Positions 1-64,000 of a DNA stretch of 64,000 bases are shown piece by piece. Source of the stretch: Lachnospiraceae bacterium. GTDB taxonomy: Bacteria > Bacillota > Clostridia > Lachnospirales > Lachnospiraceae. The DNA lies in NCBI GenBank assembly GCA_028692975.1, contig JAQUWF010000006.1:5363-69362 (forward strand), read 5' to 3'. The position numbers and the translations under genes are program-made. The notes beneath the pieces are model-generated. The model was given only the letters and a program-made list of their open reading frames with translations, searched no databases and was not told where the DNA came from. Each line of letters begins with the position of its first letter. Positions within the stretch are counted from its first letter, which is position 1.

Positions 1-364
1 TGCGATACTTCTCGTCCAAAGGTGCAAGCAGGTGATGCCATTCCGCCGCCTCAAAGTCCTCCTCATAAATGGGGATTTCTGGCAAATTGTCCGTATAAGT
101 CACTTGACTCCGGGCCTGCATGATGTCCTTACATTTGTTAATCAATATCCGGATCAGCCATGTCTTAAAGTATCGGTTCTGCTGCAATGTAGATAGTTTT
201 TCAAAACAACTGAGCACAGTGTCTGCGATAGCATCTGCAACGTCTTCGTCATTCTTCAAGTAGGCCCTGGCAACTTTGTACATGCTCTGCATCTGCATGT
301 CCATGAGACGACAGAAGGCATCCGAATCCCCTCGTTTCGCCCTTCTGAGCAATAACTCTGTCAT
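1..364 (-). CDS. RNA polymerase sigma-70 family (ECF-type) sigma factor, N-terminal part only; 3' end lies beyond the window start
   Basis: Open frame from ATG at 364-362 (AGGAGG just upstream) to the window edge. Hand translation MTELLLRRAKRGDSDAFCRLMD...YFKTWLIRILINKCKD resembles sigma-70 region 2 of ECF sigma factors. Absent from the ORF track because no stop lies in the window. Confidence 0.6.
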   Translation of the reverse strand, partial: MTELLLRRAKRGDSDAFCRLMDMQMQSMYKVARAYLKNDEDVADAIADTVLSCFEKLSTLQQNRYFKTWLIRILINKCKDIMQARSQVTYTDNLPEIPIYEEDFEAAEWHHLLAPLDEKYR

Positions 365-492
365 AGTTTCCTCCTGCTTCCATTGTAATCATATGATTGT
401 TCATATTGACCGGTCAAAAGCGTTTCTTATCTACGCTTCTGTACATTAGACGCTGCATTACATAAAAAGGATGCATTTATTTAAATTTTATT

Positions 493-1938
493 TCAAACTT
501 TTTTTATCCAGACGGAGACCGAGCCCCCATCCACGGTAAATTCAGCGCAGCCATCTGCGCCGATTATGACTTCCTGTTTCTGCTGTGCCGTCACATTATA
601 GAAGGTCTCCCCGCTGTGCCCGGTTCCCACGAACATATTTTTCTCACCGCCGGGTCCGTCTGTGATCAGCACTGCCACGCCGGAGTCCTTATGCTCCGCA
701 TCTCCCTCCAACGTCCAGCCCACCACATCAAAATCATCAAAATAGTCATGCTGCACACCGTAAAGCAAGTCACGGCGTACCTTGAGAAATACATCCAGAA
801 TGTCCTTGATTCCCGGTGCATTCTGGGACGGTATCCCGTAATAGTCCCCATAGAATACACAGGGGTAACCCTGCGGCCGCAGAAGGATCACCGCATAGGC
901 CAGCGGATCAAACCAGTCCATGATCGCACTCTCCAGGGCCTGACCCGGCTGGGTGTCATGGTTCTCCACAAAGGTCACTGCCTTCGTGGGGTTGGCCTGG
1001 ACCAGACTGTCGTCCAGGATCGTCCGCATATCAAAATGTCCGCTGCCATGACTGGCACGGAAGAAATTAAAATGCAGGGGCACATCAAACAATGACATGC
1101 TGTTGTCACATTTATCCAAATAATGCTCCAGGGCACTGACCTCCTGATGCCAGTATTCTCCCACCGCAAAAAGTTCTTTTTGATTATTTGCGCGCAATTT
1201 GCTCAGCCAGTTCTTAAAGAAATCAAACTTGATGTGCTTCACCGCGTCTATGCGGAATCCGTCCACACCGGTGGTATCCAGATACCACTGACCCCAGCGG
1301 TCCATCTCGTCCAAAACCTCCTGATTGGAAAAGCACACATCCGCCCCCATAAGATAATCATAATTGGCGTTCTCACCATCCACTTCCCCATCCCATGGTG
1401 TTCCGATGAAATTGTAGATACTGGACTTCTGCTTTCTCTGATCCCAGTCCACACCGTCAAAGTGCGTATATTTCCACTGAAAATCCGAATACTTGCCATT
1501 GCGTCCCGAGAAGGTGAATTTCGTCCATGCCTCAATATTTTCTTTTGCGGAAATCACCTGATTGCGGTTATTTCCAGCCGTTTCCACGGCCTCCACCTCC
1601 TCAATGCCGTCAGCACCCATCTTGTGGTTGAGCACAATATCCGCATAGACTGCAATGCCCTCTTTCTGCAGTGCCTTTATAGCATCCAGATACTCCTGTC
1701 TGGATCCGTATTTCGTCTCCACCGTACCCTTCTGATCGAATTCGCCCAGATCATACACGTCATAGACTCCGTATCCCACATCATGCACCCCAGCCTGACC
1801 CTTATAAGCCGGTGGCAGCCAGAGGCTGGTCACACCTGCTTTTGCCAGATCCTTCGCCTTTGCCGCCACCCGCTTCCAATGCTGTTTATCTTCCGGCAGA
1901 TACCATTCAAAATACTGCATCATAATCCCATTTGTCAT
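493..1938 (-). CDS. alpha-amylase, GH13, no signal peptide (cytoplasmic type)
   Basis: 481-aa ORF. N-terminus MQYFEWYLPEDKQHW, GFRIDAVKHI and FVENHD motifs are typical of the GH13 alpha-amylase catalytic core. GGAGGAG RBS 8 nt upstream. Confidence 0.9.
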   Translation of the reverse strand: MTNGIMMQYFEWYLPEDKQHWKRVAAKAKDLAKAGVTSLWLPPAYKGQAGVHDVGYGVYDVYDLGEFDQKGTVETKYGSRQEYLDAIKALQKEGIAVYADIVLNHKMGADGIEEVEAVETAGNNRNQVISAKENIEAWTKFTFSGRNGKYSDFQWKYTHFDGVDWDQRKQKSSIYNFIGTPWDGEVDGENANYDYLMGADVCFSNQEVLDEMDRWGQWYLDTTGVDGFRIDAVKHIKFDFFKNWLSKLRANNQKELFAVGEYWHQEVSALEHYLDKCDNSMSLFDVPLHFNFFRASHGSGHFDMRTILDDSLVQANPTKAVTFVENHDTQPGQALESAIMDWFDPLAYAVILLRPQGYPCVFYGDYYGIPSQNAPGIKDILDVFLKVRRDLLYGVQHDYFDDFDVVGWTLEGDAEHKDSGVAVLITDGPGGEKNMFVGTGHSGETFYNVTAQQKQEVIIGADGCAEFTVDGGSVSVWIKKV

Positions 1939-1998
1939 TTTTGTTTCTCCTCCAATGCTGTATACGAAAAGAAACAGTCCGAAGACTGTCCCTTCATT

Positions 1999-3582
1999 TT
2001 ATTTTTTCAATATGCCAAAGAGGCCTCGCACAATGCTGCGTGCCGCCTGGCTTCCGAATGAGTTCAGCGCGCTTTTGGCTACCCTAGCCACCTGCGCCTC
2101 TGCCTTTTTCTTCGCCGCTTCCGCTGCCTTTGCTTCTTTTGCTACCTCTCGTTCTGCGGCCGCCTGCTCCCTGGCTGCCTCTTTTGCTGCTGCCGCCGCT
2201 TCTTTTGCCGCTGCCGCATCCGCCTTGGCCTTGGCTGCTGCTTCTGCTTCTGCCTTGGCTTTTTCCTCAGCCGCCTTCTCTGCTTCTGCTGTCTGATTTG
2301 CCTTTTCAGTCAGTTTCTCATATGCTGACTCACGGTCTGCCATCGTATTGTATTTTGTACCCATGATCCCGGTCTCGATCATCTGCTTCATAACATCCGC
2401 ATCCACCGGTCCCATAAGGCTTTCCGGAGGCAGGATAAAGACACGTTCTACAATACCCGGCGTACCGTTTTCGTCCATAAAGGATACCAGTGCCTCACCG
2501 ATGCCCAGCGCCGTGATAGCCTCAAGGGTATCAAAGGCAGGATTGGGACGGAAGGTCTCAGCGGCTACTTTTACCGCCTTCTGATCCGATGGAGAGTAAG
2601 CCCGCAAGGCATGCTGTACACGGTTACCCAACTGGGAAAGTACCGTGTCCGGCACATCCGTAGGACTCTGGGTAATAAAATATATACCCACACCTTTGGA
2701 ACGGATCAGACGAACTACCTGCTCGATTTTATTTAGCAGTTCCTTAGGCGCATCATTAAATAAAAGATGGGCCTCATCAAAGAAGAATACCATCTTCGGT
2801 TTCTCCAGATCTCCCGCTTCCGGAAGCATTTCATAGAGTTCAGAGAGCATCCACAAAAGGAAGGTAGAATATAACGCCGGAACCTGGAACAGTTCTTCAC
2901 AATTCAAGACATTGATCAAACCGCGCCCGGAAGTGTCCACGGTCATCCAGTCATGCAGATCCAGTGCCGGTTCCCCAAAGAACTGCTCTGCCCCCTGCTG
3001 TTCCAGGGTCAGCAGTCCCCTCTGGATCGCACCGATGCTGGCGGTGGATACATTGCCGTACTGTGTCTTATACTCCGCGGCATTTTCGCCCACATACTGC
3101 ACCATGGCTTTGAGATCCTTCAGATCCAGCAGCAGCAACTGCTGGTCATCGGCTATCTTGAAGATAATATTCAGGATACCTTCCTGGGTATCATTCAGAT
3201 TCATAATACGTGATAAAAGCAGCGGTCCCATCTCAGAAACCGTTGTGCGCACCGGCGTTCCCTTTTTGCCGAACACATCCCAGTACGCAGTAGGATAAGA
3301 CTTGTACGTAAATCCCTTATCTGCCAGGCCGAATTTGGCAATGCGCTTCTGCATACCCTCACTGTCAACGCCCGGTTTGCTCATTCCGGAAAGATCGCCT
3401 TTGATATCGGACAGAAACACCGGTACACCGGCATCGCTGAAGGACTCTGCCATAACCTTCAGGGTAATGGTTTTGCCTGTTCCTGTTGCCCCTGCGATCA
3501 GGCCGTGTCTGTTGGCCATCTTCGGCAGAAGATAAACAGGATTGTCATTTTTCCCTATCCAAAGTTTGCTCTCGTAATACAT
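1999..3582 (-). CDS. DUF853 / YjgR-type HerA-like P-loop NTPase with an Ala/Lys/Glu-rich C-terminal tail
   Basis: 527-aa ORF. Walker A GATGTGKT near the N-terminus and FFFDEAH Walker B-like motif. The last approximately 100 aa are low-complexity (A/K/E) ending in an amphipathic segment. GAGGAGG RBS. Confidence 0.8.
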
Positions 3583-3611
3583 GTCTTATCCTCCTCGTAC
3601 TAGTGTCTTTA

Positions 3612-4331
3612 TTACTCCAAAAACGGTGTAGAAGGTCCGTCCGGGTAGCTGCCCATGGAAATAAGCAGCTGCAGCCCAATCTCTCTGGCCCGCAGCACTG
3701 CATTCTTCACCGCACTGGCATCACCTGTGACTGCCAGGATCACTTCATTAGAATGGCTGGTGCCCTGATCCGGAGTCATGTATTTGACCGCCTCCACAGC
3801 CGCAGATTTCATAGCCGCGTCCGCCATAACGAGACCGATGGCCGCCGGTGAACCACACATAAAACCAAAAGCCTGATCCAACGGTGCGTCAAAAGCCATA
3901 TGCAGTGCCTGGCTTGCTCTTGCGGAATAAGCGAATTCCAGATGCCCTGCCTCGCTGATATACAGCTCCCCCGCGTATTTTCTAATCAATTCCAACGATA
4001 TTTCCACCGCCCGTCGTACATCGGAAACATCCTGTCCACCGATTATGATAAAGTTGCCGTGACCGCCCCAGCCCTTGGTATCTCTGGGGAGTTCAATAGA
4101 AAGCACCTCTGTGTTGGTACTCTTTACCGCATCATCCACCGCCGTGATCTGTCCCGCCGCACCTGTTCTGGAACTGATCAGCCCCAGAGCCACGTATTTC
4201 TTTGGAATATTCATTTTTTCCAACAGTCCGTCGTCAATGCGGGAAATAAGCAGGCCGATGGTGTCCAGCACCGTAGTCCCCACAAATTCCGTCAACTGAC
4301 AATCCATACTGATATTATGTACATCTATCAT
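3612..4331 (-). CDS. bacterial microcompartment shell protein, tandem-BMC (BMC-T) PduB-like, short form
   Basis: 239-aa ORF. LTEFVGT, IELPRDTKG, DVSDV and YSARASQALHMAFDAP strings match my recollection of Salmonella PduB almost motif for motif. It lacks the PduB N-terminal extension. Confidence 0.8.
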   Translation of the reverse strand: MIDVHNISMDCQLTEFVGTTVLDTIGLLISRIDDGLLEKMNIPKKYVALGLISSRTGAAGQITAVDDAVKSTNTEVLSIELPRDTKGWGGHGNFIIIGGQDVSDVRRAVEISLELIRKYAGELYISEAGHLEFAYSARASQALHMAFDAPLDQAFGFMCGSPAAIGLVMADAAMKSAAVEAVKYMTPDQGTSHSNEVILAVTGDASAVKNAVLRAREIGLQLLISMGSYPDGPSTPFLE

Positions 4332-4343
4332 GATTTCGCACCC

Positions 4344-6293
4344 TTACTTTTCAATAATAATACCGCTGCGGTAAGCCTCCAACAGCTGTTCCAGTTCCTT
4401 GATACGTTCCTTTAGTGCCTTGCCGTTATCCGTATCCCCCACGACCATACGTTTCGGCCGCAGTTCTACCATGACCCGGTTCTGATGGATATCTGTTCCG
4501 TGCTCGATAGCATATTCTGCCGAGGTAAACGGCTCATGGGCCACCAGCATCATGCCGTAGGAATTAAAGATCAGCGTATAGCCCGCGATGCCAGTCTTAC
4601 TCTGGTACGCCTTAGAGAATCCGCCGTCAATAACCAGCACCTTGCCATTGCACCGCATGGGGCTCTCGCCCTCCTTGGTCAGCACCGGCACATGCCCATT
4701 GATGATATGGGTAAATTCCCTGCCAAGACCGAATTCCTTCAATATATTATCCACCACGTCCTCCCTGTCGATGAGGCTGTAGTAAGGATTTTTCTTTTCC
4801 ACATGGGTTTCCTTATCCGCAATAAAATACCGCTCAAAAGTAGCCATCTTGTCCTTGCCGAACAGCGGTGAATTCTTATTGCACCAGATATACCAGAGGA
4901 TGTCTCTGCCCTGTGCCTTCTTCACCGGATCCAGCGCGAAAAACGCACGGCGCACATAGGTATCCAGCGCATCATACAATGCTTTGCCCTTATATTTCCT
5001 ACCGAATAAATCCACTTCCAGAAAGTCACCGTTCTCATCCAGCGGAATACAGCCATGATACAGGAGATTATCATTGAACACCTTATACAGGCTGCCTTTG
5101 TTCAGCAAAAGAAGCATGTGCTTCTGTAGTTTGTCACAGTTATCAAAAGCGATCTGAAGACGCTCCATAACACTGGCCTCTTCCTCACTGAGCTTATAGG
5201 GATGTTCCGGATCCACCGTGGGGAAATTCTTATCGGTCAGTTCATACTCTTTTCCGTCCAGAGTAATAGTCTCTCTCTCATAATCGATCTTATCCAGCAA
5301 GGCACGGTGCTGCATTTCAAACTCCGGCCGATCCATGACCAGCTGCCCCTCCAATTTGAACTGGATAACGGAAATAGCCTTATGCATCATAATATTGAGT
5401 TCCACTTCGGCTAGGGTCAGGCTGCCTTCACCCTTGGTCTGGAAATTCACACAGGGGTCGCCTTTATACGCCTCCATGGCAAAGGTTGCCAGGGGAAGCA
5501 GATTGATCCCATAGCCTTCCTCCAGCATGTCCAGATTGCCATAGCGGGCACAGATGCGGACCACTGTGGCGATACATGCAGTCTGTCCTGCTGCCGCCCC
5601 CATCCAGACGATATCGTGATTGCCCCACTGGATATCCAACGAATGATAATCCACAAGCTTGTCCATAATATTGTCAGCGCCGGAACCACGATCGTAAATA
5701 TCGCCAAGAATATGTAAGTGATCCACCACCAGACGCTGGATCAGTTCCGATAATGCCTCGATAAATTCCTCCGCACGCCCTATGGAAATAATCGTACGAA
5801 CAATCTCCTCGTAATAATCTTCCTTATCCTGCACCTCGGATTTCTCCGTGATCAGTTCGTCAATAACATAGGCAAAATCAGGCGGCAGGGCCTTTCGCAC
5901 CTTGGATCTTGTATATTTGGATGCCACCCTCTTGCACACTTCAATCAGCCGATACAGCGTGATCTTGTACCAGTCATCCATATGTTCCTCGGTTTTTGCC
6001 ACCAGATTCATCTTCTCCCTTGGATAATAAATCAGCGTAGCCAGTTCCCGTTTTTCATTATTTCCCAGTGTATGTCCGAATACCTCATCTATTTTCTTGC
6101 GCACAGACCCGGATCCATTCCGCAGCACATGGGAGAATGCTTCATACTCCCCATGAATATCTGTAATAAAATGCTCCGTTCCCTTTGGTAAATTTAAAAT
6201 AGACTGTAAATTAATAATCTCCGTAGAAGCCTTGGAAATCGTTGGATACAGTTCCGCCATCCTTTGTAAATACTTGAATTCCATATCGTTCAT
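4344..6293 (-). CDS. fbp: fructose-1,6-bisphosphatase class 3
   Basis: Long ORF with the Firmicute class 3 FBPase architecture (metallophosphoesterase core GDIYDRG, GNHD). Start moved to ATG at 6293, which has GGGAGG 5 nt upstream; the track ORF starts 8 codons earlier without an RBS. Confidence 0.9.
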   Translation of the reverse strand: MNDMEFKYLQRMAELYPTISKASTEIINLQSILNLPKGTEHFITDIHGEYEAFSHVLRNGSGSVRKKIDEVFGHTLGNNEKRELATLIYYPREKMNLVAKTEEHMDDWYKITLYRLIEVCKRVASKYTRSKVRKALPPDFAYVIDELITEKSEVQDKEDYYEEIVRTIISIGRAEEFIEALSELIQRLVVDHLHILGDIYDRGSGADNIMDKLVDYHSLDIQWGNHDIVWMGAAAGQTACIATVVRICARYGNLDMLEEGYGINLLPLATFAMEAYKGDPCVNFQTKGEGSLTLAEVELNIMMHKAISVIQFKLEGQLVMDRPEFEMQHRALLDKIDYERETITLDGKEYELTDKNFPTVDPEHPYKLSEEEASVMERLQIAFDNCDKLQKHMLLLLNKGSLYKVFNDNLLYHGCIPLDENGDFLEVDLFGRKYKGKALYDALDTYVRRAFFALDPVKKAQGRDILWYIWCNKNSPLFGKDKMATFERYFIADKETHVEKKNPYYSLIDREDVVDNILKEFGLGREFTHIINGHVPVLTKEGESPMRCNGKVLVIDGGFSKAYQSKTGIAGYTLIFNSYGMMLVAHEPFTSAEYAIEHGTDIHQNRVMVELRPKRMVVGDTDNGKALKERIKELEQLLEAYRSGIIIEK

Positions 6294-6350
6294 AGGAACC
6301 TCCCAGCGTAAAGCCATTTTTTTATTAGCGTGAAAACCAATCCTGTGTTT

Positions 6351-7823
6351 TTATTTGTCATCCCAGTCATCCAGTCCCGCGGTGGGCCTGTTCGGATCAA
6401 AGACCGTGGCCGGGTCAAAAAGTTCTGTCAGTTTGTTGGCACCGTTATGAATATCCTGATACATACGGTACCCATCCAGATTGATTCTGCCCTGGCGCAC
6501 ATAATCCTGTGTGATCTGCACCCAGTACAGATTAGAATCCACATTGCAGAAGAATCGGAAGCCCTGTCCTTTCAGATACTGATACGTCTCATTAGTATCC
6601 TCGTATTCGGTCCAGGAGCCGATATCCGTTCCGAATGGATAAATGATGATATCCGTCGGTCCGATCACATTGGCCACACGCTCCTGCCATTTGTCCGCAT
6701 CCGTCTTGACCTTGTCGAAGCTGCTGCCATAACTGATATGTCCGTAACTGTGACTGGCGAATTCCCAGCCATCATCCTTCAATGCCTGCACCACAGGTTT
6801 TGCCTTTTCTATCTCTGCCTGATAATCAAAAACGCCGTACTCCGTGGCATTTTTGTTGCCTTCCTCCGCAGTCTTTGCCAGATCCGGGTCCGTGCGGTAG
6901 CCCAGTACCCCATTGTATCCGGTCAGCGCCAGAATACCCTTGGCACCCTTATAAGAAAAATCGGGATGTGCTTCGATAAAGTCATCCAGGCACGGCACCA
7001 CATCGTAGGAGCCTGTCACCACGGTCCCATCCTGCTGGGTATATTCGTTGGTCGGCTTGCCGTCCTCGCCCACGATTAGCTTGTCTGCATAACCGTCGCC
7101 AGTCATATAGAAGTAATAACTCACATCATCCTGTGACAGTACGAAAGGCTTTTTGCCTTCAGGAAGCATAAGATTTTCATTTTTCGCAAAAGAAATATTC
7201 CCATCCGCATCCGTAGTTTCCACCACAAGATCCCGGATGTTCACCAGCACATACCCCCGGTCATACATCTGCTGCATGATCTTATTGAACTCATCGATAG
7301 TGGTCATGACCTGATTATAATCGGCGATCTTATATTCATTTGCCCCGGTAAGATTCCATGTAATAGATGGGTCCGCCACCAATGTATGGAAAAACACATG
7401 GCTGACCGTCTCCACATCCACGGGCACCAGCTTGGTCTTTGCAGCCTCATACTCTGCGATCTTGCCTGTAATCGTCGCATTTCCGGCATAATCCGGTATA
7501 GCCTGCAGCTGCTGGATCGCGCCGTCATAGTCGTACCCCATAGCCGTCACTTCCGCCTGGGCGATCAGAACATTCTCCGCATCCGCTTCCTTTTGTACCT
7601 CCGCCTCCTGTGCCGCCGCAGCCGCCGCCTCTTCCTGCTTTTTCGCTTCTTTATTTTTGATCACAGCCCGAACGCCGAATATGGTGCCAAAGATGATCAG
7701 CAGCAGTGCTGCAACACATGCCGCCCGCATCATATATGCCTTGCGTCTTCTCTTTCTTCTCCGCTCCAGCTGTGCTTTGGACAGCTGCCGCTGCCCGGTA
7801 CTCTTTCCTCTTTCGTCCCCCAT
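6351..7823 (-). CDS. membrane-anchored polysaccharide deacetylase (NodB/CE4-like) family protein
   Basis: 490-aa ORF with a basic N-terminus (RRRKRRRK), one TM helix and an extracellular domain carrying LSQDDVSYY and HSYGH motifs consistent with the CE4 Asp-Asp and His-x-x-x-His metal motifs. Confidence 0.7.
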   Translation of the reverse strand: MGDERGKSTGQRQLSKAQLERRRKRRRKAYMMRAACVAALLLIIFGTIFGVRAVIKNKEAKKQEEAAAAAAQEAEVQKEADAENVLIAQAEVTAMGYDYDGAIQQLQAIPDYAGNATITGKIAEYEAAKTKLVPVDVETVSHVFFHTLVADPSITWNLTGANEYKIADYNQVMTTIDEFNKIMQQMYDRGYVLVNIRDLVVETTDADGNISFAKNENLMLPEGKKPFVLSQDDVSYYFYMTGDGYADKLIVGEDGKPTNEYTQQDGTVVTGSYDVVPCLDDFIEAHPDFSYKGAKGILALTGYNGVLGYRTDPDLAKTAEEGNKNATEYGVFDYQAEIEKAKPVVQALKDDGWEFASHSYGHISYGSSFDKVKTDADKWQERVANVIGPTDIIIYPFGTDIGSWTEYEDTNETYQYLKGQGFRFFCNVDSNLYWVQITQDYVRQGRINLDGYRMYQDIHNGANKLTELFDPATVFDPNRPTAGLDDWDDK

Positions 7824-7837
7824 ATAGATGCTCTCCT

Positions 7838-9325
7838 TTAGCCTTTTCCGGATGCCACAACCGGCGTCGGCCTCCTTGAGTCAAAGATGCTGGCCGGATC
7901 GTCAAAGAAGTCATCCAGCACATCGGTCTGGCCCTGATTTGCCTTATACAGCATATAACCGTCAAGATTGATACGCCCCTGACGCACATAACTGTCGCTG
8001 ATCTGTTCCCAGTATTTCTGGGAACCATCTACATTACAGTAGTAGTTAAAGCCCTGGCTCTTATAATATGCATACTGTGGATTATCATCCGTATATCCCT
8101 TCCAGCTGCCAATATCCGCGCCATGGGCAAAGATAATAATCTCTGTTGGTCCAACGATATTTTCCACTGTTGCTTTCCATTTCTCACAGTCTGCCTGCAG
8201 AGTCTCCACACTCTTGCCTGTTACCAGCAAATGTCCCCATGTATGACATGCGAACTGCCAGCCGGATTCCTTTATGGCATCTGCAATCTTTGTGGCGTCC
8301 GCCACATCCTGATCCCAGTTAAAGTCCGGGTGCTCCGCCAGCCATTCGCTCTGGTCGGTCTGCAGATTTTCACCGGTCTTATATGCCACATCAGTACGAT
8401 AGCCAAACACGCCATTATATCCGGTCATGGCGATCATTCCTCTGGCCCCTTTATATGCCCCGTCGGGATGTGCCTCCAGGAATGTATTCAGCCGCGGCAC
8501 TACATCGTAGTCACCCAGCGTCGTATTTCCATCTGCATCCGTATACTGGCATTTCACTTTATTATTTTCATCCAGCACCATTTTCTCCGGATAACCGGCC
8601 AGTTTGTAAGAATGATAATAACTCAGGTCGTCTATGGACAGGACGATCGGCTTCTTATCTGCCGGAAGCTTCAGGTCCGTATTCTTGGTAAAATGAACCG
8701 TTCCATCCTCATCTTTTGTCTCTTTGACCAGATCGGTCAGCCGCACGTACACGTATCCATTGTCATACAGCTGCTGGGTAATATTATCAAACTCCTCCAC
8801 CGTGGTCATCCAGGCATTCTGCCCGCCCACGGAAGACTTGCCAAGCGTTTCCACATTAAAGGCCCTGTTTGTATCATTGATCAGAGAATGATAGAAAATA
8901 TGCGGCACCTTGGTCACATCCACCTGTACCAGCGTGGATTTGGTCGCCGTGAATCCGGCTATGGCTGCAATAATATCTGCATCTTCCTCATATCCGTCTA
9001 TGGTCTCCAGCAATGCAATAGCCCCATCGTAATCATAACCCTGGGCCATGGTATTTGCCTGGGCTATCATATCCTTTCGCTGCTGGATCTTTTGTTCCTC
9101 CGCCTGGATTTCTGCCTCCTTGGCCGCTTTTTCTTCCTGTTTTCTGGTATCATGGCTCTTGATGCCTGCAGAAACTGCCCAGATACCGCCAGCCAGCACC
9201 AGCAGGACTACCGCCAGTGAAACTGCCCGCAGAATAAGCGCCTTGCGGCGTTTTATTCTCCGCCGCTCCAGTTGTGCCTTCGTAGGCCTCCGCCGGTTCT
9301 GCCCCTGTTCATTTTGTGTACTCAT
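7838..9325 (-). CDS. membrane-anchored polysaccharide deacetylase family protein, tandem paralog of 6351-7823
   Basis: 495-aa ORF with the same architecture and colinear similarity to its neighbour (KAQLERRR..., LSIDDLSYY, HTWGH, YVRQGRINLDGY shared). Confidence 0.7.
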   Translation of the reverse strand: MSTQNEQGQNRRRPTKAQLERRRIKRRKALILRAVSLAVVLLVLAGGIWAVSAGIKSHDTRKQEEKAAKEAEIQAEEQKIQQRKDMIAQANTMAQGYDYDGAIALLETIDGYEEDADIIAAIAGFTATKSTLVQVDVTKVPHIFYHSLINDTNRAFNVETLGKSSVGGQNAWMTTVEEFDNITQQLYDNGYVYVRLTDLVKETKDEDGTVHFTKNTDLKLPADKKPIVLSIDDLSYYHSYKLAGYPEKMVLDENNKVKCQYTDADGNTTLGDYDVVPRLNTFLEAHPDGAYKGARGMIAMTGYNGVFGYRTDVAYKTGENLQTDQSEWLAEHPDFNWDQDVADATKIADAIKESGWQFACHTWGHLLVTGKSVETLQADCEKWKATVENIVGPTEIIIFAHGADIGSWKGYTDDNPQYAYYKSQGFNYYCNVDGSQKYWEQISDSYVRQGRINLDGYMLYKANQGQTDVLDDFFDDPASIFDSRRPTPVVASGKG

Positions 9326-9521
9326 AATAAAAATATTCCCTTCTTTATCCTGTCTTTCGTCTGTAAACTACAGTGTTTTTCTTTTTCTAAGTATAACATG
9401 AACCGCCGCTTCATGAAAGCCCTTCTATACACGCTTAAACACTTTATTTCGGATTTCTAATTGCCTTTTCAGAAGAACAATGCTAAAATGATTTAGATAT
9501 AAAAAAAGAGGAGGAAGAAAA

Positions 9522-9983
9522 ATGAGCGTTTGGTCCATTTTATTAATTATACTGGGAGTACTGATCGTAATTCTCGCCGTCCTGTTCTTCGTCGGAAAGC
9601 GTATGCAGAAAAAACAGGCCGCGCAGCAGGAACAGATGGAAGCAGCAAAACAACAGGTAAGTATGTTGATTATTGATAAGAAACGATTACGCATCAAAGA
9701 ATCCGGTCTGCCACAGATGGTTATTGATCAGACACCGAAGTTGATGCGCCGCAGCAAATTACCTATCGTCAAAGCAAAAGTTGGTCCGAAGATCATGACC
9801 CTGGTAGCTGACGAGCGTATCTACGACCTGATTCCTATCAAGAAGGAAGTCAAAGCAGAAGTCAGCGGTATCTACATCACCAGCGTACGCGGTGTACGTG
9901 GTCCCCTGGAAGCACCGAAAAAGAAACAGGGATTTTTCAAACGTATGCGCATGAAAGCCATGGATGCCACACGAAGCAAATAA
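9522..9983 (+). CDS. hypothetical membrane-anchored protein, basic C-terminus
   Basis: 153-aa ORF with a very strong RBS (AGAGGAGGAAG), one N-terminal TM helix, and a terminator hairpin directly downstream. No family recognised. Confidence 0.5.
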   Translation: MSVWSILLIILGVLIVILAVLFFVGKRMQKKQAAQQEQMEAAKQQVSMLIIDKKRLRIKESGLPQMVIDQTPKLMRRSKLPIVKAKVGPKIMTLVADERIYDLIPIKKEVKAEVSGIYITSVRGVRGPLEAPKKKQGFFKRMRMKAMDATRSK

Positions 9984-9993
9984 GCAAAATAAT

Positions 9994-10040
9994 CCCCGGA
10001 AAGCAATCGGCATAAGCCAACGTTTTCCGGGGTATTTTTA
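9994..10040. terminator. bidirectional intrinsic terminator between convergent genes
   Basis: CCCCGGAAA (9994-10002) pairs with TTTCCGGGG (10024-10032), followed by TATTTTTA. It sits between the 9983 and 10038 gene ends. Confidence 0.6.
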
Positions 10041-10469
10041 TGCTCCGATGGACTTGATGTTCATGCTGAGCACGCAGTCCGATACATGCTCCTCGTTCAT
10101 ATCCAGCGCATAGTCGATCTGGATATCCATATTGCTGTCTGTCTCCTGCACATTTATTTTGGTGGTGGCTATCCCCATCTGGATCGTACCGAAAGGTGTC
10201 GTATAATAAGTAACATCCTTTTTCCCTTCCTCAAAGACCATATGTACATTCACCGCACCTTTTTTGCTCACTTCGATGCTTTTGGGCCTGATCTTCATAA
10301 GATTCTGTACCGTATCGGTCACATCCTCAAAGGATTCTTCATATTTTATGTAATGATTTCCATTGCGGAAATAATACTCTCCCGCTGTCATGATCTCGAT
10401 GGGGGATGGTTCTTCCATTTGATTACCGAACTGTTCTCCCTTTATGCTTACTAATATTTCTTTTGTCAT
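10038..10469 (-). CDS. DUF1934 (YwiB-like) beta-barrel protein
   Basis: 143-aa ORF. The pattern ILVSIKG...IEIMTAGEYYFRNGNHYIKYEES...MVFEEGKK...YYTTPFG matches DUF1934 family members as I recall them. Confidence 0.65.
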   Translation of the reverse strand: MTKEILVSIKGEQFGNQMEEPSPIEIMTAGEYYFRNGNHYIKYEESFEDVTDTVQNLMKIRPKSIEVSKKGAVNVHMVFEEGKKDVTYYTTPFGTIQMGIATTKINVQETDSNMDIQIDYALDMNEEHVSDCVLSMNIKSIGA

Positions 10470-10476
10470 AATCTAC

Positions 10477-11298
10477 TTAGTACTCCTCAATATTTATCTG
10501 TTTCGTGGACGTCACATCCAATGGCAGGATCGTGTTTGCAAAATCATTGAACCGTTGTTCTGCATCGCTGACAAAGAAGGAATGGCATGGCTTGCCCTCT
10601 CTGTTCCCCTGATTGGCAATACCTTCTTTCTCCAGCAGACGCCCCAGTTCCACGGCTGTCTCATAGGCTGGATTGACCAGCGTCACTTCCTTCCCCACTG
10701 CTTTTTGCATATTGGAACGCAGCAGCGGATAATGCGTGCAGCCAAGAATCAAGGTATCAATATCCTGCTGAAGCAGGGATTCCAGATAACGATGAATCAC
10801 CTCGTCCGTAACCGGATCCTTTAACCAGCCCTCTTCCACCAGTGGACACAAAAGCGGACAGGCTTTGTCCAGCACTTCTATCTCCGGATCCAGTTGTTTC
10901 AGACAACGTGTGTACGTCTCAGATCCTATGGTCGCGGCAGTGGCAATAACGCCCACACGCTTGTTTTTTGTAGTCCCAGCCGCCACACGTGCCCCCGGCT
11001 CGATCACCCCGATGATAGGAATGTCGATCTCCGCTGTCAACTCCTCCAGAGCCATGGCACTGGCCGTATTACATGCGATCACGATGGCCTTTACGTTCTG
11101 TGTCCGCAAAAACCGCTCAATCTGTCTGGCATACCGCAGCACCGTTTCCTTTGACTTGCTTCCATACGGCACACGGGCCGTGTCACCAAAATATACGATT
11201 TCCTCATTGGGAAGATTCCGCATAATCTCCCGAGCCACCGTCAATCCGCCGACCCCAGAGTCAAAAACACCGATGGGTGCCTGATTTATCTCACTCAT
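10477..11298 (-). CDS. murI: glutamate racemase
   Basis: IGVFDSGVGGLTV and ACNTAS / GCTHYP catalytic-Cys motifs. Start set at ATG 11298 (GGAG 6 nt upstream) rather than the track start 11310. Confidence 0.9.
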   Translation of the reverse strand: MSEINQAPIGVFDSGVGGLTVAREIMRNLPNEEIVYFGDTARVPYGSKSKETVLRYARQIERFLRTQNVKAIVIACNTASAMALEELTAEIDIPIIGVIEPGARVAAGTTKNKRVGVIATAATIGSETYTRCLKQLDPEIEVLDKACPLLCPLVEEGWLKDPVTDEVIHRYLESLLQQDIDTLILGCTHYPLLRSNMQKAVGKEVTLVNPAYETAVELGRLLEKEGIANQGNREGKPCHSFFVSDAEQRFNDFANTILPLDVTSTKQINIEEY

Positions 11299-11410
11299 AA
11301 TTTTCTCCATATCAAATAATATACTTCACTTATTCTACCCTGTCTGGGAAGATAATTCAAGCACGAGCCATGCATTTCCGATTTATTCCTTTTTTCTAAG
11401 TATATCATAA

Positions 11411-11710
11411 GGCGGACGCCGGGGCGAGGGCACCTTATTTTTGGGCGAAAGATTTTAGAATTTCGCCCTCTCATCCCCCATCCTTCCCCATCCCCGCGCC
11501 GCCAGCCCCAGCCAGCCGCAAGGCCGCGCTCCATTTTCACATGTACTTTTCGAAACCTTTGGCCAAAGGAGTCCGAAAATCCAGCGCTTACGGAGACTTA
11601 GGCGCGAGGCCCCTGCCGAGCGTCTTAGTCGCAGTTAGCGATTAGTTGAGGAGGACGACGCAGGTTTCGCAAAAGTACATGTGAAAATGGGGCGCGGCCT
11701 TGCGGCTGGC
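11411..11710. repeat. structured palindromic intergenic element, copy A1 (47-nt imperfect inverted repeat around a conserved core)
   Basis: Arms 11511-11557 and 11663-11710 are near-perfect reverse complements. Core 11586-11648 is homologous to 19184-19246, including the identical 16-mer GCTTACGGAGACTTAG. An extra GGGCGAAA/TTTCGCCC hairpin lies at 11443-11468, and a GCCGGGGCGAGGG block at 11418-11430 resembles the A2 arm. Confidence 0.7.
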
Positions 11711-11722
11711 GTCCCCCCCTCT

Positions 11723-12334
11723 TCACGAAAACCACTTCCACCCAATCTTAAATTTTTTATCCTTCATAACCGCCTCAAACTCCTCCCGAGTCAAAAGATC
11801 CTCCAACTCCCCAAGCTTCTCATCCGCCACCACCTCATAACTATCCTCCACAAAACAAAGCCCCGGATAAATCACACACCACCAATTATGCCCCGCAGCT
11901 TCCCCGATACGCACCTGCAGCGCCTCATAAATGCCCTCCGGCAAGGTGACATCCCCATAAGACTTCACCGGAAAATACAACTTCCGAAGCCCCGCCTCCA
12001 CCGGATACGCATATCCATTCTCCGCGATGACCTCCTCCGCCCGCGCAACGACAGCGTCCATCTGTTCCAGGATCATCCCCCTGGCATCCTCCACACTCTC
12101 CGCCTTATCCACAGAATCCTCCAGATACCGGATAACCCCATCCCGCACCTTCAATTTCAACGCCTGATCCGCCTCACTGTCACTGTTGGCCAACACATGG
12201 AAACGAATAATCTTACCGGCGATCCCCTCCTGAATCTCCCGGGAAGTCTCCACAGTCCCTGCCACAGACAGCCAGGTTCCCAAAAGCCCAATCAATACAG
12301 CCAAAATAGCAACCACAAACTTCGCTCTCTTCAT
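11723..12334 (-). CDS. spoIIR: stage II sporulation protein R
   Basis: 203-aa ORF with a signal/TM N-terminus followed by IRFHVLANSDSEADQALKLKVRD, the hallmark SpoIIR motif. Confidence 0.85.
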   Translation of the reverse strand: MKRAKFVVAILAVLIGLLGTWLSVAGTVETSREIQEGIAGKIIRFHVLANSDSEADQALKLKVRDGVIRYLEDSVDKAESVEDARGMILEQMDAVVARAEEVIAENGYAYPVEAGLRKLYFPVKSYGDVTLPEGIYEALQVRIGEAAGHNWWCVIYPGLCFVEDSYEVVADEKLGELEDLLTREEFEAVMKDKKFKIGWKWFS

Positions 12335-12362
12335 ATACAGAGTATTGCCTGAAACAGCCAGC

Positions 12363-13919
12363 CTATTCCATGAAAATCTCCACCTTTTTTCCTTGGATGG
12401 TCACCCGCGCCAGTGTTGGGATACTGTCCTCATTACTCCACTGCCGGTACAGTTCCCGCAATGTACAGATATCCTCCTTCTGCTCCTGCTTATCAATAAC
12501 CCCTTTAATGGTCTTCCCAATAGACTCCAGCGTATTTCCGTTGGCTTCCATAAACTCCGGCAGCTGTTTGGCAGCCAGCACAGGCATGTCCTCATTCAAT
12601 GTGGTCTCACTCTGCAGATAAGTCACAACCTCCCCGAACGCTTCCCTGTCCGCTGTCAGCCCATTACCCAGAAGCAGCACCTCCACGTGGCTTAAATCCA
12701 GCGTCTGTTCATGGGATTTGCGCAGGTTTTCAGCAATTTCTTCCATGGAGTTCCCTGTCTCCGTCCAGTTGAGTTCCTCCATATCCGTTTCCTTCTCCTG
12801 TCCCGTGGTCACGGCCAGATTCGGCATGGCGTAAGACGCCTCAAAGCCCTGCTCCGTGTGGTCCATGCCCAGGGCCAGGGGAAGGGCACGTTTCTCCGGC
12901 TCCGTGCCGCCGCAGCCGGTCAATGTCACAATAATCCCAAGCGCTACCGCCAGGATCAAAAACACCGGCACAAAAATACCCAATAACCATTTTTCATACA
13001 ATTCCATAATCGTGACTCCTCTTATTTCGACGACAGATACCAGAAAAACCAGCAGCGCGATGACACCATAGGGCACCGCCACATGTGTTTTCCCCGCAAT
13101 GTGGGCACTGTAAAAGAAAATGCTCTTCAGGGTAAAAAGCAGTAAAAACAACAGCAGCACCATGGTAAACAGACCATAGCGCACCTGTCCCTTCTCCCCG
13201 AAGAATGCACGGAACGCCGCCAGGGCTGCGAAGAGAAATAAAAACACCTGCCCCATAGCCTGAAAAATTTTCCGATAATTCCCCGCCGGACGCCGCACAG
13301 CACCCAGCGTAAACGGAACAAGGGCGAGCCCTGCAAAGGCTCCGAAAAGCCCATAGGTCCCTTTTCCCACACGGTCCCAGTCTATGGAGCCAGAGACGCG
13401 CACCCATTCCCAGCTGCCGCGCCACATTTGCCCAAAAATCAGTAGGACAAAAGCCACAGTCAGCACCGGATAACAGATCTCCGCCATGCGCCCGCGCCTT
13501 TGTATATCCTCCACCTTTCCCAGGATACAGACCACCAGCAGAAAAACAGCCAGCACGAAAGACGGAACGCCCTGGATCAGGTAACGTTCCACAATCTGCG
13601 TCATTCTGCACAAAAGATATCCACCACTTGCCACCAGAAAACACAGGTACAAAAGGCCCATGCCCCAGGTCAGCCACTTACCCAGATAGCGTCTGGGATG
13701 TGCGTAAACAGGGGCCAGCCGTACCAAATACAGGCAGTAGATACTGATACAGAAAAAAGCCGCGACGCAGGCCACAAAGCCCTCCCGTCCGTCCAGCCGT
13801 TCCCAGCCCGGAAGCAGAAACAGAGCAATGCCCAGAAAGGTAAGAAACACCTGTCGTTTCATCTGTTGTGAGGAAATCTGGTTATTATCTGCAAACATTT
13901 TTGTACTCCTTAGAAACAA
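12363..13919 (-). CDS. spore germination protein, GerAB-like permease fused in frame to a short GerAC-like lipoprotein module
   Basis: 518-aa ORF. The first approximately 330 aa are polytopic (GerAB/amino-acid-permease-like). Then MELYEKWLLGIFVPVFLILAVALGIIVTLTGCGG (lipobox LTGC) is followed by about 175 aa resembling only the N-terminal half of Ger(x)C. It overlaps gerAA by 35 nt. Confidence 0.6.
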   Translation of the reverse strand: MFLRSTKMFADNNQISSQQMKRQVFLTFLGIALFLLPGWERLDGREGFVACVAAFFCISIYCLYLVRLAPVYAHPRRYLGKWLTWGMGLLYLCFLVASGGYLLCRMTQIVERYLIQGVPSFVLAVFLLVVCILGKVEDIQRRGRMAEICYPVLTVAFVLLIFGQMWRGSWEWVRVSGSIDWDRVGKGTYGLFGAFAGLALVPFTLGAVRRPAGNYRKIFQAMGQVFLFLFAALAAFRAFFGEKGQVRYGLFTMVLLLFLLLFTLKSIFFYSAHIAGKTHVAVPYGVIALLVFLVSVVEIRGVTIMELYEKWLLGIFVPVFLILAVALGIIVTLTGCGGTEPEKRALPLALGMDHTEQGFEASYAMPNLAVTTGQEKETDMEELNWTETGNSMEEIAENLRKSHEQTLDLSHVEVLLLGNGLTADREAFGEVVTYLQSETTLNEDMPVLAAKQLPEFMEANGNTLESIGKTIKGVIDKQEQKEDICTLRELYRQWSNEDSIPTLARVTIQGKKVEIFME

Positions 13920-15165
13920 ACGGCATCAAAAAAGGTATCTTGAAACTGACCAGCCCCGACAGATGCTCCAGCACACCGAACACGCCCAGCACGATACCAA
14001 ATATCCCGAGAAATGCCCCCAGGAAAATGAAGACATATTTCAACAAGCGGAAGGTGCTGGCGAATTCATCATTGGGTATGGCAAAAGCCCCCAAAGCCGT
14101 CAGTGCCACCATGACCACCACCATGGGGCTGACCAGATTCGCCGTGACCGCAGCCTGTCCGATGATCAGACCACCTACAATACCAATGGTTCCGCCCAAA
14201 GGTCCCGGCATACGGATACCTGCCTCACGGATCAGTTCAAAAGAAAGTTCCATAAGCAGGACCTCCACCAGGCTGGGAAAGGGAACACCCTGACGTGCCT
14301 CCGCGAAGGAGAGCAGCAGGTTGGTGGGCAGCAACTGGGTATGGAAATTCGTCACCGCCAGATACAGACCGCCCAGCAGCATGGCGACCACCAGTGCCAC
14401 ATACCGCAGCGCCTTCACAAAGGTCACGATCTCCTTTGGATTGTACGCATCCTCGCTGGCCTCCATAAAATTATGAAAGGTGGTGGGCAGCAAAAGACCC
14501 ACCGGGGAATTATCACTGAGAAACAGGATCCGCCCCTTCAGAAGTTCCATGGCAGCCCGGTCCGGCCGCTGGGTCGTCTGGAATCTGGGAAATGGAGAAT
14601 ACCACTCTTCCACTGCCAGATGCTCCACCATCCCGCTGTCCATAACGCCATCCACATGCAGTTCCTTGATCCGGTTCGTAATATTCTCCAGCAGCCCCGG
14701 CGGTATCCGCCCCTCCATATATACCAGAGACACCGCCGTGTTGGACTCCTGTCCCATCTGATGTTCCGCCACCTTCAGATCCGGCGTGCGGATCCGTTTG
14801 CGCACCAGCGCCACATTAGTCTTGACCGAATCGGCAAAGCCCTCCTGAGATCCCCGCAGCACCTTCTCCATCTGAGATTCCTGTACGCCCATGTTGGGAT
14901 AGCCCTGGCTGGAAATCTTGTAGGCCTTGTCATTACCCTGACAGAACAGGACCGCATTCCCTGCCATAAGAATACGCACGGCATCTTCCATGGTTTCGAT
15001 TTCCTTCACATCCCCGATTTTGAATGTGTCTACCGTGGTCTCCAGATAAACGACTACACAGCGGCCAAAACCTTTCAGATCATATTCACGGATATTCACA
15101 TCCGCACAGTCCTGGCACAAGCCCTCCAGGTATCGTTTGTTCACATCTATATTCTTCGATATCAT
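13885..15165 (-). CDS. spore germination protein, GerAA family
   Basis: GerAA-type soluble N-domain plus C-terminal TM region (TTFHNFMEASEDAY, PFPSLVEVLLMEL). Start set at ATG 15165 (GGGAGG 6 nt upstream); the track ORF extends 31 codons further without an RBS. Confidence 0.8.
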   Translation of the reverse strand: MISKNIDVNKRYLEGLCQDCADVNIREYDLKGFGRCVVVYLETTVDTFKIGDVKEIETMEDAVRILMAGNAVLFCQGNDKAYKISSQGYPNMGVQESQMEKVLRGSQEGFADSVKTNVALVRKRIRTPDLKVAEHQMGQESNTAVSLVYMEGRIPPGLLENITNRIKELHVDGVMDSGMVEHLAVEEWYSPFPRFQTTQRPDRAAMELLKGRILFLSDNSPVGLLLPTTFHNFMEASEDAYNPKEIVTFVKALRYVALVVAMLLGGLYLAVTNFHTQLLPTNLLLSFAEARQGVPFPSLVEVLLMELSFELIREAGIRMPGPLGGTIGIVGGLIIGQAAVTANLVSPMVVVMVALTALGAFAIPNDEFASTFRLLKYVFIFLGAFLGIFGIVLGVFGVLEHLSGLVSFKIPFLMPFVSKEYKNVCR

Positions 15166-15207
15166 ATATGCCTCCCGCCGGCATATTTTCAGTATCACCG
15201 GCACGAT

Positions 15208-15244
15208 AAAACGACAGATTTCCATGATGGAAGCCTGTCGTTTT
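15208..15244 (-). terminator. intrinsic terminator after the GntR gene
   Basis: Perfect 10-bp stem AAAACGACAG / CTGTCGTTTT with a 17-nt loop, 32 nt downstream of the GntR stop. Confidence 0.5.
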
Positions 15245-15275
15245 ATTAGGAATAGCATATGCTTTTTTTCTGTTT

Positions 15276-15953
15276 TTATACTCTGGAATTGCGCAGCCCG
15301 GTTATAATCGCCTGCTGCTGATTATCGATGTGCTTGTAGATCAGTTCTTTGGCTGCCTCAGCATCCTTATTCCGCAAGGCTGCCACGATCTTGTCATGCT
15401 CCGCCACCAACGCCTTCCTGGCATCCATATCCTTCAGATATTCTACGCGGAAGCGGTACATCTGCTCCCGGAGATTATTTAATATCTGCACCAGACGGCG
15501 GTTCCGCGTGGCATTGTAGATAATATCGTGGAACTGCACATCCATCTCCGCCAGTTTGGTCAAATCTTTGGTCTGGATGACTTTCTCAAAATTTCTCGCC
15601 GCCTGATCCAGTTCCTTTAATTCGTCTTCATCGATACGTTCACACGCCTTGGCGATAGCCAGTTCCTCCAGGCCTTTCCGGACTTCCAGCACATCATTTA
15701 ATTCCTGCTCCGTGATCTGGGCCACCTGCGCACCCTTTCTGGGGATCATGACTACCAATCCCTCCAGTTCTAATTTACGCATGGCCTCACGGATAGGGGT
15801 CCGGCTCACGCCGAGACGATTGGCCAGGGCAATCTCCATAAGGCGCTCGCCCGGCTTTAATTCGCCTTGCAAAATAGCCCTTCGCAGTGTCGTGAACACC
15901 ACTTCCCGCAAAGGTAAATATTCATCCATATCGATCTGAAAATCACTTGTCAT
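15276..15953 (-). CDS. GntR family transcriptional regulator, FadR/FCD subfamily
   Basis: N-terminal wHTH (LGVSRTPIREAMRKLELEGLV) plus an FCD-type helical C-domain. Start set at ATG 15953 with GGAGGG 7 nt upstream. Confidence 0.85.
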   Translation of the reverse strand: MTSDFQIDMDEYLPLREVVFTTLRRAILQGELKPGERLMEIALANRLGVSRTPIREAMRKLELEGLVVMIPRKGAQVAQITEQELNDVLEVRKGLEELAIAKACERIDEDELKELDQAARNFEKVIQTKDLTKLAEMDVQFHDIIYNATRNRRLVQILNNLREQMYRFRVEYLKDMDARKALVAEHDKIVAALRNKDAEAAKELIYKHIDNQQQAIITGLRNSRV

Positions 15954-15966
15954 CTGTATTCCCTCC

Positions 15967-16017
15967 ATAACTATTCAGCAAGTCTACATCGTAACTGGTC
16001 AGGTACTGAACCGTTAC
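15967..16017. mobile_element. 51-bp MITE-like element (short derivative of the 48315-48446 element) flanked by a perfect 8-bp direct repeat TTCCCTCC
   Basis: Positions 15988-16017 match 48417-48446 at 28/30. Positions 15967-15987 resemble the other terminus (GTAACTATTC...). Direct repeats lie at 15959-15966 and 16018-16025. Confidence 0.6.
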
Positions 16018-16883
16018 TTCCCTCCGTAATTATTGTAAGGTGTGGTCAGGAAAAGCTGTTTGGTCAGTTTGCTTCTGCGCAGTGCCCGTTTTGCCTGCTT
16101 TGCCTTCTCTTCATCATCAAAAATACCGAAAACAGTAGGACCGCTGCCGCTCATCAGTGCATTGCAGGCACCGTTTTCTTTCATACATGCCTTTATCTCC
16201 TCAATAATCGGGTATTCCGGTATGGTAACCGTCTCCAGCACATTTTCCATACGGCTGACTACGCCCTCCAGACTGCCTTCCTGCAAAGCCGCCACCATAC
16301 CGTCGATATCCGGATGCTGTTCCAGTTCATTCGCCCTCAGATTCCCATAGACAAACTTTGTGGATACGCTGATGCCCGGTTTGCCGATCAGTATATAGCA
16401 GGGCGGCATAGGCGCAAGCGGCGTCAGGATCTCACCGATGCCCTCGGACAGAGCCGTTCCGCGCATGATGCAATAAGGCACATCCGCCCCTATGGTCACC
16501 CCCCGCTCCATAAGGTCCTGCATGGACAGTCCCAGATTAAAAAGACGGTTGATTCCCACCAGTGTGGCCGCGGCATCAGAACTTCCCCCTGCCATACCGG
16601 CTGCCACCGGAATGAATTTCTGCAGCGCGATACTGACACCCTGGGTGATATGAAATTCGTCCATGAGCATTTTGGCAGCTTTATAGACCAGATTATTCTC
16701 GTTGACCGGCAGATAGGACAGATTCGTCTGTACATCAATCCCTGCGGTATGTTTTTTCTTGATTTCCAACTGGTCATACATATTGATGGTCTGCATGATC
16801 ATGCGGACTTCATGATATCCGTCTTCCCTTTTTCGTACCACATCCAGACCAAGATTTATTTTTGCCAATGCTCTTAATTTCAT
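16014..16883 (-). CDS. ispE: 4-(cytidine 5'-diphospho)-2-C-methyl-D-erythritol kinase
   Basis: MKLRALAKINLGLDV start and GHMP-kinase motif PVAAGMAGGSSDAAA. Start set at ATG 16883; the longer track ORF lacks an RBS. Confidence 0.9.
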   Translation of the reverse strand: MKLRALAKINLGLDVVRKREDGYHEVRMIMQTINMYDQLEIKKKHTAGIDVQTNLSYLPVNENNLVYKAAKMLMDEFHITQGVSIALQKFIPVAAGMAGGSSDAAATLVGINRLFNLGLSMQDLMERGVTIGADVPYCIMRGTALSEGIGEILTPLAPMPPCYILIGKPGISVSTKFVYGNLRANELEQHPDIDGMVAALQEGSLEGVVSRMENVLETVTIPEYPIIEEIKACMKENGACNALMSGSGPTVFGIFDDEEKAKQAKRALRRSKLTKQLFLTTPYNNYGGK

Positions 16884-16962
16884 TCGTACCACCGCCCTTT
16901 GTTCTTTGTTGTACTTTGTATACAATGTATTATACCACCTTTGTATACGGAAAATCAACCGT

Positions 16963-18522
16963 TTATCCCTCCACATTTTTTACCAGAATCAGGCATTGAC
17001 CGGGATGGATTTCCGCTTCTTCCAACTGATTCATGGTACAGATGGATTCGCTGGTGGTATAGAACCGTTTGGCGATATCCCACAGCGTATCCTGGGATTT
17101 GACCACGTAGCCCACGATACCCGGCATCTGCTGGATCTTATCCCAGTCCAGTTCCTGCTGAGTGATGCCCTGCACCACAGACTCTATCCAGCAGTCCAGC
17201 ACCAGCGCATTCAGATTGATCAGGGCCTTCACCTCGATCTCCTTGTTATCCAGCATGGTAGTTGATAATTGTTCTAATTCTGCCTGCAGATAATAACGGC
17301 TGCCCGGATGTATTCCCTCCGCCTCCAGGGTATGGCTGAAAGGAATCATGGCCTCCATAGAATAAAACGGCATATCATCATCACCGATAATGTACAGGAT
17401 CTTCAACTGCAAAACGCCCTCCAGCGCGATGCCATTCTCCACAATATCACTGCGGTCAATCTTCACCGTCCCCTCACTATGACACACCTGCAGGATCTTC
17501 CCATCTGTCTCGTCCATGGGAATGTGCTCACTGATGCGGCATTTTCCATAATTTTTCACCAACAGACTCTCCAGCTCTTCCTCCTGGCGCGCCACCTGAT
17601 AATCCCTGGTAGGCGTATAGACATCCTGGAGCAGCTCCAGTGATTCCTCCTGGTAAATCTTCATATTCAATTCCATGACTATATCCGCCACCAGTATGCG
17701 CTCCATACCGTCCGCATCCGGCTTCACCTCCAGACTTCCCTGGACATAAGCCACCTCGATATTGGGAATCATTTCTGTGGTACAGCCCTCGCAGGGCACC
17801 GCATTATGAAATGGAATGGAATATTCCAGCCATTCCATAGAATTAGACTCCTCGCTCTCGCAATACAGCACGAAGACAAAGACCTCGCCCTTGACCATGA
17901 CCTGATCTTCCTCCGCACGGATATCCACGCCGCGGACCTCCACATTCTCCCATCGAATCTCATAGATATCCGGTTTGTTGGAGGACAACTGAAATTCTTC
18001 TTTTATGCGCATAGTATCACGATTATGTAATTTCAGTTCCATGACGGTCATAGATTTCTTTTTGCAGCTTACGTCCCCCGCATCGATGCCTGTGGGCAGC
18101 TGAAGGCTCTTCTCCTCCTCGGCCCTTCCCTGGAACGATACCAGTGCCTTGACCCCCAGTTTGCGGGAATTGATCACGCGGATGCTCAAATCTTCCAGTT
18201 CCCATGTGAGGTTAATCTTATCCCCGCCGCAGACGCCGTCCAGATTCATATTCTCTTCTATAGGAAGATTTCCCTCCAGGCTGCATATCTGCCCTCTGTC
18301 CCCCTCCGCTACATACAAAAGGCAGAAAATCAGTTTACCCAGGATCAGCACATGATTTTCCGATACCTTTACTTCCTCAATCTCCACTCTGCCCTTTTTC
18401 TGGATCATACGCCCAACATCTGCTTTCTGATCCGGCACATTGTAGTCTTCGTCAAAGGTCAGCTGCAGCGATGCCTCCGCTTTTGTGATCATTTTATACA
18501 TTTGCCTGTAGATAATTTCCAT
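16963..18522 (-). CDS. DUF3794 (SPOCS) domain protein with C-terminal LysM domain
   Basis: 519-aa ORF with repeated beta-rich DUF3794-like modules. The C-terminal YVVKSQDTLWDIAKRFYTT...HPGQCLILVK is a LysM motif. GGGAGG RBS. Confidence 0.7.
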   Translation of the reverse strand: MEIIYRQMYKMITKAEASLQLTFDEDYNVPDQKADVGRMIQKKGRVEIEEVKVSENHVLILGKLIFCLLYVAEGDRGQICSLEGNLPIEENMNLDGVCGGDKINLTWELEDLSIRVINSRKLGVKALVSFQGRAEEEKSLQLPTGIDAGDVSCKKKSMTVMELKLHNRDTMRIKEEFQLSSNKPDIYEIRWENVEVRGVDIRAEEDQVMVKGEVFVFVLYCESEESNSMEWLEYSIPFHNAVPCEGCTTEMIPNIEVAYVQGSLEVKPDADGMERILVADIVMELNMKIYQEESLELLQDVYTPTRDYQVARQEEELESLLVKNYGKCRISEHIPMDETDGKILQVCHSEGTVKIDRSDIVENGIALEGVLQLKILYIIGDDDMPFYSMEAMIPFSHTLEAEGIHPGSRYYLQAELEQLSTTMLDNKEIEVKALINLNALVLDCWIESVVQGITQQELDWDKIQQMPGIVGYVVKSQDTLWDIAKRFYTTSESICTMNQLEEAEIHPGQCLILVKNVEG

Positions 18523-18549
18523 AGATACCTCCCTGAACGCACTTATTTT

Positions 18550-18957
18550 TCACTGAAACAATACGGGCTCTTCCTGCTCTTCCATCTTCAGGACCACATA
18601 GGGGTAAGAAGTCCCACCCTTTGCCTCCTCCGCACTGGCCGGTCCCAGCAGCTCCGTTTCCACATAAATAGCCCCTTCGCCCAGATACACATCCAGAACC
18701 TTTATACTATACCCACCCGTAGGCTGCCCGCCATATCCCCGCAGCAGATACAAAAATCCTTCATACTCATAAGTCATCTGAAACTCTTCCGCCTTATGCT
18801 CCTCCACAGCGGCCTGTACCGGTTCCGGGATGTCCGCCGCCTTCACCACCGTATAATCAAGATCCTTCACCCGCACATTCTCCACCTTCGTAATCTGACA
18901 CCCCACCAAAAGCCCGGCGCATCCCAGGATCACAACAAACCCTCTCCCCCATCTCAT
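18550..18957 (-). CDS. PrcB_C-domain (protease complex subunit PrcB-like) putative lipoprotein
   Basis: C-terminal GGYSIKVLDVYLGEGAIYVETELLGP...YPYVVLK resembles PrcB_C. The likely start MRWGRGFVVILGCAGLLVGC (lipobox) is at 18957; the track start 19122 would run into the palindromic repeat. Confidence 0.55.
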   Translation of the reverse strand: MRWGRGFVVILGCAGLLVGCQITKVENVRVKDLDYTVVKAADIPEPVQAAVEEHKAEEFQMTYEYEGFLYLLRGYGGQPTGGYSIKVLDVYLGEGAIYVETELLGPASAEEAKGGTSYPYVVLKMEEQEEPVLFQ

Positions 18958-19112
18958 CCACCCAAAGCCCCCATAAAAATCATTTCTTCCCTTATATCTT
19001 ATGTGGACTTTTTGGATGTATGCATTTATAATATAGATAGCGTCACCGTCAGGCTGACGCCACCCCAAATACAAACAGAAAAATTTGCTATCCAAACGTG
19101 AACCAATAGCCA

Positions 19113-19296
19113 GCCGGGGCAAGAGGTGTGCTATCTCTAAGCAAAGAAATCAGCATGCGCATTTAGCGCAGGTGAAATCCACTGCTTACGGAGACTTAGA
19201 GACGAAGGCTTTCCTGAGTCTCTTAGCCGCAGTTGGCAGTTAGTTCACCGGAGCGTTGCATGCCTTTGCGTGAGATATCACACCTCTTGCCCCGGC
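19113..19296. repeat. structured palindromic intergenic element, copy A2 (perfect 18-bp terminal inverted repeat, conserved core)
   Basis: GCCGGGGCAAGAGGTGTG (19113-19130) is the exact reverse complement of 19279-19296, and pairing continues inward imperfectly. Core 19184-19246 is homologous to 11586-11648. Confidence 0.7.
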
Positions 19297-19324
19297 GTCC
19301 GCCCCAGCAAAAAAAGGTGAAATC

Positions 19325-20065
19325 ATGATAAGATTTATAACAGGCTGCATTATCGTAATCGGATTTTTAATCCTCTCCATCCCTATTCTCTTTGTAGAAT
19401 GGATCATCGGCAAATTCAAACCCATGACAAAAGATACATCCTCCCTGCGCATCGTCCAGGCCGTCTTCCGCGCCGTCCTTCGGGCTGCAGGCGTGAGCGT
19501 GACCTTTATAGGCGAAGAGAACGTCCCCAAAGACCAGCCGGTCCTCTTCATCGCGAACCACCGCAGTTTCTTCGATATTCTGCTGACCTATACCAGATGC
19601 CAGCGCCGCACCGGCTACATAGCAAAAAAAGAAATGGAAAAAATCCCACTTCTTTCTAACTGGATGCGTTACCTGCATTGTCTGTTTTTAGATCGCAAAG
19701 ATATCAAGGCCGGCCTGAAGACCATATTGACTGCCATTGATAAGGTGAAAAACGGTATCTCCATCTGCATCTTCCCGGAGGGCACCCGCAACAAAGGTGA
19801 CAACGAACTGGAATTACTGGAATTCCACGAAGGCAGTTTCAAGATTGCACAAAAAGCAAACTGCCCTATTATCCCGATTGCTCTGAATAATACGGCAGAA
19901 ATATTTGAAAACCATTTTCCGAAATTCACACCCTGTCACGTGGTCGTAGAGTACTGCAAGCCCATCTATATCACAGATCTGGACAAGGACGAGCGCAAAC
20001 ACGTAGGTGCATATACACAAAATATTATATTGGAAACTCTGAAAAAGAATCAGCCGCTGGTGTAG
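19325..20065 (+). CDS. plsC: 1-acyl-sn-glycerol-3-phosphate acyltransferase
   Basis: NHRSFFD (HX4D) and FPEGTR acyltransferase motifs, N-terminal TM helix, AAGGTG RBS. Confidence 0.85.
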   Translation: MIRFITGCIIVIGFLILSIPILFVEWIIGKFKPMTKDTSSLRIVQAVFRAVLRAAGVSVTFIGEENVPKDQPVLFIANHRSFFDILLTYTRCQRRTGYIAKKEMEKIPLLSNWMRYLHCLFLDRKDIKAGLKTILTAIDKVKNGISICIFPEGTRNKGDNELELLEFHEGSFKIAQKANCPIIPIALNNTAEIFENHFPKFTPCHVVVEYCKPIYITDLDKDERKHVGAYTQNIILETLKKNQPLV

Positions 20066-20074
20066 TCATTTATA

Positions 20075-21442
20075 CTAGGATTGCAGCGCTGCGACAACTT
20101 TTTCAAACTGCATAAAGTGAGATGCCTTCACCAGGAGGGTATCTCCTTTTTTAATGAGATTCGGCAGATTCTCCAGGAGTTGATCTCTGGTGTCAAAATG
20201 AACCACTTCCATCTTACTGTTATTCGCCCGGATACCCTCTGCCATATGAGCACAGAGCGGTCCCACGCAGATCACCATATCGATATCTGTCGATGCGGCA
20301 AATTCACCCACGCCGCCATGCAGGGCTGCTTCGTCCGCGCCCAGTTCTCCCATATCGCCAAGGATGGCCACCTTACGTCCCAGGGCATCCTGCAGCACGC
20401 CCAAAGATGCCTGCATAGATGCGGGATTGGCATTGTAGCAGTCGTCAATGATGGTATAATTTTCGGTCTCAATAATATGGAAACGCCCGCCCAGAGACTG
20501 GAGGGATTCGATACCATTTTTAATCTGTTTCAGAGACAGGCCATAAACTCTGCCCACAGCCGTGCCCGCCAGTGCATTATATACCATATGGCGCCCCGGA
20601 ATGGGGATCTGTACACGAAAGGCTTCACCCCCCGTGTGAATGGTACATGCCACGCCTTTTAATCCCATATTTTCCAGTTCATCGGCATATACTGCGCAAT
20701 GCTCATGCATTCCAAAAAAGATTGGCTTCTTTCCCTGTACCTCTGCAACGGTACACAGTTTATCATCATCACCGTTTAAAATAACCGTTCCATTATCCTT
20801 CAGATAATCAAAAACTTCCGTCTTTGCCTTCAGCACACCATCCCGGTCACCCAGGTTTTCCAGATGGCACTGTCCGATATTGGTGATCACGCAGGTATTG
20901 GGTCTTGCGATCTTTGCCAGTCTGGTCATCTCACCGAAATCACTGATGCCCATCTCCAACACCGCGATCTCGTCCTCATCACGAAGACGAAATACGGTAA
21001 GTGGCAGACCCAGTTCGTTATTAAAATTCCCCGCTGTCTTTAATGTCTTGTATTTCTGTTCCAGAACAGACGCAATCACTTCCTTGGTGCTGGTCTTTCC
21101 AACGCTGCCAGTAATACCAACTACAGGAATATCCAGCTGTGCAAGATAATACTGTGCAATATCCTTTACCGCCTGCAGGCTGGACTCCACTCTGATATAG
21201 GGGTAAGCCTGTTCGCCCAAATCGACTTCCGTCAATGTGACTAATGCCCCATGCTCCATAACAGACGAAATATAATCATGTCCGTCAGAGCGTTCTCCCT
21301 TGATGGGCACAAAGAGGCAATCCTTTTCCACCTTGCGGCTGTCTGTAGTGATGGCACTGACTGTACATCCCGCTTCGTCCTGCGGTCCGCAGTAAGTGCC
21401 GCCACAGGCCTGTGTAATATGTTCTATGGTAAGATTCTTCAT
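20075..21442 (-). CDS. murF: UDP-N-acetylmuramoyl-tripeptide--D-alanyl-D-alanine ligase
   Basis: Mur ligase motifs GITGSVGKTSTKE and NANPASM. Located directly downstream of ddl. GGAGG RBS. Confidence 0.9.
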   Translation of the reverse strand: MKNLTIEHITQACGGTYCGPQDEAGCTVSAITTDSRKVEKDCLFVPIKGERSDGHDYISSVMEHGALVTLTEVDLGEQAYPYIRVESSLQAVKDIAQYYLAQLDIPVVGITGSVGKTSTKEVIASVLEQKYKTLKTAGNFNNELGLPLTVFRLRDEDEIAVLEMGISDFGEMTRLAKIARPNTCVITNIGQCHLENLGDRDGVLKAKTEVFDYLKDNGTVILNGDDDKLCTVAEVQGKKPIFFGMHEHCAVYADELENMGLKGVACTIHTGGEAFRVQIPIPGRHMVYNALAGTAVGRVYGLSLKQIKNGIESLQSLGGRFHIIETENYTIIDDCYNANPASMQASLGVLQDALGRKVAILGDMGELGADEAALHGGVGEFAASTDIDMVICVGPLCAHMAEGIRANNSKMEVVHFDTRDQLLENLPNLIKKGDTLLVKASHFMQFEKVVAALQS

Positions 21443-21454
21443 GACTGCCTCCGT

Positions 21455-22486
21455 CTACTTATACTTTTTCAATGAAATACGGATCAGTTCCTCGCACAAC
21501 GTGGGATAATCCATGTCCAGTGCCGCCGCTTCCTGCGGAAGAAGGCTGGTCGGAGTCATACCAGGAAGCGTATTTGCTTCCAGACAATACATATCACCGT
21601 TGTCATTCATAAGGAAATCCAGTCTTGCGTAGGTATCTAATGCCAGCGCTTTATTGCCCAGTTCTGCATACTCCTGCATTTTCTTGGTCACATCCCATGG
21701 CAGATTCGCCGGACAGGTCTCGATGGTGCTGCCTGCTTTGTATTTATTCTCATAATCATAAAAGCCCTTGATCGGTGCGATCTCGATAACCGGCAATGCC
21801 TTGCCGTCCACCACGCCTACAGAAAACTCACGGCCCTGAATATAATCCTCTACCACGACCTCTTCCTCATAGGCGAACGCATCCTTGAGTGCCTTCTCGT
21901 AATCATCCTGATTGTACACGATATACACGCCTACCGAAGAACCTCCGCAGCACGGCTTTACCACTACCGGGAACTTCATGGTATATGCGGACAATTCACG
22001 CTTGTAATTGTCTCTGTGCAGGGTAATCCCCTGGGGTGTCGGTACCTGGCTGGCACGGAGCATGGTCTTTGCCAGACCCTTATCCATGGCCAGCGCACTT
22101 CCCAGATATCCGGTACCCGTGTAACGGATGCCAAACAAATCGAAAGCTGCCTGTATCTTTCCGTTTTCTCCGTTCTCTCCATGAAGTGCCATAAAGACAA
22201 TATCCGCCTTCTTACACACATCGATAACCTTCGGTCCGAAGAATTCCTGTGTCTTCTTGGCTTCCTCCACCGTATCGTTGAAACTCCGTATATATGCTAC
22301 CGCTTCCTCAAGGTCATATTCCTCCGGAAACGCATGTTCCAGATCTATTCTCTCATCACCAAAGAACACATCGACCAATATGGCATTATGCTTCTTAGAA
22401 CGCAGCGCCTCACAGACACCTTTCCCAGACACGATAGAAACATCACGCTCCGTACTAATGCCACCAGCCAATACTACTATATTCAT
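21455..22486 (-). CDS. ddl: D-alanine--D-alanine ligase
   Basis: 343-aa ATP-grasp protein. MNIVVLAGGISTERDVS start and EANTLPGMT C-terminal motif are typical of Ddl. Confidence 0.92.
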   Translation of the reverse strand: MNIVVLAGGISTERDVSIVSGKGVCEALRSKKHNAILVDVFFGDERIDLEHAFPEEYDLEEAVAYIRSFNDTVEEAKKTQEFFGPKVIDVCKKADIVFMALHGENGENGKIQAAFDLFGIRYTGTGYLGSALAMDKGLAKTMLRASQVPTPQGITLHRDNYKRELSAYTMKFPVVVKPCCGGSSVGVYIVYNQDDYEKALKDAFAYEEEVVVEDYIQGREFSVGVVDGKALPVIEIAPIKGFYDYENKYKAGSTIETCPANLPWDVTKKMQEYAELGNKALALDTYARLDFLMNDNGDMYCLEANTLPGMTPTSLLPQEAAALDMDYPTLCEELIRISLKKYK

Positions 22487-22539
22487 AATCAGGACTCCTT
22501 TATAATAAGAACTTAATTCTCGTATTTTTATCTTTTCTT

Positions 22540-22568
22540 ATACTATACAATTCACCGGATTTTGTCAA
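22540..22568 (-). promoter_or_regulatory. putative sigma-A promoter of ddl-murF
   Basis: On the minus strand, TTGACA (22568-22563), a 17-nt spacer, then TAGTAT (22545-22540), about 50 nt upstream of the ddl start. Confidence 0.5.
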
Positions 22569-22720
22569 TGTTTATGCCAAGTCTTACAAGCAACAGTCAC
22601 CCATACATTACAACCAAGGGGCATATAGCGGAAAATTTGTCATGGCTGCCCCATTTTGTCCAAAATTCACCAGAAAAACTTCCAAATGCGGCATATACAA
22701 ATTTTTCCAGGTCCCATGCC

Positions 22721-22763
22721 CCGCTTTTACAGAAAAACGGGGCATAGAGATTACATAAACTTC
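22721..22763 (-). terminator. intrinsic terminator after the P-type ATPase gene
   Basis: Minus strand: GGGGCGTAGAG ... CTCTATGCCCC (10/11 pairing) followed by GTTTTTCT. Confidence 0.6.
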
Positions 22764-22872
22764 TCTACGCCCCATTTGCTTTTTATAGTGTATCCCATCC
22801 AGTGGATACATGATAATTGTTTATGCCCATTTCTTATGGCTATCCTGTACCATTTCATATTATGCAGTCTAT

Positions 22873-25488
22873 TTATCTACGTTCGCTCCATTTCATTTTA
22901 ACAAATTTAATCAACTGAATCACAAGAAGACTGGCAGCTGCCAGGCCGTATACTGTGAACAGCTGGCTCAGATTCAATGCCTGTACCTTGAACATTCCCT
23001 GAAGAACAGGCATCGTAATTGCCGCTGTAATCAGCACAAAGCCAATTAAAAATGCACCTTGCAGGAACTTATTATTGAAAAATCCCTTTTTAAATAAAAC
23101 CGGAGTTTTTGTTTTACAGTTATAGCCGTGGGTCAGTCTGGATAAGCACAGCGTTCCGAAGGCCATGGTGCTGGCCAGAACTGCATTGCCGTCCTGATAG
23201 CCGATCAAAAATGCCAATGCCGTCGCCACAGCGATCACCGCGCCTTCCACTCCTACCGCGATCAGGAAAGGCTTGGTCAATATAGATTCATTTATATGAC
23301 GGGGCTTTTCCTTCATCACATCGCTGCTGTGGCTCTCAAGTCCCAACGCGATAGCCGGGAGACTATCAGTCAGCAGGTTAATGAACAGCAGGTGCACCGG
23401 CGCGAAAGGTACCGGCAATGCCATGATGGATGCAAACAGGACTACCAGGATACCGCCCAGATTTCCTGACAGCAAAAACTGAATGGCTTTTTTGATATTT
23501 CCATATACATTTCGTCCGTTTTCTACGGCCCGGACTATGGTGGCAAAATTATCATCCGTAAGCACCATGGAAGCAGCATCCTTGGATACCTCACTGCCCG
23601 TTATACCCATGGCTACGCCGATATCTGCCTGCTTCAGGGCGGGTGCATCGTTGACGCCGTCTCCGGTCATGGCTACCACATTCCCCTTGTCCTGCCATGC
23701 CCGGACGATGCGTATCTTATGCTCCGGTGATACACGGGCATATACCCGCTTATCCTGCACGAAATCCTGCAGTTCTTCGTCAGACATCTCCTCTATGGCA
23801 CTGCCCTCCACCGCCTTGCTTCCCTCGGTGAGTATGCCGATTCTCTTAGCTATGGCTGATGCTGTCACCAGATGATCACCGGTAATCATAATCGGTGTAA
23901 TGCCCGCCTGCACGCACTCTTTTACCGCCTGGGTACTCTCCACTCTCGGCGGATCCATCATGGAAATGAGTCCCAGGAAAATCAGTTCATTCTCGTCCTC
24001 CAGATCAAGGGACCGCTCTGCTTCCAGCTGTTTATAAGCCACCGCCAGCACGCGCAGCCCATTCTGGGAGAATTCCATATTCATATCTACAATATTCTGA
24101 ATATCTTCTTCCGTAATCTCCCGTACATCCCCGCCCATTTTTATATAGCGTACCCTGTTCAGCAGCACATCCACGGCACCCTTTGTGATCATGGTGTAGC
24201 CGTCCTTCAGGCAATGCAGCGTGGACATCATCTTTCTGTCGCTGTCGAAAGGCACCTCGCTTAATCTTGGATACGTATTGCGGACACGCCTTGCTGGAAC
24301 GCCCAGATCATTGCATAAATTAATCAATGCAATCTCCGTTGGATCACCCAGCAGATTGCCGTCCTGATTGGTGGAATCGTTGCACAGTATACTAAGTCGC
24401 ATAAGATCCTTGTGGTCCGGCATGGTTGGATCGATTTTTGCTGCCGGTATACGTTTGCCGGCTATATAATAATCTTCCACCGTCATCTTGTTTTGTGTCA
24501 ATGTCCCTGTCTTATCAGAACAGATGACAGACACGCTGCCCAGGCCCTCTACGGCCTGGAGTTTGCGGATAATCGCCCCTTCTTTCGCCATCTTCTGGGT
24601 ACCGAAGGAAAGCACGATGGTCACGATGGAACTCAGTGCCTCCGGAATCGCAGCCACTGCCAGCGCTACCGCAAACATAAACGCATCGCCCGCATTTCCG
24701 CCTTGAAATATATTGATTCCAAAGAGTATGCCGCAGAATACCATGATAATAATAGATAATTTTTTTCCGAAATTATCCAGGTTGCGCTGCAGCGGTGTTT
24801 TCTTTTCCGAGGTGGATTTCAAAAGGCTTGCAATCTTGCCGATTTCCGTATCCATAGCCACCGCTGTCACCAGGAAGCTGCCCCTGCCGTATGTAACAAA
24901 ACTGCCGGAATACACCATATTGATACGGTCTCCCAGCGGTACTTCGCCTTCGATCACGTCCGTGCTCTTCTCCACCGCCACGCTCTCACCGGTCAGTGCG
25001 CTCTCGTCCACCTTCATGCTGGCGTTTTCCAGGATCCGTCCATCTGCCGGAATAAAATCTCCCGCCTCCAGATGTACCTCATCCCCCACCGTCACATCCT
25101 TGCTGTCGATTTCTACGATCTCACCGTTTCGCAGCACCTTTGCCGCCGGTGAGGACAATTCTTTCAGGCTATCCAGAGATTTCTGTGCCTTCACCGTCTG
25201 CACCGTTCCCAAAATCGCATTGATGGTAATCACCACCAGGATGACCAGCGAGCTTTCCAGGTCTCCCAGAAATCCCGATACCACTGCTGCCAGAATCAGG
25301 ATAATAACCAGGAAATCTTTAAATTGCTCCAAAAACACCAGTGCCAGGCTTTTCTGCTTCGTACCAGCAATCTCATTGCGCCCATATTTGCTCTGGTTCG
25401 CCTCCACCTGGGCCGCAGACAAGGGCTTGTCGGAACCGTTTATTTCTTTCCTTACTTCTTCACTACTCTTCTGATAATACGTTCCCAT
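22873..25488 (-). CDS. P-type (type II, Ca2+/Mn2+-like) cation-transporting ATPase
   Basis: CSDKTGTLT phosphorylation motif, TGES, MITGD, GDGVNDAPAL, 10-TM layout. Start set at ATG 25488 (GGAGG 6 nt upstream). Confidence 0.9.
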   Translation of the reverse strand: MGTYYQKSSEEVRKEINGSDKPLSAAQVEANQSKYGRNEIAGTKQKSLALVFLEQFKDFLVIILILAAVVSGFLGDLESSLVILVVITINAILGTVQTVKAQKSLDSLKELSSPAAKVLRNGEIVEIDSKDVTVGDEVHLEAGDFIPADGRILENASMKVDESALTGESVAVEKSTDVIEGEVPLGDRINMVYSGSFVTYGRGSFLVTAVAMDTEIGKIASLLKSTSEKKTPLQRNLDNFGKKLSIIIMVFCGILFGINIFQGGNAGDAFMFAVALAVAAIPEALSSIVTIVLSFGTQKMAKEGAIIRKLQAVEGLGSVSVICSDKTGTLTQNKMTVEDYYIAGKRIPAAKIDPTMPDHKDLMRLSILCNDSTNQDGNLLGDPTEIALINLCNDLGVPARRVRNTYPRLSEVPFDSDRKMMSTLHCLKDGYTMITKGAVDVLLNRVRYIKMGGDVREITEEDIQNIVDMNMEFSQNGLRVLAVAYKQLEAERSLDLEDENELIFLGLISMMDPPRVESTQAVKECVQAGITPIMITGDHLVTASAIAKRIGILTEGSKAVEGSAIEEMSDEELQDFVQDKRVYARVSPEHKIRIVRAWQDKGNVVAMTGDGVNDAPALKQADIGVAMGITGSEVSKDAASMVLTDDNFATIVRAVENGRNVYGNIKKAIQFLLSGNLGGILVVLFASIMALPVPFAPVHLLFINLLTDSLPAIALGLESHSSDVMKEKPRHINESILTKPFLIAVGVEGAVIAVATALAFLIGYQDGNAVLASTMAFGTLCLSRLTHGYNCKTKTPVLFKKGFFNNKFLQGAFLIGFVLITAAITMPVLQGMFKVQALNLSQLFTVYGLAAASLLVIQLIKFVKMKWSERR

Positions 25489-25517
25489 AATAACCTCCAT
25501 TTTTACATCGGAACAAT

Positions 25518-25565
25518 AAAAGCGAGACTCCTATTGCACCTGTTCCATGCAATAAAAGTCTCGCT
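25518..25565 (-). terminator. expression-platform terminator of the Mn2+ riboswitch
   Basis: Minus strand: AGCGAGACT ... AGTCTCGCT (9-bp stem) followed by TTTATTG. Its 5' arm is the same AGCGAGAC segment that closes the aptamer, so the aptamer and terminator are mutually exclusive. Confidence 0.6.
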
Positions 25566-25641
25566 GTTTCATTACGTTCCGGATGGTAACCATCGTACTG
25601 ACGAAATCGTAAACACGGGTGTGTTAGCTACTCCCTTTTAT
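25554..25641 (-). promoter_or_regulatory. yybP-ykoY (Mn2+) riboswitch aptamer
   Basis: Minus strand: AAAAGGGAGUAGC...UCGUCAGUACG[AUGG UUA CCAU]CCGG...AACAGCGAGACUUUU. This aligns block for block with my recollection of the Lactococcus lactis yybP-ykoY aptamer (AAAGGGGAGUAGC ... UCGUCAAUUCG[UGAG GAAA CUCA]CCGG ... UAGCAAGACCUUU). It lies in the 5' leader of a P-type ATPase, a known context. Confidence 0.75.
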
Positions 25642-25649
25642 TTCGTTCA

Positions 25650-25678
25650 ATCTTATCTTAATATCCGACAAATGTCAA
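25650..25678 (-). promoter_or_regulatory. putative sigma-A promoter driving the riboswitch and ATPase
   Basis: Minus strand: TTGACA (25678-25673), a 17-nt spacer, then TAAGAT (25655-25650), about 10 nt upstream of the aptamer. Confidence 0.55.
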
Positions 25679-25716
25679 TCGGTATTTTTGCCGTTTCCAT
25701 ACTGTTTTTTGATGGT

Positions 25717-25926
25717 CTATGCTCGTTGGAATGAACTCCTGGGCAGTGGGACATTTACCCCATCTGTTTTGGCGGTTTCAATCCATTCTGAAATAATTGC
25801 TTCTACATTGTGAAGCGCCTCTTCCTGTGTCTTCCCATCTGCCATACATCCAGGCAAATCCGGTACCGTTACAAGCCATGCCGCGTCTTCCTCTGACCAA
25901 TGCAAGATTTTATCATATTTTGACAT
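25717..25926 (-). CDS. hicB: type II antitoxin HicB family (short, N-terminal fold only, no DNA-binding domain)
   Basis: 69-aa ORF. ...WLVTVPDLPGCMADGKTQEEALHNVEAIISEWIE... is the HicB/UPF0150 motif. It starts 1 nt after the HicA-like stop. Confidence 0.7.
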   Translation of the reverse strand: MSKYDKILHWSEEDAAWLVTVPDLPGCMADGKTQEEALHNVEAIISEWIETAKTDGVNVPLPRSSFQRA

Positions 25927-25927
25927 A

Positions 25928-26179
25928 TTATTTTACCTCCAATCCATACATGTTCAAAAAGTCGCGTACCTGCTTAACCTGATAGGGTTTTGCCATGTTT
26001 CCTTTTGGCTGCAGATTAATGTAATATGGCATTCCTTTTATTCTGTAAATATAATGATCTCCTTTAATTGTACACAAAAATCCAAGACTTACAAGCAAAT
26101 TATGGAGATTTTTAAATTTTACTGTGCTATCCAGCTTCGGATCCATGATTCTCATATATGTTTTTTTATCTGTTGTCAT
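25928..26179 (-). CDS. hicA: type II toxin HicA family (mRNA interferase)
   Basis: 83-aa ORF. The pattern FKNLHNLLVSLGF...KGDHYIY...INLQPKG...VKQVRDFLNMYGL fits the HicA/YcfA dsRBD-like fold with the conserved His. Toxin-first order with the hicB partner. Confidence 0.62.
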   Translation of the reverse strand: MTTDKKTYMRIMDPKLDSTVKFKNLHNLLVSLGFLCTIKGDHYIYRIKGMPYYINLQPKGNMAKPYQVKQVRDFLNMYGLEVK

Positions 26180-26188
26180 AAAGCCGGC

Positions 26189-27097
26189 CTACCCTTCCGT
26201 AATATAGGTATCCGGTACCCGCTCCTGTAGTTCAAAGCCTCCGTCGCCTGCTGTGGTGCCACCGATGCCTATATCTCCCATGGTGTATGTGATTGTAAAA
26301 GAATCGCCCTCAAAGCACACGGCCAGCCAGTTGTCCTGATCTTCCAGTGCCACACCCATGGTATCCCGGGTAAAATACAAGGGACCGTCTTCCGTGTATA
26401 CCATCTCCAGATTCGTATTTTGGGTGACATAATATTTTCGGAACGCATTTCCGTGAAACAGCGTACCCTGGCAGTAATCATAGTCCATAAGGCCAAAATA
26501 TCCTTTTGCCGTCATAGGCTCCTTTGTCTCATGATTTAAGATATCGTACCGAAAGGTAATCTGATAAGAAGTTGACATAAATCCTGCCGGATCATTCAGC
26601 CAGAAATCCAGTTCATTCTTATTTTCCTCCCCACACGCCACATAACCCACCACCGTGGTGCGAAGATCCAGCGGAACGCCCTGATAATATCCCACATTTT
26701 CCTGCAGCATGGAATAACCCATAAACTTCCGGCTCTCGTTTTTCACATCCTCTGACTCATTAAACTGCTCATCACTTTCCTCTGCTTTCTCCATGTACCG
26801 AAATATCTCCTGCTCTACATCAAAATAAGTGCAATGCTGAATATCATCTGCCACCTCATCCACAGTGCCCTTCACTGCTTCATTCAGTATAAAACAAGGC
26901 TCATATCCATCCAGATCCGCCTCTTCATCCAGTACCTCCGTCCCCGGAATCTCCAGCGCCGGCATTCCCTGCTCATAATGCTGCGTATAATAGGGATACT
27001 CCCCATAAATGTCCAGCGTCTCGGTTTCTGCCCCCGTACCAAAACAAACCACCACCGCCAAAACAGACGCAGTTATCCCGTAAAATGTCTTTCTCAT
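26189..27097 (-). CDS. hypothetical secreted protein (signal peptide, acidic N-terminal region)
   Basis: 302-aa ORF with N-terminal MRKTFYGITASVLAVVVCFGTGA. No family recognised. It ends 9 nt before hicA. Confidence 0.5.
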   Translation of the reverse strand: MRKTFYGITASVLAVVVCFGTGAETETLDIYGEYPYYTQHYEQGMPALEIPGTEVLDEEADLDGYEPCFILNEAVKGTVDEVADDIQHCTYFDVEQEIFRYMEKAEESDEQFNESEDVKNESRKFMGYSMLQENVGYYQGVPLDLRTTVVGYVACGEENKNELDFWLNDPAGFMSTSYQITFRYDILNHETKEPMTAKGYFGLMDYDYCQGTLFHGNAFRKYYVTQNTNLEMVYTEDGPLYFTRDTMGVALEDQDNWLAVCFEGDSFTITYTMGDIGIGGTTAGDGGFELQERVPDTYITEG

Positions 27098-27211
27098 AAT
27101 GCTTCCTCCTTATGAAATTGTTTAAATAAAATGGAAAAATGGCGAAACGCCAGGATCACACGAATGTGTGTAGGTGCATCATAGCATATTTCTTTTCAAA
27201 ATGGAATCCCC

Positions 27212-27266
27212 AAAATAAAAAATCATTCTGCACAAACGACAAATATCCGCATATGTACAGAATGAT
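27212..27266 (-). terminator. intrinsic terminator after the LUD-domain gene
   Basis: Minus strand: ATCATTCTGTACA ... TGTGCAGAATGAT (12/13 pairing) followed by TTTTTATTTT. Confidence 0.7.
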
Positions 27267-27277
27267 TTTATCTTATC

Positions 27278-27922
27278 CTAAAACCCTAATTTTTCCCCAA
27301 TCAGAATCACCTTGATTTTCTTCGGCGGGCTGCAGCGACGGATGGTGGAGATGTAGTTGCAGATGCAATCTGGTGAGTTACAGTCGCCGCATAATCCAGT
27401 CTTTACGCAGGGGGTCTTTTTATCCGGGAAGCGCTGACAGTTAATGGGTGCAGCTATGGAGCGGGCTCTGGTCAGAGCATCCTCCACATTCTTTGCCACC
27501 TTATTCATGCCCGCTACCACGATGATGTTGGACGGTCCAAAGGTCATGGCCGCCACGCGATTGCCGGTACCATCGATATTGACCAGCTGACCATCCTCAC
27601 TGATGGCGTTGGTTCCGGCGATATAGGTATCCGCCAGCAGCCCCTGCCGCATAAGCTGCAGGCTCTCTGCCCGGTCCTTCCCTGTGGCACGGTCGATTAC
27701 TTTATACTTCCCGCTCTGGATCTCGTCCATAAGACCAATCTCCTCGGCTGTACCACAGCCACCCCAGGAGATCACATCTCCCTCTGGGATAAGAGACAGC
27801 GCTTTCTCTTTTGCTTCCTCTTTCGTCTCACAGTAATATGCCTCAAAGCAGCGGCCCTCCAGTGCCTTTACCAGACAGGCACCCGCCTTTTCGTTCCGTA
27901 TCATTTCCGGTGTTTTGCTCAT
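27278..27922 (-). CDS. LUD-domain (lactate utilization LutC/YkgG-like, DUF162) protein with a Cys-rich C-terminus
   Basis: GTNAISEDGQLVNIDGTGNRV and IVVAGMNK motifs of the LUD fold. C-terminal CGDCNSPDCIC. Start set at ATG 27922 (GAGGAGG 8 nt upstream). Confidence 0.75.
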   Translation of the reverse strand: MSKTPEMIRNEKAGACLVKALEGRCFEAYYCETKEEAKEKALSLIPEGDVISWGGCGTAEEIGLMDEIQSGKYKVIDRATGKDRAESLQLMRQGLLADTYIAGTNAISEDGQLVNIDGTGNRVAAMTFGPSNIIVVAGMNKVAKNVEDALTRARSIAAPINCQRFPDKKTPCVKTGLCGDCNSPDCICNYISTIRRCSPPKKIKVILIGEKLGF

Positions 27923-28038
27923 TGCTTTTACCTCCTCATATTCTGAATTTTTCATATTCTTATTTTACCCCCTGCATGACCGTTTCGTCAATTCCCGTAT
28001 TGAGGCCGCGCAATCAAGCCGGTTCCCTACTCGATTTG

Positions 28039-29511
28039 TCATTTTACTTTCCGCTTTCCAAAAGAAAAGAATGCCACGAGACCCAGGAAGCAGGCCGCCA
28101 CAAAACCCCAGATAATCGTCATGGTCATACCCTGGGGCACAAACAGATCATAATAGCCTTTCAGGTAAATGATTACCACAATAAAGGGAAGGATATAGGT
28201 CATGTAGAACCGCAGTTTGCTCGATACTTTGATGCCTTTTCCCGTATTGGCTTCTTTCACGAAGTTATCCCAGCCCCATCCATACTTATGGGTACAGAAC
28301 ATGAGATAGACCAGCGACCCCAACGGCAGGATATTGTTTGATACCAGAAAATCTTCCAGATCCATGATACCAGTACCTGCGCCCAGCGGCTGAAAACCGG
28401 CCAGAATATTAAAGCCCAGCACACACGGCAGGGACAAAAGGATCACTGCCACAATGTTGACCAGAACGGTCTTTCTCCGGCTCCATCCCCATAGATCGAT
28501 AGCGAAAGAAGTAATGTTTTCGAATACGGCGATGACCGTAGACAATGCCGCAAAGGACAAAAACAGGAAGAACAGGCTGCCCCAGATCTGACCACCCGGC
28601 ATCTGATGAAAGACATTGGGCAGCGTGATAAAGATCAGTGGCGGACCTGCATCCGGCTCAATGCCGAAAGCAAAGCAGGCTGGAATCACGATAAGTCCTG
28701 CCATCAGTGCCACGAAGGTATCCAGGATCGTAATATTCAGAGTCTCCCCCGGCAGGGAACGGTCCTTGCCCAGATAACTTCCGAAAATAGCCATGGAGCC
28801 CATACCGATACTCAGGGTAAAGAACGCCTGGGACATGGCGGCAAAAATAACATTTCCGATACCATTTTCTTTCATGGCCTCAAAATCCGGTACCAGATAG
28901 AAAAGAATACCTTCCTTGGCACCGTCCAGCATGACAGAATTTACCGCAAGGATCACGATCAGCGCCAGCAGGCAGATCATCATGACCTTCGTAATCTTTT
29001 CCACGCCCTTCTGCACACCCAGGGAACAGATACCGAATGCCAGAAGGACCACCAGAATCATCCAGAAAGTCATAGTCCCCGGAGAAGCCAGCATATTGTT
29101 AAACTCCTCTGCGATCACCTCTTTGTTAATACCTGCCCCGGAAAACTGGCCCATGGCCGTACGGTAGCAATAATACAGCATCCAGCCTGCCACCATGGTA
29201 TAGAACATCATAAGCAGGTAATTGCCCGCCATGCCCAGATAGCCAAATCCATGCCACCGGCGGCCTTCCGGCTCAAGATCCCGGAAGGAAGAGGCAATGC
29301 TCTTCTTGCTGCCCCGACCTACTGAAAACTCACAGACCATAATGGGGAATCCCAGAATAACCAGGAACAGTAAATAAATCAATATAAATGCCGCACCGCC
29401 GTATTTGCCGCACATATACGGGAATTTCCATACATTTCCAAGTCCTACCGCGCAGCCTGCCGAAACCAGGATAAATCCCAGCCGGGAACCAAATTTTTCT
29501 CTTTCTTTCAT
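28039..29511 (-). CDS. sodium-dependent transporter, neurotransmitter:sodium symporter (SNF) family
   Basis: GFILVSAGCAVGLGNVWKFPY signature at the N-terminus; about 12 TM helices. Confidence 0.9.
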   Translation of the reverse strand: MKEREKFGSRLGFILVSAGCAVGLGNVWKFPYMCGKYGGAAFILIYLLFLVILGFPIMVCEFSVGRGSKKSIASSFRDLEPEGRRWHGFGYLGMAGNYLLMMFYTMVAGWMLYYCYRTAMGQFSGAGINKEVIAEEFNNMLASPGTMTFWMILVVLLAFGICSLGVQKGVEKITKVMMICLLALIVILAVNSVMLDGAKEGILFYLVPDFEAMKENGIGNVIFAAMSQAFFTLSIGMGSMAIFGSYLGKDRSLPGETLNITILDTFVALMAGLIVIPACFAFGIEPDAGPPLIFITLPNVFHQMPGGQIWGSLFFLFLSFAALSTVIAVFENITSFAIDLWGWSRRKTVLVNIVAVILLSLPCVLGFNILAGFQPLGAGTGIMDLEDFLVSNNILPLGSLVYLMFCTHKYGWGWDNFVKEANTGKGIKVSSKLRFYMTYILPFIVVIIYLKGYYDLFVPQGMTMTIIWGFVAACFLGLVAFFSFGKRKVK

Positions 29512-29529
29512 GAATATCTCGTTGCTCCT

Positions 29530-30549
29530 CTACTGTTTTTCTTTTTTCCAATATATTTCTTTCTGCCGGTCGTCCACATTCTCCACAAAACGACGTTTGA
29601 ATACCAGAAATTCCTCCAGATCCATAAGCACATGGTACAAAAGTGCTCTGCTTTCAAACTCTTCCCGGTTTTGGGGCAGATCTTCTTTTGTCATAGTATC
29701 AAAAATCTCCTGCAGCCGCTGCAGTTGTTCCTGCGGCACATTCAGTTCCTTCACATAATCCCGCATATACAGGATATAATCTGACACGATGTGCGCCTGC
29801 TCCGGCATATGCTTCATGCGCTTCATCTCATAATGCAGGTTGTGGATCACCGAGCACTGCTGGCTGCGCATCTCAAAATAATTTATGTAATACTGCGGGT
29901 GAGAGTAAAAGGTATTTTCCTGATACTCATAAGCCCCTTCTACATAATGATGCAGACGCTTTTCCAGGGCGATGATATCGTCCCACACATTCCCCTCTAA
30001 AGGTTCATTGGACAGATATGCCGCCATTTTTGTCAGAATCCGATGAAGCTGTTCCTCTGTATAAAGTATATTATTGACAATGTTGTTCTTCTGGGACTGG
30101 TACGGATGGAACAGATTCAATACGACCGCCACGGTAATACCGATCAGTACCAGATAAAGTTCATTCATAATAAATGCTTCATGGAAATCCCTGGTAGACA
30201 GAAAATGAATACCGATGACCGCATTGACCGATACGGTAGCCCGCCAGCCGATGCCCTCGCAGATCATGACCACACCGAACACAAAAAGTCCGTAAGCCAG
30301 CCATGTGCTGGAGATATAGGGAAATAGCACAGCCGCCAGCAATACGGACAACACAAAGGTTATCACACGGAAAACGGACAGACGCACCGTCTCCCACTTT
30401 GTGGTCACCAGTGTCAACAGCGTGATACTTCCTGCCGATGTGGCATAATCCAGCCTGAACATCTCCGCAATATAAATAGCGATGCAGCTGCCCACTGCGA
30501 TTTTTAATGCACTGATGAAGATTCTGATCCATCTTGCCTTCTGACTCAT
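29530..30549 (-). CDS. aromatic acid exporter (FUSC/ArAE-like, DUF939-type) family membrane protein
   Basis: N-terminal 5-6 TM region (IKIAVGSCIAIYIAEMF) plus a helical cytoplasmic domain. Start set at ATG 30549 (GGAGGTG 5 nt upstream). Confidence 0.7.
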   Translation of the reverse strand: MSQKARWIRIFISALKIAVGSCIAIYIAEMFRLDYATSAGSITLLTLVTTKWETVRLSVFRVITFVLSVLLAAVLFPYISSTWLAYGLFVFGVVMICEGIGWRATVSVNAVIGIHFLSTRDFHEAFIMNELYLVLIGITVAVVLNLFHPYQSQKNNIVNNILYTEEQLHRILTKMAAYLSNEPLEGNVWDDIIALEKRLHHYVEGAYEYQENTFYSHPQYYINYFEMRSQQCSVIHNLHYEMKRMKHMPEQAHIVSDYILYMRDYVKELNVPQEQLQRLQEIFDTMTKEDLPQNREEFESRALLYHVLMDLEEFLVFKRRFVENVDDRQKEIYWKKEKQ

Positions 30550-30681
30550 AGACACCTCCGTAGGCCCTGTGGAATTACTACTAATACAATACCAGACTTC
30601 CACCCTGCCGTCCAGATTTTATAACAAAAAATACCCCGGCAGCCTTGAAAAGCCACCGGGGCATCCTATCGTATTTGACTT

Positions 30682-31134
30682 TTATTTCTCGTACTGTTTA
30701 TCCTCAATATCTTTGAGCATATCGATACGCACCTGATGTCTTTCACCTTCAAACTCAGCTTTGATCCATTCATCCACGATCATTTTTGCCAGTTCGATAC
30801 CGATCACCCGGGCACCGAAAGCCAGAATGTTGGTGTTGTTATGCTGTCTGGAAAGTCTTGCAGAATATGGCTCGCTGCAGACTACAGCACGGATGCCGCG
30901 TACCTTGTTGGCTGATAAGGAGATGCCTACACCTGTTCCACAGATCAGGATACCTCTATCCACTTCGCCGGATACAACTGCATTTGCTACTTTTTCCCCA
31001 TAGATTGGGTAATCACAACGGTCTGTACAGTCTGTGCCATAGTTGATGACTTCATGGCCCATGCTCTCCAGATATTCTGTGATTTCTTTTTTCATTTCTA
31101 CTGCTACATGGTCATTACCGATTCCGATTTTCAT
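30682..31134 (-). CDS. rpiB: ribose-5-phosphate isomerase B / allose-6-phosphate isomerase
   Basis: MKIGIGNDHVAVEMK..., ILICGTGVGISLSANK, NNTNILAFGARV are RpiB/LacAB signatures. Start set at ATG 31134; the track ORF carries 44 spurious extra codons. Confidence 0.9.
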   Translation of the reverse strand: MKIGIGNDHVAVEMKKEITEYLESMGHEVINYGTDCTDRCDYPIYGEKVANAVVSGEVDRGILICGTGVGISLSANKVRGIRAVVCSEPYSARLSRQHNNTNILAFGARVIGIELAKMIVDEWIKAEFEGERHQVRIDMLKDIEDKQYEK

Positions 31135-31147
31135 AATCCCTGCTCCT

Positions 31148-32065
31148 CTATGCTCTTTTTTTCGCCTGCTTGAATCCGTGGATACCTGCACCGATGACGC
31201 CATTTTCCTGTCCCGGAACGGAATACACAAAGTCCAGATTTTGTTCCGGATATGGCTTTCTCGCATATTCGTGAATAGCAGTCTCTAACTGCTCCTTTGG
31301 AAATCCCGGCATCTGTACCACACCACCACCGATGATAATGTAATCCGGATCGAGAATATTGATCTCTGCCGCCACTGGAATAGCCAGGTCATGGATAAAC
31401 TTCCGGATCGCCGGATCTTCGCTGTGTTCTTTGAACACATTACCGATAAAGGCGCCGCCCAGTTCCGTATCACAGACTTCACGCAAATGCTTGCCTGATG
31501 CAAATAATTCCACACAGGAGGTATTTCCGCATCCACATTTACCCTGCACGTCTCTGGAAGGGATATGTCCCAATTCCGCTGCTGCACCGTTTTTACCGAT
31601 GAGCAGTTCCCCGTTGATGGCGATGGCATTGCCAAGGCCTGTTCCAAGATAAAATGCTGCGGTGATTCCCTCATCCGGGATACTGCCCTTGAACATATCA
31701 TGTCGAAGGAGCATGTCCACATCCGTATCTATATACGTAGGAATACCAACCTGCGCTTCTATTGTATCAACCACAGGCACATTGTCAAGACCCGCAATAT
31801 TCGGCGTAGATAAAACCACCTTGCGGTCCCGGTCTATGGTGGACGGGAAGCCCAGTGAAATACCGGCTATATTTTTACCTTTTCCCTGATCGTCCAAATA
31901 TCTTTTCACAAATAACAATAATTTGTCTGCTGCATGTTCGGCGTCCATTATCTGGGTACTGCTCTCAATGATAAAATCAGAAAGATTGTAGTCCTCACCT
32001 ACCAGGCCCGCGCGGATATTTGTTCCGCCGATATCGATGCCCAGCATATATTTTTTATCTGACAT
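31148..32065 (-). CDS. ROK family sugar kinase (AlsK-like by context)
   Basis: LGIDIGGTNIRAG ATP motif and ROK Zn motif GHI...CGCGNTSCVE. Positioned as alsK is in the E. coli als operon. Confidence 0.8.
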   Translation of the reverse strand: MSDKKYMLGIDIGGTNIRAGLVGEDYNLSDFIIESSTQIMDAEHAADKLLLFVKRYLDDQGKGKNIAGISLGFPSTIDRDRKVVLSTPNIAGLDNVPVVDTIEAQVGIPTYIDTDVDMLLRHDMFKGSIPDEGITAAFYLGTGLGNAIAINGELLIGKNGAAAELGHIPSRDVQGKCGCGNTSCVELFASGKHLREVCDTELGGAFIGNVFKEHSEDPAIRKFIHDLAIPVAAEINILDPDYIIIGGGVVQMPGFPKEQLETAIHEYARKPYPEQNLDFVYSVPGQENGVIGAGIHGFKQAKKRA

Positions 32066-32080
32066 GGTTTGCCTCCCGAA

Positions 32081-32755
32081 TCATTTTACTGCCTCTGCAT
32101 ACTGTTCAAACATCATATCACAGGCTTTGTTCAGATCCTTGTCCAGTCCGAAAAGTCCGGAAGATCCAACGATAAACACTTCCACACCTGCTTCTGTCAG
32201 GCGCTTGAAGGTATTTTTGTTGCAGGAACCATCGATCTGGATCTTGTATGTATAGCCTTTTTCCTCTTTCAGACGTTTTGCTTCTTTGATCTTGTCCAGC
32301 ATTTCCTCGATAAAGGGTTGTCCTGCGAATCCAACGTCCACGGACATGATCGTCAGCATATCCACACGTCCGAGAATATATTCTACGGAACTTAACGGTG
32401 TGGCAGGGTTCAGCACCAGTCCAGTCTTGCAGCCCAGGCTGTGGATCAGATTCATCACACGGAATGCGTCAGTATTGATGGTCTCAGCATGTGGGGAGAT
32501 ATACGCAGCACCAGCAGCTGCCAGTGTCTCAATCCAGTCGGTGGGATTGGTTGTCATCAGATGGCAGTCCATAGGTTTTGTAGCAACCTTTGCGAAGGTC
32601 TTTACAAGATCTGGTGACAGGGTAATATTTTTACAGAAATGTCCATCCATGATGTCCACGTGATACATATCTACGCGATCATTCAGGATCTCAAACTGTT
32701 CTTTCATTTTCAAAAAATCCATGCACATAAGTGATGGTGCGAATTCTGGTTTCAT
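32081..32755 (-). CDS. alsE: D-allulose-6-phosphate 3-epimerase
   Basis: PSLMCMDFLKMKEQFE...YHVDIMDGHF...LSPDLV...ATKPMDCHLM...DVGFAGQPFI...DGSCN is colinear with my recollection of E. coli AlsE. Confidence 0.85.
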   Translation of the reverse strand: MKPEFAPSLMCMDFLKMKEQFEILNDRVDMYHVDIMDGHFCKNITLSPDLVKTFAKVATKPMDCHLMTTNPTDWIETLAAAGAAYISPHAETINTDAFRVMNLIHSLGCKTGLVLNPATPLSSVEYILGRVDMLTIMSVDVGFAGQPFIEEMLDKIKEAKRLKEEKGYTYKIQIDGSCNKNTFKRLTEAGVEVFIVGSSGLFGLDKDLNKACDMMFEQYAEAVK

Positions 32756-32829
32756 AAATAATCTCCTTCATTTTTTCTTTCATTATATAGCTGTTCAATA
32801 CCTGATTAGTTACTTTATTATACTATATT

Positions 32830-33819
32830 TTACTTGTCTTTACTAGCACCAAAGAAACGGTCCAGCGTAACTGCAAGAATGATCAGGGCGCCCATTGCGA
32901 TCTGCTGATAGTAAGAAGACAGACCGACCATGTTCAGACCATTGTTGATAACACCGATGATCAGACCACCGATAACGACTTTCCATACAACACCCTGGCC
33001 ACCGAAGAAAGAAGCACCACCGATGATAACGGATGCGATGGCATATGTCTCATATCCGGTACCGGCATTGGGTTCTGCTGAACCAAGTCTTGCGATATTT
33101 ACCATACCTGCTAAGGAAGCACAAACACCTGAGATAACGAAGCAAAGCAGTTGATGTCTCTTGGTTGTGATACCTGCATAGTATGCAGAGCTTGGATTGC
33201 CGCCTAATGCGTAGATATTACGTCCGGCTCTGGTCTTCGTGGTAAAAAAGATCAGTATCAAGGCGACTATCAGGGCTATGACAATAGGCATAGGAACAAC
33301 TCCTCCTAACTTACCGCCAACGAATTGCATGAATCCGGTAGAGATGCCTGATACGGAACGTGCATCACTTAAGATGTACGTAAATCCACGGAAGATAGCC
33401 TGGGTACCTAAGGTAATGATGAATGGAGGCAGGTTTGTCAGGTTGATCAAAGAACCATTGATCGCTCCAACTACTGCTCCGAACAGGATGATACCTACTA
33501 ATACAGCGAGTACCGGCGGCCAGCCTGCCAGCATCAGTTTTGCACATACGACGCCGGATAAAGCCATGGTAGAACTTACGGATAAGTCGATACCGCCAAG
33601 GATGATGCCGAAGAATTCACCACAGGCCAGAAGGATCGTGATCGAACTCTGCTCGATGATCTTTACGAAATTGTTCGTGCTCAGGAATGCGCTTGGCTTC
33701 AGGGCACTGAATACGATTAACATTAATACAAGAATAGCAACGGTACTATAAGAACTCCAGTAATCACTGAATGTCTTTTTGGGTTTTACTGTCTGTGTTT
33801 GTTTACTCATTTTTCTCAC
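32830..33819 (-). CDS. ribose/allose-type ABC transporter permease (AlsC-like)
   Basis: 329-aa polytopic protein of the RbsC/AlsC family (GGIDLSV, LGGNPSSAYYAGI). Confidence 0.85.
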   Translation of the reverse strand: MRKMSKQTQTVKPKKTFSDYWSSYSTVAILVLMLIVFSALKPSAFLSTNNFVKIIEQSSITILLACGEFFGIILGGIDLSVSSTMALSGVVCAKLMLAGWPPVLAVLVGIILFGAVVGAINGSLINLTNLPPFIITLGTQAIFRGFTYILSDARSVSGISTGFMQFVGGKLGGVVPMPIVIALIVALILIFFTTKTRAGRNIYALGGNPSSAYYAGITTKRHQLLCFVISGVCASLAGMVNIARLGSAEPNAGTGYETYAIASVIIGGASFFGGQGVVWKVVIGGLIIGVINNGLNMVGLSSYYQQIAMGALIILAVTLDRFFGASKDK

Positions 33820-33840
33820 TCCTATTTGAATTTTCTAAGA

Positions 33841-35361
33841 TCACGTGGTTGCTGCCCGGACTAATGCTTCTTCTGTAGCTTCTAATGAAGTAAATTCTCC
33901 ATTTTTCTTGCCATCGCTAAATACAACAATCCGGTCACAGGTAGATAACAGTTCCGGCATCTCTGAGGATACAACGAGTACGCCGATGCCTCTTTCTGCC
34001 AGTGCTCTCATGAGTTTATAGATTTCTGATTTTGTACCAACATCGATACCCTTGGTAGGTTCATCAAAGATAATCAGTTTTGGATCAGATGCCATCCATT
34101 TCCCAAGGATAACCTTCTGCTGGTTACCACCGGATAATTCTGTGATCGTCTGATTTGTCGTTGCACATTTGATCTGCATTGCAGCTCTCTGCTCTTCCGC
34201 AACCTCTTGTTCCATCTTCTTATTGATCAGGCCGGTCATACCGCCGAACTTGCTCTCCTTCAGGTATTTCGCCTGGATCAGGTTCTGCTTGATCGAGAAG
34301 AATGGTGAAAATCCTGTTACACGTCTGTTTTCTGTTACCAGTGCGATACCTGCTTTCAGGGCATCATACGGGCATTTGATGTTAAGTTTTTCTCCCAGGA
34401 GTGTCATCTCGCCGGTTTTCATGGGTGCTGCTCCGAAGATTGCTTCCATAAGTTCGGTACGTCCTGCACCAACCAGTCCGGAGAATCCAAGGATCTCGCC
34501 GCGCTTGAGCTGGAAGGAAATATTCCTGCAGCGATTATCCTTGCGGGTAATATCTTTTGCCTCAAAGATGATATCATCGCCATAATCCCTGTTTGGATCC
34601 TGGAGATAAGTACCTTTGATCTCACGCCCTACCATCATGGTCACCAGCTTGTCCTCGTTCATCTCCGAGATCGGGTAAGTACCAATATACTGGCCATCCT
34701 TCAGGACGGTTACACGGTCACCGATAGCCATAACTTCGTCCAGTTTGTGGGAAATGAACACGATTCCTTTTCCCTGTTTCTTTAATCTATCAACAATTTC
34801 GAATAAATGATTGATTTCTTCTGTTGTTAAAGAAGATGTTGGCTCATCCATGATGATGACCTTCGCATCAAACGCAACAGCTTTCGCAATCTCAACCATC
34901 TGTTTCTCCGGAATAGAAAGCTGCCCTGCTCTTGTTCCCGGGCTGCGTTTCAGACCGATCTCGTCCAACACTTCCTGTGTTCTCTGCTTCATCGTCGCAT
35001 TGTCTACCAGACTTATTCCTGCAACTTTTTTTGTCAGCAATTTACCTACAAAGATATTTTCCTGAATACTGATTTCGTCAATAACACTTAATTCCTGATA
35101 AATAATACTGATCCCGTTTTCCTGGGATATTCTTGGTGTAAACCGTGGGAATTCTTTACCATTTGCTACCATGGTTCCTTCGGTCGGTTCATATGCCCCA
35201 CTCAACATTTTCATTAAAGTTGATTTTCCGGCACCGTTTTCTCCTAAGAGAACATGTACTTCTCCGGGTTGAACATCAAAATTAACTCCACTAAGCGCAG
35301 TCACACCCGGAAATTTTTTTGTAATATTTCTCATTTCAACTAAACTATTCATATGCACCAT
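33841..35361 (-). CDS. sugar ABC transporter ATP-binding protein, duplicated ATPase (AlsA/RbsA-like)
   Basis: Two ABC cassettes (GENGAGKST; LSGGNQQKV). Start set at ATG 35361 preceded by AAGGAAAAG; the track ORF starts 19 codons earlier. Confidence 0.85.
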   Translation of the reverse strand: MVHMNSLVEMRNITKKFPGVTALSGVNFDVQPGEVHVLLGENGAGKSTLMKMLSGAYEPTEGTMVANGKEFPRFTPRISQENGISIIYQELSVIDEISIQENIFVGKLLTKKVAGISLVDNATMKQRTQEVLDEIGLKRSPGTRAGQLSIPEKQMVEIAKAVAFDAKVIIMDEPTSSLTTEEINHLFEIVDRLKKQGKGIVFISHKLDEVMAIGDRVTVLKDGQYIGTYPISEMNEDKLVTMMVGREIKGTYLQDPNRDYGDDIIFEAKDITRKDNRCRNISFQLKRGEILGFSGLVGAGRTELMEAIFGAAPMKTGEMTLLGEKLNIKCPYDALKAGIALVTENRRVTGFSPFFSIKQNLIQAKYLKESKFGGMTGLINKKMEQEVAEEQRAAMQIKCATTNQTITELSGGNQQKVILGKWMASDPKLIIFDEPTKGIDVGTKSEIYKLMRALAERGIGVLVVSSEMPELLSTCDRIVVFSDGKKNGEFTSLEATEEALVRAATT

Positions 35362-35471
35362 CTTTTCCTTTTGACCACTCGTTAACGCGTTTCTTTTTTT
35401 AAGAAAGAGACCAAGCAAAGCCTGGCCTCTTCAGTTGTTCTTAAGCTATATCGGGTTTGGATTTTCCTATC

Positions 35472-36509
35472 TTAGTTTTCTGTTTCTGTTACAAGGATAG
35501 GATCAATTCTTTCGTCGATCATGTCTTTTTCGCCAGGTTTCTCACCATTCTTGTGAGCCTGAACAAGCAGTTCCAGAGATCTTGCTCCAACCTGTCCTGG
35601 ATCCTGTGCTATAGTAGCAGTCAGTTTACCAGCTTTTACAGATGCGATAGCATCACTGTTTCCGTCAGTACCAACAACGATGATGTCTTTTCCTGAGTTT
35701 TCAACAGCTTCCTGAGCGCCCATTGCCATTGTATCATTACAGCAGTAGATAGCTTTCAGGTTTTCGTTCTTGCTGATCAGGTTTGTTGCAAGGTCATATG
35801 CCTTTGTTTTATCCCAGTCTGCAGGCTGGCTGTCTACGACAGTAAGACCAGCTTTTTCGAAAGATTCCTGGCATCCTGCTTTTCTGTCTTCTCCAGATAC
35901 AGCACCGGCTTTTCCTTCGATAATAGCTACTTCATCGCCAGACTTTAATAAAGAAGCGATGTAATCACCAGCAGTATTTCCAACTATTTTATTATCTGTG
36001 GTTACGAATGATACTACAGAACCATTCTGAGCTGCCAGTGTGTCTGCGTTGATCTTTTCATCGATGTTTGCTACTAAATATCCCTCAGCGTTTGCTTCTG
36101 CTACTGTGTTAACAAGGTTAGCATCTGAAAGAGGAGCTACTGCAAATCCTACATACTCGCCAGACTGGATCATGGTCTCAAATACGTTAACCTGACCTTC
36201 CACGTCATCTTCTGAGTTAGCGCCAAGTACTTCAACTTCAACACCAAGCTCTGCTGCTTTGTCTTCAATACCCTTCTGCATAGACTGCCAGAACTCTGAA
36301 CTGAGCGTCTTTAATACGATACCATATTTCTCGCCTGCTTTTGCTGTATCTTCTGTCTTGGCAGCGTCATCTTTAGCATCTGCTGTATCTTCTGTCTTTG
36401 TATCGTCTGCCTTTTTTTCCTCTGTTGTGCCGGATGAATTTCCACACCCTACGAACAATGTTGCCACCATTGCCACTGAAAGTAATGTTGCCAGAATTCT
36501 TTTTTTCAT
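35472..36509 (-). CDS. sugar ABC substrate-binding lipoprotein (AlsB/RbsB-like)
   Basis: Lipobox LFVGCG, a Thr/Asp/Lys-rich linker, then a periplasmic-binding-protein type I fold. AAGGAGGAAG RBS. Confidence 0.8.
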   Translation of the reverse strand: MKKRILATLLSVAMVATLFVGCGNSSGTTEEKKADDTKTEDTADAKDDAAKTEDTAKAGEKYGIVLKTLSSEFWQSMQKGIEDKAAELGVEVEVLGANSEDDVEGQVNVFETMIQSGEYVGFAVAPLSDANLVNTVAEANAEGYLVANIDEKINADTLAAQNGSVVSFVTTDNKIVGNTAGDYIASLLKSGDEVAIIEGKAGAVSGEDRKAGCQESFEKAGLTVVDSQPADWDKTKAYDLATNLISKNENLKAIYCCNDTMAMGAQEAVENSGKDIIVVGTDGNSDAIASVKAGKLTATIAQDPGQVGARSLELLVQAHKNGEKPGEKDMIDERIDPILVTETEN

Positions 36510-36559
36510 TTTTTCTTCCTCCTTGGAAAATAATAAAAGTTTCTATCTATAAAAGTTCT

Positions 36560-36575
36560 ACGTAATCGATTACGT
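36560..36575. promoter_or_regulatory. LacI-family operator candidate upstream of the als-like operon
   Basis: Perfect 16-bp palindrome ACGTAATCGATTACGT, 51 nt upstream of the binding-protein start. Related copies lie at 37657-37672 (15/16) and 37786-37799. Confidence 0.6.
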
Positions 36576-36617
36576 TACGTGCACAAACTTCTATATTCTT
36601 TTTTAGCAGGTTGCCTG

Positions 36618-37625
36618 CTATTCCCCACGGGTCGATGCCCGCTTCATCAGTGTTACCGGTATGGTATAGTCCTGCTCTTTCAGTTTCTTACCGTCTATCA
36701 GGTCGATCAGCAGTTCCGCTACCAGTTTCGTCATGGCATCCGTATTCTGATGCACTGTTGTGATGCTTGGCCTGAATAAGGTCGTCGCACTGACATCATC
36801 AAATCCGGTGATTTTCATCTCCTCCGGCACTTTATAACCGGCGGCCTCTGAAGCCATGGTTGCGCCTATTGCCAGCATATCTGTGGTACACATGATTCCG
36901 TCGAAAGTAATTCCCTTCTCAAGAGCTTCGCTGACTACCTGAAAGGCATCATCGATGGCCACATTCTGAACACGCATGGTCAGGGATGGATCGATGGGGA
37001 TGTCCGCTTCATTCAAAGCGTTGCAATATCCCTTGAATCGGCCTATCTTGCTGCTCTCACCCAGCATATCTGTGATAAAAGCAATCCGTGTGCAGCCACA
37101 TTCGATCAGTTCTTTCGTCGCCATATAGCCGCCCTGAACGTTATCGGACTCTACATATACGATTCCTCTTTCGTCGTCCTGTGGACGCCTGTCGATATAG
37201 GCAGTAGGAATTCCTGTCGCCAGAGACCTTTTCTGGTAATTCACTCCGGAAATCAGGATCAGGCCACTGACACTCTGCGCGATCAATGCCTGTACTGTCT
37301 TTTCTTCCAGTGTACTTGACTCATTCGTATTGCAGATCATGGTCAGATAGCCTTCTTCAAAGAATGCCATCTGCAGTTCAAACACCAGCCTCGAATAATA
37401 TTCATTCAGAATATCCGGAACAATGATTCCAACAATGGGTGCCCGGTTGGTTCTGAGACTTTTCGCTGCGGAGTTAGGAACATAATTATACTTTTTGATC
37501 GCACTCCGGACTTTTTCTTCCGTCTCTGTGGAGTAGCCTCCATTCTGATTCATAACTCTGGAAATAGTAGCCACAGAAACTCCCGCAAGCTCAGCTATCT
37601 CTTTCATAGATAAACTCTTCTTCAT
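36618..37625 (-). CDS. LacI family transcriptional regulator
   Basis: N-terminal HTH MKEIAELAGVSVATISRVMN plus a PBP-type effector domain. Confidence 0.9.
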   Translation of the reverse strand: MKKSLSMKEIAELAGVSVATISRVMNQNGGYSTETEEKVRSAIKKYNYVPNSAAKSLRTNRAPIVGIIVPDILNEYYSRLVFELQMAFFEEGYLTMICNTNESSTLEEKTVQALIAQSVSGLILISGVNYQKRSLATGIPTAYIDRRPQDDERGIVYVESDNVQGGYMATKELIECGCTRIAFITDMLGESSKIGRFKGYCNALNEADIPIDPSLTMRVQNVAIDDAFQVVSEALEKGITFDGIMCTTDMLAIGATMASEAAGYKVPEEMKITGFDDVSATTLFRPSITTVHQNTDAMTKLVAELLIDLIDGKKLKEQDYTIPVTLMKRASTRGE

Positions 37626-37656
37626 AGGCGGGCTTCCTTTCTGTTGAAGTTGGTTA

Positions 37657-37672
37657 CGTAATGGATTACGTA
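37657..37672. promoter_or_regulatory. LacI-family operator candidate upstream of the regulator gene (autoregulation)
   Basis: ACGTAATGGATTACGT is one mismatch from the 36560 palindrome and lies 32 nt upstream of the LacI start. A weaker third copy GCGTAATCGTTTAC is at 37786-37799. Confidence 0.5.
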
Positions 37673-37886
37673 TCTCTTGTGACTATAATAATTCCCGCAG
37701 TCCCATTTGTCAATCGCTTTTATCCTTTTCGTGTATTTGCAGTAATTTTTCTCATATTTTTTGTGCATATTTACCCTTTCATTTGCGTAATCGTTTACAT
37801 TTTATCAAAGTTTTAAGGCAACTCCCTATGGTATTTCGTGAAATACCGGGGGAATTGCCTTAGTATCGATATCTTCTCCTGCTTTC

Positions 37887-38837
37887 TTAACTGTTCTTTA
37901 CTGAATTTCCAATAACCTTTTCTAATGCAACGGATCCGATAATCAATGCGCCCATTACGATTTTCTGATAGTAGCTGGAAACATTCAAAATGTTCAGACC
38001 GTTTGTTATGGTGCCGATGGTCAGGCCTCCAAGGAGAACTCCAAAGATTTTTCCTTTTCCTCCAAAAAATGAAGTTCCTCCGATAATACAGGAGGCGATT
38101 GCGAAGGTTTCATATCCGTCTCCGGCTGTGGGCTCCGCAGCGCCTACACGGGAAGTCATGATAATTCCGGCAACACCGGCCAGCAGACTGGCCAGCATAT
38201 GTGCAAATAACGTATAATGTTTTGTATTTATTCCAGAATACCATGCCGACTGTTTGTTCCCACCCAATGCATATAAGTTACGTGCGGCCACACTCCTGGT
38301 GGTAAACAATATCAGCACCACCGCCATAATCAGTGCAAACAACAGTGGTATGGGGAATCCGAATACGTAACCAGACATATCTTTGAACGCTTTTGGCAGT
38401 CCGTATACCGGTGATCCATTGGAAACAACCAGTGTGATTCCTCTGAATATGGTATTTGTACCCAGGGTGACCACAAAGGGATGCAGATCCAGCGCATTGA
38501 TCAGGATGCCATTTACCGCTCCGAAAACTAATGCAATCAACAATCCTGCAAGAATCGCTAAGGGAATTGGAACTCCTGCTTTTAACATCATAGCTATAAA
38601 CATTCCAACCAGCGCCGCTACCGATCCGACTGATAAGTCAATACCAGCTAAAAGGATTGCAAAAAATTCGCCAAATGCAAGCAGAATATATACCGTACTC
38701 TGTAATCCAATCTGCTTGAAATTATCGGCGGTCAAAAAATATTTTGGGGAAGCGATGGACAGGCAGACCAGCATCAGAACCAGTATGCTCAGTGTACCAA
38801 ATTTGTCCCAAAAACTTTTAAATTTTGCTTTTGTCAT
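37887..38837 (-). CDS. ribose-type ABC transporter permease
   Basis: 316-aa RbsC-family polytopic protein, paralogous to 32830-33819. Confidence 0.85.
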   Translation of the reverse strand: MTKAKFKSFWDKFGTLSILVLMLVCLSIASPKYFLTADNFKQIGLQSTVYILLAFGEFFAILLAGIDLSVGSVAALVGMFIAMMLKAGVPIPLAILAGLLIALVFGAVNGILINALDLHPFVVTLGTNTIFRGITLVVSNGSPVYGLPKAFKDMSGYVFGFPIPLLFALIMAVVLILFTTRSVAARNLYALGGNKQSAWYSGINTKHYTLFAHMLASLLAGVAGIIMTSRVGAAEPTAGDGYETFAIASCIIGGTSFFGGKGKIFGVLLGGLTIGTITNGLNILNVSSYYQKIVMGALIIGSVALEKVIGNSVKNS

Positions 38838-38848
38838 AATCTCACCTC

Positions 38849-40381
38849 TTAATCCACTGCAACGGCAGCTCGCATAATTGTTTCTTCTGTCGCTTCACCT
38901 GTCGCCTCATTATTTGTCAACACTCCTGATATCTCACCATTTCTGAACACGATAATTCTATCGCATGTAGATAAAAGTTCCGGCATTTCTGAGGAAACCA
39001 TAACAATGGCTTTTCCATCATCTGCCATACCACGCATAATATCGTAGATCTCGCTCTTTGCACCCACATCAATACCTTTTGTCGGTTCATCAAAAATAAA
39101 TACATCCGAATTAACGGCCAGCCATTTTCCTATGATAACCTTCTGCTGATTACCGCCGGAAAGATTGACGGTCATCTGATTGATACCGGAACATTTTGTA
39201 TTCAGGCGTCCGACCTGTTCTTCTGCCATCTTTTTTTCGTCCTTGTCATGTACAAGTCCGCTGAAACCTGCTAATCTTGATTTTTTCAAATTCATTGTCA
39301 CGGAAATCTCACGCCAGATTTCAAAATTCTGGAAGAATCCTGTTTCACGGCGGTTTTCTGTAACCATGGCGATTCCCTTTTTCAACGCATGATAGGTATC
39401 TTTTATCTTGATCGGTTTGCCATGCAGAAAGATTTCTCCGCTGGAAATTGGTTTCGCGCCAAAAATCCCTTCCATACATTCCGACCGACCTGCGCCAATG
39501 AGTCCCGCGAATCCAAGGATTTCACCTTTTCTCACGTCAAAGCTGATGTTGCGTGCCGTTCCATCTTTTCTGGTAAGATTCTTCACAGAGAAAATAACTT
39601 CATTATTTTTTTCTATTTCTGCTTCATTTCCCAGATGACTGGCTTTTATCTTACGTCCTACCATCATTGGGATCAGATCGTCCACTTCAATATCTGCGAC
39701 ATCGCGCGTCTCCACGTATGCCCCATCCTTTAAAACAGTGACCCGGTCTCCCACCTGCTTGATTTCTTTTAATTTGTGGGAAATATAGATGATGCCAATT
39801 CCATTTTTTTTGAGTTTTTCAATAATCTGGAACAGTTCTTCTGTCTCTTCAATAGACAAAGAAGAGGTCGGCTCATCCATAATAATTATCTTGGCATCTG
39901 CCGCCAGCGCTTTTGCAATCTCCACCTGCTGCTTCTCGGAAATGGAAATATCCTGAACCAAAGTGTTTGGACTTCTCTTGATGCCGATTTCGTCCATATA
40001 CTTTTTCGCCTGCTCATTGATATATTTCCGGTTCATAATCTTCATCCCGGCGATTTTTTTGTAGGGTAGTTTTCCTACATAAAGATTTTCCGCAATGGAT
40101 AATTCATTTACTACACTCAATTCCTGATAGATGATTGCAATTTTATTCTCAACAGAATCCTTTGGTGTCAAATGGCTGTATGACTTTCCACCGATAATGA
40201 TTTCACCCTCTGTCGGTTTATTGATCCCACTCAGCATTTTAACCAGTGTGGATTTTCCGGCTCCATTCTCACCAAGTAATATATGTACTTCTCCTGGTTT
40301 CAAATTAAAAGAAACTTTGTCAAGAGCTACGACGCCAGGAAATTTCATAGTCATGTTTTTCATTTCTACCAAATATTCCAT
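38849..40381 (-). CDS. sugar ABC transporter ATP-binding protein, duplicated ATPase
   Basis: Two ABC cassettes (GENGAGKST; LSGGNQQKV); paralog of 33841-35361. Confidence 0.9.
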   Translation of the reverse strand: MEYLVEMKNMTMKFPGVVALDKVSFNLKPGEVHILLGENGAGKSTLVKMLSGINKPTEGEIIIGGKSYSHLTPKDSVENKIAIIYQELSVVNELSIAENLYVGKLPYKKIAGMKIMNRKYINEQAKKYMDEIGIKRSPNTLVQDISISEKQQVEIAKALAADAKIIIMDEPTSSLSIEETEELFQIIEKLKKNGIGIIYISHKLKEIKQVGDRVTVLKDGAYVETRDVADIEVDDLIPMMVGRKIKASHLGNEAEIEKNNEVIFSVKNLTRKDGTARNISFDVRKGEILGFAGLIGAGRSECMEGIFGAKPISSGEIFLHGKPIKIKDTYHALKKGIAMVTENRRETGFFQNFEIWREISVTMNLKKSRLAGFSGLVHDKDEKKMAEEQVGRLNTKCSGINQMTVNLSGGNQQKVIIGKWLAVNSDVFIFDEPTKGIDVGAKSEIYDIMRGMADDGKAIVMVSSEMPELLSTCDRIIVFRNGEISGVLTNNEATGEATEETIMRAAVAVD

Positions 40382-40451
40382 AAGTTCCCTCTTTCATTAT
40401 GAAAGTAACTTCCGGGCCCTACACCCGGAAATCACCTGATTTACTATATTT

Positions 40452-40508
40452 CCTGATTCATTTTCTTACGGTCAGCGCAGTAAATGCGCCGACCTACTGA
40501 ATAGTTAC
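40452..40508 (+). mobile_element. 57-bp interspersed repeat unit (B-type), flanked by direct repeat TTACTATATTT / TATATTT
   Basis: 53/57 identical to the reverse complement of 48315-48371 and 51/57 to 55469-55525. Contains the hairpin GGTCAGCGCA-GTAAA-TGCGCCGACC. Direct repeats lie at 40441-40451 and 40505-40515. Confidence 0.6.
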
Positions 40509-40518
40509 TATATTTTTA

Positions 40519-41586
40519 TTATTTCAGATATTCATCTACATTGTCTGCTGTAACAAGGAATGAATCGATATAATTCACAGGCATTTCAGCAGAAGCATCT
40601 GCCTTCCATCCTTCTTTTGCTGCTTTTACTGCCAGTTCGCAGCATGCGATACCGATACCTACATTATCCTGTCCAACGGTCGCTGCCATCTCACCATTTT
40701 TAACAGACTCCTTCGCATTCTGTACCGCATCTGTTCCGACTACCATGACCTGATCCTGTTTACCTGCATTGACAACCGCTTCGTAAACACCTAATGCCAT
40801 AGTATCATTGCAGCAGTAGAATGCTTTCAGTTCTGGATTAGACTGCATGATGTTGGTCGCAACGTCGATAGAAGTCAGACGGTCCCAGTCACCGGACTGG
40901 CTTGCTACAACGTCAATACCGTCAACACCCTTGAAGTAATCCGTAGCACCCTTAGTACGATTGTTGGAAGTCACATTGCCTGCTGTTCCTTCGATGATGG
41001 CAACCTGGCCGCTTCCAATCTTTTCTGAAATGTATTCTGCACCCTTCTGTCCAACTATTACGTTATCTGTGGTGTAGATACCAACCATATTTCCACCGCC
41101 TTCTTTTACTGCTTCCGCGTCGATGGCCTCATCTACATTAACTACAGGAATACCTGCCTCACAGGCTTTGATAACACCTTCTACCAGGTTGGATGCTGAA
41201 AGCGGAGCTGCACAGATTGCATTGTAATCTTTAGAAATAATGTTTTCCATCTGCTCTAACTGTCCCTGTATATTGTCCTCAGACTCTGCACAATATACAT
41301 CAACACTCACGCCGTCCTGTCCTTGTGCCCATTCTTCAATACCAGCCTTCATAGATGACCAGTATTCATTAGATTCCGGTTTCAAAAGAACTGCCAGTTT
41401 TACTTCCCCGTCCGCACTTGCTGTATCTTCTGTTTTTTTATCCTCTGTTTTTGTGTCTTCTGTTTTTGTGTCTTCTGTCTTTGTGTCTTCTGTTGTCGCC
41501 GGTGCATCAGCGCTGTCTGACCCACATGCAACCAATCCCATTACCATTGCTACTGCTAATACTGTTGCCAATAACTTTTTCTTCAT
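40519..41586 (-). CDS. sugar ABC substrate-binding lipoprotein
   Basis: Lipobox LVACGS, a (TEDTK)n linker, then a PBP type I fold. AGGAGGAAG RBS. Confidence 0.85.
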   Translation of the reverse strand: MKKKLLATVLAVAMVMGLVACGSDSADAPATTEDTKTEDTKTEDTKTEDKKTEDTASADGEVKLAVLLKPESNEYWSSMKAGIEEWAQGQDGVSVDVYCAESEDNIQGQLEQMENIISKDYNAICAAPLSASNLVEGVIKACEAGIPVVNVDEAIDAEAVKEGGGNMVGIYTTDNVIVGQKGAEYISEKIGSGQVAIIEGTAGNVTSNNRTKGATDYFKGVDGIDVVASQSGDWDRLTSIDVATNIMQSNPELKAFYCCNDTMALGVYEAVVNAGKQDQVMVVGTDAVQNAKESVKNGEMAATVGQDNVGIGIACCELAVKAAKEGWKADASAEMPVNYIDSFLVTADNVDEYLK

Positions 41587-41609
41587 TTTTCTTCCTCCTG
41601 TTAAAATAG

Positions 41610-42662
41610 TTATTTAATGAAAGTACAATACTTTTCATTCGTAGTCAGGTGGTCGATGAATTCGATTTCAAGTTCAAACTTCCTCGACTCATTCGGTTCC
41701 AGAAATAGTAGTCTTCCTTCTTCCCTTGCCCGGATTCTGCCACCCACATGACAGGTACCCGGCTCAATACCCAGTGCGTAATCCCCGCTTCGCGGGCTGC
41801 TCCATTGATTTAAGACAGGCAGTACCTGCGGATTAAAGCGAATCAATACGCCCATATCCAGATTTTGATTATGTATCAGGACATATGCCTCATCCCGCTC
41901 CTTGTCCGACATGGTTCGAAAGAATACTTCTTCCTCATATCCATCCATGGGTTTCTGGAAAGTGGTGCAGGTATCCAGTCCCTTCTTTGATGCTTCATCC
42001 CGTGTTTCGATTTGATCGAAATCTGTGTAGATCCTGCAGGATTCGTCCAGCATGGGATACCCCATATTAAAGTGATACAAAAGCATCAGCGGTGCAGGTT
42101 CAAAATCCTGATTTGTGACCACATCGGAAATCCAGATTTTGTTTTCCATATTGTTTAAAGTTATTTTCTTCTGGATTACCATGTTTGGGCCAAACAGATG
42201 CCCTTCTCTCGCCTGTCCTGTGACCGTTATCCACGCCATATCATCTTTCCATTCCACGTGAGAGGAAACATGTTCCATGGGTGTGTTAGAAACAGGGCCG
42301 TGCAGACCGTTTTTCTGTCCATTCTCCTCACCCGGTGTTCCCATGTAAGTCAGTCCGCAGGTTGTCAGAAAGCCAGCTTCGAAATTTCTTAAAAACCCTC
42401 TTGTTCCTTCTTCCTGATAAAATTCCGGGCCACAGATACCTGTCTTGCATATAAAACCAGCGTTAATTCCCTGAAAAGTCATTTCTGGGATTGCAAAGCA
42501 TTTGTCAGCCAGTATGGTCATCTGCAGATCCCTGCCATTTTTGATTTCGTAGGCTCTGGTTCCTTTTGCTTTGCCTTCCTGGAATACTACCTCCCGTACT
42601 CCAAGCAATTGCGAATAATCACCACAATAAGCTTCTATCTCCCGTTTTGATAATGTACGCAT
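41610..42662 (-). CDS. aldose 1-epimerase-like (DUF4432-type) protein
   Basis: 350-aa ORF. GLHGPVSNTP and the overall beta-sandwich-like pattern resemble the mutarotase-like DUF4432 family. Function inferred weakly. Confidence 0.55.
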   Translation of the reverse strand: MRTLSKREIEAYCGDYSQLLGVREVVFQEGKAKGTRAYEIKNGRDLQMTILADKCFAIPEMTFQGINAGFICKTGICGPEFYQEEGTRGFLRNFEAGFLTTCGLTYMGTPGEENGQKNGLHGPVSNTPMEHVSSHVEWKDDMAWITVTGQAREGHLFGPNMVIQKKITLNNMENKIWISDVVTNQDFEPAPLMLLYHFNMGYPMLDESCRIYTDFDQIETRDEASKKGLDTCTTFQKPMDGYEEEVFFRTMSDKERDEAYVLIHNQNLDMGVLIRFNPQVLPVLNQWSSPRSGDYALGIEPGTCHVGGRIRAREEGRLLFLEPNESRKFELEIEFIDHLTTNEKYCTFIK

Positions 42663-42679
42663 CGTCTTTACCTCGGTCC

Positions 42680-43423
42680 TTACTTTGACAAGAATTTAAA
42701 TTGTGTATACTTTGGATAATCCGCAAACATCAGATATTTGGCCGGTTCATCTTCTTCCATGGTTGGGATTCTCTGGCCCGCAGTATGGAAACGATTGTCA
42801 ATAGTATCATCATTCGTTGTAGATACTTCGAATAAAATCACATCGCCCGTTCCCGGTACACCCTGCCATGAGTGATACTGACCCGGACATAAGGTAATGC
42901 TGCTGCCCGGTTTGCATACGACTTTGCCGCCTGCAGGAACCGTAACATCCTTGCCATCCATAACAACTGTCACGTCCGTGTCTGCGAATTGCCCCGGTTT
43001 GCCGGATCGTCCGCCTTCTACATCATCGATGTCCTCCTGCACAGCATTGTACAGTGTCACTTCCAGATCTCCGCCGCCCCGGTTGATGATATCTTCCATC
43101 TTGCTCCAATGATAATGAAACGGTAATATCTGTCCGTCATTTACAAATAATAACTTTTCTGCATATGGCTTTGGATATTTATCCTTTGCATGAAAATTTC
43201 CATTTCGGAAGGTGAAAATAGTAAGTCCGATTTTATTAAAATCCCCACTTCCAAAATCTGTAATATCCCATCCCAGCATATTTTCGACTAATTCTATTTC
43301 GTCCTCGCCGAGATTCTTCCAGTCCTCCGGACTGTAGTAAGCGAATTCTGGTAATGGAAATTTTGCCTTCGTTGCCACGTCTATGGTATGTTGAATAATC
43401 TGATTTGATTCAGAGCGCTTCAT
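42680..43423 (-). CDS. D-lyxose/D-mannose family sugar isomerase (cupin)
   Basis: WDITDFGSGDF, FHYHWSKMEDIINRGGG and SITLCPGQYHSW match the D-lyxose ketol-isomerase (YdaE-like) cupin. Start set at ATG 43423 (GGGAGGAAG upstream). Confidence 0.75.
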   Translation of the reverse strand: MKRSESNQIIQHTIDVATKAKFPLPEFAYYSPEDWKNLGEDEIELVENMLGWDITDFGSGDFNKIGLTIFTFRNGNFHAKDKYPKPYAEKLLFVNDGQILPFHYHWSKMEDIINRGGGDLEVTLYNAVQEDIDDVEGGRSGKPGQFADTDVTVVMDGKDVTVPAGGKVVCKPGSSITLCPGQYHSWQGVPGTGDVILFEVSTTNDDTIDNRFHTAGQRIPTMEEDEPAKYLMFADYPKYTQFKFLSK

Positions 43424-43460
43424 TTCTTTCTTCCTCCCTATAATGTCCAATTTTTGATTG

Positions 43461-43474
43461 GAAAAACGTTTTTC
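43461..43474. promoter_or_regulatory. LacI-family operator candidate in the divergent region
   Basis: Perfect 14-bp palindrome GAAAAACGTTTTTC with a central CG, 38 nt upstream of the lyxose-isomerase start and between it and the divergent LacI gene. Confidence 0.5.
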
Positions 43475-43652
43475 TTATGTGTTTTACAATAGCATCAATT
43501 GATTTCATTGTCAATATGTCAAATTTCTCTAATGTTATTTTTTTATATATAGTAATGTTGCACAAGACACTTTTCCAAGTTTTTCCTCATAATTCTTGCT
43601 TTTCCGCCATATCTGAATTAGAATGGGGGAGAGAAAAGGGAGGTAAACTGCA

Positions 43653-44693
43653 TTGGTAACTATAAAAGATGTGGCGAAATTAGCCGGCGTATCTATTTCT
43701 ACAGTATCGCATGTAATCAATCACACAAAGCATGTCCAGGAGGATACTCGTCTCCGTGTACAGCAGGCGATTGATTCCCTTGGTTACAAAACAAATATCT
43801 TTGCAAAGAATTTAAAAAGCCAGAAATCCAATCGAATCGGTCTTATTGTACTGGATATGTGTGGCCTTTTTTTCCCATATGTCACAAAGGAAATCTGTCG
43901 CACTGCCGGAGAAAATGGCTACACTGTCACCCTGTACGATTCCAACGGCAGTTTCGACCGTGAAACACTGGCAATTAATGATCTTGTGGAAAGCAGCGTA
44001 GATGGTATTATCCTCAGTTCTGTGGTCCCGCAGGCAGAGAAATCTTCTTATGCAGCAGATCTTCACAAGCTTCTGGCTGGTGCGCAAAAGTCCATCCCTC
44101 TGGTCATGATGGAACGTGATTTTTCTCCCTATGGTTTTGATTCGATTTGTACAGACTCTTATGCCGGTGCCCGCACGGCCATGGAACACTTGATTGATAT
44201 CGGCTGCAAGCGGATCGGTCATATTGCCGTCCAAAATGAACCCAACGGACGATTGTCCGGATATACTGACATACTGAGGGAACATCATATTCCTTATGAC
44301 GATGCCTGTGTATTAAGCGGAGATTTTACCCATGAAAGCGGCTATGCCTGTACCAGGGAACTGCTGAAACGCAATCTGGGACTGGACGGCCTTTTTGTTG
44401 GCAACGACCAGATGGCAGTTGGTGCACTCCACGCACTTCAGGAAGCAAATATCCGGGTTCCAGAGGATATAAAGGTGATCGGCTTCGACAATATTTTTAT
44501 CTGCGATGTGCTGAATCCTCCGCTGAGTTCTATTCATATTGCCAAACGTCAATTAGGCCAGAAATCTATCTCCCTTCTTTTAGACCGGATCAACAACGGT
44601 GTCCAGCCATCCCCATACAAAGAGACGCTGGAACACCACCTTGTGGTCAGGAATTCTACTGTTCCCAATACACCACTGCATATGAGCTGGTAA
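43653..44693 (+). CDS. LacI family transcriptional regulator (TTG start)
   Basis: HTH IKDVAKLAGVSISTVSHVIN plus an effector domain. GGGAGG lies 9 nt upstream of TTG at 43653. Confidence 0.88.
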   Translation: MVTIKDVAKLAGVSISTVSHVINHTKHVQEDTRLRVQQAIDSLGYKTNIFAKNLKSQKSNRIGLIVLDMCGLFFPYVTKEICRTAGENGYTVTLYDSNGSFDRETLAINDLVESSVDGIILSSVVPQAEKSSYAADLHKLLAGAQKSIPLVMMERDFSPYGFDSICTDSYAGARTAMEHLIDIGCKRIGHIAVQNEPNGRLSGYTDILREHHIPYDDACVLSGDFTHESGYACTRELLKRNLGLDGLFVGNDQMAVGALHALQEANIRVPEDIKVIGFDNIFICDVLNPPLSSIHIAKRQLGQKSISLLLDRINNGVQPSPYKETLEHHLVVRNSTVPNTPLHMSW

Positions 44694-44719
44694 ACAGTTC
44701 ATATGCAGCGTTTTTCTTT

Positions 44720-45607
44720 TCAGGCCATGCCATATTTTTTCAGCATTTCCTGCTCATAGTGCAGCAGATATTCTGCTTCTTTATCGCGATATTCCGGTGA
44801 CATATCCGGTTCCAGATCTCTCCACACAAAGATATTTTTGCCCACTTCACCACCCTGTGCCACAAAAGGTTCCGAAACAATCCGTCCTGTATATCCAACG
44901 TCTGCCAAAGCCTGGAATATTTCATCAAAATCAATGTGCCCGCGGCCGGGGCATCTCCGGTTGTTGTCTCCCGTATGGAAATTCACCAGTTTGTCTCCAG
45001 CCAGAAGGATTGCATTGCGGAAGCTGTCTTCCTCGATATTCATGTGATATGTATCCAAAAGCACACCAATATTCGGAGAATCCACCGCATCGGCATAAGC
45101 CACTGCCTCTTTTGCTGTATTGATCAGACAGCCCTCAAACCGATTAACTGCCTCCACACAATAAGTAACGCCATTGTCTTCCGCTGTCCTGACGATCTCA
45201 CGCATGGATTTCAAAGAATTCTCCAATAATTGCTGTTTGCCTGACACAGGATCCACATCACAGCATCTCCATCCTGCGTAACTTACACCGGACAGCAATT
45301 TTCCGCCCATATAGCCCACGCATTCTACGATACGCTTCAGATATTCCACCCCGCCCAGCCGTATCTGCTCATCCTTGCTGGAGACGTCAAAGCGTGGATC
45401 AAGACCCAGACTGTAGGTCAGCTCTATGCCAAGTTCATCGGCATTCTTTTTCATTTCATCCATATGCGCATGGGACATTTCCAGAAGCGGCTGCGCCTGA
45501 AATTCCAGGATATCAAAGCCGATATCTTTTGCCTTTTTCATATATTTAATGTGATCTACATTCCACGTATTTTCCCAGAAATTAATAAAAATGCCAAGTT
45601 TATTCAT
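44720..45607 (-). CDS. ketose 3-epimerase (D-psicose/D-tagatose 3-epimerase family, TIM barrel)
   Basis: EAVNRFEGCLINTA, LLDTYHMNIEE, HTGDNNRRCPGRGHIDF and SEPFV...VWRDL are colinear with my recollection of the Clostridium cellulolyticum D-psicose 3-epimerase, including the metal ligands E/D/H/E. Confidence 0.8.
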   Translation of the reverse strand: MNKLGIFINFWENTWNVDHIKYMKKAKDIGFDILEFQAQPLLEMSHAHMDEMKKNADELGIELTYSLGLDPRFDVSSKDEQIRLGGVEYLKRIVECVGYMGGKLLSGVSYAGWRCCDVDPVSGKQQLLENSLKSMREIVRTAEDNGVTYCVEAVNRFEGCLINTAKEAVAYADAVDSPNIGVLLDTYHMNIEEDSFRNAILLAGDKLVNFHTGDNNRRCPGRGHIDFDEIFQALADVGYTGRIVSEPFVAQGGEVGKNIFVWRDLEPDMSPEYRDKEAEYLLHYEQEMLKKYGMA

Positions 45608-45610
45608 CCT

Positions 45611-46804
45611 CTATACCTCCCTGTTCTGTAAAATATTTCCATCTGGGCCGAAATGCTTCAGCATAACCAGCGGTTCATATTTCGATTCATTTTTAATAAT
45701 AACGCCCTGCGTCGCAGCCTTTTTGCTTACAAAATACTCATCCGCAGTGAGATCACCGTAACGGATCAGTGTCGGTGATTCGCATGCAAATCCACCGATC
45801 TGTCCATGGCCCTGAATGACCACACAGCCGTATGCACTGTCATCTTTGATAACCACACTCTGCCCCGGATATACGGTCAGCTCCTTGCCTCCCACATACT
45901 CATTGCCATAGACGATCCAATGCTGTACATAACTCTCGCTCTGGGATTCCAACTGCGGACGGCGGAAAAATCTTTCCCGATAGTCCGGCGCCGTGTTCAG
46001 TTCCCAGTCGGCCACTTCCAGAATTTTATCAATATCATTTTTATCTTCTTCCGGGAGATATGCACTCAGATCGTCGTAATGGAACACCTCACCATTTACT
46101 ACATTTTCCCAGATAGCCATAACGTCGCTGTTCCACTGCGGTTCGTAGGTGCAAAGTGAACCTGGTGCATGTACTACGCCAGCCGGTGTGTACCAGCCTG
46201 TATCCAGTTCGATACGGTATGCCCGCGACAATTCCGTGATCCGCATATCCCGCTTCGTGTAGTCGCGCAGCCGTTCCCGCACTTCCTCTTTTGTGACAGA
46301 AGGATCAAACCCAAAATAGCTTACCGGCATATCACCCAAGTGATTGTTGTACTGTTTCGGAAAAAAGTAATGTTCATGTTTTGGTAGCACGCCAACCTTT
46401 TTGCAGGCTGCTTCCGCATGATGAATATGATGAAACAATGGTTTCTGATAATCATAAAACTTAGAATACATAGGCCAGGTACCATATTGATCCATCAGTT
46501 CCTGCCCAATCAGATCCGCTCCCAGTTCATCGATAAAATTTTTAAACAGGATAGCCCCTTCCTTCGTATCGTCCACATTGACGAAACTCATGCCCTCATA
46601 AGGCTGCGCCCCCTTTGTCTCCACATGGGTAATCGAACTGAACCACCGTTCCACGATGGCTCCCCGCTCCATGCCCATAGCAAAATAATCGTCTGGATGC
46701 AGCCGCAGTCTCTGCCCCGGTCTGTTAAAAGGCCGCGGTACCCAGGTAGGCGTCAACTGCAAAATCCCTGCCCCTTTTTCGAATGTCTCTCTGATCTTGC
46801 TCAT
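45611..46804 (-). CDS. putative cupin-type sugar isomerase (class I phosphomannose-isomerase-like); function uncertain
   Basis: 397-aa ORF, 3 nt upstream of the epimerase. His-rich LFHHIHH / KHEHYFF segments and a C-terminal beta-rich domain suggest a PMI-like cupin. The family assignment is from memory only. Confidence 0.55.
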   Translation of the reverse strand: MSKIRETFEKGAGILQLTPTWVPRPFNRPGQRLRLHPDDYFAMGMERGAIVERWFSSITHVETKGAQPYEGMSFVNVDDTKEGAILFKNFIDELGADLIGQELMDQYGTWPMYSKFYDYQKPLFHHIHHAEAACKKVGVLPKHEHYFFPKQYNNHLGDMPVSYFGFDPSVTKEEVRERLRDYTKRDMRITELSRAYRIELDTGWYTPAGVVHAPGSLCTYEPQWNSDVMAIWENVVNGEVFHYDDLSAYLPEEDKNDIDKILEVADWELNTAPDYRERFFRRPQLESQSESYVQHWIVYGNEYVGGKELTVYPGQSVVIKDDSAYGCVVIQGHGQIGGFACESPTLIRYGDLTADEYFVSKKAATQGVIIKNESKYEPLVMLKHFGPDGNILQNREV

Positions 46805-46827
46805 ATTTTCCCGTCCTTTCTTTATTG

Positions 46828-46841
46828 TTTATACGTATAAA
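46828..46841. promoter_or_regulatory. LacI-family operator candidate upstream of the isomerase-epimerase pair
   Basis: Perfect 14-bp palindrome TTTATACGTATAAA, 24 nt upstream of start 46804. Related copies: TTTATACGTATAAG at 46924-46937 and TTATTCGTATAA at 48493-48504 upstream of araD. Confidence 0.55.
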
Positions 46842-47301
46842 TATCATGTAAAAAAAATTCTTACCAAAATTTATGCTTTTTTTGTTTCCATTACTATTAC
46901 ACCTTTTACTTTTTCTTTATTCGTTTATACGTATAAGTTATGATGAGAAAAGTGTAGCCCACATTTTGCTTCCTGTCAAACAGAAATACATTTTCTGATG
47001 TGATTTCAGCATAATAATCAATTTTTGTATATTAATTTTGATTATTATGCCCGAAAGAAAAATGCAGGCTAACCAATATGGCGATTTATAATTGCTGTAC
47101 ATATATTTTTTGCCGCACGTCCTGTATAACTTCCGAAAAATTCAAGTTGTTTTTCTCCGCAAAAGTGTCCAGCCTTGCCGGAATGGTAAGGTTTACGACA
47201 GAAAATACACATTTACTGACACAATCTTTCGCTTTCGTGATAGAATAATAAGCAATATAAAACGTTTTTTGAATCACTTAATAAATAAATGAGGTGTCAG
47301 C

Positions 47302-48318
47302 ATGACAAATAGATCCGTAACTATGAAAGATGTGGCGAAACTGGCCGGCGTTTCTCAGCCTACTGTTTCTTATGTGATAAATGGTACCGCCAGTATCTCC
47401 CCTGAGGTAACAGAGCGTGTGCTGCGTGCGATTGAAGAGACTGGCTACCAGCCCAACGCCTTTGCTCAGAATCTGAAGAGAAGCTCTTCCTCCACGATTG
47501 CTGTTCTGATTCCTGATCTGGTAAACCCGTATTATGCCAGTGTTTCTCAGGAAATCGAACAATATTTATCCCAGAAGGGATATTTTACCTATCTGGCCTG
47601 CAGCAACAGCGATCCTGCTACGGAAGAATCTTACATAAAATCCTTTCTCCAGCATAAAGTATCGGGCATACTTATTTTTTCTCTGGTCAACCGCCAGCTT
47701 TACAAATTAATCGCCAATACAGGAACACCTATGGTCCTCTTAGATGACCAGTCAAATACCTTTCATCTGCCTTACCTTCATATACGCAACCAGGAAGGTG
47801 CTATGACTGCCGTAGAATATCTACATGATTCTGGATGCCAAAAGATTGGATTTGTCAGTGAACCTCTTGTGAAATTATCCATAAAAGAACGTTGGAAAGG
47901 CTTCGAGCAGATCTACAAAAAATATTATCCGGATAATCCGGCGGACCATGCAATAACCCTCTCTTGTGCGGGTAATACTTACCGTTCTGGTTATGATCTG
48001 GCAGAGAAACTTTTGGAAGATGGTTACGATGGGCTCTTTGTCACCTCCGATTTCCTGGCATGCGGACTGATCAAAAAATTGGGAGCCCTGCACGTTGATA
48101 TTCCGGAACAGATTTCTATTATCGGTTATGATGGTTTGTATATTTCAGATCTGATTACCCCAGCCTTGTCTACCATGCAGCAGCCCATATCAGAAATCTG
48201 TCATGAGGGCGCAAACATGTTGCTGGATATCATTCATACCGGCCAGTACAAACAGGTGCAGGAGCTGCGGCCCACATTGCTTTTACGTGAAACCACGAAA
48301 AAATTGGATCCGCGGTAA
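47302..48318 (+). CDS. LacI family transcriptional regulator
   Basis: HTH MKDVAKLAGVSQPTVSYVIN plus an effector domain. GAGGTG RBS. Its stop codon lies inside the terminal GTAAC of a repeat element. Confidence 0.9.
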   Translation: MTNRSVTMKDVAKLAGVSQPTVSYVINGTASISPEVTERVLRAIEETGYQPNAFAQNLKRSSSSTIAVLIPDLVNPYYASVSQEIEQYLSQKGYFTYLACSNSDPATEESYIKSFLQHKVSGILIFSLVNRQLYKLIANTGTPMVLLDDQSNTFHLPYLHIRNQEGAMTAVEYLHDSGCQKIGFVSEPLVKLSIKERWKGFEQIYKKYYPDNPADHAITLSCAGNTYRSGYDLAEKLLEDGYDGLFVTSDFLACGLIKKLGALHVDIPEQISIIGYDGLYISDLITPALSTMQQPISEICHEGANMLLDIIHTGQYKQVQELRPTLLLRETTKKLDPR

Positions 48319-48446
48319 CTATTCCGTAGGTCTGCACATTTACTGCGCTGACCGTAAGAAAATGATTCAGGAGTGAAAAAAAACCATTACCGCAGGTGAT
48401 TTTCATGGATTTTCGAATCGTAACTGGTCAGGTACTGAGCAGTTAC
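48315..48446. mobile_element. 132-bp MITE-like element with imperfect terminal inverted repeats and an 8-bp target-site-duplication-like direct repeat
   Basis: Termini GTAACTATTCCGTA... and ...TACTGAGCAGTTAC match as inverted repeats at 11/14. Flanks are GATCCGCG (48307-48314) and GATCCGTG (48447-48454). The left 57 bp equal the B-type unit (reverse orientation) and the right 30 bp equal 15988-16017. Confidence 0.65.
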
Positions 48447-48547
48447 GATCCGTGTAAAAATCTCTTGTGAAATTACGAAATACCATATATACTTATTCGT
48501 ATAAATAAATCCTGTTATATTTTATAATAAAACTGAGAGGTGCCTAT

Positions 48548-49234
48548 ATGTTAGAAAAACTAAAGCAAAAAGTATATGAAGCAAACATGCTGCTTCCAAA
48601 GCATGGACTCGTGACGTTTACCTGGGGAAATGTCAGTGAACGGGATACAGAGACCGGATATTTTGTAATCAAACCCAGTGGTGTGGACTATGACAAACTG
48701 CAGCCAGCGGATATGGTCGTGATGGATCTGGCCGGCAACAAGATCGAAGGTTCCATGAATCCTTCTTCTGACACAGCGACTCATGTGGAACTCTACAAAG
48801 CATTTCCTGAAATAATGGGTATCGTACATACCCATTCTTCCTGGGCAACCAGCTGGGCCCAGGCCGGACGCAGCATTCCCTGTTACGGGACCACGCACGC
48901 AGACTATATTTATGGGGAAATCCCATGCGTCAGATGTCTGACAAAAGAAGAAATCGATACGGCTTACGAGAAAAATACCGGTCTCGTTATCGCAGACTAC
49001 TTCAAAGATAAAGATGTGACTGCTGTCCCCGCTGTCCTGTGCAAAAATCACGGAGTATTCACATGGGGAACCAGTGCGGAAAATGCAGTGCATAATGCAG
49101 TTGTTGCAGAAGAGGTAGCCAAAATGGCAGCTCGCTGCGAAATGATTAATCCTCAGGTACAACCCGCGCCCCAGGAGCTACAGGACAAGCATTATTTTCG
49201 TAAACACGGAAAAGATGCATATTATGGACAGTAG
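48548..49234 (+). CDS. araD: L-ribulose-5-phosphate 4-epimerase
   Basis: Class II aldolase/adducin fold. GNVSERD, IKPSGV and HTHS motifs are typical of AraD. GAGAGGTG RBS. Confidence 0.85.
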   Translation: MLEKLKQKVYEANMLLPKHGLVTFTWGNVSERDTETGYFVIKPSGVDYDKLQPADMVVMDLAGNKIEGSMNPSSDTATHVELYKAFPEIMGIVHTHSSWATSWAQAGRSIPCYGTTHADYIYGEIPCVRCLTKEEIDTAYEKNTGLVIADYFKDKDVTAVPAVLCKNHGVFTWGTSAENAVHNAVVAEEVAKMAARCEMINPQVQPAPQELQDKHYFRKHGKDAYYGQ

Positions 49235-49363
49235 TTGTCAGGTATTGTATAATATACACATTCCAAAAACTCACGGTTTAATACATCGAAATGCATCGAT
49301 GTAAATGCAAGGTCAGAAAACAGTCTGGCCTGCTATTTTATTAGGAAAATGGAGGTATGAGAC

Positions 49364-50959
49364 GTGGAAACAAAAGCATTTATTGAAAGTGGACAGGCCG
49401 TGCTCGGTATCGAATTCGGCTCCACCCGCATTAAGGCTGTGCTGATCGATGAGGCCAATCAACCTATCGCATCCGGCAGTCATGACTGGGAGAATCAATT
49501 GGTTGACGGCATCTGGACATACAATTTGGATGATGTCTGGACAGGACTGCAGAACAGTTACCGGGATCTTTGCCGGCAGGTCAGGGAGCAATATCATATC
49601 GATATCCATCGATTGAAAGCCATCGGCATCAGTGCCATGATGCATGGTTATCTGCCTTTCGACAAGGGAGGCCAGCTTCTGGTACCTTTCCGTACATGGA
49701 GAAACACCATGACCGAAGAGGCAGTGGAAATACTTATCGATAAATTCCAATATAACATTCCACAGCGCTGGAGCATCGCACATCTTTATCAGGCTATCCT
49801 GAACAAGGAACCACATGTGGCAGATGTTGCATTCTTCACCACGCTGTCCGGCTACATTCATTGGAAACTCACAGGCAAAAAAGTCCTGGGTATCGGCGAT
49901 GCCGCTGGTATGTTCCCTATTGACTCTACGATTCATGATTATGACCAGCGCATGCTTGCGCAGTTCGATGAACTGACAGCACCAAATGGTTTCTCATGGA
50001 AAATAAGCGAGCTGCTTCCTAAAGTACTCTGCGCCGGTGATGATGCAGGCTGCCTCACCGGGGAGGGTGCAAAATTGCTGGATGTTTCCGGACAGTTGCA
50101 GGATGGTATCCCTATGTGTGCACCGGAAGGGGATGCAGGCACTGGCATGACCGCTACCAACAGTGTGGCGCAGCGTACCGGCAATGTTTCCGCCGGCACC
50201 TCTGTTTTCGCTATGGTGGTTCTGGAAAAAGCGCTCTCAAAAGTGTACAAAGAGATTGATATGGTAACGACTCCCTCCGGTGATCCGGTAGCCATGGTAC
50301 ACTGCAATAACTGTACCTCCGATCTGAACGCATGGGTCGGCCTGTTCAAGGAGTTTGCCACTACCTTCGGCATGGACATTACTATGAATGACCTTTATGG
50401 CACTTTATATAACAAAGCACTGGAAGGAGATGCCGACTGCGGCGGCCTTCTGGCTTATAATTATTTTTCCGGCGAGCACATTACAGGCTTCGAGCAGGGG
50501 CGTCCGCTCTTTGTACGCCAGCCTGACAGCCGCTTCACTCTGGCAAACTTTATGCGCACCAATCTGTACACCACCTTAGGCGCGCTGAAGACCGGAATGG
50601 ACATTCTGCTCAAGGAAGAAAAAGTTTCCATTGATAAATTGCTGGGGCATGGTGGTTTGTTTAAGACAGAAGGTGTTGGACAGAGCATTCTGGCCGCTGC
50701 TATGAACGCTCCGGTAGCCGTTATGAAGACCGCCGGTGAAGGCGGTGCATGGGGTATTGCAGTCCTGGCCTCCTATCTGGTGAACAAGGAGGGCGACGAA
50801 GCCCTGGATGCTTTCCTGAATACAAAGGTTTTCGCTGGTCAGGAAGGAACCACACTGCAGCCTCAGGAAAAGGATGTGGAAAGTTTTGAATCCTTTATGG
50901 TCCGCTACCGCGCCGGACTTCCTATCGAGCGTGCAGCCGTAGAACATTTGAAAAATTAA
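49364..50959 (+). CDS. FGGY-family carbohydrate kinase (ribulokinase/xylulokinase-like), GTG start
   Basis: 531-aa ORF with [14 protein letters not shown]-terminal ATPase motif and a GHGGLF C-terminal motif. Adjacent to araD. GGAGG lies 8 nt upstream of GTG. Confidence 0.8.
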
Positions 50960-50970
50960 TTAGTGATTTT

Positions 50971-51030
50971 AAAAACAGGATTGTGTATACAGGTGATTTT
51001 CATCTGCCTGCTGCACAATCCTGTTTTTTA
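50971..51030. terminator. bidirectional intrinsic terminator between convergent genes
   Basis: AAAAACAGGATTGTG (50971-50985) pairs perfectly with CACAATCCTGTTTTT (51014-51028), flanked by A-run and T-run. Confidence 0.7.
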
Positions 51031-52296
51031 CTGTAACATGATCTTGATGATTTCTTTATCGGTCTGCTGCATGCCGACCTTTCCGATATACCCTACGCAG
51101 CTGATCGTCTCTCCAGCCTCTTCCTTGAGGATACCGGTATATGCCTTATAAGCCCGTCCCTGCATAGCCAGATAATGGGACATCATAGACGCGTCCAGAC
51201 TGGTGGCAATCTTCGCCGCGCAGGACACCTTCGCCCCATCACAGATAATCCCCGGAATATTGGCCAGCGTGTTGCCCACGGTATTCTTGATCTGTTCCGA
51301 TGTGCCGCCGATCATATAAGTGATAGCCGCCCCTGCCGCGCAGGAAGCCGATACTGCCCCACAGAAAGCGGATAATTTCCCGATAAATTCTTTCTGGTAA
51401 ATGGTCAGCAGGCTGGAAAACACCAGCGCCCGGTACAGTTTCTCGGCACCGATATTTTTCTCCCTGGCATATACGATGACCGGCACAGAAGATGCGATGC
51501 CCTGATTGCCGCTGCCGGAATTGATGATAACCGGCATGTCGCAGCCGTCCATCCTTGCCTCAGAAGCCGCCGAAGTGTACGCCTTCATTCTGGTGACCAC
51601 GCCTTCATGGTAACATTCTTTGATCGTCTTGCCGATGCCCACCCCATAATCTCCGGACATGCCTTCGTAAGCGATGTCCATGTTGCAGCGTATCTGCTTG
51701 TCGATAAGTTTTTTGATTGTTCTTATTTCTATGGTATCCGCAAATTCTTTGATATTATCCACGTTCAGATTGGTGCGGTTTGCCTTGACCTTCTGTTCTT
51801 TTCCGCTCCCTGATGTGAAGATATTTTCTCCGTTTTTTATGATCCTTGTAATATTCAGATGGGTGTTCTGGATTTCCACCAGCACCTCTTCCTCACCTTT
51901 GCATAATTCTACAATAATATGTAAAGGTATCTCCGACTCCAGGAATTCCACCTTGCAGCGCTGGGCTGCCAGCAGTTCCTTCGTCCGGGCGATCTGTGCA
52001 TCCGTCACGTCTTCCAGCACTTCCATGGCCTTTGTAGCGTCACCGCCGATCACGCCCAAAGCCACCGCAGCCTCCACCCCTATCATTCCGTCTGAGTTTG
52101 GGATACGCACGCAGCGCACATTTTTGATAATATTCCCGCTGCACCTGGCAATAATCCGCTCCGGCTCACACCCCAGCACATCTCTGGCCTTCGCCCCCAC
52201 ATAAGCCAGTGCAATGGGCTCCGTACACCCCATAGCCGGAATGAGTTCTTCCTTTAGAATGTCTAAAAATTCCTGTTTTATAGCATCATTTATCAT
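51028..52296 (-). CDS. UPF0597 / YhaM-type serine-dehydratase-alpha-like protein (L-cysteine desulfidase family)
   Basis: LIPAMGCTEPIALAY N-terminal motif and SGSGNQG core are typical of YhaM/CyuA-like proteins. Start set at ATG 52296 (GAGGAG 7 nt upstream). Confidence 0.8.
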   Translation of the reverse strand: MINDAIKQEFLDILKEELIPAMGCTEPIALAYVGAKARDVLGCEPERIIARCSGNIIKNVRCVRIPNSDGMIGVEAAVALGVIGGDATKAMEVLEDVTDAQIARTKELLAAQRCKVEFLESEIPLHIIVELCKGEEEVLVEIQNTHLNITRIIKNGENIFTSGSGKEQKVKANRTNLNVDNIKEFADTIEIRTIKKLIDKQIRCNMDIAYEGMSGDYGVGIGKTIKECYHEGVVTRMKAYTSAASEARMDGCDMPVIINSGSGNQGIASSVPVIVYAREKNIGAEKLYRALVFSSLLTIYQKEFIGKLSAFCGAVSASCAAGAAITYMIGGTSEQIKNTVGNTLANIPGIICDGAKVSCAAKIATSLDASMMSHYLAMQGRAYKAYTGILKEEAGETISCVGYIGKVGMQQTDKEIIKIMLQ

Positions 52297-52359
52297 CAAA
52301 TATCTCCTCTGTGTCATCGTGATTTCTTACTTATTTGTACATGGTTACTCCGTTTTTAC

Positions 52360-52388
52360 ATTATAACCTTTTTCAGAGATAATTTGAA
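52360..52388 (-). promoter_or_regulatory. putative sigma-A promoter of the yhaM-like gene
   Basis: Minus strand: TTCAAA (52388-52383), a 17-nt spacer, then TATAAT (52365-52360). Confidence 0.5.
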
Positions 52389-52433
52389 CCACCAGTTTAT
52401 GTATTACTCCGCTCCTTTATAAACTACATGCTA

Positions 52434-53676
52434 GGGCAGCAGGACTTGCTTTTCTTTCCCGCTGCCCAATCTCTTCTCACCTTTGGGTAACATGACTTGC
52501 TTTTCTTTCCTGCCGCCCAATCTCTTCTTTCAATTGGCTAGCATGACTTGCTCTTCTTTCCTGCTGCCCAATCTCTTCTCACCTTTGGGCAGCAGGACTT
52601 GCTTTTCTTCCCCGCTGCCCAATCTTATCTTTCCCTTGGGTAGCATAACTTGCTTTTCTTTCCTGCTGCCCAATCCTATCTTTCAATTGGGTAGCAGGGC
52701 TTGCTTTTCTTCCCCGCTGCCCAATCTCTTCTTTCAATTGGCTAGCATGACTTGCTTTTCTTTCCTGCTGCCCAATCTCTTCTCACCTTTGGGTAGCATG
52801 GCTTGCTTTTCTTTCCTGCCGCCCAATCTTATCTTTCTCTTGGGTAGCATGGCTTACTTTTCTTCCTCGCTGCCCAATCTCTTCTTTCAATTGGCTAGCA
52901 TGACTTGCTTTTCTTTCCTGCTGCCCAATCTCTTCTTTCTCTTGGGCGGCATGGCTTACTTTCTTTCCTGCTGCCCAATCTCTTCTTTCTCTTGGGCGGC
53001 ATGGCTTACTTTTCTTCCCCGCTGCCCAATCTTATCTTCCTCTTGGGTAGCATGGCTTACTTTTCTTCCTGCTGCCCAATCTCTTCTTTCAATTGGGTAG
53101 CATGGCTTGCTTTTCTTTCCTGCCGCCCAATCTTATCCTCCTCTTGGGTAGCATGGCTTACTTTTCTTCCTCGCTGCCCAATCTCTTCTTTCAATTGGCT
53201 AGCATGACTTGCTTTTCTTTCCTGCTGCCCAATCTCTTCTTTCCCTTGGGTAGCATAACTTGCTTTTCTTTCCTGCTGCCCAATCTCTTCTCACCTTTGG
53301 GCGGCAGGGCTTGCTTTTCTTTCCTGCCGCCCAATCTTATCTTTCTCTTGGGTAGCATGGCTTACTTTTCTTCCTCTGCCCAATCTCTTCTTTCTCTTGG
53401 GTAGCATGACTTGCTTTTCTTTCCTGCCGCCCAATCTCTTCTTTCACTTGGGTAGCAGGACTTGCTTTTCTTCCCCGCTGCCCAATCTTATCTTCCTCTT
53501 GGGTAGCATGGCTTACTTTTCTTCCTCGCTGCCCAATCTCTTCTTTCAATTGGGTAGCATGACTTGCTTTTCTTCCCTGCTGCCCAATCTCTTCTTTCAA
53601 TTGGGCGGCAGGGTTTGCTTTTCTTCCTCGCTGCCCAATCTCTTCTCACCTTTGGGCAGCAGAACTTGCTTTTCTG
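52434..53676. repeat. tandem array of 24 complete units plus one partial unit of a 51-bp repeat; each unit contains a 12-13-nt inverted repeat
   Basis: Hand-parsed units: 21 of 51 bp, 2 of 50 bp, 1 of 49 bp (sum 1220 bp) plus a 23-bp partial unit. Consensus GGGTAGCATGACTTGCTTTTCTTTCCTGCTGCCCAATCTCTTCTTTCAATT. The plus strand is about 70 percent pyrimidine. Arms TTGGGYRGCAKG and CCTGCYGCCCAA are reverse complements. Confidence 0.95.
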
Positions 53677-53844
53677 GCCGGGTATGACAACTATCAGCAG
53701 CCACTGTGTTACCAAAAAAGCAAGTTGGTGCATGGGGAATGATTTATGGGCAAGGTTTTGCGATTGTACAAAGTTTTGGGCAAGGAACTCTGCGGAGGTG
53801 AGTTCCTTGCCCAATTATAGAAAAGTAGTTTACATAACAAATTA

Positions 53845-55437
53845 TTATTTCAATAATTTCGCCAGATCCGCCTCCGGGGTGCTGATGGGGGCAATGTTGA
53901 AATGCTCTACCAGGTAATTCAACACATTCGGCGAAATAAATGCCGGCAGTGATGGTCCCAGGAGAATATCCTTGATGCCCAGATGCAGCAGGGTAAGCAG
54001 GATACACACGGCTTTCTGCTCATACCAGGACAATACCATGGATAAGGGCAGTTCGTTCACGCCACATCCGAAGGCATTGGCCAGTGCTACGGCCACCTGG
54101 ATTGCAGAGTAAGCGTCATTACACTGTCCCATATCCAGAATACGCGGCAGGCCGCCGATGGTGCCAAGGTCCAGATCATTAAATCGATATTTGCCACAGG
54201 CCAATGTGAGAATAATGGAGTCTTCCGGTGTCTGCTTTACAAACTCCGTAAAATAATTTCTGCCGGTTTTCGCACCGTCACAGCCACCCACCAGGAAGAA
54301 ATGCTTGATTGCGCCACTCTTTACCGCCTCGATCACGGTATCTGCTACGCCAAGCACGGTGCCGTGGCCAAATCCTGTAGTTACCTGCTTACCACCGTTG
54401 ATGCCGGTAAATTCTGTGTCTTCCGCGAAACCGCCCAGTTCCAAAGCCTTCTTGATCACAGGCGTGAAATCTTTCTCATCATCAATATGCACCATCTCCG
54501 GATAAGAAACGACTTCTGTCGTAAACACCCTGTCTGCGTAACTTGCTTTCGGCGGCATAAGGCAGTTAGTGGTAAAAAGGATCGGTGCAGGGAGATTGTC
54601 AAATTCTTTCTGCTGATTCTGCCACGCAGTGCCAAAGTTCCCCTTCAGATGTGGATATGCTTTCAATTTCGGATATGCATGGGCCGGCAGCATCTCGCCA
54701 TGGGTATAAATATGAATCCCCTTGTCCTTTGTCTGCTCCAACAACTGTTCCAGATCCTTCAGATCATGTCCAGTCACTACGATGAACGGACCTTTTTCTA
54801 CAGAAAGCGGAACCGTAGTCGGCTTCGGTGTCCCATATGTCTCGGTATTGGCCTGATCCAGCAGTGCCATACATTTCAGATTCACTTCCCCCACTTCCAT
54901 AACAATAGGAAGCAGTTGCTCCATATCCAGATCTTCTCCCACAGCGAACATACCCTTATAGAAAAAATTATTCACCGTTTCATCTGTATAACCCAACACC
55001 ATAGCATGATAAGCATAAGCCGCCATGCCACGCAGACCGAAGAGAATCAGCGACTTCAGGGAACGTATATCTTCATCCGCATTCCATAGTTCTTTCATAT
55101 TATAATTGTTGTTGTGCCCGCAAGGTGACGCACAGCCACCGCACTGAGGGGCAAGCTCTGCTTTCGCTTTCTCAATATCTGCAATGCGCTCCTGCAGCGT
55201 CTCGCTGTTAAAGTTCACGTTCGTCACGGTGGTAAATAAGCCTTCGATCATAATTCTGTGGGTACGCTGGGTTGGCTGGTTGCCATCAGCGGCTCTCGCC
55301 AGTCCGATGAGCGCGCCAGTCAGTTCGTCCTGCAGCCCCGCCACTTCCGCGTCCTTTCCACAGACACCTTTCTTTCCAGTACATCCGCTGCATCCTGCAG
55401 TCTGCTCACACTGATAACAAAACATTTCATTTGCCAT
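53845..55437 (-). CDS. hcp: hydroxylamine reductase / hybrid-cluster protein
   Basis: N-terminal MFCYQCEQTAGCSGCT Cys cluster and full-length Hcp architecture. Start set at ATG 55437 (GGAGGA 8 nt upstream); the track start is a TTG five codons earlier. Confidence 0.92.
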   Translation of the reverse strand: MANEMFCYQCEQTAGCSGCTGKKGVCGKDAEVAGLQDELTGALIGLARAADGNQPTQRTHRIMIEGLFTTVTNVNFNSETLQERIADIEKAKAELAPQCGGCASPCGHNNNYNMKELWNADEDIRSLKSLILFGLRGMAAYAYHAMVLGYTDETVNNFFYKGMFAVGEDLDMEQLLPIVMEVGEVNLKCMALLDQANTETYGTPKPTTVPLSVEKGPFIVVTGHDLKDLEQLLEQTKDKGIHIYTHGEMLPAHAYPKLKAYPHLKGNFGTAWQNQQKEFDNLPAPILFTTNCLMPPKASYADRVFTTEVVSYPEMVHIDDEKDFTPVIKKALELGGFAEDTEFTGINGGKQVTTGFGHGTVLGVADTVIEAVKSGAIKHFFLVGGCDGAKTGRNYFTEFVKQTPEDSIILTLACGKYRFNDLDLGTIGGLPRILDMGQCNDAYSAIQVAVALANAFGCGVNELPLSMVLSWYEQKAVCILLTLLHLGIKDILLGPSLPAFISPNVLNYLVEHFNIAPISTPEADLAKLLK

Positions 55438-55468
55438 TTTATTTTCCTCCAATTAATCTAAGATTTTT

Positions 55469-55525
55469 CCAGAATCATTCTCTTACGGTCAGCGCAGTAA
55501 ATACGCAGACCTACTAAATAGTTAC
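55469..55525 (+). mobile_element. 57-bp interspersed repeat unit (B-type) overlapping the 3' end of the ferredoxin gene, flanked by direct repeat GATTTTT(CC)
   Basis: 51/57 identical to 40452-40508. Direct repeats lie at 55462-55470 and 55526-55534. The last three codons (VTI) and the TAG stop of the upstream CDS lie inside the unit. Confidence 0.6.
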
Positions 55526-56236
55526 GATTTTTCCATCTGTTGAAATAGTTACTACCTGCCACGGGATAAATTTCCCGCTGTTTTGTAATGCATTTTTTGC
55601 TGCGTTTTCGATGCCGCCACAACAGGGCACTTCCATGCGCACGATGGTGAGGCTCTTAATGTTATTATTCGCAATAATCTCCGTCAGCTTTTCTGCGTAA
55701 TCGCCTTCATCCAACTTCGGACATCCAATAAGGGTAATACGGTTTTTGATAAATTTGTTATGGAAATCCCCATACGCATATGCCGTACAATCCGCCGCCA
55801 CCAGCAGATTCGCCCCGTCAAAATAAGGTGCATTTACCGGTGCCAGTTTAATTTGGACCGGCCACTGGGATAACCGGCTGGACACGGGCTGGCTGTCATT
55901 TGCCGCACCCGAAACCGCACATGCCTCTTCCCGGACAATCCTTTTGGAATTACTTCCCGGACATCCGCAGGGCAAAGGCTGTCCCTGCTGCAGCGTCTTT
56001 CCCTTCTTATGCTCCTGCACCGCAGCGTCATCATACGCCGCTGCCTCCCGCTCCACGAAAGTGATCGCACCCGCAGGGCAAGTGGGCAGACAGTCGCCCA
56101 ATCCATCACAGTAATCGTCCCGCAGCAGCTTCGCCTTTCCGTCTATCATGCCGATAGCCCCTTCATGACAGGCCGCCGCACAGGCTCCGCATCCATTACA
56201 CTTTTCTTCATTTATCTCTATAATTCTTCTAAGCAT
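55514..56236 (-). CDS. 4Fe-4S dicluster ferredoxin-domain protein, hcp-associated
   Basis: CNGCGACAAACHEGA and CDGLGDCLPTCP cluster motifs plus a C-terminal Cys-containing domain. Start set at ATG 56236 (AGGAGG 8 nt upstream). Confidence 0.8.
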   Translation of the reverse strand: MLRRIIEINEEKCNGCGACAAACHEGAIGMIDGKAKLLRDDYCDGLGDCLPTCPAGAITFVEREAAAYDDAAVQEHKKGKTLQQGQPLPCGCPGSNSKRIVREEACAVSGAANDSQPVSSRLSQWPVQIKLAPVNAPYFDGANLLVAADCTAYAYGDFHNKFIKNRITLIGCPKLDEGDYAEKLTEIIANNNIKSLTIVRMEVPCCGGIENAAKNALQNSGKFIPWQVVTISTDGKIVTI

Positions 56237-56265
56237 TTTGTTTTCCTCCTTGACTTGATACATGG

Positions 56266-56307
56266 ATTATAATACGATAAGGAAAAACATTCTGTTGTTT
56301 TTACAAC
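56266..56307 (-). promoter_or_regulatory. putative class II Crp/Fnr (HcpR-type) dependent promoter of the ferredoxin-hcp operon
   Basis: Minus strand TATAAT at 56271-56266. The palindrome GTTGT-N4-ACAAC (56294-56307) lies exactly 22 nt upstream of the -10 hexamer, so it is centred near -41.5. No usable -35 hexamer. Confidence 0.5.
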
Positions 56308-56321
56308 GAAAGGAAATAAAA

Positions 56322-56987
56322 ATGAAAAAAATAATTCCCATCCTGCAAAATTGCGCCCTGTTTTCCGGCATTAACGACGATGAACTCCTTCCCATGCTGA
56401 AATGCCTCGCCGCCACAGAGTCTTCTTATAAAAAGAATCAGTTCATTTATCACATGGGCGACTGCATCGAATGTCTTGGTCTGGTCACCTCCGGCAGTGT
56501 GTCCGTGATCCAGGAAGATTTCTGGGGAAACCGCAACATCGTTTCCAAGATACTGCCCGGACAGCTTTTTGCAGAAACCTACGCCTGCTCCCCGCACATT
56601 CCCATGAAAGTAAGTGTGCTCACCGACGAGGATACCACCGTACTGTTCCTCAACGCCAGCCGGATTCTGACCGCCTGCCCCTCCTCCTGCACCTTCCACA
56701 GCCGCCTCATCCGCAACCTGGTCTCTACCATGGCCCAGAAAAACCTTATGATGAACGAAAAAATATCCCATGTAACCCAGCGCACCACCCGGGAAAAACT
56801 GCTGTCTTACTTCTCCACCATGGCATTAAAAAAAGGAACCTCAACATTTGAGATTCCTTTTAATCGCCAGCAGCTAGCCGACTATCTTTCGGTAGACCGC
56901 AGTGCCATGTCCAACGAACTGGGCAAACTGCACCGGGAGGGTCTGTTGGAGTTCCGTAAAAATCAGTTTACTCTGCTGCTTCAATAG
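56322..56987 (+). CDS. Crp/Fnr family transcriptional regulator (HcpR-like by context)
   Basis: cNMP-binding-like N-domain (ALFSGINDDELL) and C-terminal HTH (TREKLLSYF...QQLADYLSVDRSAMSNELGKL). Start set at ATG 56322. Confidence 0.85.
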   Translation: MKKIIPILQNCALFSGINDDELLPMLKCLAATESSYKKNQFIYHMGDCIECLGLVTSGSVSVIQEDFWGNRNIVSKILPGQLFAETYACSPHIPMKVSVLTDEDTTVLFLNASRILTACPSSCTFHSRLIRNLVSTMAQKNLMMNEKISHVTQRTTREKLLSYFSTMALKKGTSTFEIPFNRQQLADYLSVDRSAMSNELGKLHREGLLEFRKNQFTLLLQ

Positions 56988-58680
56988 CTTTCGTATCATC
57001 ACTCAGCAGATAGTCGCTGAGGTTCGCCGGTCTCTGTACCACATCCAGCAGGTTCACGCAGCAGTTGCCCATTCGGTCGATGCTGTGGATCATCTTGTTA
57101 AACGGAGCCGTAAGTTTAGAAGAACATTTGCCCTTTCCCACACGATTCACGTGGGCAATACGCATATTCATGTCCAGATCCATGATCTTTTCTTTCCGCT
57201 TGGCAACCTTCTTGGCATTCTCCACATCACCAGTCGCCATAATATTCATGGTGTCTGTGTACATATTGTCAATAAGATCCAGGCTCTTCTCCAGATCCTT
57301 CATAGCCTCCTTGGAATATTTATACTGCATTTCCATCTTGTCTTCCATGGAGCTGGAGACCTCTCTGCAAAGTGCCGCGATACGGTCCACATCACTTAAT
57401 ACATACATAATGCTGGAGGTCTGGTTCGCCTGCTCCTCGGTCAGCATACCGGAAGCAAACAGTTCCGCCATATAATCGGTAATCTTCTCATTCAGGCTCC
57501 GCTCCTTGTTCGCCATTTCACGAACCGCCTCGATCTGTTCCTTCGTCTCCTCCTGAACAGCCACTTTCAGTTCACGTAACACGTCATGTGCCACTTCGCT
57601 GCAGTGTACCACTTCTTTCGCAACCAGCTGAAGCGCTGCGGTAGGCTGCACGATCAGTTTAGAATCCAGGTATTTCGGCTCCGCGATATCCAGAACCACA
57701 TCTTTTCCATTCGGAATAATCTTCATAACGATCTTAACCATCAGCCAGATCAGCGGAATCCAGATCAGCGTCATGGTAATGTTGAATAGAGTATGTGCAT
57801 TTGCAATCTGTCTGGAAATCACTTCGATCTCCGGCCCCTTTGTGGTAATCCACTGGATCAGTGCCGCAAAAGGCTTGATCAGCCAGATAAAGATCAGGCA
57901 TCCTGAAATGTTAAAAATACAGTGAGCAACTGCCGTTCTCTTCGCATCTTTCGGCTGTCCTACGCTGGCCAGCAATGCGGTGATCGTCGTACCGATGTTA
58001 TCGCCAAGAAGGATGGGGATGGCACCGGTCAGTCCAATGATACTGGTCACGCCGTCCGGTCCCGCCTGGGAGGCGAAATTCTGCAAGACTGCAATGGTGG
58101 CACTGCTGCTCTGTACCACAAGAGTCATGAGCGTACCAACCGCAACACCCAGAACAGGGATATCTGCAACACGCTCGATCATGCTTGTAAAGATCGGGCT
58201 GGAAGCCAGCGGTTTCATAACACTTCCCATAGTCTCGATACCAAGGAAGAGCAGACCGAAAGCAAAAATGGTCTGGCCAATGTTTTTCACACGCTCATTC
58301 TTTGCAATAAATCCGATAATAAAACCGATAAAAATAATAATATAAATATAATCGCTTAATTTGAATGCGATGATCTGTGCGGTCATGGTAGTACCAATAT
58401 TCGCACCAAGGATAATGGAAATAGCCTGCGGCAGACTCATAAGTCCTGCACTTACGAAACCGATGGCCATAACGGTGGTCGCACTGCTGCTCTGCAATAC
58501 AGCTGTAGTCAGCGCACCTGCCAGCACACCCAGGATCGGGTTCTTAGTCAGAAGCGCCAGAATCGTTTTCATTTTTTCTCCAGCCGCCTTCTGGAGACAT
58601 TCGCTCATCATATTCATCCCATAGATGAAAACCGCCAGACCACCCAGCAAGCCAAAAATAATTTGTAATGTACTGTTCAT
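56968..58680 (-). CDS. Na/Pi cotransporter family protein with PhoU-like C-terminal domain
   Basis: Duplicated NptA-type membrane repeats (QSSSATT / QSSSATI) followed by a helical PhoU-like region. Start set at ATG 58680 (GAGGAGAG upstream). Confidence 0.88.
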   Translation of the reverse strand: MNSTLQIIFGLLGGLAVFIYGMNMMSECLQKAAGEKMKTILALLTKNPILGVLAGALTTAVLQSSSATTVMAIGFVSAGLMSLPQAISIILGANIGTTMTAQIIAFKLSDYIYIIIFIGFIIGFIAKNERVKNIGQTIFAFGLLFLGIETMGSVMKPLASSPIFTSMIERVADIPVLGVAVGTLMTLVVQSSSATIAVLQNFASQAGPDGVTSIIGLTGAIPILLGDNIGTTITALLASVGQPKDAKRTAVAHCIFNISGCLIFIWLIKPFAALIQWITTKGPEIEVISRQIANAHTLFNITMTLIWIPLIWLMVKIVMKIIPNGKDVVLDIAEPKYLDSKLIVQPTAALQLVAKEVVHCSEVAHDVLRELKVAVQEETKEQIEAVREMANKERSLNEKITDYMAELFASGMLTEEQANQTSSIMYVLSDVDRIAALCREVSSSMEDKMEMQYKYSKEAMKDLEKSLDLIDNMYTDTMNIMATGDVENAKKVAKRKEKIMDLDMNMRIAHVNRVGKGKCSSKLTAPFNKMIHSIDRMGNCCVNLLDVVQRPANLSDYLLSDDTKAIEAAE

Positions 58681-58864
58681 ATCTCTCTCCTCGCCCAACC
58701 GTTCCTTTTCGTAGTTTGCGTATTTCCTCATTCTGCAATTCACAATACAGGAAAAATGAAAAATCCAAATGAGATATGCGTAAAATCTATGTTAAATATT
58801 GATTATTTTTACCACTTATATTGAGAAATACTACTCAAAACGAGTTAAATGAATGTTAAGCACA

Positions 58865-58907
58865 CGAAAAAAGAAGCAAAACCCCAGCCAATGGATTCCT
58901 GCTTCTT
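58865..58907 (-). terminator. orphan intrinsic-terminator-like hairpin inside a 470-bp intergenic region
   Basis: Minus strand: AAGAAGCA ... TGCTTCTT (8-bp stem, 21-nt loop) followed by TTTTCG. It lies 185 nt upstream of the Na/Pi transporter start. Confidence 0.4.
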
Positions 58908-59125
58908 ATGTGTCTTTTTACATGCATTTAATCATTCGAAAGAAATTCCACCTTCAATCTCTTCCTATAATAATCTATAAATTTTTTAACCATCACCTGT
59001 CCCCGAACAGGCATCAGGTACTGTCCTTTTCGCTCTTTTGCTTTATGGGATATATCCTATATTATCAAGTAATGTAATTAGGAAATCATAAAAACCTATT
59101 TAGGAAAAATCGGTTGGACCCAACC

Positions 59126-59177
59126 AGAAAAACACCTCCTTGTAGATTTGGTTCATTCCTTTGTCTACTTAGGAGGT
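59126..59177 (-). terminator. intrinsic terminator after aspA
   Basis: Minus strand: ACCTCCTaaGTAGA ... TCTACaaGGAGGT (7+5 bp stem) followed by GTTTTTCT. Confidence 0.6.
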
Positions 59178-59214
59178 ATTCTATCATTGCATACTGCTTT
59201 TCCAGATACCTTTT

Positions 59215-60660
59215 TTACTTAAACAGCAATTCCTTCCCGGAAATCCCCGGTTCTGTCATATGTATGGGATCTAGTATCTGATCTAATTCTTTTTCATTCA
59301 GTAGTTTTTCTTCCAATATAAGAGTTCGCACCGACTCACCCGTCTTGATTGCTTTTTTTGCAATATCGGCCGCCTTTTGATAGCCAACATGAGGACAAAT
59401 CGCAGTGATGATCCCAACGCTGTTCTCCACCAGGTATTTGCATCTGGTCTCATTTGCCGTGATACCGGAAACACAATTGTCCACAAATGTGGATACCGCA
59501 TATGCCAACGTATCGATTGACTGGAACATACAGTAAAAGATGATTGGTTCAAATGCATTCAGTTCCAACTGGCCGGCCTCGGCCGCCATGGTAATCGTCA
59601 TATCGTTTCCGATTATGTTAAAAGCCACCTGATTGACCACTTCTGGAATAACCGGATTAATTTTCCCCGGCATGATCGATGAGCCATTTTGTTTTGCCGG
59701 AAGATTGATTTCATAGAACCCGGCCCTGGGTCCAGATGACATGAGTCGAAGGTCATTCGCGATTTTGCTCAAAGTAACCGCACATGCTTTGACCGAACCA
59801 GACACCGCAACAAAAGAATCCAGATTTTGCGTTGAGTCAATCAAATCAAACGCCTGAACAAACTGCATATCAGATATTTCGTTCAAGTTTGGCACGACTC
59901 TCTGCAAATATCGCTCATCTGCGTTCAAACCAGTTCCCACAGCAGTTCCGCCCATATTTAGCGTCCGCATCTCATCCATGGCCTTCTCCATGCGATGAAT
60001 ATCGCGCATGACGGCAACGGAATATGCCTTGAATTCCTGTCCAAGACGGATAGGAACCGCATCCTGCATCTGGGTTCTTCCCATTTTAATAATGTGATCG
60101 AACTCTTTTGCTTTTTCACACAGGGCTTCATGAAGGCGAAGCAGTTCTCTTTTTAATTTCTTCAACAGTCTAAGTGATGTCATTTTGCCCGCAGTAGGGA
60201 TCACATCATTGGTAGACTGCCCATAATTGACGTGATCATTAGGATTGACGATTGTATAATCTCCCTTGATTCCACCCAGAATCTCAATTGCACGGTTTGC
60301 AATCACTTCATTTGCATTCATATTCAAAGATGTTCCAGCACCGCCCTGTATTGGATCCACGATAAAATCCTCATGGAATTGTCCGGCAATAATTTCATCG
60401 CACGCCTGCACAATGGCACTTGTCACATTTTTTTCAAGAAGACCTGCCTCACAATTTGTGATAGCAGCAGCCTTTTTAATATATGCCAGACTGTTGATGA
60501 TTTCCGGATGCATGGCAAGGCCCGTAATATGAAAATTCTCTGCTGCACGCAAGGATTGAACTCCATAATACACCTCTCCAGGGACATCCTTTTTACCTAT
60601 GGAGTCCCTTTCTGTACGATACTTTTCAGGCCCCGTTTCTTTGATATCTGTTTTTACCAT
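59215..60660 (-). CDS. aspA: aspartate ammonia-lyase (class II fumarase/aspartase family)
   Basis: GSSIMPGKINP signature loop and an aspartase-like N-terminus (TERDSIGKKDVPGEVYYGVQSLRAAENF). Start set at ATG 60660 (GGGAGA upstream). Confidence 0.85.
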   Translation of the reverse strand: MVKTDIKETGPEKYRTERDSIGKKDVPGEVYYGVQSLRAAENFHITGLAMHPEIINSLAYIKKAAAITNCEAGLLEKNVTSAIVQACDEIIAGQFHEDFIVDPIQGGAGTSLNMNANEVIANRAIEILGGIKGDYTIVNPNDHVNYGQSTNDVIPTAGKMTSLRLLKKLKRELLRLHEALCEKAKEFDHIIKMGRTQMQDAVPIRLGQEFKAYSVAVMRDIHRMEKAMDEMRTLNMGGTAVGTGLNADERYLQRVVPNLNEISDMQFVQAFDLIDSTQNLDSFVAVSGSVKACAVTLSKIANDLRLMSSGPRAGFYEINLPAKQNGSSIMPGKINPVIPEVVNQVAFNIIGNDMTITMAAEAGQLELNAFEPIIFYCMFQSIDTLAYAVSTFVDNCVSGITANETRCKYLVENSVGIITAICPHVGYQKAADIAKKAIKTGESVRTLILEEKLLNEKELDQILDPIHMTEPGISGKELLFK

Positions 60661-60697
60661 ACCAACATCTCCCATATAATACATCTTAACGAATACC

Positions 60698-62095
60698 CTA
60701 CAATCCTATATTTCGTAGGAATGTCAAATATCCCATATATGCCTCATATACATCTACTTTGCTTACAAGTTCCCACGGGGCATGCATGTTGTGCACTGCA
60801 ACTCCACTGTCAATAACTTCCATGCCGTATTTTGCCATGATAAAGGCAATGGTTCCGCCGCCGCCCTGGTCTACTTTGCCAAGCTCACAGGTCTGCCAGG
60901 AAACATGTTCTGCATCCAGCACTTTTCTGATTTCTGCCAGGTACTCCGCATTTGCATCGTTGGATCCGCTCTTTCCACCCGATCCTGTGAATTTATTAAA
61001 GCACAATCCATTTCCAAGATAGGCCGCATTTTTCTTTTCCATTACATCTGGATAGTTTGGATCAAATGCAGCGCTGACATCGGAAGAGAGCATTTTGGAA
61101 TTTGCCAAAGCACGACGAAGACCAATCTCTGTATACGTGCCTGTAGCATTCATCAATTCCGCCACTGTATTCTCAAAAAATCTTGACTGCATTCCAGTAG
61201 CACCCACACTACCAATTTCTTCCTTATCCACCAAAAGGCATAGGACTGTTCTTTCAGGTACAGGCTCCTTTGATTCCCCCAGGTCAAATACTGCTTTCAT
61301 GGATGGATAGGCGCATACTCGGTCATCGTGTCCGTATCCCATGATCATGCTTCTGTCAAATCCGTAATCTCTGGCTGCTCCAGCCGGGACAATCTCAATT
61401 TCTGCTGAAAGAAAATCTTCTTCTTCAAAGCCATATTTCTCTTTGATAATCTGAAGAATTGCTTTTTTCACAGGTTCTTTTTCGTCTAAAGAAGGAATAT
61501 TTCCCACATTCAGGTTCAGATCCTCTCCTTCAACAACAACCTTTCCCTTTTTATCCAACTGAGTGGCAGAGAGATGAACCAGCAAATCAGACACACCAAA
61601 TACCGGATCATGTTCATCCTCACCCACAGATATGGTGATAATCGTTCCATCCTTTTTTGCTACCACACCATGCATTGCCAATGGAAGTGCCGTCCACTGG
61701 TATTTTTTCACACCTCCATAATAATGGGTATCCAGCATGGCAAGACCGCCGTCCTCATACAACGGATTTTGTTTCAGGTCTAGCCTGGGGGAATCAATAT
61801 GTGCACCAAGAATTGTCATTCCCTTTTCCATAGAAGCCTTTCCAACTATGAATATAGCTAGGGCCTTCCCCATACAGTTGGCATATACTTTGTCCCCAGC
61901 CTGGAGAATCTGTCCGTTTTCAATTATATCAGAAAGATTTTTATACCCCAGTTTTTCCGCCTGTGAAATTGCTTCTGTCACGCATTCTCTTTCCGTCTTA
62001 CACTTTGAAAGAAATGCTTTATAGCCTTCGTTAAAGAAAAATATTTCCTTTTTCCCGGCCTCATCATACTTTAGCCATGCACTTTTTGTTTCCAT
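60698..62095 (-). CDS. M18 family aminopeptidase
   Basis: 465-aa ORF. HIDSPRLD, DKEEIGS and HNMHAP motifs are typical of M18/aminopeptidase 1. Confidence 0.8.
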   Translation of the reverse strand: METKSAWLKYDEAGKKEIFFFNEGYKAFLSKCKTERECVTEAISQAEKLGYKNLSDIIENGQILQAGDKVYANCMGKALAIFIVGKASMEKGMTILGAHIDSPRLDLKQNPLYEDGGLAMLDTHYYGGVKKYQWTALPLAMHGVVAKKDGTIITISVGEDEHDPVFGVSDLLVHLSATQLDKKGKVVVEGEDLNLNVGNIPSLDEKEPVKKAILQIIKEKYGFEEEDFLSAEIEIVPAGAARDYGFDRSMIMGYGHDDRVCAYPSMKAVFDLGESKEPVPERTVLCLLVDKEEIGSVGATGMQSRFFENTVAELMNATGTYTEIGLRRALANSKMLSSDVSAAFDPNYPDVMEKKNAAYLGNGLCFNKFTGSGGKSGSNDANAEYLAEIRKVLDAEHVSWQTCELGKVDQGGGGTIAFIMAKYGMEVIDSGVAVHNMHAPWELVSKVDVYEAYMGYLTFLRNIGL

Positions 62096-62151
62096 ATTTT
62101 GTCATCCTCTTTTCTGCTTCCATATAAGTCCCGCGCTATGCTGTTGCATAT

Positions 62152-63471
62152 TTATCCTTGCTTCAAAGTAATTTCAACCACTGTGTCCATGTCGTCTGGC
62201 AAAGGATAACAGTCAAAGGCACGAGAGTCGAAGAAGAAAAATGCATCATCTGCATATTCTTTAAGATTCCAGAAGAAAGATTCCTTCACTTCTGTACCAT
62301 CTTTGATCAGACGCATGGATTCCACTTTTCCAGCCATCTTCGACAGACAGATCGCTCCAACCTGTTCTTCGAAGACATGGGCATACAGTTTGTTTCCTTT
62401 CTGAGTAAATCTTCCCCATTCCGGTTTTGTATATTCCGAGAACGTACAGCCATAGATGCTCTTTCCATTCTGCTTCATCCATGTTCCTACTTCTTTTAAT
62501 ATGGCAACAGACTCCTCCGGAATTTCTCCCTTGCTGTTGGGTCCCACATTAAGAATCAGATTGCCACCTTTGCTTACGCACTCAACAAGGGTACGAACCA
62601 CCAGTTTTGGCGATTTATAATGTTTGTCGTGGGCGCTGTAGCCCCAGTTCGTATTTAAGGTAATGCACGCTTCCCAGGGAATTGGATTGCCTGCAACGTC
62701 ACAGATACATGCCGGCGGAATCATCTGCTCCGGTGAAGCAAAGTCTCCAGAATACGGCGTTGGATCCAGGGTTCTGATAGAGCCTGCATCTTCCGCACTT
62801 CCCTCCAGACGATTATCAATTACAATATGTGGCTGGATGCTCCGAACCATCTCGATGAGTTCAGCCGCCTTCCATTTGTCACATTTCATAATGTCGTAAG
62901 AAAAATCAAACCACATCAAATCCAGTTTTCCATAGTTCGTCAGCAGCTCTTTGACCTGTCCCTGCATAAATTCCAGATAACGGTCAAAATCACGATTTTC
63001 ATTTCCACATTCTTCATGATTCCGCATTGGATGATGCATATCTCCATAATGTGGGAAATCTTCATGACGCCAGTCAATAAGAGAGAAATACAATCCCACC
63101 TTAATGCCCTCTGCCCGAAAAGCCTCCACATATTCCCTTACAAGATCCCTCTTGCAAGGCGCATTCATGGAGTTGAAATCTGTATATTCTGTATCAAAAA
63201 GACAGAATCCATCATGATGTTTCGCAGTCAGGACCGCATACTTCATGCCAGCCTCTTTTGCCAGTTTCGCCCATTCCTTTGGATTATAGTTTTCCGCATA
63301 AAATTCATTGGCAAATGGTTCATATTCTTCTTTTGCTAACTGCTCTGTACTGCGTACCCATTCACCTCTGGCCGGTATTGCATATAAGCCCCAGTGAATA
63401 AACATACCAAAGCGCGCGTCACGATACCATTCTGTTCTCTCTGTTCTTGCTTTTACTACAACACTTTCCAT
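62152..63471 (-). CDS. alpha-L-fucosidase, GH29
   Basis: WYRDARFGMFIHWGLYA and KHHDGFCLFD motifs. AAGGAGGT RBS. Confidence 0.9.
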   Translation of the reverse strand: MESVVVKARTERTEWYRDARFGMFIHWGLYAIPARGEWVRSTEQLAKEEYEPFANEFYAENYNPKEWAKLAKEAGMKYAVLTAKHHDGFCLFDTEYTDFNSMNAPCKRDLVREYVEAFRAEGIKVGLYFSLIDWRHEDFPHYGDMHHPMRNHEECGNENRDFDRYLEFMQGQVKELLTNYGKLDLMWFDFSYDIMKCDKWKAAELIEMVRSIQPHIVIDNRLEGSAEDAGSIRTLDPTPYSGDFASPEQMIPPACICDVAGNPIPWEACITLNTNWGYSAHDKHYKSPKLVVRTLVECVSKGGNLILNVGPNSKGEIPEESVAILKEVGTWMKQNGKSIYGCTFSEYTKPEWGRFTQKGNKLYAHVFEEQVGAICLSKMAGKVESMRLIKDGTEVKESFFWNLKEYADDAFFFFDSRAFDCYPLPDDMDTVVEITLKQG

Positions 63472-63499
63472 ATTTACCTCCTTTTTTCAAGCGAAAGGA

Positions 63500-64000
63500 T
63501 CAGCCCTTTACCGCTCCAATCATAACACCTTTGACAAAATACTTTTGCACAAATGGATAAATAACCAATACCGGAACAGATGCTACTACGATTGTTGAAT
63601 ACTTCAGAAGCTGGGTAAGTCCCTGAAGCTCCGACGCCGCCTTCACATCACTGATCATAGTAAAATCGACTTTGTTTTGTATGAGGATCTCACGCATGAC
63701 GATAGTTAACGGCTGCAATGCATCTTTTTTCAAATAAAGCATAGCATCAAAATAGCTGTTCCACTTGGCAACACCATAATATAAAACAAGGACCGCAATG
63801 ATTGGTTTGCATAATGGTATTACCACTTTCACAAGATATTTCCACGGTGTACATCCATCCAACTGGCCTGCTTCATAGAGCTCATCCGGAATAGAGTTTT
63901 GCATATAAGTTCTGCATATGATCATATTATACGTAGACATTGCTGTGGGGATAATCATTGCCCATGGAGTGTTGATCAGTCCCAGCTTGTTTACCAGAAT
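63500..64000 (-). CDS. carbohydrate ABC transporter permease (CUT1 family), C-terminal part; 5' end beyond the window
   Basis: The frame stays open from 63958 to the window edge (…ILVNKLGLINTPWAMIIPTAMS…). It contains the EAA-loop-like ELYEAGQLDGC motif. Confidence 0.8.
   Translation of the reverse strand: MLVNKLGLINTPWAMIIPTAMSTYNMIICRTYMQNSIPDELYEAGQLDGCTPWKYLVKVVIPLCKPIIAVLVLYYGVAKWNSYFDAMLYLKKDALQPLTIVMREILIQNKVDFTMISDVKAASELQGLTQLLKYSTIVVASVPVLVIYPFVQKYFVKGVMIGAVKG

Follow-up and report, generated by a model that had tools for sequence, protein, structure and literature searches.

A 1.24-kb tandem array of hairpin-bearing 51-bp units between hcp and a yhaM-like gene in a Lachnospiraceae bacterium: a probable palindromic minisatellite

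Introduction

What kind of element is an intergenic run of two dozen head-to-tail 51-bp units, each able to form a hairpin, and does it act as an RNA, as a binding platform on DNA, as the remnant of a gene, or as none of these? A functionless insert of 1.24 kb is unusual for a bacterial genome, in which deletion is favoured, and its persistence could reflect selection. The locus was found in a window of 64 kb (the whole stretch of DNA analysed) from a Lachnospiraceae contig, where it occupies ~1.24 kb between two minus-strand genes, hcp and one that is YhaM/SDH_alpha-like:

52434..53675, no strand assigned: tandem array of 24.4 x 51 bp (TRF, unit parse, arm tables and composition)

Results

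Organization of the array

TRF reports a single array at 52434–53675 with a period of 51 bp, 24.4 copies, 83% matches, 2% indels and a score of 1529, in agreement with the initial annotation of this DNA, which had described about 24 hairpin-bearing units of 51 bp. All units contain a 12-nt arm A resembling TTGGGYRGCAKG and its 12-nt inverse, arm A′, resembling CCTGCYGCCCAA; a 14-nt spacer separates A from A′, and 13 nt of spacer lie between A′ and the next arm A. The arm pair had been recognized previously, and the spacer lengths given with it (15–16 and 12–13 nt) are corrected here to 14 and 13 nt, since 12+14+12+13 = 51. The hairpins have a uniform polarity (arm A, 14-nt spacer, arm A′ in 24/24) and loops of 13–14 nt.

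The 23 intervals between the invariant CCCAA anchors measure 51 bp in 20 instances, 50 bp in two and 49 bp in one, which is consistent with an earlier hand parse of 21, two and one units of these lengths followed by a 23-bp partial unit. Two of the three short units have lost one base within a homopolymer run. A unit with matched variants on both arms, previously noted near 53298, is recovered as a perfectly matched inverted repeat at 53297–53334. Searches with a 23-nt unit motif (up to three mismatches) return 20 matches, every one within the array, with none expected from shuffles. Both spacers are pyrimidine-rich on the plus strand, and the array as a whole has an AT skew of ~-0.6 and a GC skew of ~-0.33, the plus strand being pyrimidine-rich and the minus strand (sense for both flanking genes) purine-rich.

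Flanking genes and array edges

The flanking genes and the sites near the array edges are as follows:

53845..55437 (53845..55452 in the Pfam scan), minus strand: hcp, hydroxylamine reductase/prismane (Pfam PF03063, E = 3.7e-171)
53776..53814, minus strand: hairpin 1, ~30 nt past the hcp stop codon (inverted repeat, fold)
53665..53718, minus strand: boundary hairpin 2, formed by the spacer of the last partial unit and an inverted partial unit (sequence, fold)
52360..52388, minus strand: sigma-70-like promoter site of the yhaM-like gene, TTCAAA-17-TATAAT (consensus scan 10/12)
52355..52383, plus strand: overlapping divergent promoter-like site, TTTACA-17-GATAAT (consensus scan 10/12)
51028..52317, likely start 52296, minus strand: YhaM/L-cysteine-desulfidase-like gene, SDH_alpha (Pfam PF03313, E = 4.2e-60)

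The Pfam assignments (Prismane and SDH_alpha) uphold the flanking genes named at first annotation, with hcp upstream and the yhaM-like gene downstream of the array in the direction of transcription. The closest match of hcp belongs to a 90% identity cluster that includes NCBI MDD3337715.1 (71,883-bp MAG contig), and the yhaM-like protein, which likely starts at the ATG at 52296 with AGGAG in front, is 100% identical to NCBI MDD3337711.1 (Lachnospiraceae bacterium MAG). Exact-protein look-ups of both flanking genes, with two alternative starts for each, and of P0001 returned no record. Fifteen neighbouring ORFs were scanned (~9.8 kb per side) and all are ordinary metabolic or regulatory genes (sugar metabolism, Fe-S, transport and regulators), including a Crp/Fnr-type regulator gene 2.6 kb from the array. 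None of the 15 is a mobile, Cas, partition or transposase gene, as the earlier statement that no mobile gene is associated with the array would have it.

Hairpin 1 has a perfect 15-bp stem (TTGGGCAAGGAACTC/GAGTTCCTTGCCCAA) whose outer ends (TTGGGCA...TGCCCAAT) resemble the array arms; it is kept in two relatives (L084 and L085) and is the sole TTGGG...CCCAA hairpin with arm-like ends outside the array in the 64-kb window. It is probably a weak hcp terminator with a poor U tract, and a scan of 51900–54100 for intrinsic terminators (GC-rich stem, 3–8-nt loop, U tract) found none of the canonical type. With no good U tract at the hcp hairpin, read-through into the array is plausible. In boundary hairpin 2, AACTTGCTTTTCTGG (53665–53679) pairs with the inverted partial unit CCAAAAAAGCAAGTT (53704–53718), and the array thus adjoins an inverted fragment of its own unit; RNA folding of the minus strand of 53640–53850 gives a 16-bp stem at this position and z = -6.1 for the whole segment.

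The yhaM promoter-like site lies 46 nt beyond the other end of the array and is kept in two relatives of ~90% nucleotide identity (L081 and L083). The array is upstream of this site, as first proposed, and would lie outside the leader of the yhaM-like gene. The overlapping divergent site would transcribe the plus strand of the array; it is weak, with a count of 3 for the region vs 1.8 in shuffles.

Variation among units and assembly

Twenty-one of the 23 complete aligned units are distinct. Their polymorphic columns are mostly shared (17, with only 9 singletons), all four allele combinations occur in about half of the column pairs (69/136), and the longest exact internal repeat is a two-unit duplicate of 103 nt. 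Such a mosaic of shared columns and four-combination pairs is the signature of amplification and conversion, and it bears out the duplication or conversion that had been read from the linker variants. About one third of the columns are polymorphic both in the arms (8/24) and in the spacers; CCCAATC and TTGG are invariant in all units and CTTTTCTT nearly so. No codon-position pattern is seen in the variation, and lag periodicity reveals no clear higher-order repeat. In its head-to-tail units within the range of ~10–100 bp and in its mosaic variants, the array conforms to a generic bacterial minisatellite or VNTR.

Of the 31-mers in the array, 44% are non-unique. With a longest exact repeat of 103 nt it is resolvable with k > 103 or with 150-nt reads, and it does not look like a k-mer artefact. 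The copy number itself is given as assembled.

Coding potential

Only the plus-strand frame f1 is open in every unit, because stops can arise at two sites only, both of them in arm A. The sense-strand frames have stops in several units, and the unit parse agrees with the earlier observation that the three short units together break all frames. A chimeric six-frame query gave no match at E <= 0.01 among 5.8 billion protein clusters, where self-like matches would score E 1e-24 to 1e-119 in a local HMMER control. The full HMMER scan of 1.84 billion representatives returned only three weak matches; judged from sequence, one is an out-of-frame repeat, one is unrelated, and the third is an intergenic 51-bp array. 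No homologous repeat protein came out of these searches, and the view that the array is not a recognizable gene holds.

Folding and arm pairing

Both strands of the array fold much more strongly than shuffles (z = -17.6 and -14.8), a trivial consequence of the inverted arms. The minimum free energies of the two strands are equal (-421.7 vs -422.2 kcal/mol), and the arm mismatches comprise 23–24 of the G:T type vs 17–19 of the A:C type; these figures do not support the preference for a plus-strand transcript previously drawn from T-G mismatches. Matched variants on the two arms had likewise been taken as a structural sign, and this reading is not sustained: neighbouring arms form 224 and 222 Watson-Crick pairs, no different from randomly permuted arms (p = 0.55 and 0.91), and no compensatory variation keeping the stems was found within the array. 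The stem position that varies most has a G in arm A facing a C in arm A′ in a single loop-14 hairpin and in no loop-13 hairpin, about the number that chance would give. There is no sign that selection maintains the hairpins of individual units.

The window has no match to Rfam 15 at gathering score, and 52250–53900 has none even at E <= 1. Pyrimidine-rich tails lie 3′ of the stems on the plus strand only, and the sense strand carries a GGA or GA-rich loop sequence in each unit. Two further motifs were considered and set aside on inspection: an intrastrand triplex (H-DNA), because the purine and pyrimidine tracts are on different strands, and a sigma-54 promoter reading of TGG..N..TTGC within the unit, because the spacing is 1–2 nt off.

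Occurrence elsewhere

Within the 64-kb window the unit is confined to the array, and the arm motif is absent outside it except in hairpin 1, including from the hcp and yhaM promoter regions; a dispersed REP-like family in the window is accordingly rejected. Two unit-specific DNA patterns, too specific in hindsight, gave 0 matches in 185,579 species-representative genomes, JGI metagenomes and IMG/VR, and blastn of the unit against plasmids and phages gave none. An nhmmer two-unit profile and TRF found nothing comparable at 80 yhaM loci of other Clostridia, and no description of the 51-bp unit was found in the literature. The Logan contigs of close relatives (L081–L085), ~90% identical at the nucleotide level, all break off at or close to the edges of the array; the contig of L083 has its first base aligned 7 nt into it. 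In a related species whose hcp protein is 87% identical (L086), hcp is followed by a different gene, and both the array and an adjacent yhaM are missing.

Only one relative, a distant one, was found: 3.2 copies of a 51-bp unit that follow trmD on a metagenome contig of 667 bp (L087; ENA ERZ28594415 scaffold_216710). The two arrays share the 51-bp period, ~65% unit identity, TTGGG..ATGG.TACTTTTCT..GCCCAA, and inverted arms at the same positions (TTGGGCT/AGCCCAA in L087), with GCCCAA/TTGGGC and ACTTTTCT in common; both lie just past a gene 3′ end, with their pyrimidine-rich strand antisense to the upstream gene. They differ in that L087 has only 3.2 copies, arms of 7–8 bp, trmD rather than hcp as its neighbour and a second, 62-bp repeat that comes after it. 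Read from the sequence, stem position 7 changes from A-T in the array to T-A in L087, too little to count as covariation. The existence of L087 raises the possibility that the element is conserved or mobile and did not arise as a single accident. A degenerate pattern can be drawn from both, e.g. TTGGGNNNNATGRNNTRCTTTTCT, or TTGGGC-N20-30-GCCCAA with a period of 51; on viral contigs an L087-inspired degenerate pattern gave four single chance matches and no arrays.

Discussion

Origin and nature of the array

The locus is probably a non-coding, lineage-restricted palindromic minisatellite. Three candidate roles had been put forward at first annotation, and the hypervariable minisatellite fits best; a non-coding RNA or sponge and a protein-binding array fit less well, and the tests run show no dedicated RNA or protein function. 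The probable seed is a 51-bp segment just downstream of hcp that would already have been palindromic, since the array edge overlaps local palindromes there. Its own hairpins would favour slipped-strand mispairing and unequal recombination, leading to head-to-tail amplification, and the pattern of variants suggests that the mosaic then arose from a small number of variant units through duplication and through reshuffling by gene conversion and unequal crossing-over. The hairpins would be a property inherited from the ancestral unit. The array separates hcp from the yhaM promoter by a further 1.2 kb with as many as 48 stem-loops, and any effect of this on the cell is probably incidental: the purine-rich stem-loops of the sense strand could block 3′ exonucleases or damp hcp read-through, and the pyrimidine-rich stem-loops of the antisense strand may resemble a run of weak terminators.

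Transcription of the array from one strand, as a long multi-hairpin non-coding RNA or a 3′UTR extension, is a minor possibility; the RNA might be a protein sponge, a 3′-exonuclease shield for hcp mRNA, or a nucleoid organiser like the REP325 naRNAs with HU. The plausible read-through past the poor U tract of the hcp hairpin, the GGA or GA-rich sense-strand loops and the REP325 precedent (PMC4550694) point this way, as do the promoter-like site aimed into the plus strand, although the promoter count is within chance, and the strong folding, although this is trivial with inverted arms. L087 retains 7–8 bp arms, one compensatory change and the same orientation to the upstream gene, but is a single distant relative, and the array itself has neighbouring arms without covariation, no strand preference, arms no more conserved than the spacers, and no Rfam family. 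It is unlikely that the array and L087 together represent an undescribed Clostridia family of 51-nt-period multi-hairpin elements that are transcribed by read-through and act as RNA; these would lie in fixed orientation past gene 3′ ends, serve as a protein sponge or scaffold or as an exonuclease barrier, and form a Firmicute counterpart of REP325/naRNA-HU amplified to 24 units. It is quite unlikely that the array serves as a platform of double-stranded DNA on which as many as 48 inverted half-sites (TTGGGYRGCA) bind a dimeric protein. Its invariant blocks (CCCAATC and TTGG, with CTTTTCTT nearly so), half-site centres spaced regularly 25–26 bp apart, the motifs common to L087 and the nearby Crp/Fnr-type regulator gene would suit binding or titration of a regulator (a decoy), or binding of a nucleoid protein or gyrase, comparable to sopC or to gyrase at BIME-2. 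However, the arms are polymorphic at 8/24 columns, there is no adjacent partition or dedicated DNA-binding gene, the arm motif is missing from the hcp and yhaM promoter regions and, save for one hairpin, from the rest of the 64 kb, and a 12-N14-12 palindrome is not known as a Crp/Fnr-type site.

It is very unlikely that metagenome assembly produced the array, or its number and order of units, as an artefact. The source is a MAG contig with many non-unique 31-mers, short-read k=31 contigs of relatives break at both array edges, and 2/3 of the unit-length changes fall in homopolymer runs; against this, the units differ by 17% in a structured mosaic whose exact repeats of <=103 nt leave a unique path for large k or 150-nt reads, the first base of the L083 contig falls at the same place, 7 nt into the array, L087 provides an independent array of 51-bp period, and 51 is not known as a usual assembler k value. 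A decayed, frameshifted gene that once encoded 17-residue protein repeats is an extremely improbable origin. The period of 17 codons, the plus-strand LGSMTCFSFLLPNLFFQ frame with no stop in any unit, and the accession gap MDD3337711–MDD3337715 between the flanking genes, which may mean that ORFs were annotated in the array, speak for such an origin. However, the frame is open merely through stop-capable triplets at two arm A sites and would encode a Cys/Phe/Leu/Ser-rich peptide, antisense to both neighbours, with no ribosome-binding site or N-terminal region; the variation lacks a codon-position pattern, no frame has a homologue among the 5.8 billion clusters, and the 1.84 billion representatives gave only three weak matches, the third being itself an intergenic 51-bp array.

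If the array is only a minisatellite, it would serve as a hypervariable marker for typing strains of this Lachnospiraceae lineage, and it is a trap for short-read assembly and for annotation, where ORFs appear to have been called within the repeats. A widespread and transcribed family of the thin kind that L087 suggests would give the array greater weight. Functional large tandem hairpin arrays are so far known mainly from enterobacterial BIME/REP clusters, and a Firmicute equivalent would broaden this picture.

Comparison with known systems

The initial statement that no described element has such an architecture is overstated, as BIME-2/REP325 (PMC3333891, PMC4550694), sopC and MIRUs all consist of tandem units tens of bp long, some with inverted repeats; its exclusion of CRISPR is confirmed. 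The array resembles a CRISPR in its regularly spaced, partly palindromic, non-coding repeats, but its inter-arm 'spacers' are themselves repeats conserved across units, its period is just 51 bp, and the neighbours scanned include no cas genes.

The sopC centromere of the F plasmid consists of around a dozen or more ~43-bp direct repeats, each with a short protein-binding inverted repeat, and such a centromere needs parA/parB (sopA/sopB) genes next to it and a location on a plasmid or prophage. The array, in contrast, lies in a chromosomal metabolic neighbourhood with no partition genes among those scanned. MIRU-VNTRs are reportedly 46–101-bp tandem units, including 51–53-bp classes, located between co-directional genes at ~40 dispersed loci (work attributed to Supply et al.), with a unit length that is a multiple of 3 and variable copy number. 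They are said to lie inside operons, with short ORFs overlapping the stop and start codons of the flanking genes, and to lack 12-bp inverted arms. The array differs in that all frames are broken, so that no in-frame short ORFs couple the flanking stop and start codons, and the downstream yhaM is preceded by a promoter-like site and a ribosome-binding site of its own.

The array also has a likeness to BIME-2/REP clusters such as REP325, between yjdM and yjdN, which are intergenic tandem units past a gene 3′ end, with hairpin palindromes and two alternating short linkers, and whose copy number differs by locus and strain. Their units are tens of bp long (PMC3333891, PMC4550694); REP325 itself has six 77-bp units with two palindromes each, is transcribed from the upstream gene and is bound by HU (PMC4550694). 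Proposed roles include mRNA 3′ protection, transcription attenuation, gyrase and HU binding, and nucleoid-associated RNAs (PMC3333891, PMC4550694). However, REPs are scattered through a genome in hundreds of copies and are linked with RAYT Y1 transposases, whereas the array is one locus in 64 kb with no RAYT among the neighbours scanned; BIMEs alternate REP with inverted REP, whereas the array hairpins all have the same polarity; and a REP is itself a 30–40-nt palindrome with a 5′ GTAG, whereas GTAG occurs in the array only within the stem of most A arms. The array also has 24 units vs six in REP325, and a Firmicute rather than an enterobacterial host. It is best read as comparable to the BIME-2/REP clusters of E. 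coli, rather than as a member of that family.

Organization of the array and its flanks

The window contains one strong tandem array, at 52434–53675, with a period of 51 bp, 24.4 copies and 83% matches (Tandem Repeats Finder score 1529). With unit boundaries anchored on an invariant CCCAA, the lengths between the 24 anchors are 51 bp (20 units), 50 bp (two) and 49 bp (one), in agreement with the array and hand-parsed units of the initial annotation, whose observation is confirmed and whose interpretation is supported in part. A 23-nt unit motif has 20 matches at ≤3 mismatches, every one within the array (0 expected), and the plus strand of the array is strongly pyrimidine-rich. The parts of the unit and the flanking features are:

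Arm A, in each unit: mostly TTGGGTAGCATG
Spacer after arm A: 14 nt
Arm A′, in each unit: mostly CCTGCTGCCCAA
Spacer after arm A′: 13 nt
hcp, minus strand: PF03063, flanks the array
SDH_alpha/YhaM-like gene (yhaM), minus strand: PF03313, flanks the array
53814–53776, hairpin 1: perfect 15-bp stem, outer ends TTGGGCA...TGCCCAAT resembling the array arms
Hairpin 2: 16-bp stem, 3′ arm formed by the array's first spacer, 5′ arm by an inverted partial unit copy (53704–53718)
52388–52360, yhaM promoter-like site: TTCAAA-17-TATAAT, 46 nt past the yhaM-side end of the array, kept in relatives
Plus-strand promoter-like site: overlaps the yhaM promoter-like site

The window comes from a 71,883-bp Lachnospiraceae MAG contig, on which the flanking genes have the NCBI protein accessions MDD3337711.1 and MDD3337715.1. 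The genes around the array are ordinary, chromosomal and metabolic; none of the 15 neighbouring ORFs scanned is a mobile, cas or partition gene, in line with the earlier view that it is neither CRISPR nor associated with a mobile gene. Because the yhaM promoter-like site sits 46 nt beyond its end, the array is upstream of that site and outside the leader, as in the initial annotation; promoter-like sites in the region are not more numerous than chance. Two sigma-70-like matches, one per strand, overlap in a single 34-bp AT-rich segment (52355–52388) of the array–yhaM gap, and the plus-strand match is only partly retained in relatives (TTTATA for TTTACA). The accession gap between MDD3337711 and MDD3337715 (window 52434–53845) may point to three annotated hypothetical CDSs within the array region; none is in the protein collection searched. 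In relatives of ~90% nucleotide identity the next gene after yhaM is rpiB/LacAB (L083, a Logan contig, 1461–2048), and the sequence most like it in the window lies at a distance of 20 kb (30582–31171, 76% identity); in the window yhaM is followed by a convergent FGGY kinase (boundary 51022–51028), a synteny unlike that of these relatives.

Variation among units

The array is a mosaic: 21 of the 23 complete aligned units are distinct, with 17 shared-polymorphism columns against only nine singleton columns, 20 transitions against seven transversions, and all four allele combinations in 69 of 136 column pairs. One exact 103-nt duplicate spans two units, and no clean higher-order period is found in the array. 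The column, duplicate and allele-combination pattern is that expected of a minisatellite in which a few variant units were repeatedly duplicated and recombined with little later private mutation, much as the duplication or conversion proposed earlier.

Coding potential

Frames on the sense (minus) strand contain stops in several units. Plus-strand f1 (LGSMTCFSFLLPNLFFQ) alone has no stop in any unit, because stop-capable triplets are possible at only two positions, both in arm A, and it is interrupted by three indels, the frame-breaking short units already remarked on. A chimeric six-frame query of 5.8 billion protein clusters gives no match at E ≤ 0.01, in keeping with the initial failure to recognize a gene; in a local control HMMER would score self-like ORFs at E 1e-24 to 1e-119. 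When the 205-aa ORF is run with HMMER against all 1.84 billion representatives, only three weak matches result, two of which were judged from their sequences to be unrelated repeat translations; the third, P0246 (E = 7.9e-4), is likewise the translation of a 51-bp tandem repeat. The array is non-coding. Elsewhere in the window, a 15 bp × 4.9 tandem repeat (41422–41494; TGTGTCTTCTGTTTT, 87% matches) inside ORF 40519–41586(-) probably encodes a short peptide repeat in frame.

Hairpin structure and strand

Folding of the array far exceeds that of shuffles on both strands (z = -17.6 and -14.8), which is trivial because the arms are inverted, and the energies of the two strands are indistinguishable (-421.7 vs -422.2 kcal/mol). 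The G-U preference claimed for a plus-strand transcript is not supported, since 23–24 mismatches would give G-U on the plus strand and 17–19 on the minus strand. The decisive test compares the pairing of each arm with its true neighbour and with an arm drawn at random from the array. Neighbouring arms form 224 (loop-14 hairpins) and 222 (loop-13 hairpins) Watson-Crick pairs, where all-versus-all pairing averages 9.36 per stem, and pair no better than random array arms (permutation p = 0.55 and 0.91), which does not support the matched stem variants as a sign of structure. At the stem position that varies most, a G in arm A faces a C in arm A′ once, as expected by chance, and never in the other register. 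Polymorphic columns make up about one-third of the arms and about one-third of the spacers. The array shows no detectable selection on structure or strand.

Distribution and a distant relative

The array is rare. Two unit-specific patterns have no match in 185,579 species-representative genomes, JGI metagenomes or IMG/VR, and blastn of the unit finds none in plasmids or phages. Homologues of yhaM in GTDB representatives reach at best 70% identity, and a comparable array is absent from 80 loci of GTDB yhaM homologues. A related MAG (L086; 87% hcp protein identity) has another gene downstream of hcp and no array; its 630-nt post-hcp spacer contains a long inverted repeat (~7690–7915; cacttcggtgatcgggagtccctctgagggctgaacac ... 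gtgttcagccctcagagggactcccaatcaccgaagtg) enclosing another hairpin, which looks MITE-like and shares no sequence relationship with the array. Closer relatives (~90% nucleotide and 97–98% protein identity) are known only as short Logan contigs. L083 begins with GCTGCCC, 7 nt inside the last arm of the array, and L084 and L085, which come from separate samples, each have a diverged flank and then stop at ...CCTGCT; these ends would fit a repeat or polymorphism at the same place.

The sole positive in the search for relatives is the P0246 locus, a 667-bp ENA contig (L087) with 3.2 copies of CTTTTGGGCTCTATGGTGTACTTTTCTCGCTTTAGCCCAAACTATTTTGGT. Its unit is ~65% identical to that of the window (only 1 shuffle in 2000 scores as high), with inverted arms TTGGGCT/AGCCCAA in the same positions and stem position 7 changed from A-T in the window to T-A. 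It lies just past the 3′ end of trmD (PF01746), oriented to the upstream gene as in the window. A degenerate pattern covering both units gives four isolated chance matches and no arrays in viral contigs. A second, different tandem repeat in L087 (217–367; 62 bp × 2.4 copies, 89% matches) lies between the 51-bp array and the trmD 3′ end and includes a GCCCAAA motif.

A dispersed element upstream of hcp

A conserved element of ~60–135 nt is located directly upstream of three unrelated genes in the window, with further copies in relatives:

55452–55527, minus strand: upstream of hcp
48315–48449, plus strand: upstream of a class II aldolase gene
40436–40508, minus strand: upstream of gene 38849–40381
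L086 8024–8158: upstream of a B12-binding protein gene
L084 and L085, 1–60: copies in Logan contigs

Its core is GTAACTATTCAGTAGGTCTGCGCATTTACTGCGCTGACCGTAAGAAAATGATTCAGGAG, and the hairpin GGTCnGCGC-N7-GCGCnGACC still pairs in L086 despite changes on both sides, with one compensatory pair (RNAalifold). Longer copies run on into a GTAAC...GTTAC palindrome. Rfam gives no meaningful match; a shared operator and a 5′ leader are both possible roles. The element also accounts for the break in the Logan contigs 79 nt upstream of hcp.

Origin and nature of the array

Both hairpins lie beyond the hcp stop codon in the sense of hcp transcription, and hairpin 1 is the only one in the 64 kb outside the array with arm-like ends. 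Because both hairpins are there, the array, whose edge overlaps these palindromes, grows out of an older palindromic region just downstream of hcp. This region probably seeded the 51-bp unit, which slippage and unequal recombination would have amplified. The array is probably a non-coding, lineage-restricted palindromic minisatellite derived in this way from palindromes downstream of hcp, the best supported of the roles initially proposed; any influence it has on read-through, on the stability of mRNA 3′ ends or on antisense transcription would probably be incidental.

The other proposed roles fare less well. A multi-hairpin RNA is unlikely, given that neighbouring arms pair like random ones, both strands fold alike and Rfam gives nothing at gathering score or even at E ≤ 1, and a protein-binding DNA array is more doubtful again, although such functional readings are kept alive by L087 and by the fact that a 1.2-kb spacer has persisted in a bacterial genome. 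It is likewise improbable that hairpin arrays with a 51-nt period form a transcribed family at the 3′ ends of genes in Clostridia. The longest exact repeat is 103 nt and all k-mers are unique at k ≥ 110, so the array can be assembled from ordinary reads; it does not look like a k-mer artefact, and an assembly error is very improbable. Decay of a repeat-protein gene is the least credible account in view of the lack of protein cluster matches in any frame.

Comparison with known repeat systems

CRISPR identity, MIRU-like translational coupling, a centromere array and a known Rfam family were each rejected. The closest architecture is that of the E. coli BIME-2/REP clusters. One of them, REP325, consists of six 77-bp units that each carry two palindromes plus linkers, and it is transcribed from the upstream gene into an RNA that binds HU (PMC4550694; PMC3333891). 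BIME-2/REP membership fails on each defining feature tested: those units are dispersed, their hairpins alternate in orientation, REP stems have GTAG at the foot and REP is tied to RAYT, whereas the array unit is not dispersed within the 64 kb, its hairpins do not alternate, its stems lack GTAG there and no RAYT gene is nearby. Because known families do not fit, the array is filed under the generic class of bacterial intergenic minisatellites with palindromic units.
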